A DNA stretch of 63,004 bases, counting the filler, from Aduncisulcus paluster (lineage: Eukaryota), in the NCBI GenBank assembly GCA_024181965.1. It is 22 parts of 22 records of this genome, joined end to end, with 100 filler letters (N's around TTAATTAATTAA, not from the genome) between each part and the next. Parts side by side here need not be neighbours in the genome. Positions count along the whole stretch, not along the records: positions 43,854 to 49,948 come from BQXS01000321.1; 21 more parts are not named here. The stretch is one strand, 5' to 3'. Both the position numbers and the translations under genes were made by a program. The notes under the pieces were generated by a model, which was given only the letters and a program-made list of their open reading frames with translations, did not search any database and was not told where the DNA came from. Below are positions 1 through 63,004 of this stretch, piece after piece. Within the stretch, counting starts at the first letter, position 1; each line of letters starts with the position of its first letter.

Positions 1-366
1 GGATGAAACAACAGCTTTAGGTGAAGAAGTGTAAACAATAAAAGGTTTAACCATTTGGAAATGTTTGGGCGAAGAAACTAACATACTCTGAAACAGATTC
101 TAACATCCTCAAGATTATTCAACAATCCCCAACTTATTATTGTCATAAAAATAACATTAAATCATATTATTGAAATTTATTTCTCATAAAACTCATTGTT
201 TCGAATTTTAGACTGCCTGCGGTTACGATCTCGCTTTCTACCAAATAAGATTAATTTCCGCCGTATAATTCATCGATTATTCAGTCAAACAGTCAAAAAA
301 CAAACCCTAATTATATGGGTTTATTCAAATTTCGAAATCTTTTTTTTTTGCATCACCAGCCCAGAA

Positions 367-1266
367 ATGGCTGAACATGGACCTTTCAAATCAATTTCAA
401 TTGAACAAAATATTAGTGAAATGCTTGAAAAACCCATTGAATTGACAGATATTATCTCATTGAAGCGCATGGCTGAAACTTGTCGCGCCAAAGAGAGTGA
501 AGCATCTTTACTTCTTAAAATATTACAACAGAGGGAATCTGACCTCGAAAACATAAGAAAAGTTTATCAAGAATTAGTTAGAGAAAACATAATACTTAGA
601 AAAGAAAATAAGTCTATATCCATGGTTTTATCGTTTGCTTTGCAAGAACAAACGGTCACTGAATCACAAATTAAATCAAAAGATACCGAAAGATACAAAG
701 AATTGTATTTAAAAGAGCGTGAACGACGAATTATGTGCGAAAGGTTATTTTGTGTTGAAAAGGAGCAACATATTGCTGTTCAAAAGAAAATAATGAGCTT
801 ACAGATGGCATTTAAGAAAATTTGCGGCCGAGTTGCCCGTCATGGAAGAGAGTCTAAACATTCAAAAATTAGACGTAGCGTTATGCCTGAAGATCGAGTA
901 TTTCCTGCAATTCCTCCCAGAGTTGCATTATCATCTAATACTAATGGTCGTGATTCGCCTCCCATTTCCCCTTGGAAAGATGGAAGTATGAAGATCCCCA
1001 TTAATGATATTACTCCAGACATTCATGATAAATCCCGATCAAAGATAAGCAAATCTGCCCGCGACACCCTTGAAGCATCATCATTACACTCTTCCATTGG
1101 GCACCAAGGCTTGAAACGGAGTTCGTCACATCCTCACAATGTCGGAATAGGAAACCAATCTTCATCCTTTGTATCTATCACGGACTCCCCTTCAACTTCA
1201 TCTGGTACGTCAGCCTCGTCATCGTCGTACTCTCACGAACAATGGAGAAAGAAGGATGCTATGACC
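367..1266 (+). CDS. Hypothetical coiled-coil, Ser-rich protein (3' truncated by contig end)
   Basis: Long ORF; first ATG at 367 after an AT-rich upstream region; heptad-like E/K/R-rich segment; runs into spacer. Confidence 0.6.
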
Positions 1267-1366
1267 NNNNNNNNNNNNNNNNNNNNNNNNNNNNNNNNNN
1301 NNNNNNNNNNTTAATTAATTAANNNNNNNNNNNNNNNNNNNNNNNNNNNNNNNNNNNNNNNNNNNN
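1267..1366. other. Artificial contig spacer N44-TTAATTAATTAA-N44 (first of 21)
   Basis: Identical 100-bp blocks also start at 16567, 17967, 19267, 20597, 22281, 26308, 27681, 29315, 31079, 33782, 35254, 36852, 38568, 39999, 43754, 49949, 51321, 57826, 59976 and 61583; the core gives stops in all six frames. Confidence 0.98.
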
Positions 1367-4300
1367 GAAAGAGCCTCCGAGGTCTCTCTTGTGTTTCCTC
1401 TCAAACATTGCTGATGCAAAATTCAATTCAATTCGTTATTCAAAGACATTTGACCACTCCACGGAGACGATTCGCCCAAGATTGCTGGAATTGGAATCAC
1501 ATGTACCTATAAATAGCTCCATCATTGAGAAAGAGAATTTCGAACAAGACAATTTAGCTCCATCATACAATATTTCTGACATTATCTCACATATGAATGA
1601 ACGTTTTGTTGTCAAGTTCACCCCAAGCTCAAGCGGTAAGATTGTCCACACTGCCCGATATCCTGCCTCCACAGTTGTTTCCCTTTCCTCTCTCTCTCTT
1701 CATCCCATGCCGACCCTCCATTACATTGCCTCTTCTGTGATGATGTCCTCCACGATCAGACAGGCCCGTAAGACATTCGGGATTCCATTCCACTGGATAA
1801 AACCATATAACGCCCAACAATTGCTCGCTCAATTGGCCAACTGGGAGGATCCTAAACCCTCAGATGGGTCTTTCTTTCCCCTCAAGAAATCCTCTTCCGC
1901 TTCCGCTTGCGCTTCCTCAGATTCTACTCCTGACCGTGTCTCTCCTTCGTCTCAAGTCCCCTTGTCTCTCAGACAACTCTTTCTGCTCATTCTCTGTCTG
2001 TATGGAAATGTGGAGGAAGGAGTGAGCTTTGATCGTATATCTCAGCTGTGTGGGCGTAGGTTGAGAACAGGGAGACATCCGAAGAGAGGGAAGACAGAAC
2101 ACCAGAACTCTCTTGGTGGAAAGGTTCCATTCAGAAGAGGATGTTTGCTATGGTGGTGTTGTGAAGTGTGCGGGTTTAACGTACGTGGTGTCGATCATAC
2201 AAGATTAGCAACAATAGAAAAGGATTCTTCTTCTGATGCTTTTGGCCCAGCAACTCTTGTTTCCAACCCTCAGGAATACCCCAAGACTCCCTCAGCTCCT
2301 GGATTCGATTCCTTCCAAGGACATGCCCGTATAGTCTCAAGTCCTCCCTTATTATTCACTGTCGATAGTCCCAACCCTATCTCAGGCTCTTCCTCTTCCT
2401 CTTCCTCCTTATCGACATCTATGGTGTCGTCTAAGACATCACCCTCTTCTGTCTTCTTCCAACCCCACGATCTTACTTCCCCTGTCTTCACGAGCATGTC
2501 TAAGAAGGCTCAGTATTTGTGGTGCTGTCTTATAAACATGTCGCTCCTTGATATCCATGGAGCTGTCCAATGCCTATGTATGAGCAAGGAGTCAGATTCA
2601 GCCATTAAGTCTGATTATCTTCCTCTCCTTGCCATGTGTGTTGCTATGTGTGGTCTCTATGATGATCAGAAGATCGGCATGGTTGTCCAACATATCGAGG
2701 AGATCAGGGAAAGACAGAGAGTGACCCGTGGAGAGACTAAGACTGGAGAAGAAGATGTGGAAGATAGTGATTCTTGTGATAAGGCTATTTCTGCCATCAT
2801 TAGTGTGTGTAAAGGTGATTCTCCTGTTTTGCTCACAACTCAAATAGAACACGAGGTGTGGAATTGGGTTGATTTACACAAGAAGAGTGAGGCTTCAGAT
2901 GAGAAGAATCGTTTCAACAATGCCAATCCAAAGAATCTCTCATCCACTCAGTTCTTCCACGATGATGAAATTGTGAATTCCCGGAAGCGGTGGGTGCATG
3001 CATTTGCCCTTTGTTTGTTCTATGGTCATAATTCAACTCCTTATTCCTTGTACCCTGTGACTGGTGCCCTCGCCGAGTTTAACGAGCTTTCTCGAGACAA
3101 GAGTGGACACCATGTTCGCAGTCAATGGCTTCCAAAGCTTTGGGGTGTTCGAGATGACATTCATTCTGAAGGAGGCATTCCCAAACGATATGATGATATC
3201 TGCTACAATTTATTGTTATTATATACGGATAAGCCTGATTCCTCACTTTCCACTCTGCTATCTCCCTTGAGTTTCTCACATTCCCCTTCGGAATGTGTGT
3301 TCCCTTGGGTAGTTTGCTTGTGCCTTGCTTCCATGGGTGTCACGAAGAAAAGACCTGGTCTCAATGGACTCTATGTTCGACTTGCAACTGGCGCTGCCGC
3401 TTCGCTTTCTCCTTCGTCTTCTTCCATTGTTCCCCTTCTCACTGGGCTTCGTAAGGAAGAAACGATTGAATCTGAACGTGGCGAGACCATCAGGAGGATT
3501 GTGGTCGAAGAATTAGTCCGTATTGGCGTGCTCAGTAGTTTAGACAGCAATAGCAATCTTATCTCTAACACGCATAATGCCTTCTTCCACGTCTCGTCCC
3601 TGCCTAAACCTTTGGTCCAGCTATGTGTGAGTCGAGTTCTTACATACACTCTACAACATACACCTCTCCCCAAGCTGCCAGAGTTCTCAGCTTCAGTGAT
3701 ACCATCTTTCTCGTCTTCCTCTCCCATGTTGTCGCTATTAGGTTTCCTCTCTTCAAGGCTTTCTTCTTCAAATATTCCCAAATCGGTGTCATCTGCCACT
3801 GTTCTATTCCTGTGGCACACTTTCACGACAATGGTTGATGGAGAGCGTCTTTTGGAATCTGTACAGTTTGCTCTAAATTATATATGTCCTCTAATGCTTC
3901 GGATATATGATGTCGAGGATATTTTCTCAAACCAAAACTTTATTATTCCCCTCGCCATGCAAATACAAGGAGCAATTGCTGAAATTCATACCATGATCGA
4001 TGCTAAACAAAGAGGGAAGAAATACTCTTTTAAATATCCAACTCCAACACATATGATGACTCATTCGGAAGCCTTGGCAACATTTATTGATTCTCTTGCC
4101 TTCTTCCTAGAGTTTAGTGAATCGTCTCAGACTTTCAACTCTTATTTGGGTAATCACTGTGATTTCGACTCCAACTCTTGGTCGGTTTCTTCAATTGGTA
4201 AGGGATGCCGGGGAACAATCGGAACGGTTGGAGAGATTTGCCTTCAATCCCTTGCGCAAGAACTTAGTATTTCACATGACGACGAGGAAGAAGAGGAGGA

Positions 4301-4538
4301 AGAGGAGGAAGAGGAGGAAGATTTGAATGATTTGGATTCTATTTTGGATATCCTTCCTGCTTCCATTGAGTCTCTTGATCTCACTGATAGAGAAGAGGAA
4401 GAGGAACAGGAAGAACTTCAAAGAGGAACAGACATATTGTTTTCATGTGTTACAAAGCTCGTTGATGTTTGTGACCGTGGTGCCGGTAAAAGTATTGATA
4501 TCTTCTGTAAGCGCCTTTGTGATCAAAAATGGATATGA
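1367..4538 (+). CDS. NUP96: Nuclear pore protein Nup96-like (C-terminal part of Nup98-Nup96), 5' truncated
   Basis: Motifs WVHAFALCLFYG, DICYNLLLLY and LLSPLSFSHSPSECVFPW match the Nup96 pattern WxRxFxLxLWY / DxxYxLLxLY / LLxPxxxxxxPxDxxLxW in order. Confidence 0.7.
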
Positions 4539-4858
4539 ATCCCACATTGTCTATTTCAATCATTTATGAATCATAAATTATGATATGATTAATTTTTATT
4601 GATAAAGAAAATGGTTTCACTCAGATTTTTCGGTAATCGGTTCTTTGAATTCAGTGAATCGACCTTTAAAAATCCTACCTACTTATCATTATCAAAAATA
4701 ACAAAATAAATTTTTTCAATACAAATATTGTATTTGAAATATAAAAAACGTTTAATATCTCTCTTGCGATTGAATTTCAATGCGGCGATGAATCGAGATA
4801 TCAACAAAAAAACACAATCAGTAAAATTAAAAAAAATATTAAGAATAAACACGTTAAA

Positions 4859-6025
4859 TTATTTTTCACCAGTTTCCCAATCAACTTCATAGTCCTTTTT
4901 ACATTTCAAGGCAATTTTCGTGCGATAAGCATCTTTAACTCTTTCAGAACTCCAACGCAAAAAATCGTTGGCAACACCTCTCCAAACGGTTTCCCTCAGA
5001 ATTTCATGCTTTAAACCAGGCCACATCTTCACGGAAGCTGATTTGACGACTTTAAGTTTGTCAGCTGCAGAAATATCAACAATCTTGTCAGCATCACCCA
5101 TCATCATAAAAATTGGAATGCCAAGATCTTCCTTGTACAAATTCTCATTGAAGAACCCCTCAACATTCATCAAAGCAAGTCCGGTAACGGCGGGAGTTCC
5201 CTTTGTTTTCATAAGGGGATCCTCAGTACCAGATATAAAATGACATGAAGAAACCAACTCCCCTTCCTCAAAGGGCTTAGCAATAGGAATACGAGGGAGA
5301 ATAGAAGCAACAATAGGTCCAAAGAACCTTTTCACTGGAGTGGAAAGGGAAGGATCAACAGCCAAGGCAGGTGCAGAGAGCATCACACCTCCACCGTTGC
5401 CCCAGAGCCTATGATCAATAATACCAGCCATCATCACAGTTGATCCTCCCATGGAATGCCCAAGCAAGAAGTGTGGAACCTTGGAGAGGGCAGAGTTGGA
5501 TTCAATAAACAAATCAAAAACGTGAGAAATCTCATCTGCAAGGTTCTTGATTTTCTTGACAGCCCAACGTTTCCCACCACTATCTCCGAAGCCAGGAAGT
5601 GTGGGAGCGATAACGAGGAATCCTTTCTCAACGAATTGAGCAATCACATGAGTATAGCGCATGGCGTGTTCGAAGAGACCATGGCAAAAGATCAAAGTAG
5701 CAACAGGAGTACTATCAGGGATCCAAATATCAACGGCACACCGAATCTTGGCAGAATTTATGTAATGAGTTCTGTTTCTACCGAAAGAGTATGTAGGACC
5801 ATCAGCACAAGGAGTGATCACTTTTTCGATTTCTCCAATCACAAACTTTCTTGTTCCTTCAGGAAGTAAGCCTTTGGATTCCTCAAGCTGCTTTTTGAGA
5901 AGAGATTTAGTCTGACTTGATAAAGAAGTCAAAATAATCAGGATTTCTTTTTTTGAACATAATTTAAGTTCTTCAATAGGAGGACACCAAATCTCAGGCT
6001 TGGGAAGTTCTTCTTTGACAGTCAT
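4859..6025 (-). CDS. Alpha/beta hydrolase, monoglyceride lipase/lysophospholipase family
   Basis: HGLFEH, PGFGDS, GHSMGG nucleophile elbow, GDADKIV (Asp), KHEI (His). Confidence 0.92.
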   Translation of the reverse strand: MTVKEELPKPEIWCPPIEELKLCSKKEILIILTSLSSQTKSLLKKQLEESKGLLPEGTRKFVIGEIEKVITPCADGPTYSFGRNRTHYINSAKIRCAVDIWIPDSTPVATLIFCHGLFEHAMRYTHVIAQFVEKGFLVIAPTLPGFGDSGGKRWAVKKIKNLADEISHVFDLFIESNSALSKVPHFLLGHSMGGSTVMMAGIIDHRLWGNGGGVMLSAPALAVDPSLSTPVKRFFGPIVASILPRIPIAKPFEEGELVSSCHFISGTEDPLMKTKGTPAVTGLALMNVEGFFNENLYKEDLGIPIFMMMGDADKIVDISAADKLKVVKSASVKMWPGLKHEILRETVWRGVANDFLRWSSERVKDAYRTKIALKCKKDYEVDWETGEK

Positions 6026-6155
6026 TGTAATAAAGTGTTGTCAAAATCGACTTTTTTCAAAATTTCAAAGTTGAACTTCGTAAACTCGATTCTGAAAATG
6101 TTTAGGCGTTGTTAAAATATAAAAATAAAATTAAATCGATACTTTATACCAATAT

Positions 6156-9100
6156 TTATTTTTTCTCATTCTTTAAATTCCCCTTTTGGGCCTTTTCGTG
6201 TTTCACCAGAACATTCAAAATGCTAACTTGAGCATACCCATTTGGATCGAAAAATATATCTTCTTTCATTTGGAGACACCTCAAAATAAGCATATCAATA
6301 CATTTTGAACCACGTTGGAGCATCTGTTTGAAAAATTCGCGATTTAGAAAGATAAAGACCAAAATTGATGCAGCATTGAGGCCCGCAAGGAGGAATATTT
6401 CCTTAGTAACCACTCTGATGATCCTAGCCGATATCCCCCCTTCCCCCAGGATACTCTGATTGACATAAGAACTCATCCACCACATGGGAAAGAACAGCTC
6501 CTTCCATTCCCATTTCTGTTCGACTGAAGAGAGTTTCGAAGAACTCAGAATAGTTCCTTCTCCAACACCACAGAATCTACTTACAGTGGCTAAGAAAGAA
6601 GTCAATTTCAAAGTTACAGGGCCAATATTCACACCAGAATTATCATCATCAATCTTCATCGAGAAAGGAGCCACAAGTCCACACTGGTCGCCTGTGAATG
6701 GGATGAAAGCAGCCTCAACATCAGCCTCAATGATTTCAAGCCCATGTGAGCAAGGAAAACAACTGTCATCAAACAGGGCTGGATCAGTCAATGGAATTGT
6801 CACCGATCCCAAAGAATTCTGGAAATTAGAGATATATTGTTCAGTTACCGAGGTTACATATTGGTTAAATGATATGTCTATATCGGAATACCCATAACGA
6901 GGGGATACATCAGGGGGTGGAGAAATCAGAGAGTTTACGATTAGATTATGTTGTTTGATTTCACTTTGGATGAGCTTAGAAACAATGTTATAATTATTCT
7001 CATCCAAATATGAAGAAGCTCCAAATAATTCATCATCGCCTCTATTCGGGCCGAAAAGAGACTTAATCTCACTCATTTTGATATTTCTTATTGAATCTTG
7101 AATATCATTGTGGTCATGTTTAGATTCATTATTATTATTCTTAGAATAAATAAAATTATCATACATTTTATCCAATTTCTTTGTGTTGACTATCGTTTTC
7201 GCTGTATGAACCCCATCAATACCATAGTCATCAGTTGAGATGGAATTTGCAATATTCCCAAATTCCCCAAAATCTGAATTATATAGTTTTTGGACCATTC
7301 CGCAAGTCGAGAGGTTTAAATTACCAGTTAATAGTTGCTGTCTAATGCCAATATCTAACAGAGAACTCTCCAAAAAGAAAATATTCCTCTTCAATAAACT
7401 TTGATCCATCTTCTCCAAAAGAATCATTAGTGTTTTTTTCTTGTCTTTTGTATTTCCACTAATATTAAGGAATCTTTCAAAGCCATGAATAGTCATATTC
7501 TGGGTGAGCATATTGATATTATAAAGAACATGGGAATCGGAAAATAACCTAGACATTCCGAAGAACCTCAAAACTCCCAGAATACTCAATGAACATGTGA
7601 TAATTATCAAACATACGGCAGAAATAACACCCAAAGTGGAATTCCCATGTGAGTTCTTAAGAGCTCGAGATATAATTCTCTGTTCACCGGGGGGGACATC
7701 TTTCATGGAATCTTCAAGGGGATTACACAGTCGAATGAGAATGGAAACACGAGAAATAAGCAGAATGGTAACAAAAATATTCGTGATTATACTAAAAACA
7801 CAAATAATCCGCAATTTAGACCGTGATAAGCCTTCAGGAGAAGAGTTTTTGGCTTGATTCCATAGTAGAGCGTGGATATCTGAAACAAAACGATTCATTT
7901 CTTTCATTTTAGCTAGTAAATCAGGAAAATATGCAATCAATAAGTTGTATTTCTGCTCCATTGTCAAGATATCAGGAGGAATATCACCACTGGTCATGGA
8001 AGGCTTGTTCTCAGCCATATAATCGTTCTCAATATTTCTCATTTCTATATAGATAGATTCGATAACTTCTCGATATTCATCAAAATAATCGGTCAGACGT
8101 GTGTTGATGGTCTCCGGACGGAAAGGAATCTCCTCTTCACTACTAAATAGGGGGTTTGAAGGGTATAATTTCGATGAACTGGTCTTGGCGTTTGAAAATA
8201 AAACAGAATCGAAGAAAATCTCATCCTCATCGCTCACGAGTCCCTCGATTGACATATCGTACTGAATATGGTTGAAAGCATTTTGAATACCTCTCAGAAC
8301 GGTATCTGATTGAGTACTAACGCCCATCATAATGACCCTGGCCGCATTGAAAGTAGCAATTTCAATGGCATTTGTGAATGAAAATACAGTGATATCTCTC
8401 CTATTGAGGATACGTCGTGAGTGAGTAACATCATAAACTCCATATATCCAGGAAATTATGATCAGAGTAATCATCCAAAGAATACCAATTGCACCAGAAA
8501 CAACAGAAACAACATCGATCTTCTTCAAAAGGGGAGAATGGGGGAATAAATGGTGATGATTCACAACATAATAGATCGATGCAAGCATGAGAATTAAGGA
8601 TGCGAATAATATAACAAAAATGAATGAAATTGTATCTATTACAAGGAAATTCTCATCGCTGGCAATGTCTACACTAGCTTTCCTATAATATTTCATGGCC
8701 TGAGAATTATTTTCGACCATGATATTAGCCATCACATCATCCAAGAGGAAGCTCCAGCTTGAGAATAGAGGATATGTTTCGATATCATCAAATGTATACG
8801 GTCTACGCATGTCCTCATCGTGAATATACCCTTCAAGCATATTCTCAGTGAACGAATAATGCCTGAAATGATCATCAGAGACAGAAAATACCTCATAAAA
8901 ATGGGATTCAGCAACATTTATAGCAGCGAATACAATCTTTTCCTGTAATTGGTACGAATAGTCAGATTTCCATATATGTGAAATATCATAGGACTCTTTA
9001 AAGAGTTCCAATTGTAAATTACCCCATTCATCCTTGATTTTGGCCAGGTTCTCGAGGTCTGAAGTCATAGAATATGCCAAAGTGTTCAAAAGATTCATGT

Positions 9101-12100
9101 TAGAAGTATGTGAATATCGCAGAATAGAATATTTTGTTGAAGCCATCTTGTTACACTCGTTATTAGGTATTGAAGTGAGCATTTTAATATCCCGGAAGGA
9201 TACAAGTTGAAGAAATCCACCAACAAGGAACAACATGATGATAGCAATCATAAGATGCTTATGAGAAGTTGTTCCCTTAAAATTCTTTTCCTCATTCTTT
9301 GATTTCTCGTTGATAACGTTTGAGAAAGGAGAAGATAAAGAAGATTTTTCTTTCCCATTTATCGAAGACTTTCGCTCATAGACCCCTGGAGTAGGTGTTA
9401 CATGGGTTAAAGCTGAACTCTCATTAAATCCCCGAGCGAAATGGCCATTATCAATTAACATGGAACTGGAGTTAACATTCATTCCGTGTGATTTAGACGC
9501 TTCCTCCACATCCTGGACTTGAGTATTAGAGTTGGTCAAAGCAGGCGGATGGGAGGTACCCTTTGAAATAGTAGACAGTGCATATAAGGTGGTTGTACAA
9601 AGAGCAAGTTGAATGGCACCCGAATGAGCAGTTGTGAGCTTATAGATACCAATCATTGGCGCTAGGAACATCACAACGACAAACACGACCATCATCACGA
9701 GGAATATCACATATTGGGCGCTGTGATTATCTTCCAAGAAAAGCTTGACAACATTATGCACCCTCACAACGAACTCGGTGAGCGTCTGCACATTTGATGA
9801 CACGGTCAGAAATCCATCGGAATTCATAAGATCCGTGGCTAATTCTACTCCTAATTCATATTGTTCGTTAAGCGAGGAAACGGATAACAACTGTTCATCA
9901 TATATTTGTGCTAAACTAAGAATTCTGGTCACGGCATTGGACAAAATGTCATGAATATCAAAGAAAGAATAATCACCGAGAGAGGTTACAGTACTTGAAT
10001 TGTAGATGGTTAGTTGGATTGTATCGATGTACATGGGTGATAATATACATTTATCGATGGAATTCTGTGAGTAAGCTGATTTATCAGTGTTAATTTCGCC
10101 TTTATCCGTGTAGTGGATCTCACAACCACTGACCTGATCCAGAATCTCTGCAAGATGAGACAAGAGGTTATTCGAATGGAATGAAAGTTCATGGACAAGC
10201 GTGTACAATTCATCTTCGATATATAGAGGATTTGTAGGTGTTGGAAAGAACTTGTATTCAGTCTCCTCAACAGATGAGGAGATTGAACCCAATTCATCCC
10301 CATCAAAATTGTGTTGGAGCATACTTCCATTGCAAAATATATTGTTGACATCACTTCCACATATTCCAGTACTATGAAAAGCACCAGAATAAGCAAATGG
10401 AAGAGAATAGACCATTGGAATCAGTCGCATAAGTGTAAACTCATAAAATGCCATAGTTGAGGCAATTTTCATTTGACCAACCCAATGGCTAAAATATGTG
10501 ATGAGAAGAGTAAGGAAAAAGATGGCCATTCCAATGAATCCCCACATCGATATGGACATAAAAAGCTTTTCCTGTTGAAATAAAGCACTTGAAATATCAT
10601 ATCCCTGCTCGAGAGTGCGGATAGAAGCTGGAAATAGTGAGGAACAGAGTTCAGATTGGTCAATATGATCGAATTCAGGTGATTCGTCAGCATTCTCAGT
10701 CGTCGAAGGAGTTGTTTCTGAAGAAGAAGATGTATGCGATACAGGATCATCACTAGGTACAGTTCGCCCAATCTTCCGCATTCTTGCAGAGGACAGTTCT
10801 GAATTAACATCAGATAACACTGTAAACCCATTGCTATCCTGTGTCTTGCCCATTCCATCTTTAGTGTCAGTGTCAGTGGCATCAGAGTCATCAAAACGAT
10901 GGATACCATTCGTTTGGCCTGAGAATCGATCATGCTCTCCCCTATCTTTGATCAATCTATTCTCATGAATACTTATGAAATGAGTGAGGCCTTGGTTTCC
11001 CCACATTTCGTCGACGAGAGTTTTCAGCAAGCGTAAGAAATATAATCGTTTCTCATTCTTCACCCTATCACGCATACATTCACACAGAATAGAACGGACA
11101 TATGCACACATGGCATTGAAAGAGATAGATTTGGCTATGTCATCGATTCTTGAGAGAGAGAGAATTGAATGATGGAAGGCATGGTTGAGAGAAGAAAGAG
11201 AAGAGACAAGAGAGATTAAAAAGATGATAGAAAAGGCGGCTGGAGATGAAATGGCAGCCAGGGGGGGGCATGAAGAAGAGAAATGTTTCAGACTGAATGT
11301 CTCAGATGTGGACGTCACAGTAAAGAAGGATAGGGACGCGTATAATGATGTTAGAAAGGGATACAAACGACGAACATGGGCCATTAATTCCTCCTTATTG
11401 GCTGTCATCGAACATACACCCGGTGAATTGAGAGTCAGGTTAGCTCTTTCTTTATCAACAATCTCTTTGACCTTGAACAATGGATCTTTGGTAATCATTC
11501 TTTCCTCGACTACACCTGCTTTATCGACTTCACTCGAGAGAGAGGATACTGGATTATGATCAATAAGGTGGGATTGGGTTGGGTTATGTGAGGGATCTTG
11601 TGCTTGTGTTTTTTCAAAAATGGATAGAATGGATATATCTCTCGAATCTGCTTCCTTGTGATGAGATTTCACAACACCATGTCCTTCTTCTTCGCTCACT
11701 TCCTCTTCTTCTGAGTAACTTCTTGTCATGGGCTGTGAAGATTGGACTATCTGATAAGCTGCAAGGAACTCTTGCAACGTACTCCTCATCATCACTCTCA
11801 GAGGTGTCACAGAGACCCCCTTAATCTCCAAATTACGTATCTTACATATACCAAGATATAAAGATAATATCTTCTCCCTATCAAAGGAAGAAACACCACG
11901 GATGGAGTTAAGCAAAGAGTGGGATAGAGAACGAGGGAACGTGAAGGCTCGAACAACCAATCGACACAAGACAAGCATTCCACTCGGAGAATGTTTTCGA
12001 TTGAACGTAAATCTCTCGTGAACAACAGCGAATAAATCTAAAAATAGAAATGAGAAGAAAGCGGGTGTCATTGGATTGAGGTTAAGACGAGGCAATTCTG

Positions 12101-14513
12101 ATGAAAAGTGGATGGGGAACAGAGATTTTATATCGAGAAAATAGAACGATGGGCGGGTATGAGAGACCACCAAATGATCTGAATGAGGAGTAATGTCATC
12201 AAAAAGATGAGCGTGTCTTGGAATAAGTCCTGTAGAAGTCAACACAGGTTGCACAGGCTTGTTCCGAGAGTTTAAGATCTTTCTATCAGCATCCACTTTG
12301 TATCTTGACGAATAGAAATTATATTTGGAGTTTTTCATAAGATTATTAATGCGGGTTTGTTCAGTTTCCTTTTGTCCATCAATTCCCCTTTTATGAAGTT
12401 GTTCTCTGAGAGAAATCTCCGAGACCAACATGTAGATAATCATCAACCGTGTCGTAGAATCTGAAAATGAAAGTATTAAAGACCCGTGTGTGTGAATGAG
12501 AGACAAGAATAACGATCTAGGGATGGCATCGAAATCAAGGGAAAAAAAGAACAACAATGGGAAATAACATAACAACGGAAACAGAGTTCTCGGAGGTTCA
12601 GATAACTCAGGATCTAAAATTGGAAACTGAGAACCTATAGTCCCAACATCAGGTTCACTTCTTGGATGAGGAGATGTGGGAGACGGTGGACTTGGCTGCC
12701 CCAACTCAGGCTTTATCACCCCGAGAGTAGAATATCTGTCATCGATTCCAGGAATGTCGCTCACACCACCGCTCTCACTTGTGTTGTTTCCCCGTGAGGT
12801 GGTTGAGCGAGAGATGGTTGAGGATGTACTCGTTGTTGGAGTGTCACAGCATTCAGAGAAGAGACTATGCATCACTCCATCCTTTGAATAAGGAATTGAG
12901 GAAAAGGGGTGATACCGAGAATAATCAGTGCGAGTATGGGAATATGATTCCTCAAATTCTTCAAGTTTCTTGAATTTAGAAAGAACCGAGCTTCTTTTTT
13001 TCATCCATTCCATGCATTCTACAATATCATCCTTTGTAAAGAAGGGGAAAGGAAGGGGCCCTTTTGTTGTGGTCGTTCCGTTATACACTTTTCTCATGAA
13101 ACGAGAATATCTCTTTTTTTGAAAACGTGAAAGAGATTTAAAATTGGTCAAATATTCCTCATGAAGCTCATAATCTTGATCCATTTCATCGATTTCTTTC
13201 TCCAGGACAGTTTCTTGTGCTTGAATAATGTCATGAGAGGTGACGACACCATTCCACTTCGATACATCACCTTCGTTCAGTCCACACACAAGACATATGC
13301 ATTTGAGCATGATCTCGTGAGTATTCATGCGAATTTTAACAACCCGATGAAAATACATGTATGCGAACAACATTTGAAACCCAACAAAACTTGTGATAAG
13401 AATAGAATAGAACGTATGACTATTCAAACGAACAAGACTGTCAGCAACATCGAGTTCATAGAGAAATAATGAGGTGATTTTAGCAGTTGGCATCTTTGAG
13501 GAGACAGTAAGGGGGATATATGACTTGTCAAGATGCACGAGGGCCTGACAGAATGAACAGAGAGAAAACATGGAAAATAAGAATACTGTGACAATATTCG
13601 AGAAGTGATTGTAGAATGGCTGCTGGATAATAGTATAAATTACAGTAATGGCCGTTAATACAAATACAATCAGATAACCAACGGCTGGTTGATCGATAAG
13701 CAATAGCGAGAAAACTCCAACAGAAATCGTTGAAAACATTATCCACATAAGCTTAAAGTCCCAGCGGCTAAAAACATGGTTAGAAAAAATATTATCATTA
13801 AATATTGTATTCTCAAGAGAACAAGACATGTATACATTAACTCCGACGCAAAACATAATCAATAATAACAGAAAGGTAGTAAAAAAATCATAGTTGGATA
13901 TTTGAAAGAATGAAATGGTTGATGAATCTGCACGGACAATGCGATAACATCGAAGAAGATAAACATCTAATGGGAGGGCTAATATCGGAAGAAGAAACGA
14001 ATAAAAAAAGTAAAATAACTTAATAATATATATTGGAGTTGAATGTTTAATGTATTTTGCAAGAAATGTTCTATAGAGAAAAAGCACAATAATATATCCA
14101 AAGGAAATAGAAAAAATAGCATCTGCTGCGACAATACTATCAACAACAGATGACATCCAGATGAATTTGAAGGATAAAAAACTAATAATCCAATCAAGAA
14201 TAGCATTAGAGCATGAAATATAAAATACATCAACCAGTAGAATGACTAGCAACTCTAAATCATATAAAAACAGTAAAAAATGAAATTTAATTCAAAAATA
14301 ATAAAAACATATGCCAATATTGACTCTATTTTCCCACATACGAAAACCTATGATAAAAAACAGGAAATATGTCCAAATCTCATGCCTAAATTGCATTCTC
14401 AAGTTAGAAGGATAAACATCGAAAATGGCATGTAAATCTTTCATGTGCTTTATCACACAATAACGAGTTTTTGAAACTGGACAACAGCCCCTTGAATAAA
14501 TATCATTAAACAT
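6156..14513 (-). CDS. Very large (~2750 aa) multipass membrane protein of unknown function; exons 14513-14342 and 14254-6156
   Basis: 2698-aa ORF with an N-terminal cluster of hydrophobic helices and repeated TM segments around long loops; the upstream exon joins in frame via intron 14255-14341. Confidence 0.8.
14255..14341 (-). other. Spliceosomal intron (87 nt)
   Basis: Minus strand GTATGT...TTTAG; removal gives TTT C|AG TTG (F-Q-L), joining an ATG-initiated exon to the ORF that otherwise starts at TTG. Confidence 0.75.
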
Positions 14514-14557
14514 ATATATTATGTAATTAAATAACCATTGTTTATTTAAAATTAATT

Positions 14558-15523
14558 TCACATCCATTTTTTTTCTATTATTTCGAGTACATCTTCGCAA
14601 AAAGCCAGATCTTCATGATTATGACAGAAATTTTCCAGCATTCTTAATCTTCTCGCATAAGCTCTCCTCTGCTTTGATAATCCTGAAAGAGTGGAATATG
14701 TTTTTGTTACAGCAACCAAGTCTTTCGATACATCATCTTCGAGTTCTTTTAGAAGAGTCATTGAGTGTGATATGATTAAATCCGTATGTTGTTGTCTTGT
14801 TGTATGAGATATAATTCCCGAAGCTGAAGTGGAGGCCTCGCTATCATATGCAGTATGGGAGGAAGGAGCCATTCCACTGCTTCGAATCCCAAGACTTCCA
14901 TCCATCGCTCTTCCACTATGCCCCTCATAATATTCCCCGCTATGGTGCGAACCAGTGTGCACTGAACTGCTTGTTAATGGTTGACGAAGCTGTTGTTGAA
15001 TCTCATCAAGCTTTTCAGTAACACCACCAAGATCAGCACGATGCGAAGGAATCAAATTATTGCTCACTTTCACTTCATCAACATGGCTTCGATGGTCTTC
15101 ACCATCTCCAACTATTGATTTCTTGCGTAGTCTTTTACGCTCACGTTGTTTCTTAATTGCATCCCCTCTCCTCTTCAAAGCAGGATATCCAACTAATCTT
15201 CCAGCGTGAGGTTTTGCATAATTCTTTAAAGCTCTTGTCACATCGATATGAGCAGCCAATGCTCTTCCCATAAGTCTATCAATATCTATTGTGTCACATA
15301 TCCCACAAGCACGCATAGCACTCTCTAATAATTGCAAATTTCTTCGAATTTGTTGATCAGAACGAGGATTAAAACACAGAGCGTCCAATTTTGAATGCTC
15401 GGGAGATATTGCATCTATAATATGATAATAACCAACTCCATCAGCCAAATCTTCTAAACAAGCATAATCTGCCTGTGCAGTTTGGTTTATCCACTCTAAT
15501 AAGCCTCTTTTACCTGTTGACAT
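14558..15523 (-). CDS. EB1: EB1/MAPRE microtubule end-binding protein
   Basis: N-terminal CH domain (LLEWIN...EDLADGVGYYHIIDAI...NLQLLE) and C-terminal EBH-like motif (QRRAYARRLRMLENFC...VLEII). Confidence 0.8.
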   Translation of the reverse strand: MSTGKRGLLEWINQTAQADYACLEDLADGVGYYHIIDAISPEHSKLDALCFNPRSDQQIRRNLQLLESAMRACGICDTIDIDRLMGRALAAHIDVTRALKNYAKPHAGRLVGYPALKRRGDAIKKQRERKRLRKKSIVGDGEDHRSHVDEVKVSNNLIPSHRADLGGVTEKLDEIQQQLRQPLTSSSVHTGSHHSGEYYEGHSGRAMDGSLGIRSSGMAPSSHTAYDSEASTSASGIISHTTRQQHTDLIISHSMTLLKELEDDVSKDLVAVTKTYSTLSGLSKQRRAYARRLRMLENFCHNHEDLAFCEDVLEIIEKKWM

Positions 15524-15774
15524 TAATATCTAAATTACTGAAATAAAACTGATTTACCAAAGGCCAAATACTAATCAAAAATTGAAATAAATAAATAAAA
15601 ACTTTAAATTAGAATAATATTTTTTACCGTTGGGACAAAAAGAGCTTGTTGAATTTTCGAATTTGAATTTGCACGTAAAATAGCAAACTATTACGATTAA
15701 TATTTTTATTAATAAGCTAAATAAATTTAATATGATTATTTTCAATTAAAAATTTATTCAAACCAACACAGAAA

Positions 15775-16566
15775 TCAAATATTCTTTCCAGTAATCCTTT
15801 CGATCTTCTTTTTAACAGTTTTAGCCTTTGAATAAAACGTACTTCCCGTTTTCTTCTTCAATTTGGCCTTTTTCCTTTCAGCTTGTTTCTCTTGTCTTAT
15901 CTGTTGATCTTTCTCCATCCTTTCCTTCTTATCGGCACTTATCCTCTTCTTCCTTCTTGCACCGACAATCTGAACAACATCAGCTTCATCGTCATCATGG
16001 ATGGCACGACTTGACCGTCTTTTAGCCGCAGAAGATGACCGACTCTTCCCCTTAACTTTCACACCTCCGACAAGAAGCTTTCTAACTTCATCCTTAGCTC
16101 TCTCTTCCTCTTCCTCTCTCACCTTCACTCGGCCAGAGCGAGAAGACGACCGACGTTGCTTAACACCAATCAAACTCTTCTCACGCTCATTCAATACAAT
16201 ATCACGAGCTTTAAGAACCTTTTTCTTTTTCTTGGATTTCTCCAATGACGAACTGGAAGAACTTCTCTTCTTCTTTGGTTTTTCTTCCGCCTCTTCCTCT
16301 TCCTCCTCCTCCTCCTCCTCCTCTTCTTCTTCTTCATGTTCTCCTACCTCAGCTTCCTCTTCGTCATCTCCAAACATTCCATCAAGAACATTGTCAATGT
16401 CCCCTTCTGCTGCTGTACTATACTGTACTATACTCTCCAACGACTGATCCATTTCCATGGCATCTCCAGCCGTATCCTTTGTAACTTTAGACTTGGCCTT
16501 ACCCTTTTTCTCTTTCTTTCCGCTCTCTCTTGCCTTAACACGATCAAGGAAAGCCTTAACATCACC
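15775..16566 (-). CDS. Hypothetical acidic/basic low-complexity protein, 5' truncated
   Basis: Open frame to the contig edge; poly-E tract followed by K/R-rich C-terminus. Confidence 0.6.
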   Translation of the reverse strand, partial: GDVKAFLDRVKARESGKKEKKGKAKSKVTKDTAGDAMEMDQSLESIVQYSTAAEGDIDNVLDGMFGDDEEEAEVGEHEEEEEEEEEEEEEEEAEEKPKKKRSSSSSSLEKSKKKKKVLKARDIVLNEREKSLIGVKQRRSSSRSGRVKVREEEEERAKDEVRKLLVGGVKVKGKSRSSSAAKRRSSRAIHDDDEADVVQIVGARRKKRISADKKERMEKDQQIRQEKQAERKKAKLKKKTGSTFYSKAKTVKKKIERITGKNI

Positions 16567-16904
16567 NNNNNNNNNNNNNNNNNNNNNNNNNNNNNNNNNN
16601 NNNNNNNNNNTTAATTAATTAANNNNNNNNNNNNNNNNNNNNNNNNNNNNNNNNNNNNNNNNNNNNAGTGTTTAGAAACACTACTTTTATTTTACTTTTA
16701 TCATATATCTTTCCCAAAAAAAACAAAACAAAAACAAAAACAAAACATCCACCTCTTCTATTAATTCTGACTCTCTTCTATTTTTACTACTCTATCTCCC
16801 CTTCTTGCAATAACTTATCTATTTTTACTTTATTATTCTCCTCTTTTACTCCCTAATCCTATTTACTTCTCCCTCCTCTATTAATTCCATAAAACCTCTA
16901 CAGT

Positions 16905-17119
16905 GATACCTTCCGAACCTCTCAAGACCCGATGAACTTCGGTGAAGGTGAATGAGAGCGAAGGAGAAGGTATCTCCGCAAGTTTCCTCCGCCCTCCCCC
17001 TGCCATTAAGTGGTCACGTTGCCTTCTTCCCAGCAGGGAATGGCTGTTAAGGGTATTCTTTTTCCCGTGAGGGTTTTTTCTTATCGTTAATAAACTACTA
17101 CTGTACTATACTGTACTAT
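16905..17119 (+). ncRNA. Candidate structured RNA or SINE-like retroposon 3' end with pentamer tail
   Basis: Stems GATACCTTC/GAAGGTATC and CTCTCA/TGAGAG capped by AC-TTCG-GT; GCCATT/AATGGC; CCC-GTGA-GGG then T6, AATAAA and (TACTG/TACTA)n abutting a truncated integrase. Confidence 0.4.
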
Positions 17120-17966
17120 TCCCCGTGGGATGATGGGCTATAGAGACATGGTGTTTCACTCTTAATGTGTCCCAAAGGTGGTCAGCCAAATAATTGCAAA
17201 ACTGAGAGCCACCATCCGTATGTATAACTTCAGGCAGTCCGTGTCTAGCAAGTATAGGGATCAGAGCTGAACAAGCAACTTCTTTCTCCAGTGATTCCAC
17301 TGGGATCAACTCTACCCAATGTGTAAAAGCATCCACGACAGCAATTACATATTTCTCGGGCTCTTCTTCCTTTGAGATCGTCAATGTGTCGACAAATAGA
17401 GTGTGAAACGGGATTTCGACCGAAATTGATAACTTAGGTGCTTTTGGGATTTTCTTATCCTTAATTTTCTGGCATATCGGACAGACTCTTACAAAATCAG
17501 CCACATCTTTATACATCGAAGGCCAGACATAACCTGATGCCCTTATCTTGTGAGCTGTCGTTGCATATCCACCATGGCCTACCACGGCATTATGATGATC
17601 GCTAATAATGTGCTGGATAAGATCCCTGCTTTCACTGCTCAACGGAATCATATCTGCTTCATCAATGAACAATCCCTCTTCTTGTTCACACTTTGATCGA
17701 ACTCTCTCAGATAATAGCTTTTGAGACTCCATAATTTGTTCTGTTCTCGCATCTGAAACTAAAATTCTCCTCACATGACCGACTCTACTCAGAGCGTCCG
17801 CCACTTCATTTGAATCACCTGGGATGTGTTCTATCGTATAGTCAAATTGCTGCATAAAAAGGAACCAGCGGGCAATTTTCGGTGTGACACTCTTACTCAT
17901 GAACTGGAGGTTACGATGGTCTGTTTGGATCCTGATTGGATACCCAAAACACGTGTCTTTGATCTG
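17120..17966 (-). mobile_element. Ty3/Gypsy pol fragment: RNase H end, HHCC zinc finger and integrase core, truncated
   Basis: RWFLFMQQFDYTIEHIPGDSNEVADALSR; HH..GH...CPIC; FVDT, DAFT, TDGGSQF; breaks after HPTGN, before the catalytic Glu. Confidence 0.92.
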
Positions 17967-18066
17967 NNNNNNNNNNNNNNNNNNNNNNNNNNNNNNNNNN
18001 NNNNNNNNNNTTAATTAATTAANNNNNNNNNNNNNNNNNNNNNNNNNNNNNNNNNNNNNNNNNNNN

Positions 18067-18982
18067 GGGTGGCAGACACCGGACTTGTATCATTGCATCT
18101 CGAATAAGCCTTACCACTCTTACCATCGCGTACCAGACTATCAGCATTATGTTTCTTATGGGACATCCTCGTTTGTAGGTCCTTGGCGGCCTGGTTTCTC
18201 TCAGAGAGAGATTCACCATTGGTAGCGAGGCCAGCAAGCTCAGTGAGTGTGATAGAGCTCTTGCTGTATGGTTTTTGAGCGTAAAAGGTCATGTGATCGA
18301 GAGCGAGGTCTGTAAGGTTAACCTCAAGCTCTTTGTCAACGGTCTTCTTTATATGGCTTTTAGAAGCCCTTGTACGTTCAATTTTCTTCTCGCTGTTTCG
18401 TGGGGTTTGAGCGTTAGTTGTTCTTTCAACTAGCTCAGCAATTTCTTCCTTGTCAGCAGTACGTGTCTGCCGCGAAGACAGTGTGATTTGAGGTCCAGAG
18501 AGGGTAATGCGCATAGGCATCGAACCATCTTGTATGATGTATTGGATCAATCTTGAAGGGATTCCCCCATCAGGGTTTGAAATGAGGTTCCCTGACACTT
18601 TAGCAGGATAATAGGGGTATCTAAGTATTGATTTAAGCATAGATAATAATAATTTCCTATTAAAATACGAAAGTGCGTTGTTGTTGATGATCAAACGTGC
18701 ATCCACGTCAATGATGTAATTGGCAATCCCTTCGTCATGAAAAGAGGCTATAGCCTTCAACATTTCAATTTTCTTGGGAATAGGGTGCTTTAAGGTTGAA
18801 CCATCAGAGAGAGTTTGGGTATATGGGCCATTAATTGGAAAATCAGTTTCAACCGGAAGATCCAGAATTGCAACTAAATTTTCTAATGATCCGCTGTATC
18901 CTGCAACACAAATTTTAGTGTGTAGGGATTCCAGAGTAGCTGTACCAGGAGGGGAAGAAACATCAACGGTCTCTTGCGCCAT
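18067..18982 (-). CDS. Hypothetical protein, 3' truncated (possibly transposon-encoded)
   Basis: ATG-initiated ~305-aa ORF; no recognised motif. Confidence 0.55.
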
Positions 18983-19366
18983 TTTTAGAAAGAATTTAAT
19001 AAAAACTTCCTAATAATTTCCTTATGTATATATAGCGTTCACCAGTATTTTTCGAGCGGGGCTGAAAATTATTGGTAAGGAACTCTTGTTTTTCAATTAC
19101 TAGAGTTTGCCAACACAGACTCAATTCTAATCATTGGTCTAAGAAGATTGTCGAATATTTTTCTGAAGGAAGAAGTATCAAGGAGGATCACTGTTTTATG
19201 TATATCTTCATCACTGATAGATGCGTCTGAAGAAGAAATAACGGAGTGTTTCGTGAATAGAGATAGNNNNNNNNNNNNNNNNNNNNNNNNNNNNNNNNNN
19301 NNNNNNNNNNTTAATTAATTAANNNNNNNNNNNNNNNNNNNNNNNNNNNNNNNNNNNNNNNNNNNN

Positions 19367-20257
19367 TCAGGAATCCTGAATTTGTTTGTAGAGAAATTGG
19401 AATAGGAGAGTGCCCAATTCCTCTTGATGATCCCGAACTTGTTAAACCGGACTTTCCAAGTATTACTGGTAGTCTTTATACTACAGATTCTGAAGGAAAT
19501 ACAGAGGATGATAAAGAGCTTCCAGAGGTGAAGCAAAACATATTTTTCAGGGAATCAAGAATAACGACTTGTTTTCAATCATGAGTGGTAATTTTGATCC
19601 ACCTGCCACAATTAAAGGTGCTTCCGTCTGTATTCAGATTGGTCAAAAATCAAGATTGACTTATTCACCACCCGACAAAGTTTCCTTGAAATTTACTATT
19701 AGACACAACACAATTGATGGAGTAGCAGTAGAAGCAGAGTCTTATGAATTTATTGATCAACCCAAGACATGGTCTGAGAAAGTTCAAGAGTTTGCTTGGT
19801 ATTATCTCCCTGTTGATTTGGATAGTGTTTCTCGCTGTAGTGTCACGGGGACAACTTCTGGAGAAGAAACCTTCAGAATCTCCTCTCTTCTTTTCACAAG
19901 GGAGAAGTTAAGCATTCCCAAGGAAGTAATCCATGAAGAGAAGGGATATGGAGACTCTCACATTCTTCGACAAAACAAGAACAAGAGGTTACTGAAGTCA
20001 AAGAAGTCAAAGAAGCCAAAGAAGGAGGATGTTTCTCCTGTTAAAGTTGCATATCTTTGTATGCTTGAAAAGTATCCGTGTTTCTTGCACATTGTTATTC
20101 GTTTTCCTACTGGGATATTTCGTTTGTTTTTGTGCTCTATTTGCTTCTGGATTATTGTTCTAAATTTCTATTTTAATAAAATAATTTTATTTCCTTTACT
20201 GCAGTCTTAGGAGGCTTAACCTTTGGGAAAAGAATGTCCCTTTTTATATTATATTAA
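19367..20257 (+). CDS. Lineage-specific repeat-domain protein, 5' truncated; probable introns 19528-19550 and 20059-20204
   Basis: CPIPLDDP..PDF, IKGASVCI and WYYLPVDLDSVSRC motifs, paralleled in 27781-28648; the two frames join if 19528-19550 is spliced. Confidence 0.6.
19528..19550 (+). other. Candidate 23-nt intron
   Basis: GTGAAGCAAAACATATTTTTCAG; removal gives CCA GAG|GGA ATC AAG AAT AAC GAC TTG and restores the frame. Confidence 0.5.
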
Positions 20258-20696
20258 TATTAATTTTATCAAAGCTGAAATAAACCGCCACGGCATCATT
20301 ATAAGGATTTTACGATTTGATTTGCCTTAACGGCGATCTCGAGTGCAGATCCAATATCAACCGAATTGAAATATGTTTAACATAATAGTTTTACAGAGAA
20401 TATAATGATTAAATCTTTGAACTAATGCTCAAACTTGTAGAAATCGTTGTCTTGAAATTGTGTCATCTTCCAGTTGACAAATATATCATATAATTGCTAT
20501 TTCTAACTTACAGCAACATTAAGGCCTGTAAAACTGAAATATCATTTTCTTCATCACCATCGGATTTGGAAGAGGTACATCGGATGTATTTCTTGTNNNN
20601 NNNNNNNNNNNNNNNNNNNNNNNNNNNNNNNNNNNNNNNNTTAATTAATTAANNNNNNNNNNNNNNNNNNNNNNNNNNNNNNNNNNNNNNNNNNNN

Positions 20697-21404
20697 CTGG
20701 GACTAATTCTAGTTCCATTGGGGGAAGTTCGGATGGTTCATCCCATCTTATTTGGAGCATGTAATGCTTCAGAAGGGGGTTCACCAGACCTCCAAGTTCC
20801 TTATTTTCGCACTTTAGATCGTTGATGTCTCCCTGTAAATCCCGCCATTCATCTTCCCATTCCTCAAGTATCTCTGACTGAATGGGGAATCTGGCGCCGA
20901 GCAAATCCAATCGGATTATTGTCTCAAAACAAATCAAAATGTCATGAGCTGCATCTTTGCCCATTTTTAGTGGGATTACCCACTCAGTGAAGTATAAATA
21001 CTTCCCAAAAGCTCCTTGTGCTTTTAATTTAATTTTCCATTTCTTATTACAAGATATTATCTTCCCATCGGCTAATTCTAGCTCGAAAAGGTCGACAATC
21101 TCTTTTTCAAGAATGAAAGAATCGGGAATTCGTTCACAATTAGCTATTGACATTGAACAACCCGTGTCGAGTAGTACCAATACATTTTTCTCCTCATCCA
21201 ACGTATTAACTATCGCCATATACTCCTCAGGGGATTTACTCTTCTTAGTTACAGTCGTAGCCTTCGAGTAAACCTTTTTTCCCCTCCCTTGCTGGTCTTT
21301 TCCAGTCTTATCACCGGCATAATAGGGTTTCGGCTTCTGATAGTGTCCATCCGTCTGATAAGGTTTCCCGTTTCTATCCTTGCGGATTTCCTGGTATAAT
21401 AACT
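20697..21404 (-). mobile_element. Ty3/Gypsy gag end and aspartic protease fragment
   Basis: VLLDTGCS active site and LELADG flap; frame open from 21404 to the contig edge. Confidence 0.85.
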
Positions 21405-21494
21405 TGTGGTAGTACGTATAATAAACGATTTACAATTTATTGATATGACAGTTCACCGAACGTGTCTATTTATAGATCCTGAGACATTACCACA
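21405..21494 (-). repeat. Short (90 bp) LTR
   Basis: TGTGGTA...TACCACA terminal inverted repeat, TATAAATA and AATAAA; visibly similar to LTR 30556-30652. Confidence 0.75.
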
Positions 21495-22280
21495 ACACCC
21501 ACACACGACGCGTCTGTATACAAGTGAAACTCTGCACTTGGGTCTGGCTGTGCCAGGCGTGTCCGTTTCTTGAGGGTATCTATGATTCCTTCGACAGCTT
21601 CTTGCTGTTCAGGTCCCCACTCGAAGGGAACCTTGTCTTTCAACAAGCTCGACAGACATTTTGTCCGGGCTGCATAACAAGGGATGAAGGGGCTGAGGTA
21701 TGCCGCCAGACCCAACAACGACTTTAACTCACTCTTGTTCGTTATCACGTGGAGCTTGTCGAGTTGCTCGATCTTCTCTTCTGAGGCCGCAATCCCGTCT
21801 CCACTAATCATGACACCGAGGTACTTTACCTCCTCACAAACGAGTTGCATCTTCAACACGTTTACCTTCATGTTGGCCTTCGACAGCCGACCCAACACCT
21901 TCACATAGTTGTCAATCAACTCAGGCAGGGTCTCGCCAAACACGATGATATCATCTATGTATATCAAACAACTGACTCGTACCAGTCCCACCAAGATGTC
22001 CTCGAGCATCATTGTGAAGTAAGCTGGCGCATTCTTCAGGCCGAAGGGCATCCGTACATATTGGAATGTACCAAACTTCGTGATGAACGTTGTGAGCTCT
22101 AGGCTCTCTTCATCCATGAGTACCTGGTGGTACCCAGACTTCAGATCCAGGATAATGAATAGCTTCTTCCCATGCAGCATCCTGACAACCTCGTCGACCC
22201 TCGCCACCGCTCGGTGTAGGGTTACAGTCGCTGCATTCAGTGGCCTATAGTCCACACATAACCTGATCCCAGTCCCCTTT
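21495..22280 (-). mobile_element. Ty3/Gypsy reverse transcriptase to start of RNase H
   Basis: DYRPLN, LDLKSGYHQ, MPFGLKNAP, YIDDII, LYTDAS; interrupted by the LTR at 21494. Confidence 0.95.
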
Positions 22281-22380
22281 NNNNNNNNNNNNNNNNNNNN
22301 NNNNNNNNNNNNNNNNNNNNNNNNTTAATTAATTAANNNNNNNNNNNNNNNNNNNNNNNNNNNNNNNNNNNNNNNNNNNN

Positions 22381-22925
22381 ATTGCAATATCCGTGATAGC
22401 TACCCGAATCTTTTCTGAAGAATCGAGTCCTTTCTCCAGCGCCTTTCTAACTTCCCTCTCGAGCTCGGTCCAGTTCGATGGGGTGTAGTAATTCCTCAGT
22501 CCAATAAAAATATCGTCAGTACAGCTGGTTGGCTTCATAACAAGCCACTCCATGGACGCTCTTGTGGACACGAAATCCTCTGAGAAACTCACGCCGGTGG
22601 TCGCTTTATATTTCTCGAATTTGTCAACAAACGTTCTATAGTCATCCCGACTACATGATTTTAACAAAGGTTTAGTAGGTGCAGTAACGATTTTTTCCGT
22701 CATTTTCTTTGTCCCTGGCTCAGTTTTGACAATGTCTTTTTCTCGACCCATTCCCAGATTTTTTTTTGCAAAGGCTGATATAATATCACCTGGAATATCC
22801 GAAGACAATAAGTCCCATAATAATCGAGTTCGATCTTCTGGTGTAAGTGTTTTCCCGGAAAATTTGTTTTCCTGTAAGGCCGCAGCTTTTTCCGTTAAGG
22901 ATAAAGTGATTTTTGGATAAGACAT
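22381..22925 (-). mobile_element. Probable gag N-terminus of an LTR retrotransposon, 3' truncated
   Basis: ATG ~100 nt downstream of an LTR-like segment and 14-bp palindrome; PLLKS..DYRTFVDKFEKY resembles Gypsy capsid starts. Confidence 0.6.
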
Positions 22926-23035
22926 TTTGTTTTGTGTTATGGTAAAATATTATTTTGCCTGATTGTTTTTTAGTATAATAATTTAAGAAAAAATTGGTCA
23001 ATTTCTTCTCGAATGATAGTTAAGAATTTAAATTC

Positions 23036-23123
23036 TGTAATAAGGCCAACTCAAACAATGTTGCTGTGAGCAAGTTTATTCGTTATGATCGATTGTTCAA
23101 GGGGGTCAAGTTCCCTGCATACA
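23036..23123 (-). repeat. Candidate short LTR (~88-101 bp; outer end at 23123 or 23136)
   Basis: Minus strand TGTATGCAGG...CCTTATTACA with internal AATAAA; lies between a broken RT fragment and a gag-like ORF. Confidence 0.55.
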
Positions 23124-23136
23124 ACTTCCCCTGACA

Positions 23137-23368
23137 GGACAGCATTTTTGATTTTGCCGTCCATGTTGAGGCGGTGAATAGCAGCAATAACAGCTTTGGG
23201 AAGTACAGTGTTGAAAGCATTGGCAAAGTCCAGGGCAACGGTATAAACCTTTTTACCTTGTCTTCTACCAACCTCAGCAGCTGCGTAGATACTGTTTAAA
23301 ACTGTTTCAGCACCTCCATCGCACATGACTCCAAGCTGGAGTTCATCTTTTCTATCATTAAACAACAT
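23137..23368 (-). mobile_element. Non-LTR RT fragment, CRE/SLACS-like
   Basis: QLGV..GGAE and VALDFANAFNTV motifs typical of CRE-clade RT; truncated at both ends. Confidence 0.7.
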
Positions 23369-24397
23369 CTATCAGCTATTGAATGGTACTTTAAGCTTTC
23401 CAACTCCAATATATTGGTACTCGCCATTAGAATGGTTTAATCTCTACTCTATATGATTTGTTGCTGACTATATGTTTTTTGCCCATTATTTTCTTTTTGT
23501 CTTTATTTTTTCTTGTTTGGAGCATGTCTTGCNNNNNNNNNNNNNNNNNNNNCATGACTCCAAGCTGGAGTTCATCTTTTCTATCATTAAACAACATCTA
23601 TCAGCTATTGAATGGTACTTTAAGCTTTCCAACTCCAATATATTGGTACTCGCCATTAGAATGGTTTAATCTCTACTCTATATGATTTGTTGCTGACTAT
23701 ATGTTTTTTGCCCATTATTTTCTTTTTGTCTTTATTTTTTCTTGTTTGGAGCATGTCTTGCTCAATAACCGGCTAAACCGGGATTTACCGAATAAACTAC
23801 TCGTTTCCTAACTCCCGAGTTTTGTTCACATATTGGATTGTAAAGTTACATTATGTGACGTTAAATTATGGATTTAATCGACGAATGACATGGACTTATT
23901 GTAGAGGTTGTTATCCATGATTTTACCTCCGAATAATTTTAAAAATTTGTTTACATCTTGCAATATTCCAAATTCCAGTTCATATTCAAAAAACTCAGCT
24001 AAATTGAATGAATACTTAATATATATTGCCACTGACATGGCCGAGAATGTTGCTACTTCCAAACTTTACAAGAAACAGTTATTTTGACAAATTATATTAT
24101 TTTATTGCACTTAAATCTAAAATCACACGAATCTTTCCACATATCAGTGTCGATATATCACCGCTATTAGTTGATTCGTGGCTATATTTAGCAAATATTC
24201 TTTCCAAAAGATGCACAAGTCATTTTTCTCGGAATAATAATAAACAAATAAAAACATTAAACATCCAACTATAACAATGTTTTAACCAACTATTTGTCAT
24301 CATAGAAATTAGTTGGAAGAAAAATCTATTTTTAGATTTTGAGAATATGGTGTGTTGTATAATTATAAAATATAAGTAAAAACAATGTTTTCAAGAA

Positions 24398-26307
24398 CTA
24401 TTTCTTCTTTTTCACAATCTTTTTTGGCCTCTTGAGCTTTGGTCTGCCCTTTTTCTTCTTTTTCCCTCCCTTTTTCTTAACGGTTTTAGAATGAGACCCT
24501 CCAAAACTATTATTAGACTCTTTCTCAATTCTATTCCAGTACATTACTTTAGTTATCAGGGATATGAAACCTGGAGGAAGAGAAGGATCGAGTGGAAATG
24601 GTGAAGGATATGAAAAACCATTCGAAGGAACGGGAAGCGAAGAGGAGGAAGAAGAAGCCGAAGAAGAAGAGGAAGAAGAGGAAGAAGGGATAGTTTGTGT
24701 TTGGTGAGATTGTTGCTGTGATTCTTGAGGGGAATCGTATATGGAATCGTCATTATCTGAGCTTTTATAAGGAAATATTATCCTGGGAAGGCTATAACCA
24801 ATAGGAAATGAAGTGGCAGAGAGGAGAACTTCATCAGAAAAAATAGTAGGAGATAGAAGAGAGTTGAAGAGTTCACAGGAAGAAGCAGAATGTGGATCAT
24901 GTATTGAAAGAATCTCAGGGCTTAATTTCTTCATATCACCATCCAAACCTCCCTTTCTTTTGGAGACCTTTGCAAAGGTCGTTCCACCGTTTCTCAGTGA
25001 AGAGAAAGAAGAGGAAGAGGAGGAAGAAGAAGAGGAAGGATGGAGAACAAGAGAATGGTCAAGGATGGTTTGTTGTTGCTGCGTTTTGATGGATTTGTGT
25101 GTAGGTATTTGTTCTCCTCTAATCTCGTCAATCTCAAGGTCATCATCAATAGCAGGTGTAAGAAGATCACCACTGTTATTTGGGGATGGAAATATTAAGG
25201 CATCATAATCACGGTTGTGTCTTGATTTATGTTTTTTTGTAGATATTACAATTTTCATTTTTTGTTTCCTTCGATTCTTTGTTTGACCCTTACCCTGATG
25301 ACCTTGATGATCTTGATGATCTTGATGATCTTGACCTTGGCCTTCCATAAGAGATTTGGCTGTATCATATTGTTCATACTGAGGATCTGTCAACACTGAT
25401 GGAGTCACCGATTCCTCATCTTCATCCGAATAAGATGAATAATCTTGACTATTCTCACCACAACTATCATCAACATACAAATCTGTAGATCCATCAGCTC
25501 TGGTGTCCGTAGAATGTGCTTGTCTTCTTCCTTTTCCTTCATGAGTGTGAACAGACCAATCTTCTCCTGAACTATCGGATGACAAGCGTCGAGAAGAAGA
25601 AGATGGAGCGGATTTCTTTCTTGATTTACCTCTAGTCTTATTATTCTTTCTATTTCTATTTTTAGATCCTCCTTTCTTCTTCCCAATACCAATTTGAGAA
25701 AGTTCTCCGCCTTCTGCACCTTCTGCACCTTCTCTATGGCTTGCATAAGGTTGTTTTGAATGAAAGATTGGTGAACGAGTAGTATGTATCGTGATAAGAT
25801 TATCATGTGAGGTAGTAATGTCAGCTCCAGGAGAAATGACAAGAGCAGCTCGATCTACACCAGATTCTGCAAGATCTGGTGCACTATTTGATGATGTATA
25901 TTGTAGTTGTTGACTTTTCTTGACTTTTGAGGAATCAGGATGTTGTAATAAATGTCTTGAACTTCTTGACATGGGATTATATGTAGATTCTTTACCACTA
26001 TTTGATGTTACCATCGTTGAACCAGAGCTTGAGAAGTACCGTTCAGCGATTGTTCGATCTTTTTCCTCTCTTTCTTTGGCAGCAAGCTTTTCTTTCTCAA
26101 TTTTCATTGCAATCAGCCTTTCTTTCCTCCTCTTCTTCTCTTCTTCCTCCAAATCTCTTCCTTTTTCCCTTCGTTTTATCACATCTTCCAACGTTCTAAA
26201 CTTCCTTTCTTGTATTTCTTTGGCAGACAAGTTGCGAATACTTCCTCCTCTTTGTTGAATTTGAAGAATTTTAGCACCACCACCACTACAAACAGAAATA
26301 TCGCCAT
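24398..26307 (-). CDS. Hypothetical low-complexity protein, 5' truncated
   Basis: More than 630 codons open to the contig edge; poly-S tracts and K-rich C-terminus. Confidence 0.65.
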
Positions 26308-26407
26308 NNNNNNNNNNNNNNNNNNNNNNNNNNNNNNNNNNNNNNNNNNNNTTAATTAATTAANNNNNNNNNNNNNNNNNNNNNNNNNNNNNNNNNNNNN
26401 NNNNNNN

Positions 26408-27680
26408 TGCCTACCTAATGACTCCACTACCATCTTTGTGTCTTCCTCTGCCTCTATTCCAGTGGACAGGATAGTGATATCATCTGCAAATGCTCTTATT
26501 TTCAGTTTGGATTCATCATTCAATACAATATCCAGTGCCATGTTAAACAGGATTGGGGAGATTGCACTTCCTTGGGCTGTCCCTCTTCGGGTTGTGATCG
26601 TTTCCTCCCCGTAGTGAATGTGTGTGGAGATCGCGGCTCTAAAGATGTTCAATGAGGCAGGATGGATAATTCGGGATAGCATGACTTCCAGTATATTGTG
26701 ACTGATAGATCCATATGCATCAGAGATGTCAATGCATACGGCGTTATGTTCATGGCTTTCTGCCAGCCACTGTCTCATCTCAAAGATATTCAGCATACAA
26801 CCATCCACTTCCGGAATGAAACCTCTCTGATATCCTCCAACTAATCCGTGTGAGGTGGCATATGAAGTTAATCGTTTCGCAATTACCACAAAGAAAGTCC
26901 GCTGGACAGCTGAAGCAACACATATTGGTCTCCATCTGCTTTTCTCGTGGGTATCCCTGGGCGTTTCAGTATCGGCATCTTTGTCAATAATGGATAGCTT
27001 AGCCGCCTTCCATGATTCAGGCATATGTTGGAGTTCAATGATCTTATTAAAGAACAGTCTCCATATTTCAGGGGGCAATTCACAGACCGTTTTTCCATTC
27101 ACTTTGTCCGGCCCTGCCGCGGTACTTCTAATTCGTTTCAATGCCAATTTCACCTCAGCGTTTGAGAAGGGATGTATTACGAACTTCTCCACCAATGGAA
27201 GGTCCGGAAGGTGCAGTTCCGACGTGTCCACAATATTAGGGTGAGTCAAGTGTTCCATAATACTTATTGCCATTCCTGGTGGGGGGGATTCCCCAGTGTT
27301 ATCCTCGTACAGTGCTTTTCTCAGATCTCGAGCAGCTAGCCTCCTAAACCGGTATTTGTCTCTGGTCTCTAGACGGATTCTGTGGAAATCGGATAGAATT
27401 CTGTTAATCATGGGAATGTTTGCCGCCATTGTTGAGTAATAGAGTTGCATTTGGAGATTTGAGGGGAGATTTGTGGGGAGTTCATCCAAGCTTGTAATTC
27501 TTCTGGGTATTGTCTCTTCTGTGGTGGCTGTATCAGCTCTTCTATCCCTATTGATTGTGATCCTCGCCATATGACGTCGTTTGGCTTCTTCATTCAACCA
27601 TTTACCAACGAGTTCTATGTCTTCTTCATTGGTAATAGATGAGATGTAGTCTCTGAGGAGGCCATCTTTCAGTTCGGCTG
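26408..27680 (-). mobile_element. Non-LTR retrotransposon RT (R2/R4/NeSL-like), partial
   Basis: AAGPD, PESWK, WRPIC, QRGF...DGC, DISDAYGSISH, GTAQGSAISPILFN, AFADDI. Confidence 0.9.
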
Positions 27681-27780
27681 NNNNNNNNNNNNNNNNNNNN
27701 NNNNNNNNNNNNNNNNNNNNNNNNTTAATTAATTAANNNNNNNNNNNNNNNNNNNNNNNNNNNNNNNNNNNNNNNNNNNN

Positions 27781-28648
27781 TTTCTTTAAGCAGGGCACAT
27801 GGGCACCCCCGTATGATCCTCCCCTAAGCCTTGACGATCCAAGTGTTGCCGAGACGGATGTTGAGAATGCGACCGGAGAGTTTGTCGAAGAATACGGGAC
27901 GTCGAGTCTGGAAGACTTCCGATCTTTCCTTGAAGGCACGAGTGGCATTGTGTTCACCAGGGTTCATATTCCCTTCACGTCGCCCCACGACATCCATGGC
28001 CTTTACTTGTGTCTGCAGAGCTGCAGTTATACTCCAAAGACGCTCCGCTTCGTGTTTTGGTCCTCGAACGGGTCGTCCGTGTCAGCCCAGTGCATCCTTG
28101 CGGAGATGACGCACACGTGTGAATGGCACCATGTGAGCGTGGATGTCTCTGATGTTGTGCGCTGTGACATTGAGCACGAAAGCACGTGGGATGGCGAGGA
28201 TTGTTCCTATCTGTTGAGCATGCGTTTCATTGTGCAGGCATCTACAAAGCTTCTCAAACGTGAGAAATCTGGTGATATCGATGATTCCGTTGATGGGTCG
28301 TCCGATGATCGTGTTGACGAGTTGGTTGAGCGTCTGAGTGCTCTGGAAGCGAAGGACCGTCGTTTGTCCGAGGAGAACAAGCGTCTCCGAAAACGTCTGT
28401 TGGAGCAGGAGTCCACGTTCCAGGCTCTTCTCATGGATCAACGGAAGAAGCTTGACAGCACTCGTGAGGAGATCTCTGATTTGACGCAACAGCTTGAAAC
28501 TGTCGATGGCCGTTCGTTGTTCCTTGAGAAGCAAATGGGTGCTCAGTATTCCTTCTTCAAGCAGCAACTTGACTCGATCAAGGATCAACTGACCGTCCAA
28601 GAGTGTTGTCCTTCGTCTCCCGTGAAGGTCAAGGATGGTTCCATGTGA
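27781..28648 (+). CDS. Lineage-specific repeat-domain protein with C-terminal coiled coil, 5' truncated
   Basis: PPLSLDDP, FTRVHIPFTSPHDIHGLYLCL and WHHVSVDVSDVVRCDI parallel the domain at 19367-19900. Confidence 0.65.
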
Positions 28649-29414
28649 CATTGGTTGGATCCTCCCCCATCAGTGTTGGTTGGGGCAGATCACCGTGTCC
28701 TATCCTGCACTACACTGCACTACACTGTGAGTGAATCGCTGGATGTGAGTATGGTGATGTTATCGATATATTATTTATATTTATTTATATTTATTTATAT
28801 ATATCAATACATACCAATGCACACCAATGTACTCGATCTGTCTAGTAATTGTTTGTAATATTCCTGCTCATTGTTATCTTAGCCTTGACTATATTCATTT
28901 GACAACATACACCCGACTATACACACATTAGTTGCACGCATTATCCATTGTCCACAATGCCATCGTCGTCCGTGGTGGTGTTTACTGTGTTCCTTGTTCT
29001 TCGACTTTGTTTCTTGTTTGATGGAATGATGCACATTCCCGTATGCTCTGTGATGCCTGGTTTTCGATTGCATCCCCATACTGTCACATCCTCTTTGTAA
29101 GATCATCATATCCCTTTGACATTCACACATTGTAATTAAAAATGCCGATAATTTATATATTTATGTTTCTTCTCCCTTTGATTCTTTTCCACATTATTAT
29201 TATTACTACTACTATTATTACTGCCATGATCATCATACATGACTTTATTTCATTTCTTTCTCGCTATTTCGGACCATGTCTGTCCATATCTCTCGCTGGT
29301 CTCAAGATGCACTGNNNNNNNNNNNNNNNNNNNNNNNNNNNNNNNNNNNNNNNNNNNNTTAATTAATTAANNNNNNNNNNNNNNNNNNNNNNNNNNNNNN
29401 NNNNNNNNNNNNNN

Positions 29415-30555
29415 GATAGAGACCAAGCAAAGACAGAAGAAATACGCCAAGAAATAATACTGGCTGATGGATCAAAGAAGTTTTCAACAATGCAAACTGT
29501 TTTACTAGTATCCATTAACAATTCCTTCTTTGGGAAGAATCTCCAATTTTGGGAGGTGTTTGTCATATGGGAATCCGAACAAGACATTATAATCTTGGGA
29601 CTCCAAACGATTTTGGAAAAAGGATTATTGGATTTACTAAATCCACAAAAAAGAACGGAACCTTTTGTGAATGATAATGAAGACTCTGAATCAGAGGGCT
29701 TTAGGGGTACTGACCAGGTTATATCCCTTCGAGAGCCGATAAAGGATCTATCTGAACATTATACAAAGGTTATGGAAAGAGAAACACAAGCTATGGAGTT
29801 AGAACCTTATGAAATCGAATTAGAAAAAGGAAAGCGTTTTACTTCGGCTGAAAGAAGAAGAATTTCCCCAAAACATGTTGATTTTGTTGGAAATGAAGTT
29901 CATGAATTATGTGCAATTGGGAAGATTGAAAGGTGTAAGGTTCCAGCATTTTCTCCTTTGGTCATTGTTCCTAAGAAAGGAAGCAAATGGCGGATGTGCG
30001 TGGATTACAGGAAATTGAATGAGATCACAGTAGGTTTCAAGTTTCCTATCCCACAGATCGATAGTTTATTGGATCAACTGGAAGGATGTACAATATTTGG
30101 ACTCATCGATTTAAGCAAGGGATTTCACCAAATCCCAATCAGAACAGATCACCAAGATCTGACGGCTTTTGAGACACCGATGGGGATGTATAAGTGGAAA
30201 TATCTCCCATTTGGTTTAAAAAATGGACCAAGCCATTTTCAGATGGCAATGAACAAGGTTTTCGAGGGTCTCATTGGTAAAAGCTGCTTGGTATACATCG
30301 ATGACATTCTTATAATGGGAAGAACTGAATCTGAATTCTTATTGAACCTTTCGAGAGTTATGGAAAGGATAGAAGACTTTCATCTTGAAATTAATGTGGA
30401 AAAATGCGTGCTTGGAGTCAAATCTCTGGATTACTTAGGATATATTATAAGTGGAGAAGGGAAATGCATTAGTCCAACAAGAATTGAAGCAATAAGGGGG
30501 ATTAATGAACCCCGGACAAAGAAACAAACTCGATCCTTCTTGGGAATGGTAAACT
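29415..30555 (+). mobile_element. Ty3/Gypsy protease end and reverse transcriptase, interrupted by an LTR
   Basis: ILADG, IILG, WRMCVDYRKLN, DLSKGFHQ, LPFGLKNGP, YIDDIL, RSFLGMVN, then abrupt break. Confidence 0.95.
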
Positions 30556-30652
30556 TGTGGTGACCATTCTCAGGGACATTCTAAAAATAGATTGGTTCGC
30601 TCGAGATCTGTTTATTAATAAATTGGACCGCATTATAGTTAGTTTGGCCACA
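30556..30652 (+). repeat. Short (97 bp) 5' LTR
   Basis: TGTGG...CCACA termini and AATAAA; starts exactly where the RT frame is disrupted; followed by a palindrome and a gag-like ORF. Confidence 0.75.
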
Positions 30653-30717
30653 TTTTGATCAAAATCCTATCAAACTAAAGTTTATTGTATAATTGACGCC
30701 AAAATTTTTCTGTTAAA

Positions 30718-31078
30718 ATGGTACAAACAAGAAGCCAATTGAAAAACGCCAATACAGGTGAAAATGATGAAGAATTTGAAATTGTTGGTGATTTACCAAC
30801 TGAACGCCATGATAGTGATGCCAGTCATGTTGAAAATGCCAAAGAATCTGATGAAAAGGAAAAATCTGATTTATTGTCCGATAATGAAATTTCAAAGGAA
30901 AAAGATGATTCTAAGGCCATAATTTCTTCTAAGAGTGATGCTGAACGCCATGTTTTTACTGATAAAACACCAGTTCAAGTTCGTAGTGAAATGAAGTCAA
31001 GTTTCTTGACAAGCCAAGTACGCCACTCTGATTTTACTATGCCAGAAGTTAGATTTATTACTGTAATTGATAAATCTG
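30718..31078 (+). mobile_element. Probable gag N-terminus, 3' truncated
   Basis: MVQTRSQ start (M-x-TRS is common in Gypsy gag), 65 nt after the LTR. Confidence 0.65.
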
Positions 31079-31178
31079 NNNNNNNNNNNNNNNNNNNNNN
31101 NNNNNNNNNNNNNNNNNNNNNNTTAATTAATTAANNNNNNNNNNNNNNNNNNNNNNNNNNNNNNNNNNNNNNNNNNNN

Positions 31179-33781
31179 GGAACTCCAGATGAGGATGATT
31201 TTGAGGTTATTCTGGATAGTTCTTCCATCCAGGATATGATTGACTCTTTCTTGCCTTCAATGATCCGAGTTGAAGCTATTCTGAGAGTTGAACGAGAAGA
31301 AATGAAAGAAATGGAAGAAGAAGAAGAAGGAGCTGAAACTGCTGAATCTAGAGTGAATTCCATTACAAAGACATTGTTCAGCATTCTCAGTATCTCGACA
31401 GATATTGTTGAAACCCTTCGAATCACTGTTTATCTTAAAATCTCCACTCTTCTCTCCAAGATGTTTATTCTCGGCCTATCTGAGAAACTTGATGATTCTT
31501 TTGTTGAGGATATCCTCCTAACATGTAGGAATATTGCATTTGCCAAAGATGATCCCACCAAGAACTCCCTTTTATCCATTCTTCTCCCCCATATCTTGCC
31601 ATGGATGAAGAAGTATCCTGATAAGAAGTTCTTTTTCTTGTGGATAAATATCTTGAAGAATATCACAAATGATAAGGATAACATCGGTTCTGATAAAGAT
31701 CGTTCTTCACAACTTTGGTTCGTCTTCCACCCTGTCTTGGCTATTATCAAGGACACTGCTTCCAAAGGTATTACATTTGATGATGATGCTGTAATTTGTT
31801 GTTTGTGTTTCTTTAGTAACTTGAGTTGTATTCCTTCCCAAGCCATTGAAGTTCATGATTGCATTAAAGATGGTCTTCTTGATAGCTGGTTTGAGATAGT
31901 GAAGAGGAAGAAAAGTGAAGGAGAGCATGCTAATAGTCAGGGAGTCAAATACTGGTCCAAACTCATTTCCATGCTATCCACTGTTCCATCTCTTGTCCCT
32001 CAACTCTCTCCCAAATATGATGCCAACATGGAGTGGTGTAAGAAGAATGGAGAATGGAGTGGATATTATACAAGATATCTTGGTAATTGTTATCCTTCTC
32101 TGAAGAAATGGTCTGAATTAGTTGAAGCTATTAAGAAATGTCCTGACTCAGAATCATCCTCAATTCTCTACCACAAACATCGAGAAGATATCCTTTCTGT
32201 CTTCCTTGCATCCCAATCAAAGAGTGAGATAGAAGAGCACAAGAGAGAGATTGTTGTTTGTGTTGGGTGTTTAAGATGGTTTGTTGGACATGATATTGCT
32301 GGAAGGATTATCTATCTCCCAATACCCGATCTCAACAATCTCATTGACACTTTCATTGATCTATCAAGAATTGAGGAAATATTGGAAGAAGTTGTTTATG
32401 AAGAGTATTGTAGCATTTGTGTTGATTATTCTTTCGAAGTTGAAGATAAATGGGATTCTTTCATTCCCAAGATCCTTTCCACTTTCCATCGAATTCTTGN
32501 NNNNNNNNNNNNNNNNNNNTCTGAAGAAATGGTCTGAATTAGTTGAAGCTATTAAGAAATGTCCTGACTCAGAATCATCCTCAATTCTCTACCACAAACA
32601 TCGAGAAGATATCCTTTCTGTCTTCCTTGCATCCCAATCAAAGAGTGAGATAGAAGAGCACAAGAGAGAGATTGTTGTTTGTGTTGGGTGTTTAAGATGG
32701 TTTGTTGGACATGATATTGCTGGAAGGATTATCTATCTCCCAATACCCGATCTCAACAATCTCATTGACACTTTCATTGATCTATCAAGAATTGAGGAAA
32801 TATTGGAAGAAGTTGTTTATGAAGAGTATTGTAGCATTTGTGTTGATTATTCTTTCGAAGTTGAAGATAAATGGGATTCTTTCATTCCCAAGATCCTTTC
32901 CACTTTCCATCGAATTCTTGAGAGAGGAAGCAAGAAGAAGTTGTCTGATAATATTGTTCTAGATTTATTGAAAACTCTCAAAAATATCTCCTTTTCTTCC
33001 TCTACTTCCACTCGATCTTTTATTCTCACCCTTATCAAACCATATGTCAAAGATTGGTTGAGGATGTACAATGATAGTAAGTGCTATGGAGAATGGATGT
33101 TTATTCTATCATTTGGCACCACCTCAAGTGATAATGAATCTCCCAACAAATCCCTTTGTTCTGAAGTTTGGCCTCTTTTCCACCCTGTTCTTGATCTTGT
33201 TAAGAGAGAGTTTGTTGGGGACAAGATTATTGAGGATGAACATGAAGAATGTTTGCGATTCTTGTCTAACTTATGTTGTGATCCTTCACATGCTCTTGTA
33301 ATCTATGATAATGTAAAGCATCTTCTTGATGAGTGGTTTGAAGTTATGAAGATGAAACAACATGAATGGGGAATCAAATACTGGTTCAATCTCATTTCCA
33401 TGCTTTCCGCTGTTCTATCTCTTGTCCCTCAACTATCTCCCAAATATGATGCCAAGATGGAGTGGTGCAAAGGAGAATCGTATTGTTCAACTCAAATCTA
33501 TAACCAATACCTTTCCAACATTTCCTCCTTCGTATCTTCTTCATATCTCTCTTCAACTCTTTTCCATTCTGTTCCAATGGTTTCATTTCTCCCATCAATT
33601 GAGACATCTTTGTGTCCTGAGAAAGATGGATATTCATACGCTTCCCATGTATGTTCTGTTATGAATCTGCATAAAACTATTCCACATCGCAAAGACAAAA
33701 TCTCTTGCTATCATGACATTATCAGTGGAAAAGAAATGCAAATCCAACATGTTCTTAAACGTGATGGATCGAGTTCTCAAG
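31179..33781 (+). CDS. Helical (ARM/HEAT-like) repeat family protein, partial; apparent break caused by a gap-flanking duplication
   Basis: Two diverged internal units (W.LFHPVL...CL.F.SNL.C.PS.A...W...GIKYW..LISMLS.V.SLVPQLSPKYDA.MEWC). Confidence 0.7.
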
Positions 33782-33881
33782 NNNNNNNNNNNNNNNNNNN
33801 NNNNNNNNNNNNNNNNNNNNNNNNNTTAATTAATTAANNNNNNNNNNNNNNNNNNNNNNNNNNNNNNNNNNNNNNNNNNNN

Positions 33882-34225
33882 AAAAGAAGAAGCAAGAGGA
33901 AATTAAAAAAAGGGAAGATGAAAGAAGGAGAGAAGAAGAAAAGGAAAGGAGAAAAATCGAGGAGGAGAAAAAGAGGAAGAAGGAAGAAAAGCAGAAAGAG
34001 GAAAATCAGACTGTATTAATCGACCATGATCTTTATTCCTCTGAGACACCAAGGATTTTTGGTGAAACCAAACCTGAGACAAAGTTATCTCCAAAACCGA
34101 TGGGTTCCTCTGAATCATCTTCTGAAGCCTCAAAGTTGAGGGCCAAGGGGAGAAAAGTCCAATCGGCGGCTGAGATTATGGCTCGCGTTAGACAAAGAGT
34201 TGCTAACCAACGGAAAGGGGGGTAA
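33882..34225 (+). CDS. C-terminal fragment of an E/K/R-rich protein
   Basis: Open frame from the contig edge to TAA at 34223-34225. Confidence 0.5.
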
Positions 34226-34283
34226 TTTGGTGATACCTTTTTCTGGATAATTCTATTCAATTTTTGTGCAATAACTTCTGGGA

Positions 34284-34325
34284 GTACAGTACAGTATAGT
34301 ATAGTATAGTACAGTATAGTATTGT
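34284..34325. repeat. Pentamer microsatellite (AGTAC/AGTAT)n
   Basis: AGTACAGTACAGTATAGTATAGTATAGTACAGTATAGTAT; same unit on the opposite strand near 17094-17119 and 16415-16434. Confidence 0.8.
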
Positions 34326-34890
34326 ATAGGGTTTGATTGGAAGGATATTATCTTTATTTGTAACCAATTGGTGTCATACTAAATTGTATATTCAGTGAAT
34401 CCTTCGATACCTCGAAATTCTTGAAACAACGATTCTTATTTTTCAATAGCTCATGTTTTGTATTACAGCGCCTCAATTTCAATTCTTTTTTCGCAATTTG
34501 TTTTATTTTGAAAGAATTTTCCCGGATTTTTTCAAGTGTGTCCTAAAAATAGAAATTCTAAAAATAGAAATCCAAAAAAAAATTAACTGTATTAATTCAT
34601 GATATAAACGTTTGAAGCACTTATTTCTGATTTTTTGCATCTTAATTGGGAATAGGACTCAATAAACATTCAGATTGTTATTTTCTGGCAAATCGGATAT
34701 ATTTTGCTGTAATATGATTCACCATCATCGATTTTCCAACTATAAATCATAGATATGTTAAATATTTTTCAAATGGTGACATTGAATGTCTTGAAGACAT
34801 TCTTTTGTTACTTCCTCACAATTCCCAATTTATTTTGAAGAAGTAAAGGCCAAGATCTCAAAAATTGAATATCGACCATTTTTACTCAAT

Positions 34891-35253
34891 TTAATCTTCT
34901 TCATCATCATATTCTTCACCCTCTTCATCTTCATCATATTCTTCTTCCTCCTCTTCCTCGAATTCCTGTTCTTCAAGTCCATCGCCAATGATTTCGTTGA
35001 TAGCCTCATCCCTAACACTTGTACTCCCACTTATTCCGGCAACAAAGTCCATGCGACCTCTTAACATACGCATCTCCATCATTCCCTCCGCATGATACTC
35101 AGAGTAACGAATAATGTCAGCGACTACATCACGGCTGGCAGCGCTAGTCATGAGAAAAGCTCCATGGGTGAGAAGAATTGTCTTGATCCATGCCAGTTGA
35201 TTGGCCAATGAAGATGAGAACGAATGAGTTGAATACTGTAACTTGTTTGAGAG
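34891..35253 (-). CDS. UTP5: UTP5/WDR43-like SSU processome protein, C-terminal Utp12 domain plus acidic tail
   Basis: LAWIKTILLTHGAFL...LRGRMDFV matches the Utp12/Dip2 domain pattern, followed by a D/E tail. Confidence 0.65.
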   Translation of the reverse strand, partial: LSNKLQYSTHSFSSSLANQLAWIKTILLTHGAFLMTSAASRDVVADIIRYSEYHAEGMMEMRMLRGRMDFVAGISGSTSVRDEAINEIIGDGLEEQEFEEEEEEEYDEDEEGEEYDDEED

Positions 35254-35760
35254 NNNNNNNNNNNNNNNNNNNNNNNNNNNNNNNNNNNNNNNNNNNNTTA
35301 ATTAATTAANNNNNNNNNNNNNNNNNNNNNNNNNNNNNNNNNNNNNNNNNNNNATTCGATTTCCCTTGATGATGCCAATTTGTCGCTGTTCTTTTCTCCT
35401 TCAGTATTCTACGATAGGTGCAAACAACGATAGTTTCTTGGACTCGAATGATGGAGTATATTGTGATTGTGATTTTGTGATTGTGATTGTGTGATTAATT
35501 TATGATTAATTAGTTCCATGTTTTTACTTCATGAATGTATGTTTTTATAACAACAATAATAATAATACAGAATAGAGAACAATTCCAAACAACGCTCCAA
35601 AGTTCAATAATAATGTCTCATCGTGAAGGAGAGTATGCAACTTGTTCAACAATTAACAATCAACTTCAAGCTTGAAATGAACTCTTCTCTCAATTGTTCC
35701 ATTAACTTGATGGCATTAAGAATAAAAATAAAATCTTACATCAGAATCTTTCCACATCAC

Positions 35761-36851
35761 TCACTGACTATGATCCCAACCTTCCTCATGCTCAACACCA
35801 GCAACACCACATCTCATTCCTTCAATGGTTCCAACAGAGCCACCATACTTCTTGCGTTGCTCACGGATAATGGCTTCAATGCTTGGACACTCATAGTCTT
35901 CGCCAATCGTGGGAAGGAAAGGTTTGATACATTGGACTTTCACACGAGCTTCATGCACACTCATGCGTTTGTGTTTGTTGAATTGGGTCAGACCAATGTA
36001 TATCTCATTCAGACAGTTGTGAATGGGTTCATACTTTCCATCTTCAATCGTTAGAAGGGAGTGGAAAAGATCGGAATCAACGATTGTTGGACATGAATTG
36101 CTTTTCAAAAGAATCATAAGCTCTTTGATGAACTCTGCAGGACTTCCAGCTACTTTCAAGGCAGGAATCTGAAGGAAAGGATCACAACACAAGAACAATG
36201 CAAGTAAGGAGATTCCAAGAGAGTAAGCATCGCTGCTTTGACTCTGAAGACCTTGAAGAGCTTCATAGGAGTTGTACACAAGGGTGCCACAGATGGAACG
36301 TTTGGGCTTGTGGGGTTGAGTTGAGTGAGAAGAAGAGGAAGAAGAAGAGGAAGAAGAAGAATCAGAAGGAGCAACAAAACTCTTGGAAGATGTTGAAGAG
36401 GAGACGGAATTCTGGATCTGCACGAATCCAAGATCTGCAAGGACAACGGTACACTTCTTAGAATCGGGATCAACACGAACAAGGAAGTTGTCAGGTTTCA
36501 CGTCTCGATGCACAAGCTTTGGTTTAGCCGTGAACACATCATCAAGACACTCGATCATCCCAACACATAACGAACACACTTTCACAGGGTTCAGTGTCAT
36601 GGCGTCAAAGTCAGGCACAGCAGTGTCAACATCGGCACTCTCAGAGCCAGAGCCAGAGCTTGAGGACGAGTCTGAGTCTGAGTCTGAGTCTGAGGGTTCA
36701 CTATCATCAGCAGTATCATCAACACTCACATACTTGCCATCAGCACACCAACACTTGGCAAACGCACTCACACTGCCTCCAACACAGAACTCCATCAGGA
36801 AGCCATACACACCTTTCATCTCGCAATCAAGCAGGTCAAGGATATACAGAG
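35761..36851 (-). CDS. Divergent Ser/Thr protein kinase, 5' truncated
   Basis: LMEFCVGGS, VHRDVKPDNFL, LADLG, CGTLVY, SDAYSLG. Confidence 0.92.
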
Positions 36852-37547
36852 NNNNNNNNNNNNNNNNNNNNNNNNNNNNNNNNNNNNNNNNNNNNTTAAT
36901 TAATTAANNNNNNNNNNNNNNNNNNNNNNNNNNNNNNNNNNNNNNNNNNNNCCATTTTATACAGTGCAGCCAACTCAAGTCTGTCTATCTCCACTCCTGT
37001 GATCGTGAACAAGATACATCGTGTATTGAATGTTGGTAACAGTGCTTCATTTGATGAAGATGTAACAGTTGATGGTACTCTTTCCTTTGGTACTGTTTCC
37101 TTGAGTGAGAATAGTTCTATCGTGAAAAAAATGAATAAATTAAGATAAAATACCAATAAAAAAGATTAAAAAAGACCATTAAAAATAATTTAGCTTAAAT
37201 TAAGAACCTTGATGCCTCTCAGCTCACTGGAAAAATGAAACATCATCAAATAATATCATCAACAAGTATCAGAACAAAAAAAACATTATAATAACAATGA
37301 AAACCGAGAAAAAATAAAAATATCTTAAATTAAAAAAATCAAACTGTCTCATACAAAGACATATATACAACATCATCAAAGCAAAAAATGATATTTATTT
37401 AACACTATAAAACATAGTAAAAATCCAAAAAAAATTATATTCATCATAATATTATTTTATTTGTTCTTAAATTAGATGGCATCTGGGCAGCATACTATGC
37501 CAAACTAGTAGTTTTTTCGTAACGTATCGTACAATAAGGTATTCATT

Positions 37548-37953
37548 ATGCCCGATGAAAATCCCCAACAAGAGGTCCCAACTCTTCCAGTGCCACTAAC
37601 AGGGAGACGCAGACATGGTGACCGTCCTGTCAGTGATAGAGCTCTACTAGAGCATATGTGTGATCTCCTTCAAGTCTTATATAAGGCTGAAACACAAAAA
37701 TCCTTCAAATATTATTCGAGTTGCGTTCATCACGCAATTATGTGGAGAAAGCATGAGGGAAAGATATTGTGTAAAGAAGCTATCGCTAAATTGGCTTCTG
37801 AACATGCTCCCTCTATCAAAGCCAAGGATGTGAAAAAAAAATTGAATGTGATTCTGAAGGAAAAATGTCTTCAAGAGGGTATAGTCTCAATCGAAGACAC
37901 GATTAAAGAAATGATAACGTTTCTTAAGTATACAATTAATAATTGTATTGCTG
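37548..37953 (+). CDS. Hypothetical ORF truncated by an LTR insertion
   Basis: ATG-initiated ORF whose stop (TGA) lies inside the LTR start. Confidence 0.45.
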
Positions 37954-38190
37954 TGTGGTGACCCCACCTGAAACTTTTATCGCATATATATTTCTATAAC
38001 AATAATTCTTTCTATTATTATTTATTTGGATTATGTTTATTTATGATATTTATTTTATATTTTATTTGACATGATTCGACATGTAATTGATTCTCACGGA
38101 ATCAATCCGATCTTCTTCAAACTAATAAACTTGCTTCCTTCTATAGTTGGTTTCCGGTGTTTCTTGCTTTTATTAGTACTTAACACCACA
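37954..38190 (+). repeat. 5' LTR (237 bp)
   Basis: TGTGGTG...CACCACA 7-bp terminal inverted repeat and AATAAA; first 10 nt (TGTGGTGACC) identical to the LTR at 30556. Confidence 0.75.
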
Positions 38191-38294
38191 ATTTGATCAA
38201 ATTTAAAGGAAATTTTTTTTACTGTAAAGTAATTATTGGTGGTTTTTATTCCTCGTGCATTGGTAGCATTTGAGAAGAATCTTTGGTGATTTAA

Positions 38295-38567
38295 ATGGGT
38301 AAATCTGGAAAAACTAAGACGGCTAAAACTGGCGATGGTATAGCTGGTGAAATCCCTAAGGATAAGAAGAAAACTGGTAAAGGGAAACCTGATGGAACTG
38401 GTGATGCTGGTCATGAAGATTTATTGGTTGATGGAGACCACAGTGGCAGTGGCTCTACTTTTTCAGTTGGTTTGAGCAATAATTTATTGACTCGTGGAGA
38501 TTTGGGACCCACAGCGATTTTCTCTGAATCTGGTGTCAGAAAGAAAGTCTTACCGGTATTAAAGGAT
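38295..38567 (+). mobile_element. Probable gag N-terminus, 3' truncated
   Basis: ATG ~100 nt after the LTR and palindrome; basic N-terminus; identity inferred from position. Confidence 0.55.
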
Positions 38568-38667
38568 NNNNNNNNNNNNNNNNNNNNNNNNNNNNNNNNN
38601 NNNNNNNNNNNTTAATTAATTAANNNNNNNNNNNNNNNNNNNNNNNNNNNNNNNNNNNNNNNNNNNN

Positions 38668-39998
38668 TGTTGAATTGCTCTTTGTGACTATTCCGATGTG
38701 CAGGGATGGAGGGAGCCGAAGCAAAATTCTCTTGCTTCCCACGTGTCAATTCAATGTGATCATCTTCTCCACCCCAGATCTGAGCTTCGTCTCCATGTGC
38801 ATGCGGACCAACACCTCGAACATGGTCAAGCATCCCAGAGAACAGACACATGCACTTGCACATCATAAACAGTTTCCCCACATTCACTCCATAATTGGAT
38901 TCCACGAATGTGAACTTCGACATGCACTGTAGGAGTGCTGTCATGGATATGTCAGTGGATGCAGGCGTCTGTGATGGATGTGAGGATGTGGACGAGAAGG
39001 AGATGTGCTTTGAGATGGGGGTGAATGACATGACATTGTCGGGTGGACACACGGATCGCTTGACACGACCAAGCAGAAGCTCAGGGAAGGTGAAATCGAA
39101 TTTCTGGATTCGCACAGAGAGCATAACATCCGTGTACTGAAGCTGTGGGACGGAAGAGGGCATCTGGTATGGGAGCTCGACAGTCTTAAATGTGCCTCCA
39201 GTGCAGCATTGCATAGCCTTGCGACGGTGCTTGAGATACGACACAGAGGCAACCCAGTACTGTGACACTGTGCCGGAAGAGGATGTGGACGTTTGGGAGA
39301 ATGTGGAGGACGGTGTGACAGCAGAGTCACCATGTAGGAATGGAATGGATGGATATCTCGCATATTTCCATGAAGGAATCAACAAGAAGGATTCTTCAAT
39401 ATGCTGTGGAACAGACAAGCGATCAGATGGTTCATTGGAGGAGAGACTCGGAGAGCTAACATCACTACTGCCAGTGGGAGTCGTGGAAGTGGGTGTGTTG
39501 AATTCATCCTCATCATTCATACGCAACACGATCGAGTTCACTTTGCTGGCGAATCTATACCCACACGCACTTTCACGTTGGTTGTACAGATTCATGAAGG
39601 TACCAATATCTTTCTTAAGCTCTTGCAGCCGAGAGTGATATTGTTGTTGCAGAGCCAATAACATCTTCTGTTTCTCGGTCCTTTTCTGAATCTGGCCATC
39701 AATACTCATGAGTGCATTCTCATCCTGTTGCAGGGAATTCATGTATGCGTCTCGCTGTCTTGGCGTAAGGCCATCCTGATCAACATGATCCAGTTGGCTC
39801 TGAGATTTCTCAACATCACTCTGGGCCTGACGACGTTGTTTCCTCGCTTCAGCAATAGCCCCAGTCTGTCGCTGCAGTTCTTTGCCATTGAGTTCAAGCT
39901 CCCTCATGATTTTACGAAGTTCGGCATTCATCGCAAGAACCTTGCTCTTATACTCTGCCGCTTCTTCACCAAGCTTCCCCTCATCCTTCACACCCACA
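38668..39998 (-). CDS. Hypothetical coiled-coil protein, partial at both ends
   Basis: Frame open across the whole contig. Confidence 0.65.
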
Positions 39999-40098
39999 NN
40001 NNNNNNNNNNNNNNNNNNNNNNNNNNNNNNNNNNNNNNNNNNTTAATTAATTAANNNNNNNNNNNNNNNNNNNNNNNNNNNNNNNNNNNNNNNNNNNN

Positions 40099-43000
40099 GC
40101 TAGATGTTCGAGTTGCTTGATACAATTCAATGACTTTCAATACTTCTCTCAGGGAGTAAGAGTTAATTAAACCATGTTCCCTGCTCTTTTCAAGGGACAT
40201 TACAAATGCCGTGGTCATAATACTGAACATTTCGGTGACATTTTCCCCCCCAATTCGAGATTGTATGAGTTCACTCATGATATCTGTCATTTCTTTAAGG
40301 GAATAGTTGTTGATGGGCAAAAATATCACAGAGTCACGAACAAATCGTGGAATCTCCAGTCTAGCACCACTATATTGCATCGGATTGAATGTAGCAATGG
40401 CCAACACATGAGAACAATCCACCAGTGATCCATTTGGTAAGGTAATGAATTTGACTCTATTCGATGAAAAAAGGGGAAGGAAAACATCCATCACTTCTCG
40501 AGGAGCTAAGTTGAATTCATCCAAGACCAGTAGAAGTTTCGGAGGTCTTTGATACTTCCTAAAGTCACATTCTTGATATTCCATTTTCTCAGATTCTGAG
40601 GAGGCCAACATTTCAATAAAATAAGTATCATCATCTGTGTAGCGAGTTTCATGGATTGAAGACACGATAGAACCACCAGAGTCTTCAAATACAATCCCTG
40701 TCTCTGACTTTGACTGCCTGATCTTTCCAAACATGTCTTCCTTGGAAGTGCTATTACTGAAGTTTATACGTTTGAATCGAATGCCAACAAGATCTGCTAT
40801 GGCCTTGACAATATCTGACTTTCCAATTCCTGGCACTCCTTCTATGAAAATAGATGTGTTCACGGCAATAGATGTCAACACAGCATCTCCAACATGTCTC
40901 AAAGTGGGAACAAACACAAACTTATCCACAGAGGTCGGAATTTCATGGTCACGTGGAACAGGCTGCGAAAATACAACATTTGAGAAGGAAGATCGAACAA
41001 AAAGGAGTTTCTTGGAACGATTTTGAGGATAATCTTGATATGAAACAGAAAATGGACTTGAGAAAGACTTATCCTTGTCCTTCTTGGAGTTTGAATTAGA
41101 TTGCGATTGAGTCCGTGGTTTGGGCTTGCTTTTCTCCTTCTCTTTTTCTTCCTCATCTTCCCTCTCCTCTTCTTCTTCTTCTTTCTCAAGTACAATGATT
41201 TCTCTACCAGGGATAAACATTCTGTTTTCATCCAATACTCTGAGAAAAGCTTTCCGTTCATTTTCAGGGAATCCCCACACAACACAGTGAAAGAAAGAGC
41301 TCATTACACATCGAGATTCCTCCATAGATTCCTCATACTTATGGGCCTTATTTGTCTTGTCTTGGTGACAACTATGGTGGAAAAGAGAAATCGAGGCATG
41401 AACCCAAAGAATGATTGATTTGAATGGAATGACTATTTCTTTGGTTTGAGGATCACGATTGATTTTCTGGAACACATCTTTGAAAGCAGCAATGAAAGAA
41501 TTGCATGTAATGATTGGGAAAGAACTAAGATCACGTTGCTTTGCAATGATGGATTCAATGATAGTAAGTGTATCCTGATCGCTGTAGGGTTCCACATGAA
41601 CAATGGACATTCTGGATCGAATGGATGGAGTGAGTTTTGAGAAAGAAGAAGCCGCACATGTAGCATATAGAACAAAACGATTCATTCGAGATGTATTACA
41701 AACAGGGAGATTATTCTTTCGGAACAGGCCAGCACTATCTTGAGGAATATCAAAAACAGCACCAGCAGGGTCCAAGAAGGGACAAATCGCCTGAATAACG
41801 GAAGAAGAGGGTTCAATCAGATTTTTAACCAACACTGGTTTTCCAAACATAGCCTGTTCCAAAAATAGAGCAGGTGCGAACAAGGTACTAAATGAACTAA
41901 TCGGGGAATGGTCTGCAGATGAGCTTCGGTGCAATGTTTTGAGTCGAGAGATTTCTTTTTCAAGACATCTACAATAATCAATGACAACCGGTGAAACCTT
42001 TCGTAATTCTGAATATTTAGCCTTGATTGTAGTTGAATTAACAGCCTTAACATTTCCATGATAGCCTTCGATTTGTTTGAATAATTTATCTCTCGCCACT
42101 TCAAGCTGTTGAAGATTCCTCAACAGAATCTTCCCGATTAAGGTCTCAACCTCCAAATCCTTATTAAGCTCCAAGATGGGAACATCACACGCATGACGAA
42201 GCTGTGCAAGTTCGTCCAGAGCAGATGTCTTGTATCCTGATTCTCCAACAACCAAAATATGCTCACTTTGGGAGGATAATAATAGACTAAAAACAGTATC
42301 GAGATATTTGGAGTTCATTATCGAAGGTTCTCTCATGATATTGATTGAGATATCACCCTTTTGAATAGATCGTCTTCCAGATTCAACAATGTACCGCGAA
42401 GAAGTATCGTACCATTTGTGAGATGGCAATATTTCGAATTCCTTATCCTCATCCTCTTTGTTTTCTTCTGAAAGGAAACACTCATCGATGAGACGACATA
42501 TCTCAATTATTACACTGGAATCAGTCGATTTGGGAATAGAATGACAGAAATAGTCACAGCAAACACGAGCAGGAAGGAGACAAGTTTCATAATATTTTGG
42601 ATAGATTTTCTCAAAATCAGCATTTGAGGATCGAATCGGAGAAGCTGAATCAAGAGCATCCTCAATTCGATTGACAACAGTCTCTATATCACTGGGTGAG
42701 AAATTAATGTTCGAAGTTGATGGCTTGGAGGAAATTTTTGAAGCAAATGAATACAACAATTTAGAAACCTTCCGAACGACCTCCTCAGCTTCAGATTTAA
42801 TATTTAAACCAATTTGTAAGTAATCCTGCAGATTCAGAACCCCTACATGATAATTAACAACATTGGATAGAGTATCCACGGGTTCACGAGATGTGCATAT
42901 GAATTGGAAATCCTTATGACGAATTGGGTTGATATTTGGGTGATTTGGAACAGAGAAACGTTGTCCCACAGGTGTTGACAAAGCATCATTGATATGATGG

Positions 43001-43753
43001 AGCATCAAGTCACTCAACATATGAATGTTCTCAAATATGACACAAAGACCACATCTCATGGCTTGAACAAAGGATTTCTCAGCGAATTGAAGGTGATCAA
43101 CAAGGGTGATGGATCCAAAAATATGCTCCAATTCGATATTTGCATGGCATTGGATCACCAAGGGTGAAGAATTACGAGATTTTGAAATGGATTCAGCCAA
43201 CACAGTTTTCCCAGTGTTAGGATCACCATATAGACACAAAGGAGTTCGTGTCATCACAGATGGAGCAAGGATGTGTAAATGCTTATCTAAAGAATCAGTT
43301 TTGGTGTAAGGAGAAAGAGAAACACCTTGAAACACATCAGAAAAAGTGTTATTAAGATAGACTCGAATTGAATCACTTTCTTTAGGGCTAAAAATAGATG
43401 TACTTCTCGGATGAGAAAGTCCAATGATTTCTTCTTCTTCTTCTTCTTCTTCTTCTTCTTCTTCTTTTTCTTCTTCCTCTTTCTCTTCCTCGTCCTTTTT
43501 TGATTCAAACAAAAATGCAGTATTATCCTTGAATAAACATAGAGAAGTGTTACAAACATTATTTATAATATCTTCTCCGAGAGTAATGTCTTTCAAATCT
43601 TTCTCACCTTTCCCCTTAAAGTTCAGTCCTTCTTTCTGTTTCTCATAAAATACTGCATCAGAGCATTGAAGTATAAAATTCAACAAGAAATGGAATGGAG
43701 ATTTCACCATATGAGTCTGAACAATTGAACTTACAGCTTTTGAAAGATATTTT
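40099..43753 (-). CDS. Midasin/Rea1-like multi-AAA+ ATPase, partial
   Basis: Walker A GDPNTGKT and GVPGIGKS plus degenerate GESGYKT; RINFSNSTSKEDMFG, LVLDEFNLA, ATFNP, SLRE. Confidence 0.8.
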
Positions 43754-43853
43754 NNNNNNNNNNNNNNNNNNNNNNNNNNNNNNNNNNNNNNNNNNNNTTA
43801 ATTAATTAANNNNNNNNNNNNNNNNNNNNNNNNNNNNNNNNNNNNNNNNNNNN

Positions 43854-44494
43854 AGCTGATTCTCGATAATATCAATCGATTGCAAAAAAAATTCAATTTA
43901 GATAAGTTACCCGTGGATGAGACGTCTAGAATACAAACATTAGTGGATAATTGGGCCGAGATCTTCCCATTATCGGCAAAACGATTTTGGAGAAGAGAGA
44001 AATTTGGAGGGACGATAAGGAGGGATAAGTATCCCATGAAGTATGCTTCCACACTTCTGAAGAGGGCCAAAAAAGAACAAAAACAGCTGTTGGTCTGCTA
44101 TGGGGACTGTGGACGAGCACACCTGGGTAGAGATAAACCATTTAAAGCCACATATAATGGCTATAGATCTACGTCCAGTACCTCTTCCTTTCCGAACAAA
44201 TTAAAACAAACAGTTCAATCAAGAGGGGGTATATTCATTGAAGTTGATGAATACCATACGTCCAAGTTGTGTCCATGTTGCCACAATGAATTGTCAACGG
44301 TCGATGAAAAAAGGCGAATGAGAAAGTGTGGAAAGTGTGGTTTTGAAGGCAATAGGGACTATTCAGCTGCATATAATATTGCTATTCTTGGACTAAAAAA
44401 ACATTTTTGCCAGCCTTTTCCATCAGCTTTCATACGTCCGAGTTCTTTGGATGATCATCATCCTGTAGATGATCTACAAGCTTTTTCTCCTTAG
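43854..44494 (+). CDS. Fanzor1-type (TnpB-derived) RNA-guided nuclease, C-terminal half; 5' truncated by the contig edge
   Basis: LVCYGD (Gly at the canonical RuvC-II Glu position), VDEYHTSKLCPCC, CGKC, NRDYSAAYNI (RuvC-III), P.AF.RP tail. Confidence 0.88.
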
Positions 44495-44521
44495 TTATAC
44501 TATTTTTTACTATTTTTTTCG

Positions 44522-44587
44522 CACCGGTACTGATAACCTACTTGTAGGTAGTCGGACCATGGTGGTTTTGGCAATCTTTTGCCAAAC
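44522..44587 (+). ncRNA. Candidate Fanzor omegaRNA scaffold (core hairpins)
   Basis: Long stem-loop 44522-44564 with G-U pairs favouring the + strand, then TTTGGCAA-TCTT-TTGCCAAA; GC-rich island 27 nt after the Fanzor stop. Confidence 0.6.
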
Positions 44588-45139
44588 AATGATTTCTTTA
44601 TTCAACAAGTGAAACCAGATTATTTCTTAGGTATATCAGCAATTTTAATTTTTAGGTATATTTTTTGATTGTTTGAATCTATTTTATTTTCGTTATCCAT
44701 CTCAGAATCAGTAAAATTGAGTTTTGAATTTCAAACTCTGGCATGGATATATATATGAAGATATATTAAAAATGAATTTTTTGATATGAAGAGTTATTGT
44801 AAAGTACATTAAATTTGCCGTTATGCAAAAATACCCGTCTACAGCGGATTTAAACTCAAACTTCGACTTTCCTTGCATACATATACTCTCATCTGCACAA
44901 AATATGAAATTATTCCTGTTGACTGGTTCCATAGGCACTGGAAAATCTACAGTAGCCAAAATTCTTGCAAAGAATGGTGTTAATATCATTGACTGCGATT
45001 CCATTGTTAGAGAGCTTCAAAAACCAGGCCAACCAATTTGGATGAGTATAAAACAGAAGTTTGGAGAAGAGTATNNNNNNNNNNNNNNNNNNNNAACTTC
45101 GACTTTCCTTGCATACATATACTCTCATCTGCACAAAAT

Positions 45140-46390
45140 ATGAAATTATTCCTGTTGACTGGTTCCATAGGCACTGGAAAATCTACAGTAGCCAAAATTC
45201 TTGCAAAGAATGGTGTTAATATCATTGACTGCGATTCCATTGTTAGAGAGCTTCAAAAACCAGGCCAACCAATTTGGATGAGTATAAAACAGAAGTTTGG
45301 AGAAGAGTATTTTGATCCAAAGTATGTTTTCCCTTTATAGATAACCCTTTTTCACTTGTCTTGAAAATTCAGCTGATAGTTAATTTTATTGCATTTATTT
45401 CACCCATTTTATCTTTTCTTTTGATTTATCCTTATTCCTATTTCTAATTGATTGCTATTTCCCCAATATAGAACCCATGAAATTGACAGAGAAAAACTCG
45501 GTCAACTGGTCTTTGCTAATCCTTACAAATTGAATGAATTAAACAGAGTTTCTCATCCCCATGTTTTCCGAAAAGTAGCCTCTCTTATTTTCAAAGAATG
45601 GAGTGTTAGTCCTACAGCTTCCAAAATGGTTTGTGTGGATATTCCTTTGCTTTATGAGAGCAAAATACACATTCCAAGAACAGATTTATGTCATTCTTGC
45701 TTTGCTATCGATCAATTTGAGGCTCAATTAATGTCTCATCGCCTTGCTCAGCAAGAAGAAGCTAGAAGGGAGAAAGAACGTATCTATGCCACTAAAAGGC
45801 TCGAAGAGCTCGATATTGAAGAAGCAAAAGAGAAGGAAGAAGGCAGTGAAGGCACGATAGCTCAGAAGAAGAGAGATGCCGAAAGGAAAGCATTGAAGAA
45901 GACCCTTGCCAAACCATCACGCACTGAGATAGAATTATTGACTTGTAAAGCCAGAGCATCCAGAATGGAAGAATTATCTGTAATTTCACACACTCCAGAG
46001 CCTCATGTTTATGATATTCTTCGCCATGCCCCTATGGTGACCGTTTCTTGTTCCAAAGAGCAGCAATTGAGTCGTCTCATGAAGCGAAACCATCTTTCTG
46101 AGGAAGATGCTCTTAAAAGAATACATTCTCAAATGGATATTGAAACTAAGGCTCGACTTTCTGACTTTGTCATTGATAACTCGGGAAGTATGGAGATGAC
46201 CGAAAGAGTTGTGAATGAATTTGTGAAATCTGATGAAATCTTCGAAGAAATTGAATCGATTGCGGCCAAAAAGAGAGGAGAGAGAACAGTAATTGGTGAT
46301 GTTGTCCGTAATTCCTCTCTTCCGATGATAATTGGGGGGATCGGTGTTTTAATTGGAGTTGTACTATCCGTGAAAAAGTTCTTGGTATAA
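45140..46390 (+). CDS. coaE: Dephospho-CoA kinase; exons 45140-45321 and 45472-46390
   Basis: [60 protein letters not shown]. Confidence 0.93.
45322..45471 (+). other. Spliceosomal intron (150 nt)
   Basis: GTATGT...TTCTAAT...TATAG; removal restores [14 protein letters not shown] of DPCK. Confidence 0.9.
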
Positions 46391-46636
46391 TTTATGTTAT
46401 GAATATAAACTAGATCCATGTTTTTATTGATGAGATTTCTTCCATTGCGTTCTTTTCATTTTATTCATATAAAATATATTAAATACAATAAATTATTAGC
46501 ATTAAAAGGAGAAAATATCGTTTATTGCCTTCTAAATTTGAAGGATGCTCAGTGAATGATGTTGCTATGTTTTCGGACAAATTAAGAAATTATAAGATTC
46601 ATTTGAATATATATTTCTAAATTTAATAAGATTTAT

Positions 46637-48910
46637 ATGGATATTGATGCTGATCTTCTCAAGATAGATGACATTGATCTCGATAGTCTCTTAAAAGATG
46701 CAAACGAGGCAACTCATTCCGTTGAAGAGGAACTTTTATCTGCCTTGAAGGTTGAAAAAGCAGAATCTGAAGAAAAACGACCTGAAATAACCTTAGGCCT
46801 TCAAGAATTCGATATTATTGATATCAAGCCTCAGAAACCCCAAAAAACTGCCATTTACGAGAAAGGAACTTCCACAGACCCCGCTATTACTAAAGAACAA
46901 GATTTATTTATAAATGAAAAATATTTTAACCCCAGATCTCCCTCTATCCATGCTGAGTCCGCCGATTCAAAAGAGGATGAATATGAGACGAAAAGTTATG
47001 AAGGCGAGACAAGCGAAGAGCATGAAATTATTCCATTACTCTCAGAAGAAGATCTTCGTCATCCTCTCGACTCTATGATTCCGACTTCCCCTCGAAAACA
47101 TGACCGATCCTCTGTATCTTCTGATATCCCATTTGAAGACACTGCAAGGTATTTGAAAGCAATTCCACCATTAATCCCTCAGGAAGACATTGGACATTCG
47201 TACGAACTGTTTGATCTTGCAGATAAGAGTCGTCGTGTGTCATGTGTGAGTTTTTGTGATCGGGGAGTTGCTGTTGCCGTGGTCGGTATCACTGAGAAAG
47301 AAGGTCGTTGGAGAAGTGGAGATCGTATTGATCCGAAAGAAAGATCCGTATATATTGTTCCTACTCACCCTCTCCCGTCTTCTCACATGTTTGAGGAATT
47401 GGAAGGAGATATGGACATTTCTGCGATCATTCATTCGTTGCCAACTCCTGATATCTGCACATGCTCATCAAAACACGTCATACAGTACATTTCTCCATTC
47501 CCACTGACAACTCTCACCGCTGAGAATAGATTTTTATACTGCGGATGCATTAACGGAGAGGTTGTTGTTTTTGATATGATGTCTCAACTTGTTCAACCAT
47601 CTAAATTTAGTTCTTTCTCACATCATGGTGTCGGTCCCGTCTGTTATCTTGGACTTGATGACGATCAAATCACGGCTGTTTGTACCGATTGCTCAGTAAT
47701 CGTATTTAACAAGACACGCTTCCCTGCTCCCGTCAGTATCAATAACATTGACTCGACGGAGACCATTCCTCATGTATTATCCTCAGCTTCCATCTTGATA
47801 ACTGGAACTTTGTTGTTGAGTGAGGAAATATGTCAGAAACAGAGTATCCTGAAGGAGGACCAATCCAAGGCGCATTTCTTGTATAGAAACCATCCTTCTC
47901 TTCACGACAGGTTCGATGAACGTACAAACAAAGCTGAAGTCGTTTGTGGTACAGTTGATGGTCNNNNNNNNNNNNNNNNNNNNGTCAGTATCAATAACAT
48001 TGACTCGACGGAGACCATTCCTCATGTATTATCCTCAGCTTCCATCTTGATAACTGGAACTTTGTTGTTGAGTGAGGAAATATGTCAGAAACAGAGTATC
48101 CTGAAGGAGGACCAATCCAAGGCGCATTTCTTGTATAGAAACCATCCTTCTCTTCACGACAGGTTCGATGAACGTACAAACAAAGCTGAAGTCGTTTGTG
48201 GTACAGTTGATGGTCGAGTTCTTTCTGCACATAAATTTGATACATTAGGGAGCGATAGCATTGCGACTGGAACGTCTTTCCCTTTCTCTTTCGTGCCTGT
48301 GATCGTCTCTTTCTCCTCTCCTTCATTGCCAATGTGTGTTCGTGGATTGGGTGGCATTGCATGTTTGTGTGGATGTGAGGGCGAGGGAATTATTTGGGGT
48401 TGTTCAGAAGAAGATAAGGACCGTTCTTGCGTCGATGTGATGAATTCTGACGGTAGAATAGGATATAGAGCTATGACAGATGATGTGATATCAGAATCAA
48501 AACACTCTCATAGCAACTTTATCAAATTCTCGGTTTCTGGCGGTATTGTCACGGCTGCAGAATGGCATCCATATGGGCTACCGTTGATTTGTTTTGCTTT
48601 ATCCTCTGGTGAGGTTCTGATTGTTGATGTTGCCAGTGTGATCTCTGAAACGCGTGAAAGTGAGAGAAAAGGATACGAGGACGTTATTGTTGATGTTGCT
48701 GACCACGCCATATTCCGCAAAAAGCTATCAGATAGAGACCCAATAATCTGTGTATCTTGGCGAAATAAGAAACATCAGGGAGATTGGAATGAACTTGCCG
48801 TGGGTTGTTACAGTAATGTTCACCTTATCCGAATCCATTCGTATTCCCTATATCAATACGTGAAGATGGATTGGGAAAAGTTGGTTCAAACCTTGGTGGA
48901 ATCCAGTTAG
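46637..48910 (+). CDS. Divergent cytoplasmic dynein intermediate chain-like WD40 protein (contains an artefactual duplication at a gap)
   Basis: YEKGTST resembles the light-chain binding site; GCINGEVVVFD, CTDC, VCGTVDGRV and EWHP...SGEVLIVD follow dynein IC WD40 order. Confidence 0.6.
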   Translation: MDIDADLLKIDDIDLDSLLKDANEATHSVEEELLSALKVEKAESEEKRPEITLGLQEFDIIDIKPQKPQKTAIYEKGTSTDPAITKEQDLFINEKYFNPRSPSIHAESADSKEDEYETKSYEGETSEEHEIIPLLSEEDLRHPLDSMIPTSPRKHDRSSVSSDIPFEDTARYLKAIPPLIPQEDIGHSYELFDLADKSRRVSCVSFCDRGVAVAVVGITEKEGRWRSGDRIDPKERSVYIVPTHPLPSSHMFEELEGDMDISAIIHSLPTPDICTCSSKHVIQYISPFPLTTLTAENRFLYCGCINGEVVVFDMMSQLVQPSKFSSFSHHGVGPVCYLGLDDDQITAVCTDCSVIVFNKTRFPAPVSINNIDSTETIPHVLSSASILITGTLLLSEEICQKQSILKEDQSKAHFLYRNHPSLHDRFDERTNKAEVVCGTVDGXXXXXXXVSINNIDSTETIPHVLSSASILITGTLLLSEEICQKQSILKEDQSKAHFLYRNHPSLHDRFDERTNKAEVVCGTVDGRVLSAHKFDTLGSDSIATGTSFPFSFVPVIVSFSSPSLPMCVRGLGGIACLCGCEGEGIIWGCSEEDKDRSCVDVMNSDGRIGYRAMTDDVISESKHSHSNFIKFSVSGGIVTAAEWHPYGLPLICFALSSGEVLIVDVASVISETRESERKGYEDVIVDVADHAIFRKKLSDRDPIICVSWRNKKHQGDWNELAVGCYSNVHLIRIHSYSLYQYVKMDWEKLVQTLVESS

Positions 48911-49147
48911 AATATACTGTTTTAAAATCTCTGTTTATTCAGTAATCGTCTGATAAATTTGATAATCACAATTTTGATAGATACTATCTATCTATACTTG
49001 CTAGCTTACATTCGATTTAAGACATAAACATAATTTCTGATCATTTTCAATAATATGCATGCCATGCATCATCAAATAGCATTGCACAGGAAATAAATTG
49101 AGATATTAAGAGCGGAAGTCCAAATTGAATTCATTATTATTAAAACA

Positions 49148-49948
49148 TTATCCGTAGAGTTCTTCTTCAATCAATATATCTAATCGATCCAAGACAGCAT
49201 ACTGCGGATTAGCATTATCAAATTCATGGAAAATCGGTTGAGATATCATTTGAGGAACCGGGGACATCCCTTGACGTAGTACAGTTGTTGGAGGACTCAT
49301 TTGAGTTGGATATGGAAGCATTCTTTTGACTTTGGACGGGTTTCTTTCAAGGATGTTTGTGGCTTTAGACCCCTTCTCCCCCTTCGAAGAACAGCAACAA
49401 CACTTCACGATGATCACAATTGCAACAACAACAACTGCAACACCTCCACAAATGATCAGGACAAGTTGCCATGTTTCCAATGAAGACGTAGAGAGAATTG
49501 TTTCACATGAGTCTCCTCCAAAACCATCATAACATTGACACATCACAAGCTCTGAATCATTTTCTATTGCAAACACACACGTTCCATTTCCAGAACAATT
49601 GTCGTCAGCGACACATACCAATTGACATGCAGACCCAAAGAATGTGTCATCGGAACAAGAGCATGTATTAAACACAGAACTGCAAGTACCATTGGTGCTA
49701 CAAACATTTCCGTCTGAATCTGTCGGACATTGTCGTGAACATTCATCTCCAAACCATCCATCGAAACATTCACAGATAGCGGTTGAAAGATCGGTCGAGT
49801 AAACACATTCTCCTCTTTCTCCACCACAAGAGTCACATGCACCATCAGCAGCAGCAACACAGACGTTAGAGGCTGTGTCAAGGTAGAATCCTGTCGCACA
49901 CACACAGGCAGTTTCACCAGAACTATTGACACCACACACGAAATTGTT
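49148..49948 (-). CDS. Cysteine-rich EGF/tenascin-like repeat type I membrane protein, 5' truncated
   Basis: CxCxxGxxGxxC repeats, one TM helix, CCCC, cytoplasmic tail containing NPQY. Confidence 0.85.
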   Translation of the reverse strand, partial: NNFVCGVNSSGETACVCATGFYLDTASNVCVAAADGACDSCGGERGECVYSTDLSTAICECFDGWFGDECSRQCPTDSDGNVCSTNGTCSSVFNTCSCSDDTFFGSACQLVCVADDNCSGNGTCVFAIENDSELVMCQCYDGFGGDSCETILSTSSLETWQLVLIICGGVAVVVVAIVIIVKCCCCSSKGEKGSKATNILERNPSKVKRMLPYPTQMSPPTTVLRQGMSPVPQMISQPIFHEFDNANPQYAVLDRLDILIEEELYG

Positions 49949-50048
49949 NNNNNNNNNNNNNNNNNNNNNNNNNNNNNNNNNNNNNNNNNNNNTTAATTAA
50001 TTAANNNNNNNNNNNNNNNNNNNNNNNNNNNNNNNNNNNNNNNNNNNN

Positions 50049-51320
50049 CAAAGAAATGGTTCAACCATCTAACAATGATTCTTCATCAACAGAAACTACA
50101 AATCACTCTTCCATCACAACTTCTAAACTCACTCAGGACCTCTTATCTGGTAGCAGCTCTTCCATATCTTCCTCAGAAACGACCGCATATGCTGAATCTC
50201 ACATTTCCGAACATCATAGACCATCAATGCACAGCGCCTCACCCTCTTCCCCGAAGTCCACATCAGGGTCTATCTCTGCCTCCTCCTCAGAAATCTACGC
50301 CTCTTCTACATCATCTTCCTCTGTCTTCTCTCCAATGTCTAATATTGAGAGCGAAAGCACAGAGAGCTGGCGATACGTTGGAGGAGTGAGGAAAATAGCT
50401 TCTGCGGCTGCTGCGAAGGCTAGAAGTGAACATGACAGACTGATATCAGAGGAAGCAAGAAGAAGAGTGAGATTGCAGAAGGAAGAACTGAAAAGGGAAG
50501 CTGCTGAGCTAAACAGTACATTCACTGATGGTAGTAGTTATGGTAGAGTTTCAAAGAATCATCATACATTGTCAACCAGTACTCCTGCTGCGTTTTCTCC
50601 TACTCTTGCCAACATGGATCTCTTCCCTCGTCTCTCGTTATCCCTATATTCCAGTGCTCTATCCTCTCTCTTGTCCTCCCTCTTGGCCGAAGGGAGTGGT
50701 ATTCGAAGGGAGATGGAAGGTGGAAAGAGAAGAATGGAGAATAGTTGGTGTGTTCGAGTACGTATTTGGGTGGGTGTTAACACTGGTATTGGACTTGCCA
50801 TGCTTGACGAGGAAAGTGATGTAAAGATTGAATCAGGAGGAGGAGCAGGGAGTGGTAAAGGAGAAGCTACTATTATACGATCGAGAAGAGGAAGTATAAA
50901 GTCTAGAGGTATGACAAGGGAAAAACGAGTCGGATCTTCCAACCTCAGTGTTCTTGGATTATCTAACCCACATGTCTCACCCGAAATGTTACAGCTTAAA
51001 CTTCCTCCTCCTCCTTCTTCTCCTGCATCTCCGCTCTTTCCTTATTTCTCTTCCTCAAATCCCGCTGCCACTCCTCTAAGAATTGTGCAGAATCTCCTCA
51101 AACGTGAGGCCAAGAAATGGAAGAGAATCACACGATTGATGTCAGTTAGTGCATACAACAAAGATATCCGTGAATCCATTCTTCATGAAGGATGGTTTGT
51201 TGAAGTTCTTTCCACATTCTCTCAATACCTCTGCTCTTTTCCATCGGCCTCTCTCCTCTCTTTGTGTGTGTGTGAGTGTGTATGTACCTGTCTCTGTGTT
51301 CTTTGCATATCAAATGAGAC
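50049..51320 (+). CDS. Hypothetical Ser-rich protein, partial
   Basis: Frame open across the contig. Confidence 0.6.
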
Positions 51321-51420
51321 NNNNNNNNNNNNNNNNNNNNNNNNNNNNNNNNNNNNNNNNNNNNTTAATTAATTAANNNNNNNNNNNNNNNNNNNNNNNN
51401 NNNNNNNNNNNNNNNNNNNN

Positions 51421-54400
51421 AGATGCTTAGCCAAGGGACTATCATCCTCCTCTTCCTCTTCATCGACTTCTTCTCTGGTCTTCTTACGTTTCTTCTGGGA
51501 TGTACGCAGAGTTGAAGCAGTCTTGGCCTCAGCCTCTTTTGCTTCCTCTTGTTCTTTCTTCTTCTTTTCCTCTTCTTCTTCTTTCGCTTTTTGCTCTTCT
51601 TCCTCCTCTTCTTCACGTCTCCTTCTCCTTCTTCTCCTTCCTTTCTCTTTCTCTTCTTTCTCTTTCTCCTCTTTCTCTTTCTCCTCTTTCTCTTTTCTTT
51701 CCTGCTCTTCCTGGGCAAGGCGTACCAAGTCTTCCTCTTCCTCCTCATCAAACTGTGGCAGAAGATCTTTGTTGTTGATCTTAGAATTCATAACTACAGT
51801 GAAACCACGCACATTCATAATACGGGGAGGAATATCAAGCACATCGATGAACAATACACCACACAGGGGGTTAAAGTGAGTTGTGGGTTTGATTGCAGAT
51901 ACATCCGACTGCTGGGAAGACCCCTTGGGAGATGGTAAGGCAGTTGAAGAGGCACTATCGGCTACAGAATCGTGTAATTGAGGGATTAGAACACTGGCAC
52001 GTCTGGAACCAGGCCCACTGATGGAGGCAAGGCTAGCTCTACGTGAACCATCGGATGATTGAAGAGCCTCCGTGACATCGGAGGATTTAAGATCAGTAGA
52101 GGATCCAACAGAACCAATAAGAGCACTTCCTGTGGGTGCAGTACTAGCTCCAGTCATCTTATCACCAGGGTCAGCAACAATACCGGGAGTTTTCATAATC
52201 TTGATCTTGCTATCTTTGAACTTATCGCTCGTCATAACAATACATCCCTTCGACATATAGGAATGTGAACCACGCTCACCAACAGGTTTGTGTTCCATGG
52301 CCTTGTCGGAACAGCCAGCAAAGGGAAGGGAGTCAAATACAGCGGGGACATTGAGTTCAAGATCGTCAGTCTCATTCTTGGGCTCAGGTCTTGATCTTCC
52401 GCGACTTCTGGCCCTTTGTGAGGACTTACGCTCACGTTGAACTCTCTCCTCTTCCTCTTTCTTCTGTTTGGCCTCAAGAGCACGTTCCTCGGGGGTCTTG
52501 CGGAATTCAGTCACCATAGTTGTCAGCTCTCCCTCTTCATATGTCTCCTTAAGAGCTGCTGCTTCAACTTCATCGGTATCTACACCACATACAACGACAC
52601 CAGGAGCATACAAACACTCTGCACATGCGAGAGGAGGTAATTTACGCCCGGTATAAGCCTCTTCTTCACCTTCTTCTCCTCTATCTTGCTCAGGTTTCTC
52701 CCCTTCCAAATCATTTTCAGGTGTGGCACCTTCAGGAATACCATTAGGAGATTTATGCCCAATAGAGGCCTTGGCATTATCTTTGGGAGATGGAATAGCG
52801 ATGGATTCTTCATGTTTTGGTTCAGCACGACTTGAAGCAGATTCAGCTCTTTTCTTAGCTTCTTTCTCTTGAGCTTCTCTCTCCTTCTTCTCTCTCTTTT
52901 CTTGCCGCGACTTCTGGCCCTTTGTGAGGACTTACGCTCACGTTGAACTCTCTCCTCTTCCTCTTTCTTCTGTTTGGCCTCAAGAGCACGTTCCTCGGGG
53001 GTCTTGCGGAATTCAGTCACCATAGTTGTCAGCTCTCCCTCTTCATATGTCTCCTTAAGAGCTGCTGCTTCAACTTCATCGGTATCTACACCACATACAA
53101 CGACACCAGGAGCATACAAACACTCTGCACATGCGAGAGGAGGTAATTTACGCCCGGTATAAGCCTCTTCTTCACCTTCTTCTCCTCTATCTTGCTCAGG
53201 TTTCTCCCCTTCCAAATCATTTTCAGGTGTGGCACCTTCAGGAATACCATTAGGAGATTTATGCCCAATAGAGGCCTTGGCATTATCTTTGGGAGATGGA
53301 ATAGCGATGGATTCTTCATGTTTTGGTTCAGCACGACTTGAAGCAGATTCAGCTCTTTTCTTAGCTTCTTTCTCTTGAGCTTCTCTCTCCTTCTTCTCTC
53401 TCTTTTCTTGTTCTTTCCGTTCTTCTTTCTCTTTCTTCATGGCCTCTTTTTGCTCCTTGCGCCAGAGCTTCTTGAGTTTAAGTGGAATACTGAGAGGTCC
53501 GATGGGAACAGGTTTCTTCTTGAAGGAAAGGTAGTCAATGATGCCTCTGAGTTGGCTGTAATCATACAAATTGAGTTCTGTGTAATCAATGCCATAGCGC
53601 TCTATCTCCTCGACACTGACACCATCCATAATGTTAGAAGAACAGGAAGAAGAAGCACGCTGCAACAAAAGGTTGATTTTATCACGTTTGAAGTCTTCTT
53701 CTCTCTCTTTCCACCCAAGTTCCTCCTTTAGTTCTTCTCCAACTTGTTCACCCTCAACAAACGTATCACATGGGTAGAATACAACACGAATGGCACATTG
53801 ACGGTGGAGAATCTTCTTGGGAACACTGAGAGTCAGACCAATCTCTTTGAATTCGACACTAACGTTGCTGCTAAACCCAGTGTCCCTCCTTTTCTGGTGG
53901 ATCCAGAGACAAAAGAAAGCGTTACCATAGTCGTAAGAGTGTACAACACCTTCACTATCAAGGACATCTGTTGGAATGTTCTTGCCGGCATCAAGAGAGA
54001 TGCAGACCTTGTGTCGATTGGTATCAGCATCGTAAAAAGTTGGATCCATCGAAACACGGGACAACCGATCAAGAATAGAGAGGGATGTCTGACGAGCACG
54101 GTTAAGTAAAGCCAGCATAACGGATGAAGAAGAGGAGGAAGAGTCCGATGGAGAGGAAGAGTCTCCATGCTCAGTCTTAGAGACACGAGAAGAAGATCTG
54201 GAGGAACTATCAGTGATCTCCGCAATGGGTTCATCGCCATCATCAATGGCACTCCCACCTTTCATCTTTTGAAGGATAGAACGAAGTTGGGCAGCAAGTA
54301 TCATGAGACTCACACTACCTCGGAATAAATTACGGATAAATGTCGAAGGATTGACACCAGGAGGGAGACCACACTCAGAAGAATGAATGGGATTATCGAG

Positions 54401-54968
54401 AATCTGAGTGGCAAGCTCAATACACTCTCCACTATCACGTTCCTGTTCAGTTAGAACGGTGACTCCTACCAACTCACGTTCTAAAGCATTAATATAGGCG
54501 GAAACAGATCCTGGATCATGAGGATTAACTGAATATGCACATGAAAGATATGATGACCAATCATTGTGAGCCTTTCCTTTCCGTTTTACAACAGCAGCTC
54601 TATCTTGAAATTCTTTAAGCGTTGAAGCGAGTTCAACGGATTCTATTTAAATATGACCGAAATTGGAGATAAAATAATTGTTTAGAAAAACACAAAAACA
54701 TAAATAAAGACTTCATATCGAAATAAATTGGAATGAGTGACAAATAAAGTAAAAAATTGCATACCTTTTTCTATTTGTGATTTTAAACGATCTTTTTTCT
54801 TTCGGATATCAAGATGCACCTCTGTTACTTCACGTTGAAGTGAAGATTTCTTATTTTCAAGGTGCACTAAAAATAAATGGTTTTCAAAGATAAAATATGT
54901 TAAAATTAAACTTATCATAAAACTAAATTTTGAAATTTGTAAAAAATGACAAAGTTATACATACACAT
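51421..54968 (-). CDS. DNAI7: CASC1/DNAI7 (IC97/FAP94) axonemal dynein-associated protein; introns 54643-54764 and 54867-54964; start uncertain; 3' truncated
   Basis: After splicing: DWSSYLSC...NPHDP..VSAYI (Casc1 N-domain-like), LW....VEFKEIGLTLSVPKKI....AIRV, and PLCGVLFIDVLDIPP. Confidence 0.7.
52399..53410. repeat. 506-bp tandem duplication that appears exact (likely assembly artefact)
   Basis: 52399-52904 repeats as 52905-53410; 506 is not a multiple of 3 and splits the DNAI7 ORF. Confidence 0.85.
54643..54764 (-). other. Spliceosomal intron (122 nt)
   Basis: Minus strand GTATGC...AATAG; removal gives AAA G|AA TCC, in frame with the main ORF. Confidence 0.8.
54867..54964 (-). other. 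Spliceosomal intron (98 nt)
   Basis: Minus strand GTATGT...TTTTTAG, AT-rich; gives ATG T|TG CAC. Confidence 0.6.
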
Positions 54969-55335
54969 TGTTGTCAAGACACATAAAAAATCTGGAGAAA
55001 GTAATTCTGAATTTTCTGCATCATCTCAGGGAGATTTTGCATGCAAATGAAAGTATTTTCATTATTCTTATGTTTTATTGGCAGTGAATATTTTAAATCA
55101 TTCAATAATTAAAAGGTTGATTTATAAAGTGAATGAAACTAAGATAGATATATTGAATATTGTAACTTCACTTTAAGTAAAACTAGGATATGGTTTCCAT
55201 CAGCAAATATTGTTATAATTTAATATTTCAAAGCAAAGATTAGATTGCTTGCTCTTGACTCTGTCTTTTATTTGAATAACATAAAAGTTTTCATATTTTC
55301 TTTTAAAATTAAAATATTTGCAATTACATTGCTTA

Positions 55336-57603
55336 ATGTCTTTTTCACGGATAAAATCACTCACAAGCTCGTTTCTTTTTTCCCAGTTCAAATCGTGCAA
55401 AATTCAGATATTTGTTGATACTCACGATAAATCAATTGGTTCTAAATTCCGTTTTTTTGAATCATCTTTTAGAAGAGGTTGTAGATCATATGATATACCG
55501 GAGACCAATGTTATGGTTTCTCCCCTTGAAAATGCAATTTTGAAAAAGAAAGATGAGACCCATGATTCACTTATAGAGCAAAATGCATATTTTGTTTTTG
55601 TTTTACCACTTGAACGAATCAAGAATATTTCAACCATTCTGGCAGCAGTTCCGACTTCAAATTTTCCTTCTACTTTCCTTTTTTTCTCTAAGTTTTCATG
55701 TTATATGTTAATTTCAACTCCATTCTTAACCACAAATCTTTCTCGTCCGTTTTCTCGTTTATCATATCCTTATGCTTCTCTCTGGTTGAGTGGTCTATCT
55801 TCCGGACAAAGTGAGTCCGAATCACTCAATATCTTCATTGGCGATTCTTCATCTTCTGTTTTATCTCAAAACAAACTTCTTTCAATTTTCTATAAGCCAC
55901 AGAAATATTTTGAAGTCAAACTTGATGATTGTATTCGTTTTTCACGCAATATTTCCAAAGATACCGTTGTTATGAAAGATATTAAACAAGAAAAAGTTGA
56001 TATTTCTGTTGAATGTGGTTGTGAAAGCCCTTTATGTCGACTTTCTTCATTTTTAAGACAACCATACCATAATTTCCCTTCTATGTGTGTTAGCTATTTA
56101 CATATATATTGGAATGAGTTCAAATCTTTTCCTATTTTCCCCTTACAGTCATTTTCGAATCTGTCTCTTCTCTCTTCTCTCGTGACTTCTTCTTCTCATC
56201 TCTCAATTTCATCAATTTCAAGAGAATTCCTTGCCAAGTGCGATGATTCCTTCTTTGGAGCATATGGAAATGATGACATCAAATTCATTTCATCGTTGTT
56301 TAAAATGGATGTGTCTGCACTGTCAGCTTATATTGATGAAGAAAGAAGCATCGAATCGAATATTTCAAAGCTTTCAAAAGGGATTGAAGAAGAAGAACAT
56401 TGTAAATTGCCACATCCAAGGGGGCTTAAGGAAGAGGATGAATGTAGTGATTGCGTGGATAATGGTGTAGTGTTCTCGCAGTTTATTGGCAAAGAGAGTT
56501 GTTTATTGCAATTGGCGATGCATGTTAGAGTTGAAAAGCATGGATCTTTCGATGACACTGTTCAAACAGTGATATCAGATGATGAAATTGATCGATCGAA
56601 TGAAATTGATAGGAATACTCTTCAGTTAACTCCCTCGTTTATTGCTCTATGTTCACAGTCGTTGCTGACTTTGTTGATAAAACTTCGCTGCGGGNNNNNN
56701 NNNNNNNNNNNNNNATGTTAGAGTTGAAAAGCATGGATCTTTCGATGACACTGTTCAAACAGTGATATCAGATGATGAAATTGATCGATCGAATGAAATT
56801 GATAGGAATACTCTTCAGTTAACTCCCTCGTTTATTGCTCTATGTTCACAGTCGTTGCTGACTTTGTTGATAAAACTTCACTGCGGGATTGAAATATATG
56901 GAGATGCCTGGAAACTTCAACACGGCGGCAATATCGAACATCTTGATACAAGATCCAAAAAATAATCGCTGCCTTTGAGCGTGAGATTGTTTCAGCTCCC
57001 AAGAAGAAAGACGATCTCTTTGGGGTTGAAAAGAACACTGGCCCCTTCCAACCCTCGAGACCATCCTCTCTCCCCCTCTTCTCTGTTGACATTGGTTCTT
57101 CCCGCAAGGAGATGATTCCCGTGTGGCCCCCATCCATCGGTGAGATTGTTGAGCCCATTGTTGACACTGCGGTGTGTGTGATGCCCATCTCTGACGAATT
57201 CCAGCACGTGAATGAGGGAGTGCGTGCCAAGCTGTGCAGTGAAGAGCATGATGTGCATGGAGATAATGCGATGAGTGGAGGCGACGAAGCGAAGGACAAA
57301 GTTGAAGGGGATGATGTGATTGAGGAGGAAGACCACAATGCCCAGACCACATCGCCCACTCAGACCCAAGACAACAAAGATGACGAGGAAGAGGGCCATG
57401 TTCTCAAGAGTCGTCACAAACCGTCCGAAGTGCTTGAGCCTTTCAACTTCAGCTCCATCTCTCAGATGAATGCTTCCTACTTACACATGCTGAGTGAGAT
57501 CAGGGGGGTGTCTGTGGATGAATTGATTGAGAGCATCGATCCTTCCGTGTTCTCCCTTGTGTACGAGCTGTTCAACGTTCTTTCAATGGGAACAATGGGA
57601 TAA
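55336..57603 (+). CDS. Hypothetical protein (gap duplication and a probable homopolymer frameshift at 56957-56962)
   Basis: Consecutive + strand ORFs join after removing the duplicate and adding one A. Confidence 0.5.
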
Positions 57604-57925
57604 TCTTTACTATCTCGTCGGATGTTACCCCACTTTTTTTCTTGAGGAGTTGTAAAAGAGAGAGATATGTTGTCTCGTGCACACATGACTCTCTCATGGG
57701 TTAGTCTTTCAAAAGTAAACAGATCTTAGATGAACTGTCACTGACGATACCAAGAGCTTTCGATTCTAAAGTGTCATTAGAAACGTTACGTATCATACGT
57801 TCCACTGTGGAACGGTTCCTTACTCNNNNNNNNNNNNNNNNNNNNNNNNNNNNNNNNNNNNNNNNNNNNTTAATTAATTAANNNNNNNNNNNNNNNNNNN
57901 NNNNNNNNNNNNNNNNNNNNNNNNN

Positions 57926-59975
57926 TGGAGCATGACAGACAGAGAGATGTGAAAGAGATCATGGAGTCAATGTGTTCTTGACTGGTTGACAGATGACATT
58001 GCTTACCCTTGTAACGGATATCTTTAAGAACATCGAGGAAACGAGTGGCTTCCTCGTTAAACTTCTTACAGATACTGATGGTCACTTCCTTCATAATGGC
58101 ATCTCTTGATGTGCGAGATTTAGTTGAGGTTCTCACTTTCTCACCTTCAAAGTGTTGTTCCTCAGCATCAACTCCATCAACTCCATATTTTCCGGCATCT
58201 TCTTCATCATCTTCTTCATCATGATCATGCAAATGTTCCTTCTCAATGATCTTGAGGGTGGCAGATTCATGCTGTTTGAGAATCTTATCAAGTTCGGAGT
58301 TTACAGTCTTGTTCCTATCATCATCAGACATCGCAGTGATATCGACAATGGGCACAGCAAAATCATCCTCGGATTTCTTGGATTGTGGCCGAACAAAGAA
58401 TTCATTGTAACTTTCCACAATGAGTGAAAGGGCTTGTTCTCCAAAGGAAAGTTCGAGGGCGGATGATGTGGAATGGGAAGAATAGGATTGGATGACACTG
58501 AGAACATCATCAATGATGGATAACGTGATGGGATCAACACTCTTCTTTCGGAGATTAGCCAATTGTGATGGAGTGGAGTATTGGGGGAACAGGGAAAAGA
58601 AAAGGAGTAAAGAGACAGAGTTGGTGCCAAATTCACGATATTCAAAACTCTCGAGACTGAACTTCATATAATCAACTTCATCAGCAAGGAATAGTTTGCG
58701 GGCGATGTCGTTTCTAATTCCGTGACGAATGGAGAATGAACTATATTTCTTCCGAATTTTTGGGAGATCTCTTCGTCCAGAAAATTCTTTGTTTCCCTCA
58801 TCCCATTGTTGTTCCTTCAACTTCTCAAAGTTCTCCATTGAGAAATCATATTCTTGATAATGCAAGAACTGGTACAAGAGTTCAAGGAAGAACTCAAAGG
58901 ATTCTGCAGATACTTCATAGTCATATTTGAATGCAATGTTGTACGTTTCAAACGAGTCAACAATGTGTGTAGTCAGCTCATCATCACATGTTTCATCAAA
59001 GTCTTTGACATCGTGTCCCTGAAGATACAATTTGGCGATGGATTTCCTACTCGGGAAGAAATTGGCAGCAGTGATGGAAATGATCTTCCCTCTGATGTTG
59101 TACAAGAGACTCAGATCGTGTTTGGAAGGATCAGAAGTGTTCGTGGATATGATTCTTTCCTTTTTGATGTGCTCTTCAAATCTCTTCTTGTTTTCAAAGA
59201 TTGTCACTCGACAATTCAGTTCACCATTGAAGATCTCTCTGAGAATGGTCAGAGTATTGAAGAAAGAGGCAACTTCGTCATCTTTCAGTTTTTGGAACAT
59301 CATATCTGCGAGATCACTGATTGAGATGGCCGCATAACTGCAATATTTACAGACTCGTTTGAATTTGTCCTTGTCAACCATCCAACTGAGAAGAGTAGAT
59401 TTGTCTTGGGCATGTTTACGATCGAAGCACAAGTCACTATGCAAACGAACATGGATGGTTGACATGTTGAAAGGAAGTTGCAGAGGAATGAAAAAGACAC
59501 GTTTGAGATATTGATTAGAACCACCATGTGAACCGTGAAGCAAGCTCGGATCATTATATCCATCTTCATCTTCATCTTCGTCTTCATCATCAAGATCACC
59601 TCGATGATTATGACGTCTCGAAAGTCTTCGTTTCCTATCATCATGGAGTTGAATGATAGCCTTACAGGTGGTGTCGTCAAACATTGTGAAGAAACTTTGG
59701 AAGATGGTTGAGTTGGAACAGTTGGGAATGAGCTTGATCAGATATGAACTCATCTCGATGAAAGGAAGCAATTCACAAGTATGGCGAAGGAGATTGCGGA
59801 TGAAATGATATATATTGGCACGTTTGTTGGTTTCATAGTTCACATACAAACAGACACGCAGGAATACATGAAGCTCTCGAAGGAGGGAATTGTACTCACG
59901 GATGCTTTCAGGGGATTCGTGGTACAAACCCTTGGAAACTGTGCGGATATGTTCTCGAACAGATGAGAATAAAAG
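57926..59975 (-). CDS. Hypothetical large protein fragment
   Basis: ORF spanning essentially the whole contig; no recognised motif. Confidence 0.65.
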
Positions 59976-60075
59976 NNNNNNNNNNNNNNNNNNNNNNNNN
60001 NNNNNNNNNNNNNNNNNNNTTAATTAATTAANNNNNNNNNNNNNNNNNNNNNNNNNNNNNNNNNNNNNNNNNNNN

Positions 60076-61582
60076 AAAAGAACTTAAAAAGCGAAAGAAA
60101 GAGGAAGAAGAGCGGAAGAAAAAGGAGAAAGAAGAAAGAGAAAAGAGGAGGAAAGAAAGGGAACAAAAGAAGAAAGAGAAGGAAAAAAGAAAGAGGAAAG
60201 AAGAGGACTCAGAAGGAGGCAGCGAAGCAGAAGAGGTGTCAAAGGCTGAAGATTCCATTGAAGAAAAGAAAGAAGAGAAAAAGAAAGAAGAGAAAGAAGA
60301 AGAATCTGAGAAATCTTCACAAGGGGAAGAAAGTGAAGAAGATAGTCATAAGCTCTCTGATAAGAAAGAAGATGATGAGAAAGAAGAAGATGATGAGGAG
60401 GAGATTATTTCCTCCAAGGAAGACAGTGTCGTTGAAGAAAGTAGCGTGGAAGAAGAAAGAGAAGAAGAAAGAGAAGAAGAAGAGGAACTCTCTGATTATG
60501 TTTCAGAACAAGATGATGTGTCTACAGTGTCTTCAGTGTCTTCAGTGTCTTCAGTGTCTACAGTGTCTACAGTGTCTTCAGTAAGCGATCTCCCAGCGGA
60601 GCCAGAGAAAGTGGAAGAGGAGGAGGAAGAGAAAGAAGAGGATTCAGATTTGACACTTGGAGAAGGAGAAGGAGAAGAAAGCGAGGAGGAAGAACCTCTT
60701 GAAGCTCTTGAACCCATGGAGAAAGAAGAAAAAGAGCTTGTTGATGAAGAAATTGGAGAAGAGATGGAAGAGCTTGAAATTCTTCTGGAAGAGGAGGAAG
60801 AAGAGGAAGAAAAGCAAGAGGAAGAGGACGAGGAAGAAGAAAAACATGACGACGAAGAAGAAGATGACGAAGATTCTGGGAAAGAAATATTAGAAGCCAT
60901 TCGCCAAGCTGAAGAAGGTATTAAAGAAGATGAAATTAAGCGTCACAAAAAATGGGAAGACAGAAAAGAAGAGATGAAGCACAAGAAAGAGGAGAGGAAA
61001 AAGATCAAAGGTGAGGTTGAGGCACGTCTGAAGGGCTCCAAAAAGAAGAGAGACGAGGAGAAAGCTCAAAGAGAAGAGGAGAAGAAGAAGAGAGCTGAAG
61101 AAGAAGCCGAGAGAGAGAGGAAGAAGGCTGAAGGCGGTGAAGAAGAGGAAGAAGAGGATGAGACTCTGATCTTTATGAAGAGAGAAGGAGAGAAGAAGAA
61201 GCTTGAGGAAGAAGAAGATGCCAAGGATAAGGTACTGGAAGGAGAGCTTGATGGAATCGCCGAAGCCAACAAGAAACGCCGTGAAGAACGGGAAACCGAG
61301 ATTAGACTGAAATTATCGACTATTGTTGAGAAAATAGATACCGGTGACACCGATATCACTGATTATGATCTTGAGAAACTCCGGAAGAAGATTGAAGAAG
61401 AGAAAGAAAGACGCCTTGAAGCCATCGAGAGCGAGAAGAGGGCCCAGAAGAGACTCGAGGAATGTGAGGAAGCTTTGGTAGAGATTAACAAAGAGATCGA
61501 AGCCATGGTTAATGACACTGCTGAGAAAAACGCTGAGATGCAGGATCAGAAAGAAAAACTCTCTTCTCTTGAAGCTGAGCTC
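60076..61582 (+). CDS. Glu/Lys-rich coiled-coil protein fragment with a (VSS/VST)n 9-bp repeat
   Basis: Open frame across the contig; GTGTCTTCA/GTGTCTACA repeats near 60518-60583. Confidence 0.7.
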
Positions 61583-61682
61583 NNNNNNNNNNNNNNNNNN
61601 NNNNNNNNNNNNNNNNNNNNNNNNNNTTAATTAATTAANNNNNNNNNNNNNNNNNNNNNNNNNNNNNNNNNNNNNNNNNNNN

Positions 61683-63004
61683 TCTTCTCAAGGGAACTTA
61701 CTCGTTGTATCAAGGATTCCAGACTTTCATCACCCATCTCATCACTGTCTTCGTCATCAAGGTCAAGACCGATGGAGGATGAGGAAAGTGATGCAGGAAG
61801 TGAAGGCGAGGAAGAAGATGTTTGTGTCTTCATGCGAACTATCTTCTCTTTCAAACTCTTGATCTCTTGATCAAAGGTTCCCTTTTTCATCCGCCTCAGT
61901 TTCATCATCTTCTTCAACTCTGCCATTCCAGCACTTATGCTTTCCATCTCAGCCTCACTCTGTTCGATCTCACGCACACTCTCACGCCACTCAGAGAGCT
62001 CACACACTCGCAGGACACAACACAACACGGCACAACGATATTCATCCACGATACGCATGTACTCTGAACACAGGTCAAGCAGAGAGCACACAACAGTTGC
62101 AACATTCACAATGGTGGACTCTGCACTTTCTGACGACTTTATGGTTTCTGCATCGATACACAGAGTATGGGCAAGTTCACTCAAACATTTCCGTTCATGG
62201 TCACAATGATCACTCACACGACCTTCATGGTCAAGCAAGCCAAGAGCAGAACCTTCATCGTCATCATATGGTTTGCCTTCCAAACGAGATTTGAGAGACT
62301 GAAGCTTTGAATCAGTCACACGGCCTTGTGATAGACATGGGACAATATATGAACACACATACTCACCAAGCTTATCAAGACAACCATTGAGGTTCTTGAT
62401 GGAGGAGAGATGGTTGGTGTGTAAGTTAGAGATACTTGAGGCAGACATGACACTCAGTGTGTTGTGAAGTGTGTCAGATGTAGCATCATGTCTTGAATGA
62501 GCAGACAAAGATGGAGATGAGGATGGGGATAAAGAGGAAGTTGATGAGATCGATGGCATCACAGGAGAGGAAATGTCAGAATGGAGTGATGGTAAGAACT
62601 TGGAAGACAAGATGGAAGCAGAACAAGATGTTGAACAAGATGTTGAACAAGATGTCAGACCATCATCCACAGCTTTGTCATCGTCACAATGCTCACCTGA
62701 ATCCTTTGAAGCAGCAGCAGTGGTAGCAGCAGCAGAAGCAGAAGAAGAACTGGCACAGGAATCATGAGAAGACACATAACATCCCAACTCAGAGAGAACA
62801 TTGCTCCAAACATCACTCCCGGAAGAACCAAGAAGAAGTTTTGCACTCCAGCTTGGAATATCGGTACAAGTGTCAGTATTGTTCTTGTTGTCATCCTTCT
62901 CACCTCCACTATCAACAGTACAATCAGAACAGACAGCAAGGTCAGAGAAAGAAACACAGGAGTGGTCACTTGCAGTTTCATATTGTTCAACTCGATCTGT
63001 GAAT
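61683..63004 (-). CDS. Hypothetical Ser-rich/coiled-coil protein fragment
   Basis: Long minus-strand ORF running into the spacer. Confidence 0.6.

Follow-up and report, generated by a model that had tools for sequence, protein, structure and literature searches.

A palindrome at the primer-binding position of Ty3/Gypsy-type retrotransposons in Aduncisulcus paluster

How does an LTR retrotransposon begin reverse transcription when its 5' LTR runs into a perfect palindrome and not into a tRNA primer-binding site (PBS)? This question is raised by a locus in the window, a string of short contigs (63,004 nucleotides in all, filler included) from the 29.5-Mb assembly of Aduncisulcus paluster, a free-living organism related to Giardia. 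RT proteins that match at 85 to 96% identity carry the name Aduncisulcus paluster at NCBI. The genome was sampled by sequence searches, and all counts of elements and families given below are lower bounds.

LTR ends and palindromes in the window

Three families in the window carry a 14-nt palindrome at the end of a 5' LTR (Table 1). The boundaries of family 1 were examined in loci gathered with the LTR alone or the LTR plus internal sequence as the query. The LTR was found in 46 distinct contexts, i.e., 30 5' LTRs, 14 3' LTRs and 2 solo LTRs. The perfect palindrome was present in 29 of the 30 5' contexts, and the remaining one had a single change. All 14 3' LTRs were preceded by a polypurine tract and followed by 14 different right flanks, none of which was palindromic, and the two solo LTRs were bounded by 4-bp target-site duplications. 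Indeed, public contigs diverge from the window sequence at 30556 and at 30652, and the 5', 3' and solo contexts agree with these two positions. Thus, the initial annotation had placed the LTR and the palindrome, which share the last A of the LTR, exactly; it was also right that gag starts 52 nt after the palindrome, where the first ATG is found. An assembly artefact as the source of the boundary was rejected in view of the many independent flanks. We also considered the RT frame upstream of the LTR as the pol gene of family 1, but it belongs to a Gypsy element that was interrupted: its open frame stops in the first bases of the family-1 LTR, and one public contig continues the RT-fragment sequence uninterrupted beyond 30556.

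Table 1. Positions of the three families and of the insertion target of family 1 in the window
Feature	Position	Strand	Basis
Protease-RT fragment of a different Ty3/Gypsy element, insertion target of family 1	29415..30555	+	RVT_1, E 1e-38
Family-1 5' LTR, 97 bp, TGTGG...CCACA	30556..30652	+	Variable left flanks, 3' LTRs, solo LTRs with 4-bp duplications
Family-1 14-nt perfect palindrome ATTTTGATCAAAAT, PBS position	30652..30665	+	First base is the last A of the LTR
Family-1 gag, 5' part, ended by the contig edge	30718..31078	+	Gag likeness of the longer copy L005 to L199
Family-2 5' LTR, 237 bp	37954..38190	+	3' LTRs, solo LTRs with 4-bp duplications
Family-2 14-nt palindrome AATTTGATCAAATT	38190..38203	+	Two compensating changes relative to family 1
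Family-2 gag, 5' part	38295..38567	+	Full-length copy of a related subfamily, L199
Family-3 5' LTR, 101 bp, TGTCAG...TTACA	23036..23136	-	3' LTRs behind a chromodomain-like integrase end (by eye), solo LTR with a 4-bp duplication
Family-3 14-nt palindrome AGAATTTAAATTCT	23023..23036	-	Starts at the LTR end
Family-3 gag, 5' part	22381..22925	-	-

Two further sites had been named as cases of the same geometry, and both, those of families 2 and 3, turned out to be true 5' LTR ends with a palindrome. The palindrome of family 3 is identical in a subfamily that has just 81 to 83% identity to it.

Since the sequence is rich in A and T, palindromes might arise by base composition alone. However, among the 8,436 CA dinucleotides on the two strands of the window, only 3 start a palindrome of at least 12 nt at the A, and these three are the LTR ends; in random sequence of 84% AT, 0.4% of the sites start such a palindrome. 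Therefore, AT-richness was rejected as the cause, and in the AT-matched comparison that the initial annotation had called for, palindromes at LTR ends were far above chance.

In a further locus (L096:1490-1620, minus strand; G000 C10107), a family-3 3' LTR is followed at once by the palindrome of another family, AAAATAATTATTTT, and gag-like text; the palindrome AAAATAATTATTTT follows an LTR in L258 as well. The arrangement in L096 is either an insertion exactly at the LTR-palindrome junction or a swap of the LTR. Fragments of non-LTR (LINE-like) RTs, judged by eye from translation and position, lie at 26408-27680 and 23137-23347 of the window (both minus strand), and family 3 sits inserted in one such fragment.

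Class of the elements and breadth of the symmetry

L199, a member of a family-2 subfamily (2b), is complete, with identical 238-bp LTRs and a 4-bp duplication. Its pol has the order RVT_1, RT_RNaseH, Integrase_H2C2 and rve (Pfam), its RT has the Ty3 RT as the best match among solved structures (E 1e-44), and its Gag carries a CCHC zinc knuckle. Family 1 has the marks of an LTR retrotransposon, i.e., direct LTRs that start with TG, 4-bp duplications and a purine tract, and the Gag of its longer copy L005 matched that of L199 in BLASTP with an E value of 4e-7 (23% identity over 188 amino acids). The Gypsy order and RT class were thus demonstrated for family 2b, and family 1 is linked to it by the likeness of Gag alone. 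A chromodomain was matched by Pfam (Chromo, E 4e-8) in the palindrome-bearing L213 but not in L199; the motif in L199 and in family 3 was read by eye. From these domain and sequence matches, the palindrome-bearing elements are best explained as Ty3/Gypsy retrotransposons, probably of the chromovirus type, with family 1 included on account of its Gag.

To sample breadth, 20 regions with long frames were taken out of 80 RT matches; they were picked by RT and not by the palindrome. A palindrome started from the last LTR base in all 12 elements with a visible 5' end (12/12), and it was at least 12 nt long in 11 of them; the one of 10 nt extends to 20. The other eight regions were 5' truncated and showed neither an LTR nor a TGG site. 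The boundary was set by a second LTR in 4 of the 12 elements, including one whose LTR ends in TA, and the LTR end of the other 8 was inferred from a CA and the start of gag. Where both LTRs were present in one locus, a palindrome of 12 to 14 nt began on the last LTR base in five out of five elements, four of which were RT selected and one was reached via family 2. When RT-selected and pattern-found families were combined, 27 family rows contained 14 distinct palindromes of 10 to 16 nt, which run at least one pair into the LTR in 9 rows. As judged from these rows, the analysis has shown that what is conserved at the site is its symmetry and not its sequence.

The palindromes are distributed over deep branches of the RT tree, which kept 39 of 42 rows (L289, L303 and L310 were left out because they were too short) and was built without references from Tf1, Sushi and Skipper. 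In this tree, the 22 RTs of the genome cluster at 91/91, which is under the starred threshold, and monophyly is therefore not claimed. The palindromic site is lineage-wide in the Ty3/Gypsy elements of this genome.

As a control, Gypsy loci from metagenomes were examined. Out of 42 loci fetched, 9 had resolvable LTR pairs, and these 9, whose copies are redundant, carry a TGG site of the tRNA-Met type. The RT search of the metagenomes gave distant Gypsy elements only, with 23 to 40% identity, and it is silent on the spread of the site outside this genome. The RT search of viral contigs gave no match. The palindrome pattern did occur at 10 loci in viral contigs, but with no RT nearby, and these hits were taken as chance.

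Several other features of the elements were observed. L252, L255, L256 and L259 are complete elements with very short LTRs (78 to 96 bp), flanked by 4-bp and 5-bp duplications; only 3 bp match in L255. The elements in L009, L011, L065, L066, L071, L213 and L258 are frequently inserted into each other, with their own 5' leader or gag among the targets. In L022 and L026, an LTR with a purine tract before it and a palindrome after it marks tandem elements that share one LTR.

Candidate primers

None of the 27 family rows had TGG at the LTR end (0/27), as the initial annotation had stated for the case in the window. Against 41 unique tRNAs of the assembly, an incomplete set in which some look bacterial, the longest Watson-Crick run did not exceed 6 nt in any of the 27 rows, and there was no convincing host match. 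If a half-tRNA were the primer, as in Drosophila copia, the site should pair with an anticodon arm, and half-tRNA primers end at about tRNA nt 40. Indeed, family 1 and one other family (2 of 27 rows) pair over 11 nt, two of them as G-U, with the anticodon arm of the host tRNA-Gln(UUG), and the pairing ends at nt 40; but it begins 5 nt past the LTR and was equalled by 10 of 150 shuffles, and a half-tRNA explains neither the symmetry nor the palindromes that lack GATC. A half-tRNA primer is therefore highly improbable. Some small contigs (L103, L106, L108, L128 and others) contain tRNA genes with an encoded CCA and bacterial-looking neighbours; such genes suggest that bacterial contigs are present in the assembly. 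The 3' untranslated regions (UTRs) of L259 and L256 contain tRNA-like sequences in antisense orientation, with A- and B-box motifs, about 130 to 230 nt before the 3' LTR. With a relaxed threshold, ARAGORN called two such sequences in L259 and, upstream of the LTR, one in L191 but none in L256, where the likeness was seen by eye.

A primer from the transcript's own 5' end was tested for with the criterion of PMC6317226, by which some part of the 5' LTR has to pair with 10 nt or more that start 0 to 5 nt after the LTR. With the LTRs as the search space, the Watson-Crick complements were shorter than 10 nt in all but one of 28 rows; in the one exception, the complement is located some 120 nt upstream and thus probably not within the LTR. 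A match of the site to the element's own 5' end, which according to the initial annotation would have refuted its view, was therefore not seen within the LTRs.

Could one RNA prime itself? An RNA cut after the palindrome might fold back, or a local hairpin might act as was proposed for GalEa. Every palindrome is able to fold into a hairpin that pairs its final base with the last A of the LTR, and GalEa elements possess a local hairpin. However, the hairpins calculated here had only 0 to -1.8 kcal/mol, whereas the homodimers had -6.8 to -15.6 kcal/mol (the weakest being A-U-rich 12-mers with -6.8 kcal/mol). Moreover, the central 4 nt, which would be the hairpin loop, are symmetric in all 12 RT-selected elements and in every family, and a GalEa-like partner within 80 nt was found in only 1 of 27 rows (8 of 9 pairs). 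The large gap in stability between homodimers and hairpins, together with the symmetric centres, speaks for two strands and not for a fold-back, and self-priming by one RNA is very unlikely.

Where minus-strand synthesis starts determines the 3' end of an LTR. If priming occurred from the edge of the palindrome, this edge would define the LTR end, and a site locked to the LTR edge is thus the most likely primer site. As it is self-complementary, only a second copy of its own sequence pairs with it, and no single host RNA can match all 14 distinct palindromes. With a locked site, no single host RNA and two strands, the primer was most likely cut from element RNA. We therefore favour, with a probability of about 0.5, the reading that the primer would be an element-derived RNA made by intermolecular pairing and cleavage, in a one-way and not a mutual reaction. 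Two element RNAs would pair through the palindrome inside the particle, and a nuclease, most simply the RNase H of the element as in Tf1, would cut one of the two strands at or beside the 3' edge of the duplex. The freed 3'-OH would then prime minus-strand synthesis on the uncut RNA. The R-U5 of the donor would pair with the new DNA and be trimmed by RNase H, which would leave a primer of 12 to 16 nt. L199 has an RNase H domain (Pfam), whose activity on the duplex is a prediction; in Tf1, RNase H reportedly cleaves an RNA duplex in primer formation. We know of no rule by which just one strand would be cut. A fossil of the predicted intermediate (LTR, palindrome and inverted LTR) was found at none of 83 sites.

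The initial annotation had suggested a tRNA-independent mechanism in which two packaged RNAs anneal through the palindrome and prime each other. The independence from tRNA and the pairing of two strands fit the data, the latter because of the energies and the symmetric centres, but mutual priming does not: if the palindrome's 3' edge were the cut site in both RNAs, no template would keep the palindrome or R-U5, and the sequences for the second strand jump would be lost. By this inference, symmetric mutual priming was rejected, and the one-way version fits better.

A perfectly self-complementary site that forms stable homodimers could also be a signal for dimerisation or packaging, like the dimer-initiation sites of retroviruses or the PAL of Ty1, and priming would then be done by something else. 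Dimerisation of Ty1 RNA via palindromes has been proposed (PMC4974528). A dimer signal, however, gives no reason for the exact LTR-end register in every family, no other primer site is visible nearby, and dimer sites come in addition to a PBS (PMC5445492). Thus, we regard a pure dimer signal as unlikely.

A co-varying copy near the 3' LTR and relation to known systems

The initial annotation had overlooked that family 1 itself contains a second site. A near copy of the palindrome was found 140 to 162 nt before the 3' LTR in five related families (1, 2, 4, 5 and 26). In the 3' half of this copy, A-to-G changes pair with the 5' site as G-U, and its second and next-to-last bases track the 5' site, with T/A in families 1, 4 and 5, A/T in family 2 and G/C in family 26. 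The G/C state of family 26, whose 3' copy is one base shorter, was predicted from the 3' copy and later found at the 5' LTR of the family. When four 3' UTRs were shuffled 3,000 times each, such a partner appeared in 0 to 2 shuffles. The pairing of the 3' copy with the 5' site was calculated at -12.2 to -12.7 kcal/mol versus -12.6 kcal/mol for the homodimer.

If the palindrome acted as DNA, either as a dyad for a dimeric protein or as a device for the second jump, it would be unrelated to the RNA primer. Perfect dyads do suit dimeric binders, and both DNA strands are identical there; but a single binding protein is hard to reconcile with 14 different sequences, the A-to-G changes of the 3' copy pair only as RNA, and priming is left unexplained. 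A role as DNA is the least probable of the readings considered here.

Alternatively, the 3' copy might be the actual primer donor in family 1, so that an RNA cut just after the 3' copy would prime the 5' site. It co-varies with this site and pairs as stably as the homodimer, and its use would spare the 5' end of the donor. On the other hand, the 3' copy was not found in 4 of the 5 full-length elements or in the 381 to 506 nt before the family-3 3' LTR, and thus it is no general rule but an accessory of one sub-lineage. A pattern search for a 3' copy in the AAATTGATCAATTT families gave no match. Its wobbles lie 3 to 4 nt from the primer end, and end-to-end pairing as in CYC5:CYC3 of Ty1 accounts for it equally well. 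If the 3' copy were an inherited primer, its G changes should be seen at 5' sites, but none of 83 sites carried them. This test is weak, because the primer sequence is not passed on in Ty1 and Ty3 either (PMC5371799). Taken together, the 3' copy as the actual donor is clearly unlikely. Most likely, it would either bring the RNA ends together or serve as a dedicated primer donor. As a speculation, if plus-strand strong-stop DNA annealed to the 3' site in its DNA form, the G positions would leave it mismatched 3 to 4 nt short of its 3' end, and a premature jump could thereby be blocked. In L152 and other family-1 3' LTR loci, about 30 nt directly after the 3' copy could form an H-type pseudoknot of two overlapping 5- to 6-bp stems, which were seen by eye; by eye, they are not conserved in families 2, 4 and 5.

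The closest geometry is found in the fungal GalEa elements of the Copia type, in which the PBS is replaced by a 9-bp sequence that forms a palindrome together with the A closing the 5' LTR, and for which no model fits (PMC5445492; Donnart et al. 2017). Like the Conserved Hairpin Site of GalEa, the site studied here stands in place of a PBS, takes in the base that ends the 5' LTR (an A) and frequently has a TGATCA or TAATTA core. Unlike GalEa, which belongs to Ty1/Copia and has 10 nt with two dominant sequences, the present elements are Ty3/Gypsy by domain order and have 12 to 16 nt with many sequences. GalEa also has a second copy 12 to 41 nt downstream, which was seen here in 1 of 27 rows; five families have the G-U copy near the 3' LTR instead.

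Like Tf1 and Sushi, the elements are Gypsy types, probably with a chromodomain integrase, that would need no tRNA and would take the primer from their own RNA (PMC4600332, PMC6317226). The primer of Tf1, however, is the 5' end of the transcript and is complementary to a nonpalindromic site, whereas no LTR complement of at least 10 nt was seen here. Skipper of dictyostelids is a chromodomain Gypsy element of a protist and likewise has neither TGG nor an LTR complement (PMC5006619). Its authors suspect a new kind of self-priming with loss of the PBS, but Skipper has a polypyrimidine stretch, and the word palindrome is absent from PMC5006619. The 3' copy recalls CYC5:CYC3 of Ty1 and the bipartite 5'-3' PBS of Ty3, in which an interaction of the RNA ends is required to start reverse transcription (PMC4974528); Ty1 and Ty3 keep tRNA-iMet as the primer, whereas the 3' partner described here pairs with the primer site itself. 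Mini-elements of bivalves have similar inverted repeats (PMC6934838), and, for plant elements, a survey distinguishes three types of primer, i.e., whole tRNA, half tRNA and a self-primer from the 5' LTR (PMC6317226).

A literature search, with most subscription journals and Repbase outside it, found no Gypsy element with a palindromic primer site and no model of priming between genomes. There is less novelty than was assumed at first, as the geometry was already known from GalEa (PMC5445492). By analogy, the site would work like that of GalEa, and priming would probably be like a trans version of Tf1, though the elements belong to neither group. At slightly less than even odds, we tentatively suggest a further start mode for LTR reverse transcription, in which a fragment cut from a sister genome would prime a self-complementary site in trans. 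It would have separate origins in Gypsy (here) and in Copia (GalEa), and one sub-lineage would have added the G-U 3' copy, which pairs as RNA but mismatches as DNA and thus could not misdirect the second strand jump.

The GalEa palindrome has been without a model since 2017, and this genome is a richer natural experiment: it offers 14 palindromes on one element lineage, young copies whose LTRs are identical, and a 3' partner that changes together with the 5' site; two candidate primer donors can be told apart by the A/G wobble positions. Annotation tools that demand a tRNA site are expected to miss or misplace such elements. Elsewhere in the window, a frame at 43854-44494 ends in a CPCC...CGKC zinc-ribbon motif, which we take to recall TnpB/Fanzor-like proteins.

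Follow-up and report, generated by a model that had tools for sequence, protein, structure and literature searches.

A multicopy two-hairpin module behind a Fanzor1 reading frame of Aduncisulcus paluster as a candidate omegaRNA scaffold

The right end of a mobile element was located at approximately position 44584 of the analyzed window, a 63,004-nucleotide stretch of Aduncisulcus paluster DNA (GenBank assembly GCA_024181965.1), where it falls on the last pair of a short terminal stem. The element probably carries a Fanzor1 gene, and its segment at approximately 44519 to 44584 probably serves as an omegaRNA scaffold with a guide taken from the flanking DNA, the extra copies of the segment belonging to ghost or sister elements. 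We infer the omegaRNA role of this module from its fold, the Fanzor1 open reading frame (ORF) ahead of it, its multicopy state, and its 3' boundary. The window consists of short contigs strung together with N-spacers, and both the module and the ORF lie in the contig at 43854 to 49948.

A. paluster is a free-living relative of Giardia. It is classified as a free-living fornicate, and its draft genome comprises 25,863 contigs with an N50 of 4.6 kb (PMC9933649, in part). The ORF on the + strand at 43856 to 44494 extends for 212 codons without a stop, its 5' end being cut by the contig start at 43854, and judged by its sequence it belongs to a Fanzor1 gene, of which it forms the 3' part. It matched PF07282 (E 2e-15), corresponding to a TnpB/Cas12-like RuvC and zinc-finger C terminus, and it contains the bridge-helix region, the RuvC-II glutamate (VDEYHTS), a CxxC..CxxC zinc finger, and the RuvC-III aspartate (NRD, at 44354). 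The glutamate (E132) and D168 were invariant in all four aligned rows, and the four cysteines were kept. A shifted RuvC-II glutamate (Ealt) is a signature of Fanzor1 (PMC10711439, in part), and the position of the shifted glutamate was mostly occupied by P in the TnpB-type matches. The Foldseek matches were Cas12f, Fanzor, and TnpB, with the clades not separated, the input alignment being mostly TnpB-like.

The assignment to Fanzor1 was deduced from the nearest relatives. The single long protein match to the ORF was an NCBI gene model from A. paluster (100% identity over 84% of the ORF), and the closest relatives among 128 matches were P0003 (42% identical) and P0004 (46% identical). P0003 is listed as a protein from A. 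paluster and by eye is near-identical to row 1 of supplementary file 3 of Saito et al. 2023, with P0004 falling within row 2. That file holds three A. paluster rows, all labelled FZ1 (PMC10432273), and the assignment follows from this label; the subfamily of the window ORF is absent from the three rows. The DPG (RuvC-I) and TDG (WED) motifs and the shifted glutamate are all found in P0003, the DPG/TDG region of the window ORF lying upstream of the contig start and its RuvC-I aspartate off the contig. A Fanzor2 identity was considered and dropped because the relatives carry the FZ1 label and because these three features occur in P0003. Close relatives of the family were found neither in viral contigs nor in phages, and the metagenomes held only four related loci, all distant.

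Several observations concern the gene models and the assembly around the ORF. In the public gene model P0002, the Fanzor tail is joined to the following gene, a dephospho-CoA kinase (ATG at 44904), by way of a predicted intron (GT at 44436 to AG at 45169-45170; window positions 44436 to 45170) that swallows the whole module, and this fusion is probably a mis-annotation. The second A. paluster Fanzor row in the table of Saito et al. is likewise fused, to malic enzyme. Contigs from the two runs described below reach 314 bases upstream of the window contig start, so that more of the Fanzor gene exists, and extra partial copies among them cover approximately 44060 to 44300. A direct duplication of about 215 bp flanks a 20-N scaffold gap (44859 to 45074, and from 45095), with a similar arrangement at 47964 to 47983; the duplication looks like an assembly overlap artefact.

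All data on copies come from the contigs of two public runs (X1 and X2) of one sample, possibly the source of the window's own assembly. Contigs were placed on 43855 to 45074 at 80% likeness (54 + 40 records), and what follows on individual contigs refers to the pieces listed (16 of 94). Depth was summed over overlapping contigs as a rough guide to copy number, meaning "order of ten or more copies," and reached 27966 and 22563 in the X1 bins covering 44511 to 44592 versus 1270 on the single-copy right flank. The corresponding sums for X2 were 8341 and 4091 versus 683, with no cover beyond 44592, a feature given no weight here. The summed depth rises about 20-fold at approximately 44514 to 44584, and the module outnumbers the ORF tail about tenfold, the X1 depth of the latter (2665) being about twice single copy. 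An X1 contig at 2.1 times the flank depth runs from 44278 in the ORF to 44553 in the module, and a contig leaving the module into the window's own flank has a depth of 1230 (0.97 times the flank depth). Since the twofold depth seen over the ORF tail is lost within the module, the repeated unit holding the ORF tail was deduced to stop there.

The exact position of the end was deduced from contigs that run out of the module into other sequence. Loose ends were found behind 44584 in at least two X1 contigs (mutual agreement only 0.62) and at least one X2 contig and, among the pieces listed, behind 44586 in both runs. At least four different flanks follow the module, including that of the window, with AA, AA, TC, and TA as their first two bases. 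Because two different flanks begin at 44585 and another diverges after 44586, the last common base is A44584, which may itself be part of a target-site duplication. The preliminary description had placed the element end at 44587 to 44605, which must be revised since the copies stop at 44584 and the flanks differ from 44585 onward. Its suggestion to find where conservation among copies drops proved productive, as a sharp 3' boundary was seen 90 nt past the Fanzor stop codon. The last pair of the terminal stem falls at this boundary, and a G+C island ends there as well.

On the left side, loose ends were found before 44514 in at least three X1 and at least four X2 contigs and before 44516 in at least one X2 contig. 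Ahead of 44514, 14 bases from the X2 contigs, compared by eye, match 44499 to 44512 at 13 of 14 positions (the T-run is one base shorter); these bases fall in an A/T-rich leader on the + strand (44499 to 44519). Further upstream, at least two other neighbours were seen, giving at least three different upstream neighbours in all. The left end of the element is not in the window contig, and no 15- or 20-nt terminal match representing an inverted-repeat partner or left end was found elsewhere in the window; the listed loose ends showed no terminal repeat partner either. The window holds no second copy of the module, and no substitutions between module copies were present among the pieces listed. 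Searches with the module gave no match in phages and one chance 29-nt match in plasmids. In X1, one copy ends behind 44567 and another behind 44573, so that the long hairpin is kept and the terminal hairpin lost; the sequence behind 44573 starts with a small perfect palindrome.

Fold prediction reproduced every pairing that had been proposed for the long and terminal hairpins, at the same bases and with the G-U pairs included. The long hairpin (44522 to 44564, + strand) has a 7-bp basal helix, bulged by 2 nt on its 3' side, followed by two helices of 5 bp each and a CUUG loop. Its 17 pairs had pair probabilities of 0.80 to 1.0, with G-U pairs at 44531-44554 and 44534-44551. A 4-nt linker predicted at 44565 to 44568 (+ strand) leads to the terminal 6-bp hairpin (44569 to 44584, + strand), which closes on A44584, the last base common to the copies. 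This hairpin had been described as an 8-bp stem at 44567 to 44586, and such a stem is present in the window, but only its inner 6 bp (44569 to 44584) are common to the copies, the outer two pairs being made with flank bases. The description of a GC-rich island was borne out by a G+C content of 49% versus 8% at 44495 to 44519 and 22% at 44585 to 44700.

The stability of 44520 to 44584 was compared with dinucleotide shuffles on either strand. The + strand gave -26.2 kcal/mol (z = -3.96), with 0 of 500 shuffles as good, and the minus strand gave -20.0 kcal/mol (z = -2.81), with 3 of 500 as good. The + strand is thus favoured by RNA energies, whereas with DNA energies the strands are about equal (-12.1 versus -11.6). 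Equally stable 65-nt folds were found in 8 of 23,630 stretches of the window (both strands, step 5), from five places that include the module. The most stable 65-nt fold of the window is at 56996 to 57085 on the minus strand (-34.9 kcal/mol). Two further 6-bp hairpins had been proposed within the ORF end (44449 to 44478, + strand). These do exist, but they are weak (z = -1.8; 23 of 500 shuffles as good), show no strand preference, and lie outside the high-copy part, the X1 depth over them being 2665, equal to that of the ORF tail. They are at most a 5' extension in full-length copies.

The position and form of the end were calibrated on viral Fanzor loci, of which 67 were collected and 66 were usable (including L001), with the end motif present in 43 of the 66. 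The distance from the RD motif to the end was 202 to 260 nt in 36 distinct viral Fanzor1 ends and is 231 nt in the window. An end at 44587 to 44605 would fit this spacing too, so the spacing supports the region rather than the exact base. A stem of at least 6 pairs closing within 4 nt of the end was found in 32 of 37 viral ends versus 168 of 600 random stretches (28%), and the window has such a stem for ends at 44584 to 44590. Many giant-virus Fanzor1 elements (L012-L071) have one end motif in common, and in their folds a short hairpin precedes a long terminal stem; in many viral ends, a further hairpin forms ahead of the last two. An nhmmer profile built from 37 viral ends gave no match at the module, and no Rfam family was found there, the three chance-level matches (E >= 0.29) being far below gathering scores. 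A loop-like hexamer seen by eye in SpuFz1/PpFz1 and L001 was rejected as a marker, since it occurred in sense in 7 and in antisense in 12 of 62 distinct loci (71 loci minus 5 without motif or stop and 4 duplicates). A likeness of the module to the L001 3' region was likewise discarded, as 400 of 2000 shuffles scored as high. The window contains no guide target with fewer than two mismatches.

Comparison with characterized omegaRNAs showed both likenesses and differences. The omegaRNA of SpuFz1 is 88 to 90 nt long, with a 75-nt scaffold of two stems, a 6-nt linker, and a 14- to 15-nt guide from the flank, and about 80 nt separate the stop codon from the element end (PMC10432273, in part). In the Spizellomyces punctatus genome, 134 ghost Spu-1 loci were counted versus 42 with the gene (PMC10432273, in part). 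The window resembles this system in that a conserved non-coding stretch of similar size (90 nt, versus about 80 nt in SpuFz1) separates the stop codon from the right end, in its two stems and linker, and in that the end is present in more copies than the gene. By eye, both have a last stem with UGG at its start and a closing U-A pair that abuts the variable flank, and the first or basal helix in both has seven pairs and a 3' bulge. In contrast, the short 7-bp SL1 of SpuFz1 comes before a long terminal stem that is built from a 30-nt inverted repeat, whereas in the window the 43-nt hairpin comes first and the 6-bp terminal stem last, the linker is 4 rather than 6 nt, and no inverted-repeat partner was seen. 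The GUCG that touches the protein from the SL1 loop in SpuFz1 is predicted to be paired in the module, where opening it costs 8 kcal/mol.

In three Fz1 structures, SL1 has seven pairs and a short loop contacting RuvC/TNB, and the second stem of PpFz1 has four pairs (PMC11423790, in part). The PpFz1 RNA of Parasitella parasitica resembles the module in part: its scaffold is likewise very small and its second stem minimal (4 bp in the structure), but its SL1 is a 7-bp helix with a short loop, whereas the basal 7-bp helix of the window bears a 10-bp extension. In Fanzor1 elements, the guide is immediately preceded by a last double-stranded stem, which is made up of the terminal repeat and the target-site duplication (PMC10711439, in part). 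The giant-virus Fanzor1 elements with a Mariner-like end motif (L012-L071) share with the window the RD-to-end spacing and a terminal stem closing at the end, but their terminal sequence is unrelated and their terminal stems have 15 to 26 pairs rather than 6. None of the omegaRNAs in supplementary file 5 of PMC10432273 is from A. paluster. The hairpin order and short terminal stem, unlike those of SpuFz1 and the viral ends, and the pairing of GUCG speak against the scaffold reading, as do the lack of a viral-profile or Rfam match at the module and the two copies without the terminal hairpin.

Of the alternatives, a longer omegaRNA with the same end, starting in the ORF end and including the hairpins at 44449 to 44478 (the full span of the preliminary description), is considered unlikely. 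It has a precedent in GtFz1, whose 150-nt RNA overlaps 17 codons (PMC10432273, in part), and it would be in keeping with the extra upstream hairpin of many viral ends; the ORF tail, which ends DDHHP where P0003 has DLHHP, could also reflect an RNA constraint. Such an RNA would, however, have to span about 40 nt of unstructured T-rich DNA between the ORF-end hairpins and the module, and the high-copy depth begins only in the bin 44511 to 44551, with loose ends before 44514 and 44516. The shuffles and the missing strand preference also weigh against a role for the ORF-end hairpins. An improbable alternative of another kind is that the hairpins are the transposase's DNA signal, either a Helitron2-like 3' hairpin or a palindromic terminal repeat, with the guide RNA differently organised or lost. 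The two hairpins differ in this respect, as the terminal one is purely Watson-Crick and forms on both strands, whereas the long one depends on G-U pairs and RNA energies. Helitron2 elements carrying Fanzor1 do end in hairpins (PMC3627910, in part), and the lack of a terminal repeat partner in the window or the listed loose ends also favours a signal of this type. The two roles are nevertheless compatible, since the terminal sequence of published Fanzor1 elements also serves as the scaffold (PMC10711439, in part).

Different upstream neighbours, seen in at least two copies, would also suit a free-standing short repeat (SINE-like, MITE-like, or a small-RNA gene family) lying behind the Fanzor ORF by chance. 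The roughly tenfold excess of the module over the ORF tail, the at least three upstream neighbours, and the lack of profile likeness to known omegaRNAs would all agree with such a repeat. This explanation is nonetheless regarded as very unlikely because the twofold depth of the ORF tail stops in the module, which lies at the spacing typical of Fanzor1 element ends, and because no tRNA was found in the window and no Rfam family at the module. As to the carrier of the gene, a separate observation was made on P0006 (1846 aa), whose front and middle parts are of Fanzor1 type (37% to the window ORF). Behind them lie a weak match to a tyrosine recombinase (PF00589, E 0.04) and, judged by eye, a stretch resembling SET. 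The arrangement may point to a Crypton-like carrier or to a fusion in the gene model.

Under the preferred reading, in which the module is the omegaRNA scaffold at the right end of a Fanzor1 element, a + strand transcript starting at approximately 44519 would cross the element end. It would fold into the long first hairpin, the short linker, and the 6-bp terminal hairpin closing on the last base of the element, and would continue for about 15 nt into the flank, which would act as the guide. With the element end at 44584 rather than 44587 to 44605, the guide would start at approximately 44585, and the predicted guide of the window copy is 44585 to 44599 (+ strand), its length being taken from the 14 to 15 nt of SpuFz1. 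Fanzor1 with this RNA would then cut DNA matching the flank beside a TAM, that is, the empty insertion site. Cutting of flank-matching DNA next to a TAM has been shown for SpuFz1 and TnpB. Module copies found beside other neighbours would represent either sister elements or non-autonomous (ghost) ones, bearing other guides. What stands of the original proposal of an omegaRNA at the right end is the multicopy module with its sharp boundary, while the position of the end and the inclusion of the ORF-end hairpins do not.

The design itself, with a right-end scaffold, a flank guide, and ghost copies, is already known. Among the matches listed, no paper linked Fanzor with A. paluster or its group, and A. 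paluster is not named in the available parts of the main text or supplements of PMC10530073 and PMC10711439. The literature record of this Fanzor1 family was found only as the three protein rows in one supplementary table (PMC10432273), and a Fanzor1 guide-RNA end has apparently not yet been mapped in the metamonad lineage. We tentatively raise the possibility, itself rather doubtful, that the module is a new type of Fanzor1 guide RNA (extended first hairpin, 6-bp terminal stem, approximately 66-nt scaffold), the first mapped in Metamonada, and that its at least ten dispersed copies, mostly detached from the ORF, supply one or a few nuclease genes with different guides in trans. For a divergent Fanzor1 family of a metamonad, the present analysis adds a right end resolved at base level and a candidate for a compact scaffold. 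The defined end makes the RNA directly testable, and the family offers a small natural scaffold as well as a second case for asking if ghost copies supply guides in trans.
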